A stretch of DNA of 63,503 nucleotides, filler included, from Octopus bimaculoides (lineage: Eukaryota): assembly GCF_001194135.2 (NCBI RefSeq). It is 5 parts of 5 records of this genome, joined end to end, with 100 filler letters (N's around TTAATTAATTAA, not from the genome) between each part and the next. Parts side by side here need not be neighbours in the genome. Positions count along the whole stretch, not along the records: positions 44,819 to 57,592 come from NC_068981.1; positions 57,693 to 61,539 come from NC_068983.1; 3 more parts are not named here. The stretch is one strand, 5' to 3'. Made by a program: the position numbers and the translations under genes. How positions within the stretch are numbered: the first letter of the stretch is position 1; each line of letters begins with the position of its first letter. Under the pieces are notes generated by a model. It was not told the DNA's origin, searched no databases, and saw only the letters and a list, made by a program, of their open reading frames with translations. Below are positions 1-63,503 of the stretch, one piece after another.

Positions 1-3
1 TAA

Positions 4-34
<31 letters not shown>

Positions 35-170
35 AAGAAGAAGAAGAAGAAGAAGAAGAAGAAGACCGAGGAGAAGCACGAGAAGAAGAAGAAGAAGAAG
101 AAGAAGAAGAAGAAGAAGAAGAAGAAGAAGAAGAAAGGAAGGAAGGAAGGAAGGAAGGAAGGAAAGAAGT
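1..170. repeat. (GAA)n / (GGAA)n microsatellite; many further (TA)n, (CA)n, (GA)n and (AAT)n tracts occur throughout, usually at gap edges
   Basis: Direct reading. Confidence 0.95.
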
Positions 171-181
171 TTTCCTCACTA

Positions 182-760
182 CATAGAAATAGTAGCAGCA
201 CGAAGAACATTGAAAGCAACTGCTGTAAAGAGAAAAACAAAAATGGAGTTAGCGGCGGGAAAGAGATTTTTTGCAAATATCACGGCAGCTAAGGAAGTCG
301 TTAACATCTCATTGGAGAACAAAATGGAAAAACTAAACAAGGCAGCAAAATATATGAAAAGGAATGGAAGGAAGGCAGAATTGACGCCTCCAAGCGACGT
401 GCTTGAAGCAACAGCCAAACGGACAGTTGTCTACAGGTGCGTAAACACAAAGAGAAGGAAACTAGAAAACGCTAAACGCGACCACGTGGGAAAAGCTTTG
501 AAAGATATATGGCAGGATATCCACCACACTGCGAGAGCGAGACAGTACGGCGGAGCAGAGGTCCTTTTTAAGACCGAGCGGCAGGCGATACTGAGCTCGG
601 TAGCCACGCATCGATTCTACCGGTTCACCACCTTATACCAAGAACAACATATTAACCAATGAAAAAGCTAGCAGCCGACGCGGGATCATATGAGCCGATA
701 ATCAATACTCTTGAAACAGCAGTAGAACCTGCCTGAAATCATAACATACTTTCTCAATAA
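182..760 (+). mobile_element. TE-derived ORF fragment, possibly Penelope-like
   Basis: A 150-aa ORF with KRFFANITAAKEVVN...EKLNKAAKYMKRNG, loosely resembling the PLE RT thumb region, followed by a degenerate hammerhead-like GAAAC agca GTA and aataaa. Confidence 0.35.
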
Positions 761-1338
761 AATAAATTCAAAATGAATGTCTCAAAATAAACTCGACGGC
801 CAAGGATGGAATACTTTTGGTTATAGGTCGGCTCAGTTTTGTGAGCCTGTATTTGATCGTCCCACACGCTGGAAATATTAACAAAATCATCCACAAAAAT
901 CATTCCTGGATTATGGGAATCCTATATTCACAGTCTGTAAAATATAATCCTTTCGACTAAAGGCACAAGACCTGAAATTTGGGGGACGGGGCTAGTCGAT
1001 TAGATCCACTGGTACTTAATTGTTCGACCCTGAAAGGATGAAAGGCAAAATCGATCTCGACGGAATTCGAACTCAGAACGTAGCGACGGGCGAAATACGC
1101 TAAACATTTCGTCCAGTCTGTAAAATACAAGAGAGCCGGTCATAGTGAATGAGCGCTTTACTTTGGGTTAAACCTCAAAACTCGTTGGCGAATCTCAATT
1201 TGTATTTGAACGTTAAGTTCAATTCAAATTTTATTTTCGTTTGCTGTGTATTTAATATCTCATTCGTATCTTCTTATTCCTCTTCGTAAATTTTATGTAA
1301 ATAGAAATTCCAAAAACAAAGCAAATAATATGAATATA

Positions 1339-1503
1339 GGCACAGGAGTGGCTGTGTGGTAAGTAGCTTGCTTACCAACCACATGGTTCCGGGTTCAGTA
1401 CCACTGCGTGGCATATTGGGCAAGTGTTTTCTACTATAGCCTCGTGCCGACCAAAGCCTTGTAAGTGAATTTCATATACGGAAACTGAAAGAAGCCTGTC
1501 GTA

Positions 1504-1540
<37 letters not shown>

Positions 1541-1868
1541 NNNNNNNNNNNNNNNNNNNNNNNNNNNNNNNNNNNNNNNNNNNNNNNNNNNNNNNNNNNN
1601 NNNNNNNNNNNNNNNNNNNNNNNNNNNNNNNNNNNNNNNNNNNNNNNNNNNNNNNNNNNNNNNNNNNNNNNNNNNNNNNNNNNNNNNNNNNNNNNNNNNN
1701 NNNNNNNNNNNNNNNNNNNNNNNNNNNNNNNNNNTCGGCAATAAGCCCGATAGAATAAGTACTAGGCTTATAAAGAATAATTCCTGGGGTCGATTTGCTC
1801 GACTAAAGGCGGTGCTCCAGCATGGCCGCAGTCAAATGACTGAAACAAGCAAACGAGAGTAAAAGAGA
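1339..1868 (+). mobile_element. SINE family A (tRNA-like head, internal (TA)n/(TG)n tract, gap inside)
   Basis: ggcacaggagtggctgtgtggtaag...ggttccgggttcag head with A/B-box-like motifs; tail ggtcgatttgctcgactaaaggcggtgctccagcatggcc. Confidence 0.85.
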
Positions 1869-3239
1869 ATAGAAATATTAAAATGAAAAACAAGGACAAA
1901 ATTTAAGATTAAAACACTAAACTTAGCTTCCATTTTATCTACTGCAAACGTGACTAGTCTAGACACCGTACGACACTGACATTATAATATACGTTTCAAT
2001 TTATATAATTTTGGTGTAAAAGGGGGATGGGGGATGGAATAGAAGTTACAACATATTTAGTCCTGAGATAAAACATATTTATGGGCTCGAAAGAGAGATT
2101 TCCCCGACTGAAATCCGGTTATAGAAAAAAATCTCGTCTGACACTCTAGCAGTTTAACAGCTGTTAAGTTCATTGGTTCATCTTTTTCGAAATAAAACAT
2201 CACCAGATTTTAGGTCGAAGGAGGTTAGCAAAGGTGTGATAAGAAATAAGTGACGATATATTTATATACCGTGTAATACTGTCAGGTCATATGATGTGGT
2301 GTATATATGTATGTATATGATTGTGTGTGTGTGTGTGTGTGCATGTGTGTTTGTGCGTGTTCCGGGTCTTTATACGTATACATACATATACTCTCTTCTT
2401 CTCATACATACGATAGTTACAGCCGGACGAATGTTAAACGATAGCTCCGCAATACATGTTTCAGAAGATATGCGTTTTTTTTGTTCTTTGTTCTTTGTTT
2501 TTCGTTGTTGTTTTTTTTTTTTTTCATTAAAGCTGAAACTTGAGTCAAACTCTCAGCTTCAGGTTCAATAAACACACACAAACATAGATAGATAGACAGA
2601 CAGACAGAAAGAGAGACAGAATGACAGACAGACAGACAGACANNNNNNNNNNNNNNNNNNNNNNNNNNNNNNNNNNNNNNNNNNNNNNNNNNNNNNNNNN
2701 NNNNNNNNNNNNNNNNNNNNNNNNNNNNNNNNNNNNNNNNNNTATATATATATATATATACGTATATATTTATATATATATATATATATATAAGAATGGT
2801 TAAATAGCAAAAGCGTTAGAGAACGAAAGTGGCAAAAGAAAGACTGACAACGCTGACAAACATATAGAATGCAAATTAGTGAAGTTGAAGAGACAGGAGT
2901 TTGAAAAGGAATGCCATTAACTGCGCTAAGTGAAAGGAACAATTTAGATCTGAATAAACAAGCCGTCAATGTTGCTATTCACTCTACGAAGGTACGTGGA
3001 TGGGAGATTTCCTGATTTAGCATAGGATTGAAAACATAAAGCAACAAATATTTTGTTACAGAAAAACAAATAGGTGTATCTAGTTAATTTTGGTACGCTG
3101 GCTGAAAATCTTTGTTCAGAAAGTTTCTATTACGTCCAGATTTTCCACAAAATCAAATTCTAGGTATTTTGTGAATACAGTAACATCAATATATAATCTT
3201 ACTTCTTTTCTGGTCATTGGATAGACATATCCTTTCATA

Positions 3240-3720
3240 TACCCTAACTAATTTTTCAGATCTTGTGTGATCTATCAGAAGGGCAACAAATAGCTGTGCA
3301 TGTGTAAATCATGCCGATAACTTCTGCTATATCTATCAACAATTTGTATATTCTAATCTCATAGTGTCGGAACATAGTGACAGCATCAGGGATCAAAACT
3401 TGCCTATATGTATAATCATCGTAGTAATTTTGGAGACTAAGAGAGGAATTGGAGACTATGTATTGCTGTGTACTGTGCACTGCAGTGTTAACAGCTTGAC
3501 TGGATGTTAAAAGAAGTGCTACGATTCACAATCTCAATGCTTTGATGTGAAATCATGATTTTAATTTGCTGACTTGTTATTGCATGTCAAAGATAACTGA
3601 TTTCGTAAAGGAAAATAATCATGGATCATCTAGCCAAACTACCGATCAGTCTTAAAAGTTAGTACCTTATGAGGAAATAAACTTACTGCCAGTTACATCA
3701 ACAATATGATTGCAGTTCTT
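3240..3720 (+). pseudogene. Decayed DNA-transposon transposase N-terminus (superfamily not assigned)
   Basis: Frameshifted pieces CVNHADNFCYI, KLAYMY..FGD.ERNW, LRFTISML and LVPYEEINLLPV match, from recall, the invertebrate CxNxPDxFCYICG...GDQDKxWAPH...WREPxNH transposase pattern. Confidence 0.55.
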
Positions 3721-5122
3721 CTGAAGAGTTAACTTGTGATATGGAAACAGAGAAAATATCTCATGTGTTCTTAGATACACATGGTTCTCTACGTTTGCAA
3801 ATTTATGTAAATTTAAATGCTTTGATGCGAGATTTCGAATTTACAAAAGAATGCTTTAGGTGTTTTCGCTTAATAAACACTCACAACACCCGGTCTGGGA
3901 TTCGTTACCACGATCCTACGACCGCGAGTCGGCTGCCCTAACCACTGGGGCATTGCGCCTCCACTCTGTTTGGGTAGTCGTTGCTGATGAGGGTTTTACG
4001 AGGTCGGAGTACAAATCCTATCTCGAGCTCTTTTAGTCAGCTTTTATGACACGGAGAGGAAACGTTGAGTCTATTTTTTTTATGATGCAGGTCCCCACAC
4101 ATCACTAGATCAACGTGAAATGAAGCGTTTTGATCAAGAACACGATACACCGCGCAGTCTAGTAATCGAACTCACGACTTGGCGATGGCGAGTGCAGCGC
4201 TTTAACTACTAAGCCACGCGCTTTCACGTAGGATATAGGACATCTCTTTAAAAAAATCCATTTTAACATTCCCATCGTCCCGCCTTCTCTTCAAATATTG
4301 AGGCCGTAAGTGGCATGTGTGAGGAGCATTTCCAGCAGCCAGCAGAGTTCTGTTATGGAAAACAGATATCAAAGGAAATTCAACCGAAATATGATAGGTG
4401 ATTAGCGTTTGTCCTTGCCGAGAGAAAGAAATAGAGAGAAAAAGAGCGAGAGAGAAAGAGAGAAGGGGAGATAGAAAGAGTAGGAGAGAGAGAGAGAGTG
4501 TGGCGGGGAGGAAGTTTCATCGCACAAATGACAGAAGGAGCAGTTCTGATTCCCGATAGGAATTTGCTATATGTAGTTAGAAGATGATGACTGTACGCTT
4601 TTCGTGAATGGTCGGTTGCAGATTTGCAAATTTTCTCCTGTAAAATTCCATTGTCTTACACAACCGGAAATAAGGAGGAAGGACAACCGTATGAGCATTA
4701 CGTAAGCATTACTAACATACATAAATCAAGGCACAGAAAAGTAGCATAATTACATTATGTAATAGAAGTCGAGGACGGAAAAGGAAAAAAAGCGGGGGTC
4801 TTCGGTTTCACATAATCTGGATGTGATAGGGAAATTTGGCTGTCAGACCTGAATTCAGCGTTAACCGATTTGGTAGGAAACGGCAGATCCGATGTTTGTA
4901 ATAAAGAGCATTTGAACTGTGTTTCCTAATATTATATGACCGAGCTGGGTTGTCTCATTTAGAGCAAGGTCTGCAAAGTGTAAGGAACGTTCTGTGATTA
5001 TATATGGGAGAAAGTGGGAGCATAGTTATTGAGTCAGTGTGTGTGTATGTGTGTGCGTACGTGTACGACAGTGTGCTTGTGTGAACATCCTTGTGTGTGC
5101 GAAGCAAATATAGTTGAGTAAG

Positions 5123-6150
5123 TAAATGTGTAAGGGGAGAGTTAGTGATGAGTGAGAGGTAAATGTGTAAGGAGAGAGTGAGAGATGAGTGAGAGGTAAA
5201 TGTATAAGGGGAGAGGGAGTGATGAGTGAGAGGTAAATGTATAAGGGGAGAGGGAGTGATGAGTGAGAGGTAAATGTGTAAGGGGAGAGTGAGTGATGAG
5301 TGAGAGGTAANNNNNNNNNNNNNNNNNNNNNNNNNNNNNNNNNNNNNNNNNNNNNNNNNNNNNNNNNNNNNNNNNNNNNNNNNNNNNNNNNNNNNNNNNN
5401 NNNNNNNNNNNNNNNNNNNNNNNNNNNNNNNNNNNNNNNNNNNNNNNNNNNNNNNNNNNNNNNNNNNNNNNNNNNNNNNNNNNNNNNNNNNNNNNNNNNN
5501 NNNNNNNNNNNNNNNNNNNNNNNNNNNNNNNNNNNNNNNNNNNNNNNNNNNNNNNNNNNNNNNNNNNNNNNNNNNNNNNNNNNNNNNNNNNNNNNNNNNN
5601 NNNNNNNNNNNNNNNNNNNNNNNNNNNNNNNNNNNNNNNNNNNNNNNNNNNNNNNNNNNNNNNNNNNNNNNNNNNNNNNNNNNNNNNNNNNNNNNNNNNN
5701 NNNNNNNNNNNNNNNNNNNNNNNNNNNNNNNNNNNNNNNNNNNNNNNNNNNNNNNNNNNNNNNNNNNNNNNNNNNNNNNNNNNNNNNNNNNNNNNNNNNN
5801 NNNNNNNNNNNNNNNNNNNNNNNNNNNNNNNNNNNNNNNNNNNNNNNNNNNNNNNNNNNNNNNNNNNNNNNNNNNNNNNNNNNNNNNNNNNNNNNNNNNN
5901 NNNNNNNNNNNNNNNNNNNNNNNNNNNNNNNNNNNNNNNNNNNNNNNNNNNNNNNNNNNNNNNNNNNNNNNNNNNAGTGAGTGATGAGTGAGAGGTAAAT
6001 GTATAAGGGGAGAGTGAGTGATGAGTGAGAGGTAAATGTATAAGGGGAGAGTGAGTGATGAGTGAGAGGTAAATGTATAAGGGGAGAGTGAGTGATGGGT
6101 GAGAGGTAAATGCATAAGGAGAGAGTGAGTGATGAGTGAGAGGTTAATGT
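5123..6150. repeat. 37-bp minisatellite (gagtgagtgatgagtgagaggtaaatgtataagggga)n spanning a gap
   Basis: Period 37 is visible on both sides of the 5311-5975 gap. Confidence 0.92.
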
Positions 6151-6206
6151 CTAATGAGTTAAGTAAAAGATGTGTCCGTAACAGAAAGTCGCAACGTCGT
6201 CCGTAT

Positions 6207-6460
6207 TCTTTTATTTGTTTCAATCATTTGACTGTGGCCATGCTGGAGCACTGTCTGTAGCCGAACAATCGACCCACGGGCTTATTCTATGTAAGTCTAG
6301 TACTTATTCTATCGGTTTCTTTGGTCGAACCGCTCAGTTACGGGGACGTAAACACACCAGCATCAGTTGTCAAGCGATGGTTGGGGGACAAGTACAGACA
6401 CACACAAATATATATAGATATATGCGACGAGATTCTTTCAGTTTCCATCTACCAAATTTC
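6207..6460 (-). mobile_element. SINE family A, 3' part
   Basis: Reverse complement of the family A tail and middle. Confidence 0.8.
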
Positions 6461-6499
6461 CTGGTTTGCTCTGTTACGGATCTCAGATGAATAGAGAAA

Positions 6500-7020
6500 A
6501 GTACCAACTTTTCGATGAGACCATTTATGACTGAATGACTGACCAGGCGCAACCAAGTAAAATAAATAGTTTCAACTAAAGCATCACCAATGAAAACCTG
6601 TTGTCTAAATTTAAAAAAGAAGGTAGATGAAGGAAAATTTTGATTCAACGAACAATTTCCACAAACGAAAAAAAAATACAAAACTATTCTTCCAACTGAA
6701 TAGGACGTGAACACTGAAATGGGGAAAATCGCTTAAGCTAAGGTCATGAAATCTGTGACGCACTTAAATCATTATAAAGCAAGATCAGAAGATTTTTACG
6801 ATTGTCTCTGGAGAACACTTGAAATTTGGATAGAATTGATGAAAGGAATTTTTATTACATCAAAGAAGCGAAACTTATGTGATTACAAGAAATGGTGAGG
6901 TATTTGCCTTGTTATTTATAGACATGGAAGCGTTTGCTAAAGTAATTTGAGCCTGTTGTTCACAAGAAATCTTGGGAGGAACAAACAGGTTTCTGGGAGA
7001 AAGGGGATATGAATACCAAA
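6500..7020 (+). pseudogene. Highly decayed LINE RT fragment
   Basis: Frameshifted remnants resembling the KKxxLxDxxxWRGICLL...FAKVI...EEQxGFR stretch of non-LTR RTs. Confidence 0.45.
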
Positions 7021-7168
7021 TGTTTATAAAAAAAGCATATTATACAACAAGTAAACAAAGTGAGAATGTCATAACCCTTGCGTTTTGTTGATATCTTGAT
7101 GGCTTTTGGTGTAATATAAAAAGAAGCAATGTCGAAGAAAATGGCAAGATATGTCTACACATCTACCC

Positions 7169-7243
7169 TTATCACTGATCCGTTTATCACTGATCCATTC
7201 ATCACTGATCTGTTCATCCCTGATCCGTTCATCACTGATCCGA
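7169..7243. repeat. 5 x 15-bp tandem repeat (t[t/c]atcactgatccgt)
   Basis: Direct reading of five consecutive units. Confidence 0.9.
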
Positions 7244-7799
7244 GTTAAAGCGGTACGTTCGATTGTGAACTATGTTACGCTTATCACCGATTCATCTGTG
7301 ATAACATGAGTTGGTGGTTAATCGAAAATTCTACATGTATCGCCAAAACTCTCCCCGGTGACCACCTAGAATGCTCAGCTGCAGAATGCACTCAGAATCG
7401 CTAGCGTTTATATGACGGTGCTGCAAGGCTGCATATTTTTTATACGGATTTACGCACTCGAAGCCATCAGCATGGGCTCAGAGAACAGAAGAAATACAAA
7501 GGCAACTGATCTTAGCAAATTGCACCCTCCAGAAATCCCAAATTTTATTTTGGTCCTTATGGGGGCAACTGTCTTCTAAGACTCATATTGTCGTTCAACG
7601 CTCGGAATAGAGAGCAGATAGACAGCCGAAAACTGATGAAGGGTCGTTCTTTATGTTACTTGTCCTGTTTTCCATTTGTTTCTCTCGTTGTTTGCGTATT
7701 GAACTCATACGCTTTCGTATTTCATGTTGCTTATTGTTGGTGACGTCCTGTACCCATATATACATGTATATATATATATAAATACATATGTATGTGTTA

Positions 7800-8030
7800 T
7801 TTCTTTACTACCCACAAGGGGCTACACACGGAGGGGACAAACAAGGACAGACAAACGGATTAAATCGATTATATCGACCCCAGTGCGTAACTAGTACTTA
7901 TTTAATCGACCCTGAAAGGATGAAAGGCAAAGTCGACCTCGGCGGAATTTGAACTCAGAACGTAGCGGGTAGACGAAATACCGCTAAGCATTTCGCCCGG
8001 TGTGCTAACGGTTCTGCCAGCTCGCCGCCA
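7800..8030 (-). mobile_element. SINE family C
   Basis: Reverse complement of ggcgagctggcagaa...gaggtcgactttgcctttcatcctttc.gggtcga..aataagtac...gtgggtagtaaagaa. Confidence 0.85.
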
Positions 8031-8487
8031 TTATGTATGTGTGTGTATGTGTATGTATGTGTGTGTATGTATATATATATATGTATGTGTGTATATATAT
8101 ATATATATATCAAAGAAATCGAATTTTAACTCACTGTTTCAGGCTCTTCAAATTTACAGAACACAGAGATAAGTTATTAATATGCTAAAATTCACTCTAG
8201 CGGAGAAAAGGAAGTTTATGAGCACCCAATTCCAAAGTGATTCTTAAATTCGCTTGAAATTTGGTTTATATGATTGCTGAATATTTGGGTTAAGTACGAA
8301 CGATGTAACTTCCTATTTCTCATTCCAGTTATGTTAATAATTTAAAATAAATATTTTCAATGATGGAATCTAAATGCTTCAATGAAAATATTCCTTTGCT
8401 TCACCACCAAAAATTTGTTTTTGAATCGTACGTGAAATATGGGAAAACCACTCAAGCGTACTCACTCTCCCCCACCCTCTCTCTCTG

Positions 8488-8518
<31 letters not shown>

Positions 8519-8704
8519 TATAATATATATATATATATTTAACTACGTATTTGTCTATTTCTCTATCTATCCATCCATCTATCTATTTATCTCTCTCTCT
8601 CTTTATCTATAGATTTATCTATCTATCTCTCTATCTGCTTATTTGTAAGTTATTTACAATAGATGCAGGCATAAGAAACCAGCTTTACAGGTGAGTAAAA
8701 TATA

Positions 8705-8860
8705 ATACGACGGGCTTCTTTCAATTTCCGTCAACCAAATCCACTCACAAGGCCTTGGTCGGCCCGAGGCTATAGTAGAAGACACTTGCCGAAGGTGCCA
8801 CGCAGTGGGACTGATCTCGGAACCATGCGTTTCGTAAGCAAGCTACTTACCACACAGCCA
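8705..8860 (-). mobile_element. SINE family A head
   Basis: Reverse complement of the head through gaagcccgtcgtat. Confidence 0.8.
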
Positions 8861-9948
8861 TGTATATATGAATGAAGTTATAGTATAATATTTATGTATG
8901 TGTCTCTTTGCATTTGTGGTTGTCTCCTTCAATCTCAGTTGACAACCGTTGTTGGTTTATTTCTTCAAAACTTAACGGTTTGTTAAAAGACCCCCCGATA
9001 GAATAAGAACCAGACATCAAAAGCGATACCGGACGGGTTCGACTTTGCCTTTCATCTTTTGGAGATCGATAAATTAAGTACCAGTTGCGTACTGAGATTG
9101 ATCCAATCGACTGACACCCTCCCCAAAAATTTCGGGCCTTGTGCCTAGAGTAGAAAAGAATATATTTAGTGTTGCCCATTATGCGACATATTTTTTCTGT
9201 TCGTGATCTCTTGCAGAATTTCCGAGGCTTATAGTAAGAAGAGAGGTAACCATAAAATCCAAATTTATCTTGAACGCTTGCAGCACTGAGGATTCGGGTA
9301 AAGACTTTAAAGGTTTAAAGGACCCCGGACGTGGTGATAAACAGGATAACAGATAAAGTTTACTGGCCAAGTGGGCTACGAGCTCATATATCATACACCC
9401 GACAAAGTTCTAACGATATCGTGAACCCAGACTCAGCTTTGTACTTTATTTTTAAAATAAAAGGCAAATTTGACTCGGATTTGAACACAGGACGTTACAA
9501 GCAGAAAGGAAATCTCGCAAAGTATTTCGTCGAATATTGTAACGATTTTTGCCAGTTTGCCGAATAAGAAGAAAGAATAATCTAATCATTGTTGGCATGG
9601 TGTATTATACTGGAACTTCATATAAAAGGGGGAAAACGAGATTGATTAAAGAAATACAATGAGAGGGTGAGTGTGTCAGAAGGATGATTAGAGAAAAGGG
9701 TCGAGGTAGGAAAAGTGAATGAAAAAGCGAATAATAAATAGATAAGTATTGGCAGTCAGCACAATATTTGGACTAAATATGAACGATAAACAATTAGTGA
9801 GCTGTAGATGTTGGGCGTGGTGGGGGTGTTATGGTTCTTTCGCATCGGTCGAGCAGAAATACGATTAAAGTGTTCCAGCTACGAACATTCAAGTATTTTG
9901 GAGGATCTAAGAGTGCATTGACCAAAGTGACACACGCACATACACACA

Positions 9949-10004
<56 letters not shown>

Positions 10005-10500
10005 NNNNNNNNNNNNNNNNNNNNNNNNNNNNNNNNNNNNNNNNNNNNNNNNNNNNNNNNNNNNNNNNNNNNNNNNNNNNNNNNNNNNNNNNNNNNNNNN
10101 NNNNNNNNNNNNNNNNNNNNNNNNNNNNNNNNNNNNNNNNNNNNNNNNNNNNNNNNNNNNNNNNNNNNNNNNNNNNNNNNNNNNNNNNNNNNNNNNNNNN
10201 NNNNNNNNNNNNNNNNNNNNNNNNNNNNNNNNNNNNNNNNNNNNNNNNNNNNNNNNNNNNNNNNNNNNNNNNNNNNNNNNNNNNNNNNNNNNNNNNNNNN
10301 NNNNNNNNNNNNNNNNNNNNNNNNNNNNNNNNNNNNNNNNNNNNNNNNNNNNNNNNNNNNNNNNNNNNNNNNNNNNNNNNNNNNNNNNNNNNNNNNNNNN
10401 NNNNNNNNNNNNNNNNNNNNNNNNNNNNNNNNNNNNNNNNNNNNNNNNNNNNNNNNNNNNNNNNNNNNNNNNNNNNNNNNNNNNNNNNNNNNNNNNNGTA

Positions 10501-10544
<44 letters not shown>

Positions 10545-10546
<2 letters not shown>

Positions 10547-10767
10547 CGTGTTTGTGTGTCTGTGTTTGTCCCCTCACCATCGCTTGACAACCGATGCTGG
10601 TGTGTTTACGTCCCCGTAACTTAGCGGTTCGGCAAAAAGATACCGACAGAATAAGTACTAGGCTTACAAAGACTAAGTCTTGGGGTCGATTTGCTCGACT
10701 ATAGGCGGTGCTCCAGCATGGCCGCTGTCAAATGACTGAAACAAGTAAAAGAGTAAAGAGTAAAAAG
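10545..10767 (+). mobile_element. SINE family A, 3' part (5' part probably in gap)
   Basis: catcgcttgacaaccgatgctggtgtgtttacgtcccc...aaacaagtaaaagag. Confidence 0.85.
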
Positions 10768-11895
10768 TATGTGTGTGGGGGGGGTGTATGATTGTGTATG
10801 CTCACACGCATATTTATATGTATATGTGTGTAAGTGTGTTTGAAAACTGAATGTGCGAATGCCTACTGAACGTTATACAGAATATCCCTTGTTTCACAAT
10901 TTGTACTTAAAATGCATTGTCTTGCTTTGTATAACTCAATCTTTTCCACTCACGATTTGTTTGGCCTCATCACCGATAAGAATGTAAATGCGAAAAACAG
11001 AATCGACCCAAGAAAAGTCATGCGCTTTTTCCATTCTATTATGGAAATAAGTGTGAATTCTTGGTTGCCATAACGTGGTATGATTGGCGTACCAAACGCG
11101 ATTGCGCCTAAGAGATGACCTGACGATAGATAGTCAGCCTGTAATTTCGACAATATTCATTATCTGCCTGATCTTTTCTCGGCCTTAAACAATACAGATT
11201 TCAGAAAGTGGATGTCAACAGTAGCCCTAAGATGGCGTCCATTTTCCTTCAATGAGTCATTTGACCGTGCCTCAATATGAATACTGTCCAGAAAAACAAA
11301 GTTTTCCTTTTCTTTTTTTTTTTCGTTGGTTTGCTCTCTGAAGCGCATAGCAGAATTCGAAGCTTCAGTTACCCAATTATTTCAACCGTTGCTTTATTCT
11401 GATTATTTTTGTTTTGCTTTGCTCTTTTATTTTCTTTTATCAATTCCGAGGGAAAGAATTTATTGTGTTCCATAATTCAGGCATGTAAATTGGTTTTATA
11501 GTTTAGTGGAGTCGATGAAAAGCGCCCTCTGTTCCCAGTAACAGTGTATAGGTACAACTTCCTTCGCTGTTCATACTCAGTCGATAATTGCTGGAATTTG
11601 CTTAAATAAAGATGTTGTATTATGTAGGAGGGGCGATTGTGTTAGCAGTGGAGAGTTTATAGTGCTATCTGATACAGTTTAGAGGTTGTAAGGTTATATG
11701 ATTATAGCGAATATATCGTGGTTCCGTATGCGTGCAAGAGACAGATTCTGATATAGTATGAGCGTAATAGGGAGATCGAGGTGTTGTATTATTGTAATGG
11801 AAAGATTGTGGTGTCTGTAAACGTAATGGAAAAATTATAGTATTGTATGATTAAATGAGAGATTGTGATATTGCGAGCTTGTGCTCTTGTCTAAT

Positions 11896-12336
11896 TGTAA
11901 TGAAGCGATTACGAAGAGGAAACTGTACTGAGACGTATCGATGTATTATTTTAGAAATAGTCGTGTTGTGTGTTAACAATTGAGAGATTGTGGTTTTTGT
12001 GTGAATGTGAGGAAGAGATAGTGGTATCATGTGACTGTATCGAGAAACTGTGTTGTGGTGTGTTTTTATCATGTTAGAGCTTCGGGTACTGTATGGTTGC
12101 AAAGGAGTTTTATCCTACTGTAATGAAGTGACTGTGGAGAAAAAAACTGTACTGAGATGTATCGTTGTATCATTTAAGAAATAGTCGTGTTGTTTGATAA
12201 CAATTGAAAGATTGTAGTTTTTTGTGTGAGTGTAGGGAAGAAATAGTTGGTTGTATCGTGTGACTGAAACGAGGAATTGTGCTGTTGTGTGTTTTTATAA
12301 TGTTAGAGTTTGAGGTGTTGTTTGATTGCGAAGTAA
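11896..12336. repeat. Two diverged ~223-bp direct repeats
   Basis: Units begin tgtaatgaag at 11896 and 12119 and share aactgtactgaga.gtatcg and agaaatagtcgtgttgt. Confidence 0.8.
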
Positions 12337-12715
12337 AGGCGCAATGGCTCAGTGGTTAGGGCAGCGGACTCTCGGTCATAGAATCGCGGTTTCGATTCCC
12401 AGATTGGGCGTTGTGAATGTTTATTGCGCGAAAATACCTAAAGCTCCACGAGGCTCCGGCAAGGGATGGTGGTGAACCCTGCTGTACTCTTCCACCACAA
12501 CTTTCTCTCACTCTTACTTCCTGTTTCTGTTGTGCCTGTAATTCAAAGGGTCAGCCTTGTCGCTCTGTGTCACGCTGAATATGCCCGAGAACTACGTTAA
12601 GGGTACACGTGTCTGTGGAGTGCTCAGCCACTTGCACGTTAATTTTACGAGCAGGCTGTTCCGTTGATCGGATCAACTAGAACCCTCGACGTCATAAGCG
12701 ACGGAGTGCCAACAA
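12337..12715 (+). mobile_element. SINE family B (tRNA-derived head), full length
   Basis: aggcgcaatggctcagtggttagggcagcggactc...ggtttcgattccc head; ends gacggagtgccaacaa. Confidence 0.88.
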
Positions 12716-13423
12716 TTGATTGCGAAGGAATTATTGTGAGTGAAACTAACAGATTGCTGTGTAATGTGATTGTTTATGTTAACCATATATGCGATGTGTG
12801 TGTTGCTGTAATGCGCCTGCAGAAGCTGATGATTCATCAAACGGCGAAGCAGCTTCTACCGCGACACCAGGGCTAGCTGTCCGTGGTCACTGACCGATGT
12901 AGGTGACAAAATTATTCATCTACAGCAGCAAAACATTTGGTGAATCAGATGTAACTCTGGACCAATGCCCGTTCTTGTTCGTTCTTGTACGTTCTTGGTT
13001 GCCATACCGTGTTATGATCGGGAGGACCAAATGTGATTGCACCTAACAGATGACCTGGTGAAGGACAACCTTCAATCTTTAACTTAAATACCGTTCGTCA
13101 TCTGCCTGATCTTCTCCCTCTCTCTCTCTCTCTCTCATACATATACATACACACATACACGCATACAAAAATACCTTGTTGTTGATGTTGAAATTCCAAA
13201 GAAGGAGCTTTGGATCTAGGTTAGAAACCGGCTCTTTCTCTATTGGCAAGAAAGCTCGAAATAAAACTGAAAAATTACATACATACATGCATACATACAT
13301 ACATACATGCATACATACATACATATGTTCACATTGAACCGTCATACAGCTAGCACTATCTTTTCCCTTCTCTCAACTGAATACATCCCTCAAACTTCGT
13401 TTTGGACAATGGACTTACCTATC

Positions 13424-13485
<62 letters not shown>

Positions 13486-14963
13486 TCTTTCTTTCTCTCT
13501 TTTTCTCTTTCTCTGTATGTTTTATATATTCGATAATAACTAAATTTGCTCAATGTAAGTTGTGAGATTGGCTATTTTGATTTTTATGTGTTCCTATGCG
13601 TTAGGTCTTCTCTCTCTCCCTCACTTTCTCCTACTCTGTCTCACATTCTTCCTCTCTCTGTTTCTCTCTCCTTCCCTCTTTCCCTCTCTCTTTCTCTACC
13701 TTCCTCCCTCTTTCTCTCTCTCTCTCTCTCACGAAATACTCGTTCATTATACTTAATCGTTACTGTATCACTGTGTCTGTCGTTGCTGCTTATAGTAATA
13801 CTTTATTTCCCTCTTCCCACTCAGGCATCAAATATCCATTTATAGCTTTGCTAAGTATGTGATCTGTTGATAAATATTTCAGGCCATATAGCACTCTGTC
13901 ATGACGGTGATACGATACAAACTGCTGACTATTTGGTTTGTAATTTGAAAGCGTATCGATTCATTCAGTTGCGACTCTTCATGTTTATATAGGAGGAAGG
14001 AAATTGCAACCTCTTATAAATTTGGTCTAATATGTTAGAATGTGACATATTTTGTGCAGAAAATTATGTGGCATAACAATATCGAAAGGAAACTACAGGT
14101 ATTTCGTGGTTGATGACGTTGCATTATCGCTCCAATGATTTTTTCAGCAACACATCCGTTCCATTTTGTTTTCCAACATCTATACAAACTCACTTCCATT
14201 CTACGAACTAAACAATTTTAACAAACTATTTCCTTTTTTCATAAATTAATTTTTTTAAAAACATGAAATTTATGTATAATTAATAATGTGCATTATTCAT
14301 AAATAAAATTAAATTGATTTTAAACATGACTGGCATACTCGGTAGACCACCAGAGAAAAATGCGTTTTAATATTTAGGCTTAACCTGTTCGCGTCTCCAT
14401 TCTATTCGAGTTGCGATTGATTCTGACATTTGTTCATTAAGTACTGGTCAAGACTTGGTATAGATTCACTCGATGTCCAGATTACTTTGTACATTAACTA
14501 ATCTCAATAATATTTCCGAGAAAATTAGATGCAATGAACTAGTTCTCATTTCTTGTAAAGATTTACCTCTTATCATCTTAACGCTTCGCAAACTGTATAT
14601 AATTAACTATCCTCTTTCACTAATTACGCTAAGATTAACATGGTTGCATATCTTTATTATGCAAGAATATTTAAGTAGAATTTGTATAAATTGTGCAGAA
14701 TAAAGTATCTTAGTAGATTTACGGCTGACGATATTATTCAAAGAATATTTAAGTAGTATTAGAATAACACGTACAGAATAATGGATTCCTGTAGTTTATA
14801 ATCTTGTACAGTATTTTCAATCGACGGCTCAATGTGACAGCTGTCGTTTCTTACTTGTAATGACTTTGAATTTTGTACAAAATATATCTATGTTCGTCCT
14901 ACAATGCAAAGAGTTTTCTTACTGGAGTAAATTTTAAAGCATTTTAAACTCTAATTTTCAATG

Positions 14964-15344
14964 GTTGTTGGCACTCCGTCGCTTACGACGTCGAGGGTTC
15001 CAGTTGATCCGATCAACGGAACAGCCTGCTCGTGAAATTATCGTGCAAGTGGCTGAGCACTTCACAGATACGTGTACCCTTAACGTAGTTCTCGGGGATA
15101 TTCAGCGTGACACAGTGTGACAAGGCTGACCCTTTGAATTACAGGCACAACAGAAACAGGAAGTAAGAGTGGGAGAAAGTTGTGGTGAAAGAGTACAGCA
15201 GGGTTCGCCACCATCCCCTGCCGAAGCCTCGTGGAGCTTTAGGTATTTTCGCTCAATAAACAATCACAACGCCCGGTCTGGGAACCGAAACCGCGATCCT
15301 ATGACCGCGAGTCCGCTGCCCTAACCACTGGGCCATTGCGCCTC
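14964..15344 (-). mobile_element. SINE family B, full length
   Basis: Reverse complement of the family B sequence. Confidence 0.9.
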
Positions 15345-15731
15345 AACTCTTCAATGGTAAGAAGGTGCTAATTATGTTGTAAGTTATTGTTTTCTAGCCT
15401 TAATCCAGACCCAGTTAGTAAATCTATGACCAAAGCTGTTCCAATAGTGAATGATTTTCATACCGTCTATTATTTTCAGGTACACTGTATCTAAGACTAC
15501 ATTATTCTGGATGCTTATCGCCCATCTTCCCATTTTACGACGTTTGCGTGCATGATGAGGGAAATTTGACTGTTATTTCTAACAGAGGAAGGGACCACAT
15601 ATAGAAATATCTTCTATTGTCCCGGCGTAGTGACAGATTTCTCTTGGTAGTTTTGTGGCAAATCGCAACTATATTTAGCTGGAAATAACACTGAGCACAT
15701 TTACGGTTAAGATAGTTCCGATACTATAAAA

Positions 15732-16080
15732 CAGGGTTTCCCAAACATTTTTTTACCTATGGATCCCTTTGATTACTATCCTATTCTAGTGGACCCTACC
15801 ATAACCATTTGATCTTTAAGAACTAGTTTTATGCAAACTTCTGTCAAAATTATTATTTTGTTTTTTCACGCATTTCCTTCTGTAGGTCGCAGTACGTAAA
15901 ATGCTAGAGATAGAAATCTGTTTCTCGCAACACATAGCAATAGATACGTCTAAAGCAAACCTATTTTAGGGGCCAGTAAAATATTATTGTGGATTCCCAA
16001 TATATTATTTTGTTGTGTACACCCCTCCAAATCTTATATGGACCCTCAGAGGCCATATGGGCACCGGCTGAAAACCACGG
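15732..16080. mobile_element. hAT (Charlie-like) MITE
   Basis: Termini cagggtttcccaaac...ggctgaaaaccacgg resemble CAGTGGTTCTCAA-type TIRs; flanking 8-mers ctataaaa / cttttaaa match 6/8 (decayed TSD). Confidence 0.6.
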
Positions 16081-17369
16081 CTTTTAAATGATGAGGCTAA
16101 ATATACAACATAAACTCAATAGTTGGTTGATTCGCTTCCTTTCATGTCACGTCTGCGCACGAAGCAGCATTTTATACTCAGCAACTTTATAACAAATAGA
16201 ATCCGACACCAATTAAAAGTCTTCCACCACAACTTTCTCTCACTGTTACTTCCTGTTTCTGTTGTACCTATAATTCAAAGGGTCAACCTTGTCACACTGT
16301 GTCACGCTGAATATCCCCGAGAACTACATTAAGGGTACACGCATCTGTGGAGTGCTCAGCCACTTGCACGTTAATTTCACGAGCAAGCTGTTCCGTTGAT
16401 CGGATCATCTGGAACCCTCGACGTCGAAAGTGACGGAGTGCCAACAACTCCGAAATTGATAGCCTTGAGCCAAAATTTGAAATTAATATTATCGATAGCT
16501 GTTCATGACAGAAAGGGGTTTTTTTTTCTGAATTACAACTGTATTTTTTATTTACGTAGATTTATCTTATTCATTCTGCATAAGATCAAATCTGCGATAT
16601 ACAATGAAAACTATATATTCTGCAGCTATCGTCTTTTTATAAAACATCAGTGTACAAACCACATTGAACTCATAGATAAAACACCGAGAAATATAAGACG
16701 TATATGTGGTTTTGAAGCATTTGATGATTCGCTTACTTGTGTTCTGGCTGAGATGAAGGATTACGGACTGACAGTGCAAACGGAAGCCATTGATATTGTC
16801 GACGAAGTACAAAAAGAGACTGAAGGATATCGCACAGGATTTGATGTTGGTGTTACTGCTGATATTACTGATGTTGTCGATGTTACTGCTGCTGCAGTTG
16901 TTATTGTTGTTGTTGTTTATCGCCAAGGTCAGCACTGATCAACCAGACATATAGTCCAAGATGTTGCAATCATGATCATCCTATCTTGCTTCCAATCATT
17001 ATTCTGTGCTTTATTTGATAAGATGGATACTTCTATGAAAGTAATATAATGAGGATACGTGCAGTGAAAGAGAGAGTCGGATTTTTTTTTTTTCTTTTAT
17101 GGCGAATTTGAAAATCCATTTTATGACAAATAAATTTTATATAATACACTGAGAGACATCTTCGAAACTCCTCATAAATAACAAACTCTCAGTGTCATTG
17201 TTGTGTCGATGCCCCCAGGCGAGGAAGTAGTATCTCCCAAGACATATCAATAGAGGTAGTCTGGCCGTGGTAGGAGTGTTGAGTAGCAGTCGAGTAGCAG
17301 TTGTGTAGCGGTTGAGTAGAGATAATCCGAAGGTGCTAGATAGCAGTAGCTTGAGACATAACAATCATA

Positions 17370-17770
17370 TAAAGCGCAGGAATGGTTTTATGTTTAAGAC
17401 ACGCTTTGCAATCACGTAGTTTTGGGTTCTGTCCCACTACTTGGCACCTTTGGTGAGTGTCTTCTATTATAGCCTTGGGTCGAGCAACGCCTTGTGAATG
17501 AACTCTGTAGACGGAAACTGTGTGGAAGCCCGCTGCATGTGTGCGTGCCTATGTGCTTGTGTTTGTCTCTCCACCATCACCTCTTGACAACAAGTATCGT
17601 TTTCTTTACATTACTCGTATCTAGCAGTTTGGCAAAAGACACCGATGAAATACGTACCAGACTTTAAAAAAAAAAAAGAATAATTACTGAAGTCCATTTT
17701 TCCGAATAAATCTTTGAACGCGGTGCTTCAGCATGGCCGCAGTCTGATGAATGAAACAAATAAAAGATCA
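17370..17770 (+). mobile_element. Old, diverged SINE family A-like copy
   Basis: Degenerate matches to head, middle and tail in order. Confidence 0.6.
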
Positions 17771-18518
17771 AAGACACACAAAAGATGAACATATATCAAC
17801 CATATAGTTCTACCACGCGTTCTATCGATTAATTATAATACCATAGCAGAGCCACAAACGACTTGTAGAGAATTTTGACTGATAATTTTATTTGCTATAC
17901 AAGAGTAAAAGACTAAAAACGTTGCGTTATAAACGAAATACCACGATATGAACCTTGTGGTTATTTACAATATGTCGGCTATTTACACAGTCCGGTTTAT
18001 CATATTGACTATGGCGGATGTCAGTGAAAAAAATCCAGGCCTATTGTATAGACACTGAATATAACGGTTACACATACTAATGAACTATTTATATGAGCAA
18101 TGTATCTGCATGCTGTTGGTTAGTTCTAGTCGGCTTCTTGCAAGCAGTCTAGAGATAAATTTGTTATTTTTCCACCAAGCTGACACGAATTGATTCCCTC
18201 CCATCCTTGACCTCCAACTGGCTATTTGTTTCCCAGAAGCAATGGAATTCTAAACGGTCAGCAGGAATTGTTGTTAACCGTTTATCATGACATGACAGTG
18301 TTACGTAAGGCAAATATAATTATTTCTATTATTCAATGCTATTGAAGTAGCCTTTGTCGTAACCAACCGAGCGAAAGCTATACTGTCATTATTATTGTTA
18401 GTTTTATAAAAACAACATCAACAGAATGAATAATAACACCAACAGCAACAACAGCAACAACAACAACGCCAACAATGATGATGATGATGACGATGATCCT
18501 CATCATCATCATCATTAT

Positions 18519-18830
18519 AGCCATGTGTTTGGGGTTTGGATAATTCACCTCTGGAAACGTGGGTGTTTCTTTCAACATCCTTAAACAACCCTTATTAAGG
18601 GACTATTTGAGTGGGATGGGCTACTCGACCTGAAGAAAATTGTAACTGGGCCCCACCTGCGAGGTCATGCGCTGTTTATCTTGATATGAGATCGCCATGT
18701 CGCGCACATGTGGTTGTGATGCATGTGCCTGGTGTACCCTTATCAGACAGGTAATCATGATGGGTATATTGGGCTTCGTATATATTACCCCAGTGTCACT
18801 TTGATGGCATGCACTGCTTTCTCACCCACT
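18519..18830 (+). repeat. Probable interspersed repeat (SINE or LINE tail) ending in (ACT)n(AAT)n
   Basis: GC-richer block running into a trinucleotide tail; single copy in this window, recognised from recall only. Confidence 0.45.
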
Positions 18831-18850
18831 ACTACTACTACTACTACTAC

Positions 18851-18917
<67 letters not shown>

Positions 18918-19793
18918 GACAACAACAATAATANNNNNNNNNNNNNNNNNNNNNNNNNNNNNNNNNNNNNNNNNNNNNNNNNNNNNNNNNNNNNNNNNNN
19001 NNNNNNNNNNNNNNNNNNNNNNNNNNNNNNNNNNNNNNNNNNNNNNNNNNNNNNNNNNNNNNNNNNNNNNNNNNNNNNNNNNNNNNNNNNNNNNNNNNNN
19101 NNNNNNNNNNNNNNNNNNNNNNNNNNNNNNNNNNNNNNNNNNNNNNNNNNNNNNNNNNNNNNNNNNNNNNNNNNNNNNNNNNNNNNNNNNNNNNNNNNNN
19201 NNNNNNNNNNNNNNNNNNNNNNNNNNNNNNNNNNNNNNNNNNNNNNNNNNNNNNNNNNNNNNNNNNNNNNNNNNNNNNNNNNNNNNNNNNNNNNNNNNNN
19301 NNNNNNNNNNNNNNNNNNNNNNNNNNNNNNNNNNNNNNNNNNNNNNNNNNNNNNNNNNNNNNNNNNNNNNNNNNNNNNNNNNNNNNNNNNNNNNNNNNNN
19401 NNNNNNNNNNNNNNNNNNNNNNNNNNNNNNNNNNNNNNNNNNNNNNNNNNNNNNNNNNNNNNNNNNNNNNNNNNNNNNNNNNNNNNNNNNNNNNNNNNNN
19501 NNNNNNNNNNNNNNNNNNNNNNNNNNNNNNNNNNNNNNNNNNNNNNNNNNNNNNNNNNNNNNNNNNNNNNNNNNNNNNNNNNNNNNNNNNNNNNNNNNNN
19601 NNNNNNNNNNNNNNNNNNNNNNNNNNNNNNNNNNNNNNNNNNNNNNNNNNNNNNNNNNNNNNNNNNNNNNNNNNNNNNNNNNNNNNNNNNNNNNNNNNNN
19701 NNNNNNNNNNNNNNNNNNNNNNNNNNNNNNNNNNNNNNNNNNNNNNNNNNNNNNNNNNNNNNNNNNNNNNNNNNNNNNNNNNNNNNNNNNNNN

Positions 19794-19918
19794 ATCTTAC
19801 GCAAAACACTTTCAATACAGTAACCATAAGAGCATCACAGCAAACCACAGCACATACCCAAGGCACACAGAGCTGCGCTCGGTAGTGAAGTGAAAGCACG
19901 TTATAAAAGATAAAACTA

Positions 19919-19978
<60 letters not shown>
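19794..19978 (+). mobile_element. Probable 3' end of an R4/Dong-type (REL endonuclease) non-LTR retrotransposon in a (TAA)n tract
   Basis: An ORF ending ILRKTLSIQ* emerges from the gap, then a ~100-nt UTR and (AAT)n; (AAT)n also precedes the 860-N gap. Confidence 0.6.
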
Positions 19979-19980
<2 letters not shown>

Positions 19981-20364
19981 AAACCAAGCGATTTCTCTCC
20001 ATGCAGCCAACAATAGCTTCTTGTACTTCTGTAGTTGTTATGAGGTTCGCACAACAATCCATCTCACTTGCAACAGACCATCAAAAGTAGGTAATGAAAT
20101 CCATCCTGATATCTGATCCGCCATTTGTAATGAATGGTCGACCGAAGTACAGCTGGAAAGCCGTTCCCGACAGCTTGGTCTGCCTAACATTGTCCTTTCT
20201 CGTAAGTACCTTAATCAAAATAAATTTGTATCTACAATATACCATATTTTATTGAGTACTTTATCTTGAATTTATAGTTCTCACAGTTTTTTAAACGGGT
20301 GTTTAAAATATGAGTGCGTGCATGTGTGCACACGTTTGTTTGCGCATGCGTGCAAGTGAATATA

Positions 20365-20590
20365 TACATGTGGGGGTGCTGAATAGTTTCTAGTTTTGAG
20401 TAAATAAAAATACAGGAGGATCAGTTAATTATGAATTTATTCAACCTATTCCCCTCTCAGATTCACATACTTATTGCAGTGGCCCTTCAGTTTTTCTAAG
20501 CCCTCTAGAAGAACTCGAAAGTTTGGGCCTCCAGCCAGGCCTCTCGTGATTATCCTTAAAGCCAGAAACATTTCGGCACCCCATCGCATA
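20365..20590 (-). mobile_element. Mariner deletion derivative/MITE
   Basis: Imperfect TIRs (ggggtgctgaatagtttctagttttgag vs revcomp ggggtgccgaaatgtttctggctttaag) in TA context. The minus strand encodes a mariner-type C-terminus WLEAQTFEFF...GLEKLKGHCNKYVNLRGE.VE*. Confidence 0.75.
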
Positions 20591-21981
20591 TATTACATGT
20601 GTGTATAAATATATATATATATATATATANNNNNNNNNNNNNNNNNNNNNNNNNNNNNNNNNNNNNNNNNNNNNNNNNNNNNNNNNNNNNNNNNNNNNNN
20701 NNNNNNNNNNNNNNNNNNNNNNNNNNNNNNNNNNNNNNNNNNNNNNNNNNNNNNNNNNNNNNNNNNNNNNNNNNNNNNNNNNNNNNNNNNNNNNNNNNNN
20801 NNNNNNNNNNNNNNNNNNNNNNNNNNNNNNNNNNNNNNNNNNNNNNNNNNNNNNNNNNNNNNNNNNNNNNNNNNNNNNNNNNNNNNNNNNNNNNNNNNNN
20901 NNNNNNNNNNNNNNNNNNNNNNNNNNNNNNNNNNNNNNNNNNNNNNNNNNNNNNNNNNNNNNNNNNNNNNNNNNNNNNNNNNNNNNNNNNNNNNNNNNNN
21001 NNNNNNNNNNNNNNNNNNNNNNNNNNNNNNNNNNNNNNNNNNNNNNNNNNNNNNNNNNNNNNNNNNNNNNNNNNNNNNNNNNNNNNNNNNNNNNNNNNNN
21101 NNNNNNNNNNNNNNNNNNNNNNNNNNNNNNNNNNNNNNNNNNNNNNNNNNNNNNNNNNNNNNNNNNNNNNNNNNNNNNNNNNNNNNNNNNNNNNNNNNNN
21201 NNNNNNNNNNNNNNNNNNNNNNNNNNNNNNNNNNNNNNNNNNNNNNNNNNNNNNNNNNNNNNNNNNNNNNNNNNNNNNNNNNNNNNNNNNNNNNNNNNNN
21301 NNNNNNNNNNNNNNNNNNNNNNNNNNNNNNNNNNNNNNNNNNNNNNNNNNNNNNNNNNNNNNNNNNNNNNNNNNNNNNNNNNNNNNNNNNNNNNNNNNNN
21401 NNNNNNNNNNNNNNNNNNNNNNNNNNNNNNNNNNNNNNNNNNNNNNNNNNNNNNNNNNNNNNNNNNNNNNNNNNNNNNNNNNNNNNNNNNNNNNNNNNNN
21501 NTATATATATGTATGTATGTATGTATGTATATGTGTATATGTGTGTGTCTGTGTGTGTCGTTTATATTTGTATGTGCATATATACACACACATCTACACA
21601 CAATCACACACAAATACATAAGCAGATATACATATATATATATTTGTGTTTGTGCTCGCGCATGTATGTATGTACGTATGTATGGATGTATTTAGGCCCA
21701 CGTACGTAGGTATTAGGCATCATTCTTGAAGAGAATTACCATTATGGTATTAATTCAAAGCAAGCATGAATTATTCTTCATCTTAAATAAAAACACCAAA
21801 TTAATATTTAAGCGGAGATTAATTTTAGGGATTAATGCTTCAAGTTGTTACTTTTATTTATTTTCGGAATTTAATGTGTTTAGATTATGCTAAATAGCGA
21901 TTCCGGAACAATATGTGGAATAGTGTGTGTGTACGAGTAACAGTGTATGCGTGTGACGGTGCTTGTGCACTCATATGTGCA

Positions 21982-22044
<63 letters not shown>

Positions 22045-22987
22045 AAAGGCTCTGTGTGTGTATATATGAGTTAATGATTTTTTATGGACCTATGAGTATG
22101 AGCATAGTTGTACGCGTGTGTACGAGTGAAATGCACCAAACAGGGTTTTGCAGTCTACGTCCAACTGTACAGATATACAATGTTCTATTTCGGCCTTTTT
22201 GCCTAGAGTAGAAACGAATATTCATTGAACATCTGCCATATTTTATCTCCTTGGTTTTGTTACGTATTGATGAAACAATCGTTATATATCTCACACATAC
22301 TTTTTCATTGAAACACCGCGGTACATTTCTCTCCCAAAATTCCCAGATAAGTGGGTTTGTAGGAGAAGAAAATGATCCTAGCACTTCACTATTTCTTAAT
22401 TTTATTGACTCCACAAAGATAAATATCAGATCAAATTCAATTCCGGCAGGCTTTGAAAATAGAATGCAAAGGGATCCATCTAATCCCTATCAGTCATTTT
22501 GCGTCTAAGTCTTCTGATTAGGTAGATCAATAGTATAACATATGAGTGGGCACTGTCACATGTAAGTGGGCATCTTGTCATATTAATTGCTCTCCTAGAA
22601 ATATAAATCCTGCGGAAACAACTACGATTCTCATGCATTTTTGTGACTCTCTGCCGTTAACAAGAAAGCAAAAGCGAGAAAAAAATAATGTAAAAGTATA
22701 TCTTATGGTGTGTATGCTAAAATGGATTTAGCGCCATACTGTTTGGTTAAAATTGACAGTAACAATGTATTGTTTAGAAAGGACACTGCTGAGAGGGGTG
22801 AGAGCTTTGTTGTAAAGTATGTGTGATCGATAATGAATGAAAGTAGCCCATTTATGAGATGCAATCGCTATATGCTTGTACAAATATTGTATTTCTAAAT
22901 TCTCAATGCACCATAGAAGTTTGCCTTGATAGATCAGAGTGTGAAAGAAATAAAGCAAGCTATATACATACATACATACATACATAC

Positions 22988-23024
<37 letters not shown>

Positions 23025-23471
23025 NNNNNNNNNNNNNNNNNNNNNNNNNNNNNNNNNNNNNNNNNNNNNNNNNNNNNNNNNNNNNNNNNNNNNNNNNNNN
23101 NNNNNNNNNNNNNNNNNNNNNNNNNNNNNNNNNNNNNNNNNNNNNNNNNNNNNNNNNNNNNNNNNNNNNNNNNNNNNNNNNNNNNNNNNNNNNNNNNNNN
23201 NNNNNNNNNNNNNNNNNNNNNNNNNNNNNNNNNNNNNNNNNNNNNNNNNNNNNNNNNNNNNNNNNNNNNNNNNNNNNNNNNNNNNNNNNNNNNNNNNNNN
23301 NNNNNNNNNNNNNNNNNNNNNNNNNNNNNNNNNNNNNNNNNNNNNNNNNNNNNNNNNNNNNNNNNNNNNNNNNNNNNNNNNNNNNNNNNNNNNNNNNNNN
23401 NNNNNNNNNNNNNNNNNNNNNNNNNNNNNNNNNNNNNNNNNNNNNNNNNNNNNNNNNNNNNTATATATATA

Positions 23472-23506
<35 letters not shown>

Positions 23507-24138
23507 ATATATTATGTATATATATGCATGTATGTGTTTGTGTATGTATGTATAGGCACGTAAGCATATATATTTATGTACGAAAAAGATAAAGAGATGC
23601 GAATTGATACTGACAGAGCTAGATACACAAGAAAGAGAAGTGACAAGCAGAGAATGAAAAGCGAAGATTGGTTAGGTTTAATATAAAATCGAAACACACA
23701 ACATCCATCCATCCAGCTGAGAACTGATTTTACAACCATCACGATATTGGTGAATCAACTATGTGCAGTGGAATGGAAAAGAGAAATCGGTATTGGAGGT
23801 TCCCGGAACTAATCTATTGAAAGAAGTCGATGTTCATTTTCGGTGATTACAAATCACGTGTAGCGAATCATTCTGAAAATGAGCGAGTTGCTGTGATGTT
23901 GAGAAGATAAAGTCAACATGGCTGCCTCTAATTGAGATGCACCAGTTATAAACATGTTTCCATAGCCAAAAGCCGGCAAGATTTATCGTTAAGGACAGGT
24001 TAAATCAGCTCATTAACAAATAGTAGTGAGAGTCTGTATGTATGTATTCATGTATGCATGCTCGAATATGTCTACATGTATTATGTATGTATGTATATAA
24101 GTATGCACACACACATAATATATATACATACATATATA

Positions 24139-24174
<36 letters not shown>

Positions 24175-25878
24175 NNNNNNNNNNNNNNNNNNNNNNNNNN
24201 NNNNNNNNNNNNNNNNNNNNNNNNNNNNNNNNNNNNNNNNNNNNNNNNNNNNNNNNNNNNNNNNNNNNNNNNNNNNNNNNNNNNNNNNNNNNNNNNNNNN
24301 NNNNNNNNNNNNNNNNNNNNNNNNNNNNNNNNNNNNNNNNNNNNNNNNNNNNNNNNNNNNNNNNNNNNNNNNNNNNNNNNNNNNNNNNNNNNNNNNNNNN
24401 NNNNNNNNNNNNNNNNNNNNNNNNNNNNNNNNNNNNNNNNNNNNNNNNNNNNNNNNNNNNNNNNNNNNNNNNNNNNNNNNNNNNNNNNNNNNNNNNNNNN
24501 NNNNNNNNNNNNNNNNNNNNNNNNNNNNNNNNNNNNNNNNNNNNNNNNNNNNNNNNNNNNNNNNNNNNNNNNNNNNNNNNNNNNNNNNNNNNNNNNNNNN
24601 NNNNNNNNNNNNNNNNNNNNNNNNNNNNNNNNNNNNNNNNNNNNNNNNNNNNNNNNNNNNNNNNNNNNNNNNNNNNNNNNNNNNNNNNNNNNNNNNNNNN
24701 NNNNNNNNNNNNNNNNNNNNNNNNNNNNNNNNNNNNNNNNNNNNNNNNNNNNNNNNNNNNNNNNNNNNNNNNNNNNNNNNNNNNNNNNNNNNNNNNNNNN
24801 NNNNNNNNNNNNNNNNNNNNNNNNNNNNNNNNNNNNNNNNNNNNNNNNNNNNNNNNNNNNNNNNNNNNNNNNNNNNNNNNNNNNNNNNNNNNNNNNNNNN
24901 NNNNNNNNNNNNNNNNNNNNNNNNNNNNNNNNNNNNNNNNNNNNNNNNNNNNNNNNNNNNNNNNNNNNNNNNNNNNNNNNNNNNNNNNNNNNNNNNNNNN
25001 NNNNNNNNNNNNNNNNNNNNNNNNNNNNNNNNNNNNNNNNNNNNNNNNNNTATATATATATATATATATATATTATTTATGCTCCCTTTTAAAGCCTAGC
25101 CAGGCTCATGGGCCCGGTTTCCCGGTTTCTATAGCGTATGTGTTCCCTCCCAGTTGGACGGGACGCCAGTCCATCGCAGCTTTACTCAAGAAATAGGAAG
25201 AAAGAGTGAGAGAAAGTTGGGGCGAAAGAGAACAATAGGGGTCACCACCACCCAGTGCCGGAACCTCGTGGAGCTTTAGGTGTTTTCGCTCAATAAACGC
25301 ACACAACGCCCGGTCTGGGAATCGAAACCGTGATCCTCCGACCGCGAGTCCATCCCGTTTCGTTATATTTTTGTCCCATCCCCGGCAAGTTTCTTGCCGG
25401 TGCCTCCAGAATGGAAGCAATATTATCGATAAAGGCCGAAATTGCGCTAGACCCTCTGACCGATAACTGAAGAGGAATTGATGAAGTCAACCTCAGTGGA
25501 ATTTGAACTCAGAACGTAAAGACGGACGAAATGCCGCTACGCATTTTGTTCGGCGTGCTAACGATCCGGCCAGCGCGCCGCCTTACACTACAGTTATTGA
25601 TTTCATTTCAAATTTCGGCACAAGGTCAATTTTGTCGGTGGCGGGGGGTTAAGTCGATTACGTCAACCCTAACCTTCAACTGGTACTTAGTTTATCGATC
25701 CCGAAGAAGATGAAATGTAAAATCAAACACAGCGGAATTTGAACTCAGAGAGTAAAGACGAACGAAATGCCGCTAAGCAGTTTATCTGGTATCCTATCGA
25801 TTCTGTTAGTTACATATTAAAATTATAATTATTACGGACTATTAATCTTATTAGATGACAATAATGACATTACTGATG

Positions 25879-25978
25879 NNNNNNNNNNNNNNNNNNNNNN
25901 NNNNNNNNNNNNNNNNNNNNNNTTAATTAATTAANNNNNNNNNNNNNNNNNNNNNNNNNNNNNNNNNNNNNNNNNNNN
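25879..25978. other. Artificial 100-bp scaffold join (44 N + TTAATTAATTAA + 44 N); same at 44719-44818, 57593-57692, 61540-61639
   Basis: Identical length and an identical six-frame-stop palindrome in four places. Confidence 0.92.
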
Positions 25979-26027
<49 letters not shown>

Positions 26028-56870: not shown

Positions 56871-57180
56871 AGGGTAAAAGAGTATACCATTGAAATTCTA
56901 AAGCTACAAGGTAAAGCATGATTAATTCAAACCAACGGGAATAAGTAAGCATTACTTTTGACAAAGAAATCTGAATGCTATGGAGTTAAACTAAACATTT
57001 TGCTCAATCTTTATTGAAGCATAAACTTATCAGTATTGGCAAACTTTAAAATTATTGACGTATATGCACACACGAGTAAGCACATAGATGCGAAACAAGG
57101 GGGAAAAAATAGTACTCGAATACCAAAGGTAGAGTAATATGCTTTTTTTTAATTATTGAAGCTGTAAAAACATCACAAAA

Positions 57181-57222
57181 AACTGTTACTCAGAGTTTCA
57201 CGCTCCCATTCATCAGACAGTT
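57181..57222 (-). ncRNA. Minimal type I hammerhead ribozyme, canonical core
   Basis: The minus strand reads aactgt CTGATGA atgggagcgt GAAAC tctga GTA acagtt: 6-bp stem I, short stem II, near-palindromic minimal stem III, GUA cleavage triplet. Confidence 0.85.
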
Positions 57223-57232
57223 GTGATCACAC

Positions 57233-57270
57233 CTGTCTGACAAACGGGTATGTGAAACTCTGAGTAACAG
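57233..57270 (+). ncRNA. Degenerate hammerhead ribozyme, head-to-head partner of 57181-57222
   Basis: ctgt CTGACAA acgggtatgt GAAAC tctga GTA acag; the core differs from CUGANGA at G8. Confidence 0.65.
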
Positions 57271-57456
57271 TTTTTTTGTGATGGTTTTACATTATATATG
57301 GAGTGACTGTGTGGTAAGTAGCTTGCTTACCAACCACATGGTTCTGGGTTCAGTCCCACTGCATGGCACCTTGGGCAAGTGTCTTCTACTATAGCCCCGG
57401 GCCGACCAAGGCCTTGTGAGTGGATTTGGTAGACGGAAACTGAGAAGAAGCCCGTC

Positions 57457-57495
<39 letters not shown>

Positions 57496-57692
57496 CATAA
57501 ATATATAGGGATTGACAGTAACCTGCTTCTCCAACATACTGAGAATTCAGAAATAGCAGTCAAAGAACTACTGATTTCAAAACTACAAATTANNNNNNNN
57601 NNNNNNNNNNNNNNNNNNNNNNNNNNNNNNNNNNNNTTAATTAATTAANNNNNNNNNNNNNNNNNNNNNNNNNNNNNNNNNNNNNNNNNNNN

Positions 57693-59690
57693 TGTGTGTG
57701 TGCGCGTGTGTGCGTGTGTGTGTGTGTTTGGCAACATGTCCATGTTTATACTATGTAACTTCGATCACGCCTCTTTCAATCTCATGTACTGTCTCTGCTT
57801 TTCTTTCAAACATTCAATTTTGGAGAGAAACGTTTGGTGAAATTTAGTTGCTTTGCTTTTCGGTATTGTGGATCGTCCCGTGCACATTTGTAAAAAGAAA
57901 AACTTTTGAATTTTCCGTCGCTGCATATTTCCAGATGCTTACTTAATGGAATCTTGCGTAATTCCTCTTTATCGGATATGTTACCATTAGATTCTTGCAT
58001 GTAGGCAGGGGGAACTATTTTGTTCACCAATGTAATTTTCTTTCCAGTTTGAGCAGGTAATGCAGTATATGAGGCTTTGTGTCTTGTTATATTGTCGTAT
58101 GTTTCACATTTATCTCCACGTTCTTTTACTAAAAATTCTCATTCATCCTCTGATACGGATTCTGCCATTGTGAGGAGTTTTTAAGATTATTCCCGTGGTG
58201 TCTGCTCTTCCGTAAGGTGTCTTTTTTTTCAATCGGGTTTTTCATTTTGGGGCTTTGTAGGAGTATAATTAATTAGATTTTATGGTGTGAAAGATGTTGG
58301 TTATTCGAGGACCGTGTGTGTTAACGAACGGAATCGTGTTTTAATTAACTTTTTCCTTAGTTTCCGTAGTTGGGTGATGTTCACTTTCATCGCCTTTTCA
58401 ATTCCCTCATTAATTAATCCTAAGGGGTATTTCTGGATTGCGAGGAAGCCTTTAACTCCGTTCATTGGACTTCATGTATAGTGGGGGTCAGTCACTATAG
58501 CACAGATGCATTTTGCCATACTGTATAGTATGTTTCTTTTGATGTGTGATGGATGGCAACTAGCAGAAACGTTAGCACGCCGGGCGAAATACTAAACGGT
58601 ATTTCGTCTGCAGTTATGTTCTGCGTTTAAGTTCCGCCGAGGTCGACTTTGCCATTCATCCTTTCGGGGTTGATGAATTAAGTACCAGTTTTGCACTGAG
58701 GTCGATGTAATCGAGTTAATTTCTTTGTCTGTCCTTGTTTGTCCCCTCTATGTTTAGCCCCTTGTGGGCAATAACGAAATAAGAGTAGAAATTTAAACAT
58801 TGGTGTGTGCCGGTATTTTTGTAAAATATCTCTGTTGTGACACTGGAGTTCTGTATTTTTGTGGATATCCAGGAATGGTAGTTCATTGCAACTGGATACT
58901 GTCATGAATTTGATTTATGGGTGAAGTGTGTTCGTTATATTGTTAGATCTTCATTCTATTTGTCGCTGAAGATGAAGCAATCATCAAGCAAGCGCTTCCA
59001 CTTTTTAATGATATTTTACTTGTACTCTCGATCAAAAGATTTTTCTCCTTCCTCATAAAGTGTTTCTTCCAAGTATCCCATAACTATGTTTGCATATGAG
59101 GGCACAAACCGTGTACCAATAGCCGTGCCCATTACCTTTTAAATCTGTCGAACGTTTTATTGTCGAATCTAAAGGTATTTTCTTATAGCAGTTGAAGCGT
59201 TCATTTAACTGTTCTCTATATTTCTCTACCCAGTGTTTCATTGCTTCTAGGCCTAAAATGTGAGGTATATTAGTATAGAGATTGGTGACATCAAACCTTG
59301 TGTGTATAGTATCTTCTGCAACAGTGGGAGGGATGTGTTGGATGAAATCTATGCCATCCCGTACGTAACTGGGTATTAAAGGGAACAAGGTTTTTAAGAG
59401 TATATCTAAAAAAATTACTTGGAACTACATTTCATCAAAAAATTCTCTCCAAAATTGAATGTCTGAAAGAAAAGCGGAGACAGTACATTTTGTAGGTGTC
59501 ATACTAATAATCTCTAATGCAAAATCCTGAAATTGAAAGAGGCGTGATCGAAGTTACATAGTATAAACATGGACATGTTCCCAAACACACAAACACACAT
59601 GCGCACACACACACGCACACACACATTCACGCACACACATACACACACGGACGCACATACGCACACACACACACGCACACACACACACAC
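57693..59690 (-). mobile_element. Penelope-like retroelement, 5'-truncated and decayed (RT + GIY-YIG-region fragments), with an inverted copy of its 3' end
   Basis: Minus-strand fragments: NFLDILLKTLFPLIPSYVRDGIDF, FDVTNLYTNIP, GTAIGTRFVPSYANIVMGYLEE, NELPFLDI, LNFYS/CHPSHIKRN, ENYIGE, RKIPLSKHLEICSDGKFK. Frameshifted and interrupted by a SINE. Confidence 0.88.
58556..58783 (+). mobile_element. SINE family C nested in the Penelope-like element
   Basis: The PLE frame LNFYS|CHPSHIKRN is split at this insertion. Confidence 0.87.
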
Positions 59691-59849
59691 ACACTTCATC
59701 AAGGAATTCTCCCCAAAGTTCAATGTTTGAAGGTAAAGTGAAGAATTTTCATTTTTTATTCCAAATGTGGCTCATCTCTACAAATGTTCATATAAATATA
59801 TATACATTTAGTAAATGGAGTAAAACGCATATGTTAACTGAATACTTTT

Positions 59850-59937
59850 ATTTCCAACATGCTTCGAAGATTACAAATTATACCTTCCATAGGAATAGGT
59901 GATGTTGATAAGAATGTAATCTTCTCTTCAGGGAAAT
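59850..59937 (-). ncRNA. Type I hammerhead ribozyme motif with one core substitution (A15.1 to G)
   Basis: The minus strand reads atttcc CTGAAGA gaagattaca [39-nt loop] tgtaatcttc GAAGC at GTT ggaaat, with a perfect 6-bp stem I and 10-bp stem II. Confidence 0.75.
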
Positions 59938-60231
59938 GCATGGGAACCAGCGTAAACGTAAGACATTTTAACCGAATATGAGAACTGTAGTTGGAGAAGG
60001 TTGAAATCTTTCAAACATACGTTGGAAATAGTAGTATTCAGTTAACATATGCGTTTTACTCCATTTACTAAATGTATATATACTCAAGTACCCAAAATAA
60101 CAAGGAGTTTCTACCTCATAAACAGGAGTTACACCAAAGTCATTTTGTGATCTTTGCTACCCTGGTATCTATTAATCAATTTATTTTGTCCGAGTTAATT
60201 ATTAACTAGGAGAAAATATATACATGTAATA

Positions 60232-60271
<40 letters not shown>

Positions 60272-61505
60272 GCGTGCGTGCGTGTATGTGTGTGGGTGTG
60301 TGTGTAGCATTGACATGTACTGAATTTACACAGAATGCCATGTGGTTTAACATACGCATTCTGTGCACAATGTGAATGAGTAATTTTAAACGCACTTCAT
60401 GGGCGTTTATTTACAAACATCTTCAAATGCTCTGCCTCAATACTGAAATTAATTAATATGCGGTGCTATGTCTTAATAAAAATTTATTCGTATGAATCAA
60501 AATAAAATTGACACCGGACATTCACGGAGGTTTTCGTTAGTAATTGAAAGTTATGCTCACTACCTTCGTGGAATGCATAACTTAACCAATGAAAAGATTT
60601 TACAGGCAAAATGGAACTTGTTACTTTCATCGTTTAGTTCACTGTTGTTCTTTATTCACACTGTGACAGGCAGTGATGATTATTCCCACAAATATGTACA
60701 TACATGTCTATTTATCGCATATATTAATTTCAAATTTTGGAACAAGGCCAGCAATTTCAACGTTTAGTCGATGTTGTCCTCAGTGCTCAACTGATACTCA
60801 TTTATTCGACCCCGAAAGAATAAAAATTTATGTCGACCACATCACAATCTGAACTCAGAACGCGAAGACAGAGACGAAGTACCGCAAAACATTTTGTACG
60901 GTGTGCTAATGATTCTGCCACCTCATCTCCTCATTCAGCACACATATTAAAAAGGTATACTGCTAGCCAATTTAGTAGCATTAATTATATGCATAACAAT
61001 ATAATTGCGTAATAAAAATAATTAAAATAAATAATGCATTTAACACCCAAGTGAAATACTTCTATGCAACAGAACGAATAAGAATATTTTACTGGTTAGT
61101 TTCATACGGAAATGAAATATCTGTACAAAGATCCCGAGTATCCCATAACTATTGAACTATTTATTGAATGATTTACCAGCAGACAATTGCACTTACACAA
61201 ACACACACACACATGCATACAGAGATTTATATATGAAGGTGCGTCTGTATATAAATATATTTATACATGCATATACATAAATGTATGCTTACACATATAT
61301 GTGTCTATATGTTTAGCTCACTTTCTCCATCGAATCAACGTTGCATGAATAGGTGCACAGTGTACCACGCGTCAAGTAACGAAGCGATTGTAGATCAATG
61401 TGATATGAAGAACAAAACAAATCAGCCGGTCTAAGAATCGGAACCACGTCGGAACAACGATCTCACGTCCGAGAGTGCAAATGTCTAAACACTAGGCCAT
61501 GCGCC

Positions 61506-61539
<34 letters not shown>

Positions 61540-61639
61540 NNNNNNNNNNNNNNNNNNNNNNNNNNNNNNNNNNNNNNNNNNNNTTAATTAATTAANNNNN
61601 NNNNNNNNNNNNNNNNNNNNNNNNNNNNNNNNNNNNNNN

Positions 61640-61674
<35 letters not shown>

Positions 61675-62111
61675 CACACATACACACATACATACATACA
61701 TAGATATCGCATTGTATTTCTTTTATTTATATGGTTCTGTTTTAGCTGTCTCTGAAAGACCATTAAAGTTGATTCTTTGATTGACACCACCATTGCTGCC
61801 TCCTAATTAATGTCTCCTGTCTGCTCCCTAGCAATCTCCATCTAAACCCTTACCCATTCTCAACTAAGAAACCCATCGAATCAATTGCAACTCCCTGCAG
61901 AATATATATATATATATTCACCTCCATAAATCATTACAGTCTTCAAAGTAAATCTCTCGTGTTTAATCCAATTTCTCCATTTTGTTTTGTTGAAATAGAA
62001 CTTTGTGTATAGAAACCCAAGACAGAACCATATATTTACAGTTTCAATAAGCTGTACATCTAGTGAAACTTTGAAATCATGATCTGTCTACTTATCTATT
62101 TATCTATCTAT

Positions 62112-62149
<38 letters not shown>

Positions 62150-62159
62150 ATCTATCATC

Positions 62160-63128
62160 ATCATCATCGTCGTTTAACGTCCGCTTTCCATGCTGGCATG
62201 GGTTGGACGGTTTAACTGAGAATTGGTGAACCAGAGACTGCACCAGGCTCCATTCTGATCTGGCAAAGTTTCTACAGCTGGATGCCCTTCCTAATTCCAA
62301 TCACTCCGAGAGTGTAGTGGGTGCTTTTACGTGGCACCGGCACGAGGGCCAGTCAGCCGGTACTGGCAACGGCCAGGCACGAAATGGTGTATTTTACGTG
62401 CCACCTGCACAAGGGCCAGTCGAGGGGCACTGGTAACGATCTCGCTTGGATATCTTACTGGCAAAGGCCACGCTCGAAATGGTGTATTATGTGTCACCTG
62501 CACAGGAGCCAGTCCATCGGTACTGGCAACAATCTCGCTCAAATGTCTTTTCACGATCAATCTGGTGCTATTTACGTGCCACCAGCACGGAAGCCAGACA
62601 GTTGCTCTGGCAACGATCACGCTCGGACGGTGCTCTTAGTGCTCCACTGGTACAAGTGCCATCATGATTTCACTTTCGCTTGCCTCAAAAGGTCTTCGCA
62701 AGCTGAGTTTAGTGTCCAATAAAGGAATGTCACGTGTAAGTGGGCTGGCTACACCCCTGGCAAGGGCCTTGGATTTTGGTCTCACTTGGCCTGCCGAGTC
62801 TTCTCACGCACAGCATATTTCCAAAGGTCACGGTCACAAGTCATTGCCTCGGTGAGGCCTAATGTTCAGAGGTTGTGCTTCACCACCACATCCCAGGTCT
62901 TCCTAAGCCTGCCTCTTCCACGGGTTCCCTCAACCGCTAGGGTGTGGCACTTTTTCATGCAGCTATCCTCATCCATTCTCACCACATGTCTATTGCCAGT
63001 GCAATTATCTCTCTTGCACACCACAACTAATGCTTCTTATGTTCAACTTTTCTCTTAAGATACTTATGCTCTGTCGGGGATGCACACTGACATTACTCAT
63101 CCATCGGAGCATACTGGCTTCGTTTCCT
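62160..63128 (-). mobile_element. RTE-clade LINE 3' end (ORF C-terminus, repeat-containing 3' UTR, (GAT)n tail)
   Basis: The minus strand encodes RNEASMLRWMSNV...HVVRMDEDSCMKKC...EGTRGRGRLRKTW...DRDLWKYAVREKTRQAK* (stop 62782-62784). A UTR follows, ending in aaacgacgatgatgatg. Confidence 0.85.
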
Positions 63129-63503
63129 GCGAGCTTATCTATCTATTCTGCTTATGATTGTAAAGTCATGAGCTCAATTCCCAGCGATGCAATGCGTCCT
63201 TAAGCAAACACTTTATTTCACATTACTTCAGTTCAATCAGCCAACAAAAATGATTAGCACCATTTTTTTCAAAGTGGCCAACCATATCCCATCCTGTGTG
63301 TCACAGTGAATCTCCCTGAGAACTACGTTAAGGGTACACATGTCTGTGGAATGCTCAGCCACTTGCATGTTTATTTCATAAACAGGCTGTTCTGCTGATT
63401 GTATCAACTGGAACCCTCAATGTCATAACTAACGGAGTGCCAGTTAGGTATATATATATACATATATGTATGTATATGTATGTATATATATATGTATGTA
63501 TGT

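Follow-up and report, generated by a model that had tools for sequence, protein, structure and literature searches.

Fold-back hammerhead units beside a truncated Penelope-like element in the octopus genome are probably decayed insertions by Penelope machinery

Three inverted-repeat structures lie side by side at 57100-60082 of the stretch of Octopus bimaculoides DNA analysed here (the window, 63,503 nucleotides): a short fold-back with a hammerhead motif (unit 1), a truncated Penelope-like element and another short fold-back (unit 2). We consider it probable that these are three separate, old and decayed insertions by Penelope machinery, each comprising the 3′ end of the element twice over, as a long copy and as a shorter one in mirror orientation. 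Penelope-like elements have their hammerhead motif at this 3′ end. We observed three inverted pairs, a broken open reading frame (ORF) with reverse transcriptase (RT) and GIY-YIG domains, a one-sided tail and a junction palindrome in unit 1, varied junctions in its family and damage in three of the four hammerhead arms. The inverted pairs, the tail, the palindrome and the varied junctions fit the second of two options in an earlier note on this DNA, namely that the fold-backs are remnants of inverted pseudo-LTR junctions.

Hammerhead motifs and their surroundings

The core required of every arm was C3 U4 G5 A6 N7 G8 A9, G12 A13 A14 A15.1 and U16.1 H17, together with stems I and II. One of the four arms carries this minimal type I core; the other three have G8A, have A15.1G or lack the first half. 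A descriptor that permits at most one core mismatch gave three matches in the whole window, all within units 1 and 2, compared with a mean of 0.02 in 100 shuffles of 57100-60082, none of which reached three. Motifs were also scored with a custom model built from eight unrelated Penelope hammerheads. The Rfam hammerhead families, to which the earlier note had looked for confirmation, gave no match at E ≤ 10 over 54000-63503 or in either unit alone; the only Rfam matches on the units were sub-threshold ones of microRNA-type hairpins.

Units 1 and 2 share no significant likeness (280 of 300 shuffles equal it), in keeping with the earlier description of them as unrelated in sequence. The unsized join marked at 57593 is also present (57593-57692; 44 N, 12 letters and 44 N) and is one of four such joins in a window with 18 N runs. 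The two units had further been described as bracketing the Penelope element, which for unit 1 looks like chance neighbourhood. Between unit 1 and the join lie a SINE-like dispersed repeat (57300-57443, plus strand; 94% to 56479-56622, with similar sequence at 49140-49295 and 52070-52230), a TA run and 100 nt, so that, even with a correct join, unit 1 and the element would not be direct neighbours. Recurrence and a microsatellite tail suggest the SINE label. A likeness of the 100 nt left of the join to unit 2 was rejected, as 85 and 71 of 300 shuffles equal it.

Unit 1 and its family

The inverted repeat of unit 1 (57163-57291) has 8 substitutions and 1 gap between its arms over 65 columns. The whole unit folds at -80/-74 kcal/mol, which none of 200 shuffles equalled; taken singly, the arms fold no better than shuffles (183 and 98 of 200 as good). 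The long arm (57070-57226, minus strand) comprises the hammerhead and then ~115 nt of 3′ sequence, ~90 nt of it beyond the mirror arm; it belongs to a high-copy family, in which the depth profile and the longest pieces end at 57061-57078. Its motif (57222-57181, minus strand) has an intact consensus core with no core mismatch by descriptor, a 6-bp stem I, a 3-bp stem II, a 7-nt self-complementary helix III and a predicted cut between 57187 and 57186, and is the top match to the custom model in the window (21.1 bits, E 0.0013). Sequence and fold place the head-to-head point at a perfect 10-nt palindrome (57222-57231). The short arm (57227-57291, plus strand) contains a hammerhead remnant (57233-57270; custom model 11.3 bits, E 1) with G8A at 57242 (CpG to CpA), where the family majority is G (72% of depth in run X1). 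Of the hammerhead pair that the earlier note read here, the inverted repeat is real but only the minus-strand core is intact. The arms of both units are head to head as claimed, but unit 1 is asymmetric, its left arm continuing to ~57070. No target-site duplication was seen by eye at unit 1.

We mapped the family in public contigs from two DNA runs with the same organism label and one of a second organism. Unit 1 is one copy of a thousands-copy family, with a ~90-nt tail on one side only and a palindrome at the junction. Summed depth over the long arm, which is no copy number, is ~7,000-15,000 times the single-copy flank in X1; the bin that holds the junction reaches ~260 times, and position 57232 only 69 times, this flank. 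The listing gives 15 of the 82 joints; 12 of them read as head-to-head junctions with different breakpoints, many of the left ones being approximate in an indel-rich stretch, and none of the 15 is a head-to-tail joint. Each of these 12 occurs in one or two contigs at a depth of 16-105 (single copy, 36.8 in X1), and the second organism shares three of them. No piece among the 24 of 16,661 listed spans the unit 1 junction; short-word contigs can break at palindromes. Head-to-head arms, a junction palindrome, a one-sided tail and copy-to-copy variation of the junction are all present for unit 1 and its family.

In all three DNA runs, the longest pieces end at 57222-57229 and pass into unlike AT-rich letters (agreement 0.5). 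These loose ends beyond the hammerhead are heterogeneous (76-98 contigs per run) and have a median of ~40 nt, in contigs that are themselves short. The family majority has C in place of U at core position 4; C accounts for 64-77% of depth at 57215 across the three DNA runs. Most alterations of the cores are CpG decay, with CpG transitions at six of the eight positions where the two cores and their stems II depart from the family majority. At 57165/57289 the two arms agree on a letter other than the one read by 87% of depth at 57165, which points to a single template lineage.

BLAST of the two units against 91 related Penelope loci gave no significant match (best E of both units, 0.25 and 0.32). 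Pattern scans returned 0 and 0 matches to the unit 1 motifs in viral contigs and 0 to the unit 2 tail in metagenome contigs. In one RNA run, of which ~6% was read, neither starts nor ends of reads piled up on unit 1, and the joints listed included no circular back-joint in a library type unsuited to circles. Some changes are commoner in RNA than in DNA (57097, 57104, 57124 and 57214); RNA editing was rejected because both mate directions are alike and one expressed copy elsewhere would explain the changes. Among the publications listed in our literature searches, none describes an octopus hammerhead family or a MITE-shaped Penelope ribozyme; the family may already be catalogued in repeat databases such as Repbase or Dfam.

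The middle element and its relatives

The middle element (57693-59412, minus strand) is 5′-truncated and frameshifted (tblastn E 1e-46 to 1e-20; 78% to relative P0001). Its truncated ORF (59412-57809, minus strand) begins mid-RT at 59412 and has the layout of a Penelope-type RT followed by a GIY-YIG endonuclease at the C terminus: RT motifs (59412-58782), thumb and linker, GIY-YIG (58085-57809) and then a 3′ UTR that runs into CA repeats. Full-length relatives, which carry PF00078 and PF01541, align with it colinearly by tblastn over residues ~230-740; a Pfam scan of four ORF fragments of the element itself gave nothing at the cut-off. A later dispersed-repeat insertion (58556-58784; copies at 46611, 8020, 27384 and others) splits the ORF, which picks up again beyond it (P0090 residue 479). 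Head to head with the element at ~59420 is an inverted copy of its own end (59423-59625 as the inverted repeat, 59423-59690 as the annotated part, plus strand) with ORF end, UTR and CA repeats, differing from the minus copy by 7/66 and 2/55 substitutions and a 40-nt indel. A 5′ truncation with an adjoining inverted copy of the 3′ end is thus present, and the truncated element with its inverted end that had been noted at 57693-59690 is borne out. A second, more diverged Penelope ORF end follows (59691-59760, plus strand; 76% to 59427-59494, 0 of 300 shuffles as good) and may be either another family or an old tandem copy.

Neither the descriptor nor the custom model found a hammerhead in the visible UTR of the element. 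One UTR copy enters the N join, and the other enters CA repeats and another ORF end. Among relatives with at least 300 nt past the ORF, 7 of 11 loci have a sense hammerhead 83-447 nt beyond the ORF end; all seven motifs contain a 4-nt helix III insert, and five have a TA run 62-115 nt after GAAA. Between RT and endonuclease, a CX2-5CxxC linker, described for the Neptune and Nematis clades, occurs in 94 of 97 full-length relatives; the element's own copy aligns there in decayed form. The 7-nt helix III of unit 1 is unlike that of this neighbouring clade.

Unit 2

The arms of unit 2 (59797-59876 and 60001-60082) differ by 6 substitutions and 2 gap columns in 82, with no difference in the outer 50 columns. 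The long arm (59797 to an inner end at probably ~59995, minus strand) has a hammerhead-like motif and a tail ending in a TA run. The motif (59937-59850, minus strand) has one core mismatch by descriptor, A15.1G (GAAG for GAAA), a 59-nt stem II and loop (a 10-bp stem II and a 39-nt loop) and a 4-nt palindromic helix III. The custom model matches only its first core half (10.9 bits, E 1.4 window-wide, not significant). The short arm (60001-60082, plus strand) is 5′-truncated inside stem II and is not a hammerhead because the first core half is absent; the custom model has no plus-strand match in this arm. Likeness between the arms ends near 60001, upstream of which there is no alignment (290 of 300 shuffles do as well). 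We discarded a degenerate plus-strand core near 59972, which lacks a proper stem I, bears no likeness to the opposite arm and would require three core positions to be changed. Of the second hammerhead unit that the earlier note placed at 59797-60082, the inverted repeat stands, but its minus-strand motif reads GAAG for GAAA and its plus arm is no hammerhead.

Taken singly, the arms of unit 2 fold weakly better than shuffles (10 and 4 of 200 as good). At both ends stands a self-complementary TA run, which is likewise present within the relatives' pseudo-LTRs. The long arm resembles the relatives' hammerheads in its 4-nt palindrome and in its TA run at +61, whereas its 59-nt stem II and loop compares with 8-16 nt in the relatives, and the middle element's UTR has no significant likeness to the arms of unit 2 (46 and 263 of 300 shuffles as good). 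A link between unit 2 and the clade of the neighbouring element is possible, though with weak support.

In both whole fold-backs the predicted pair probability of stem I is 0.0000: a transcript through either unit forms one long hairpin and has no ribozyme stem I left. The suggestion that a transcript of either strand would contain a hammerhead thus fails, with three of four arms damaged or incomplete and stem I pairing lost to the hairpin. With its copies in opposite orientations, and read-through RNA that would fold into a long duplex, neither pair would function as a dimeric ribozyme.

Discussion

Published work on other elements suggests how such insertions could arise. The endonuclease would nick both strands of an AT-rich target, and reverse transcription from both nicks would start inside the RNA, downstream of the hammerhead. 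Two 5′-truncated cDNAs would then grow inwards and be joined at short complementary ends, and different start sites would leave a one-sided tail. If both cDNAs stopped early, the result would be a short hairpin in which one arm or both hold a hammerhead (units 1 and 2); if one reached into the ORF, it would give the middle element. CpG decay would have altered the cores afterwards. Set against this explanation, the unit 1 family is tied to no Penelope ORF and has heterogeneous loose ends, its tail is ~90 nt compared with the published 30-40 nt, the stem II and loop of unit 2 exceeds that of the relatives and its custom-model score is not significant. No target-site duplication was found for the insertions.

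For Penelope-like elements, the literature already describes ends that lie head to head, tails on one side only, palindromes at junctions and pairs of hammerheads on opposite strands. The published insertion-unit anatomy of endonuclease-bearing elements (PMC8557442, PMC3846280) includes 5′ truncation, an inverted 5′-truncated copy adjoining the 5′ end, a one-end tail, a head-to-head junction palindrome and a TA run in the pseudo-LTR, all as seen here. Unlike those elements, units 1 and 2 have no ORF sequence, and the unit 1 tail and the lack of a visible target-site duplication also differ (PMC8557442, PMC3846280). Metazoan Penelope minimal type I hammerheads number thousands of copies, mostly single, with dual motifs ~100-700 bp apart on opposite strands and most motifs ascribed to truncated elements (PMC4209133). 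They share a short palindromic helix III with the units here, whereas the unit 1 family has C rather than U at core position 4 and unit 2 has a much longer stem II and loop. For Poseidon of the green anole, both strands were cut and extended from internal RT starts in vitro; RT starts downstream of the hammerhead define the tail, and cleavage is not needed for insertion (PMC11167929). No RNA-seq ends at the cut site are reported for Poseidon, as in our one partly read RNA run; its hammerhead overlaps the ORF start (PMC11167929), whereas the relatives here carry the CX2-5CxxC linker. Non-LTR retrozymes of animals resemble the units in being non-coding, pseudo-LTR-derived, type I hammerhead sequences with solo monomers, but are defined by head-to-tail tandem units (bioRxiv 10.64898/2026.07.22.740005); the units here are head to head, and no tandem dimer is possible.

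The unit 1 arm might instead be a ~155-nt non-autonomous family, SINE-like or a retrozyme monomer, with a fixed start just before the hammerhead, moved in trans by Penelope RT and sometimes folded back. We regard this as possible but doubtful, and it is compatible with the insertion mechanism above. The thousands-fold depth over a short span, the shared end of the longest pieces before unlike AT-rich letters in all three DNA runs, the lack of likeness to the 91 Penelope loci and the described solo monomers of animal retrozymes (bioRxiv 10.64898/2026.07.22.740005) favour it. However, the contigs are short, and the same appearance would be expected if several subfamilies had diverged UTRs upstream; helix III is of the minimal palindromic type of pseudo-LTRs, and no head-to-tail joint is among those listed. 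Unit 2, the second ORF end and the middle element could also be one compound tandem or inverted insertion of a single clade, with unit 2 as its own pseudo-LTR. The three parts are contiguous without a gap, helix III and the TA spacing of unit 2 resemble the clade's pseudo-LTRs, and the element's visible UTR yielded no hammerhead. This we judge unlikely, given that the UTR and the unit 2 arms are not significantly alike, that the second ORF end and the long arm of unit 2 face each other tail to tail and that this ORF end is only 76% like the first.

MITEs are short, non-coding elements with terminal inverted arms. The units share these properties, and long near-perfect outer arms and TA at both ends of unit 2 might suggest MITE-shaped elements, each mobile as an entire hairpin and bearing ribozymes on both strands, which was the other option of the earlier note. 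For unit 1 this is a poor fit and overall very improbable: unit 1 is asymmetric, its junction is covered at a small fraction of the depth of its arms, and the listed junctions of its family are all different and of roughly single-copy depth, evidence against the amplification of an entire MITE-like unit. Rather than many copies uniform in ends and interior, the unit 1 family has varying junctions and arm lengths, and the arms would be RNA 3′ ends rather than transposase-binding repeats. Three of four cores are damaged or absent, and the hairpin blocks the ribozyme fold. Least credible of all is an origin of the hairpins as assembly artefacts, or by later inverted duplication without any connection to retrotransposition. 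The assembly is gappy, and no listed piece crosses the unit 1 junction, but arms that are 7-12% different in a CpG-decay pattern are not expected of an assembly artefact, and similar junctions turn up again in independent runs and in a second organism.

We therefore prefer three Penelope insertions, a pattern already published for these elements, of which this locus is a tidy example that matters little as found. It does advise caution, as Penelope insertion scars mimic MITEs, microRNA hairpins and two-strand ribozymes. A 'perfect' hammerhead core here can be a product of CpG decay or be lost to it, and counting motifs in genomic copies is therefore misleading. More tentatively, unit 1 may represent a free-standing, thousands-copy family of ~155 nt in an octopus-type genome, beginning just ahead of a U4C-variant hammerhead and mobilised by Penelope machinery, with numerous independent fold-back junctions, and outer arms that match more closely than inner ones, recording the priming of the second arm. 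One published account prefers self-priming on an antisense template (PMC3846280). If the family is free-standing, the junctions would provide abundant natural data on how Penelope inverted ends form, and could decide between two-nick priming and self-priming.

Inverted pairs and the Penelope-like element

The window is high in AT, has many gaps and is rich in microsatellites and dispersed repeats. Three inverted pairs are present where an earlier note had placed them: unit 1 (57163-57291), the two ends of a truncated Penelope-like element (57693-57849 with 59423-59625) and unit 2 (59797-59876 with 60001-60082). Overall, these structures are real, were partly mis-described in that note and are ordinary. 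Elsewhere, a 170-nt AT-rich, MITE-like element with ~45-nt terminal inverted repeats adjoins an N gap (48225-48395) and has a first-half core motif without a full hammerhead; a diverged tandem array of five units, 65-93 nt each, occupies 62318-62662, and similar sequence lies near 44440-44520.

The best protein match of the Penelope-like element (78% identity) is named an Octopus bimaculoides protein by its source, which suggests an octopus-type genome, and 771 of 8,000 scored proteins are related to the element at E<=1e-30. Full-length relatives, many of which have PF00078 and PF01541, align colinearly with its minus strand; the alignment starts in the middle of the RT (59412) and reaches the C terminus at 57809. 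The ORF is disrupted by stops and frameshifts, and a dispersed repeat is inserted at 58556-58784. The inverted copy of the element's end begins at 59423, right at the truncation point, and differs from the minus copy by 7/66 and 2/55 substitutions and a 40-nt indel. Because CA repeats read outward on either side, they are likely part of the element's own UTR. A second Penelope ORF end (59691-59760) is 76% similar to the first, and its starting codon is nearly that of the inverted copy at 59423. No hammerhead belonging to this second end was found. The stretch 60118-60148 faintly resembles the 3' half of the hammerhead of one related locus, L086 (E 0.14).

Among 91 related loci, 30 have a strict-descriptor hammerhead match, a few of them doubtful. 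We examined 14 of the closest in detail; of the 11 that extend at least 300 nt past the ORF, 7 have a hammerhead in sense orientation that lies 83-447 nt beyond the end of the ORF and bears a 4-nt insert in helix III. In 5 of the 7, GAAA is followed by a TA run at a distance of 62-115 nt. A palindrome of 4 nt and, at +61, a TA run are likewise present in the long arm of unit 2. The resemblance is one of design only, and direct sequence likeness of unit 2 to the 91 loci is not significant. In several related loci, coding-looking sequence starts 100-200 nt past the pseudo-LTR (L001:3646-5354, L009:3050-4115 and L004:3260-3626), which suggests the upstream ORF of a next tandem copy. Penelope-like RT and GIY-YIG genes (loci L081-L091; proteins P0004, P0012, P0020, P0070 and P0090) also occur on mostly short contigs of bacterial genome bins, including bins of mollusc symbionts, and are likely host DNA within the bins.

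Hammerhead motifs and predicted folds

Across the whole window, a type I hammerhead descriptor allowing at most one core mismatch matched three motifs, each inside unit 1 or unit 2; 100 dinucleotide shuffles of 57100-60082 gave a mean of 0.02 matches (one match in two shuffles, three in none). Both units had been described as head-to-head hammerhead pairs, yet the only full core is the minus-strand motif of unit 1 (57222-57181). Its plus-strand partner (57233-57270) is a remnant with A at the G8 position, and the minus-strand motif of unit 2 (59937-59850) has G at the A15.1 position and a stem II/loop of 59 nt. In unit 2, the plus arm lacks the first core half; it resembles the minus arm only from ~60001 onward, with no likeness upstream (290/300 shuffles as good). 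The consensus core, with its C3-G8 pair, has been described, as have losses of at least 10-fold in activity from changes at 15.1/16.1 (PMC3088659). G8C abolishes cleavage (PMC11167929), and G8A would be expected to do the same.

An Rfam search, which the earlier note had proposed, gave no hammerhead match. A custom model derived from 8 hammerheads in related Penelope loci (90% of cells paired; 0/500 shuffles as high) placed the unit 1 minus motif at the top of 22 matches (21.1 bits, E 0.0013). Scores were 11.3 bits (E 1) for unit 1 plus and 10.9 bits (E 1.4, first core half only) for unit 2 minus, with no match on the unit 2 plus arm. Nor do the folds favour the proposal that a transcript of either strand would contain a hammerhead: RNA across either whole unit is predicted to fold into a single long hairpin at -80 to -119 kcal/mol, in which the pair probability of stem I is 0.0000, versus 0.01-0.04 in a single arm.

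The unit 1 family in DNA and RNA

We compared 56880-57310 with public data (likeness 80) in DNA runs X1 and X2, which share one organism label, X14, which has a second, and the raw RNA run X21. The family covers ~57070-57229, and the left-arm tail is therefore ~90 nt longer than the right. Relative to the X1 unique-flank depth of 36.8, summed depth reaches ~7,000x in the hammerhead 3' bin and ~15,000x at the tail peak, as against ~260x in the junction bin and ~69x at 57232, both including overhang from single arms. We read this as thousands of copies, although summed depth is no copy number. Matching contigs number 6,027, 5,641 and 4,740 per DNA run, counts that include the unrelated repeat 56888-56985. 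That stretch is part of another very high-copy repeat. Because its loose ends match the sequence around 56445-56470, this other repeat was apparently interrupted by insertion of the SINE-like repeats at 56479-56885.

Among 15 of 82 joints, 12 read as head-to-head junctions at differing places (1-2 contigs each, depth 16-105), three of them also present in X14; the other three were left out as ordinary copies mapped to the mirror arm. A further 12 of 25 rows with intervening letters gave 9 different head-to-head junctions, joined through 1-38 filler letters. The stretch around 57137-57152 is rich in indels, and breakpoints placed there are approximate. Loose ends beyond 57222 are heterogeneous (agreement ~0.5), and none of 24 of the 16,661 contig pieces crosses unit 1's own junction.

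At core position 4, the majority letter of the family is C (77, 75 and 64% of depth at 57215 in the three DNA runs; 56-63% at 57238). By majority letter, the family is thus a high-copy U4C-variant hammerhead, a change that lowers activity (PMC3088659). The majority letters also include CpGs at N7-G8 as well as within stem II, and CpG transitions make up 6 of the 8 departures of the unit 1 arms from them (57208, 57212, 57215, 57238, 57242 and 57251). The U4 common to both arms may come from a minority template instead of decay.

In ~6% of X21, 2,349 reads match the stretch, 4 at >=99% identity and 1,957 below 90%. The same portion has no reads in unique bins 57015-57059 and no pile-up of read starts or ends. 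One fold-back junction from elsewhere is represented by 10 reads. Letters at 57097, 57104, 57124 and 57214 are far commoner in the RNA (~42-56%) than in DNA contigs (1-7%), likely reflecting one highly expressed copy elsewhere; editing could still be the source at the two A>G sites.

Origin of the inverted insertions

The anatomy, decay and junction variety of the insertions can be observed directly. They could have arisen if both target strands were nicked and priming were internal; two inward-growing truncated copies would result and then join at short complementary ends. Two-strand nicking and internal priming have been demonstrated in vitro for an anole element (PMC11167929). Alternatively, self-priming on an antisense template has been argued from junction palindromes (PMC3846280). 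Our data do not distinguish between these routes. Outer parts of the arms are more alike than inner parts in all three segments compared (57163-57291; 59797-60082; 57730-57849 with 59423-59582), with a split set after inspection of the data: differences are 0/50 outer versus 6/30 inner in unit 2 (Fisher 0.002) and 1/40 versus 7/24 in unit 1 (Fisher 0.003; 0.14 without CpG sites), and Fisher is 0.18 for the Penelope-like element. CpG decay accounts for this in unit 1, but not clearly in unit 2.

An adjoining inverted 5'-truncated copy, a one-sided tail and microsatellite bias are reported as typical of Penelope-like insertions (PMC8557442), inverted pseudo-LTRs are among published curation features (PMC8969392), and dual minimal hammerheads ~100-700 bp apart on opposite strands have been described (PMC4209133). 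Retrozymes are defined by tandem units, with solo monomers noted (bioRxiv 10.64898/2026.07.22.740005). No description of the octopus unit 1 family appeared in the literature listings searched. Both units and the Penelope-like element are probably further examples of an insertion pattern already on record, and the unit 1 family may itself be a non-autonomous element that stands alone.
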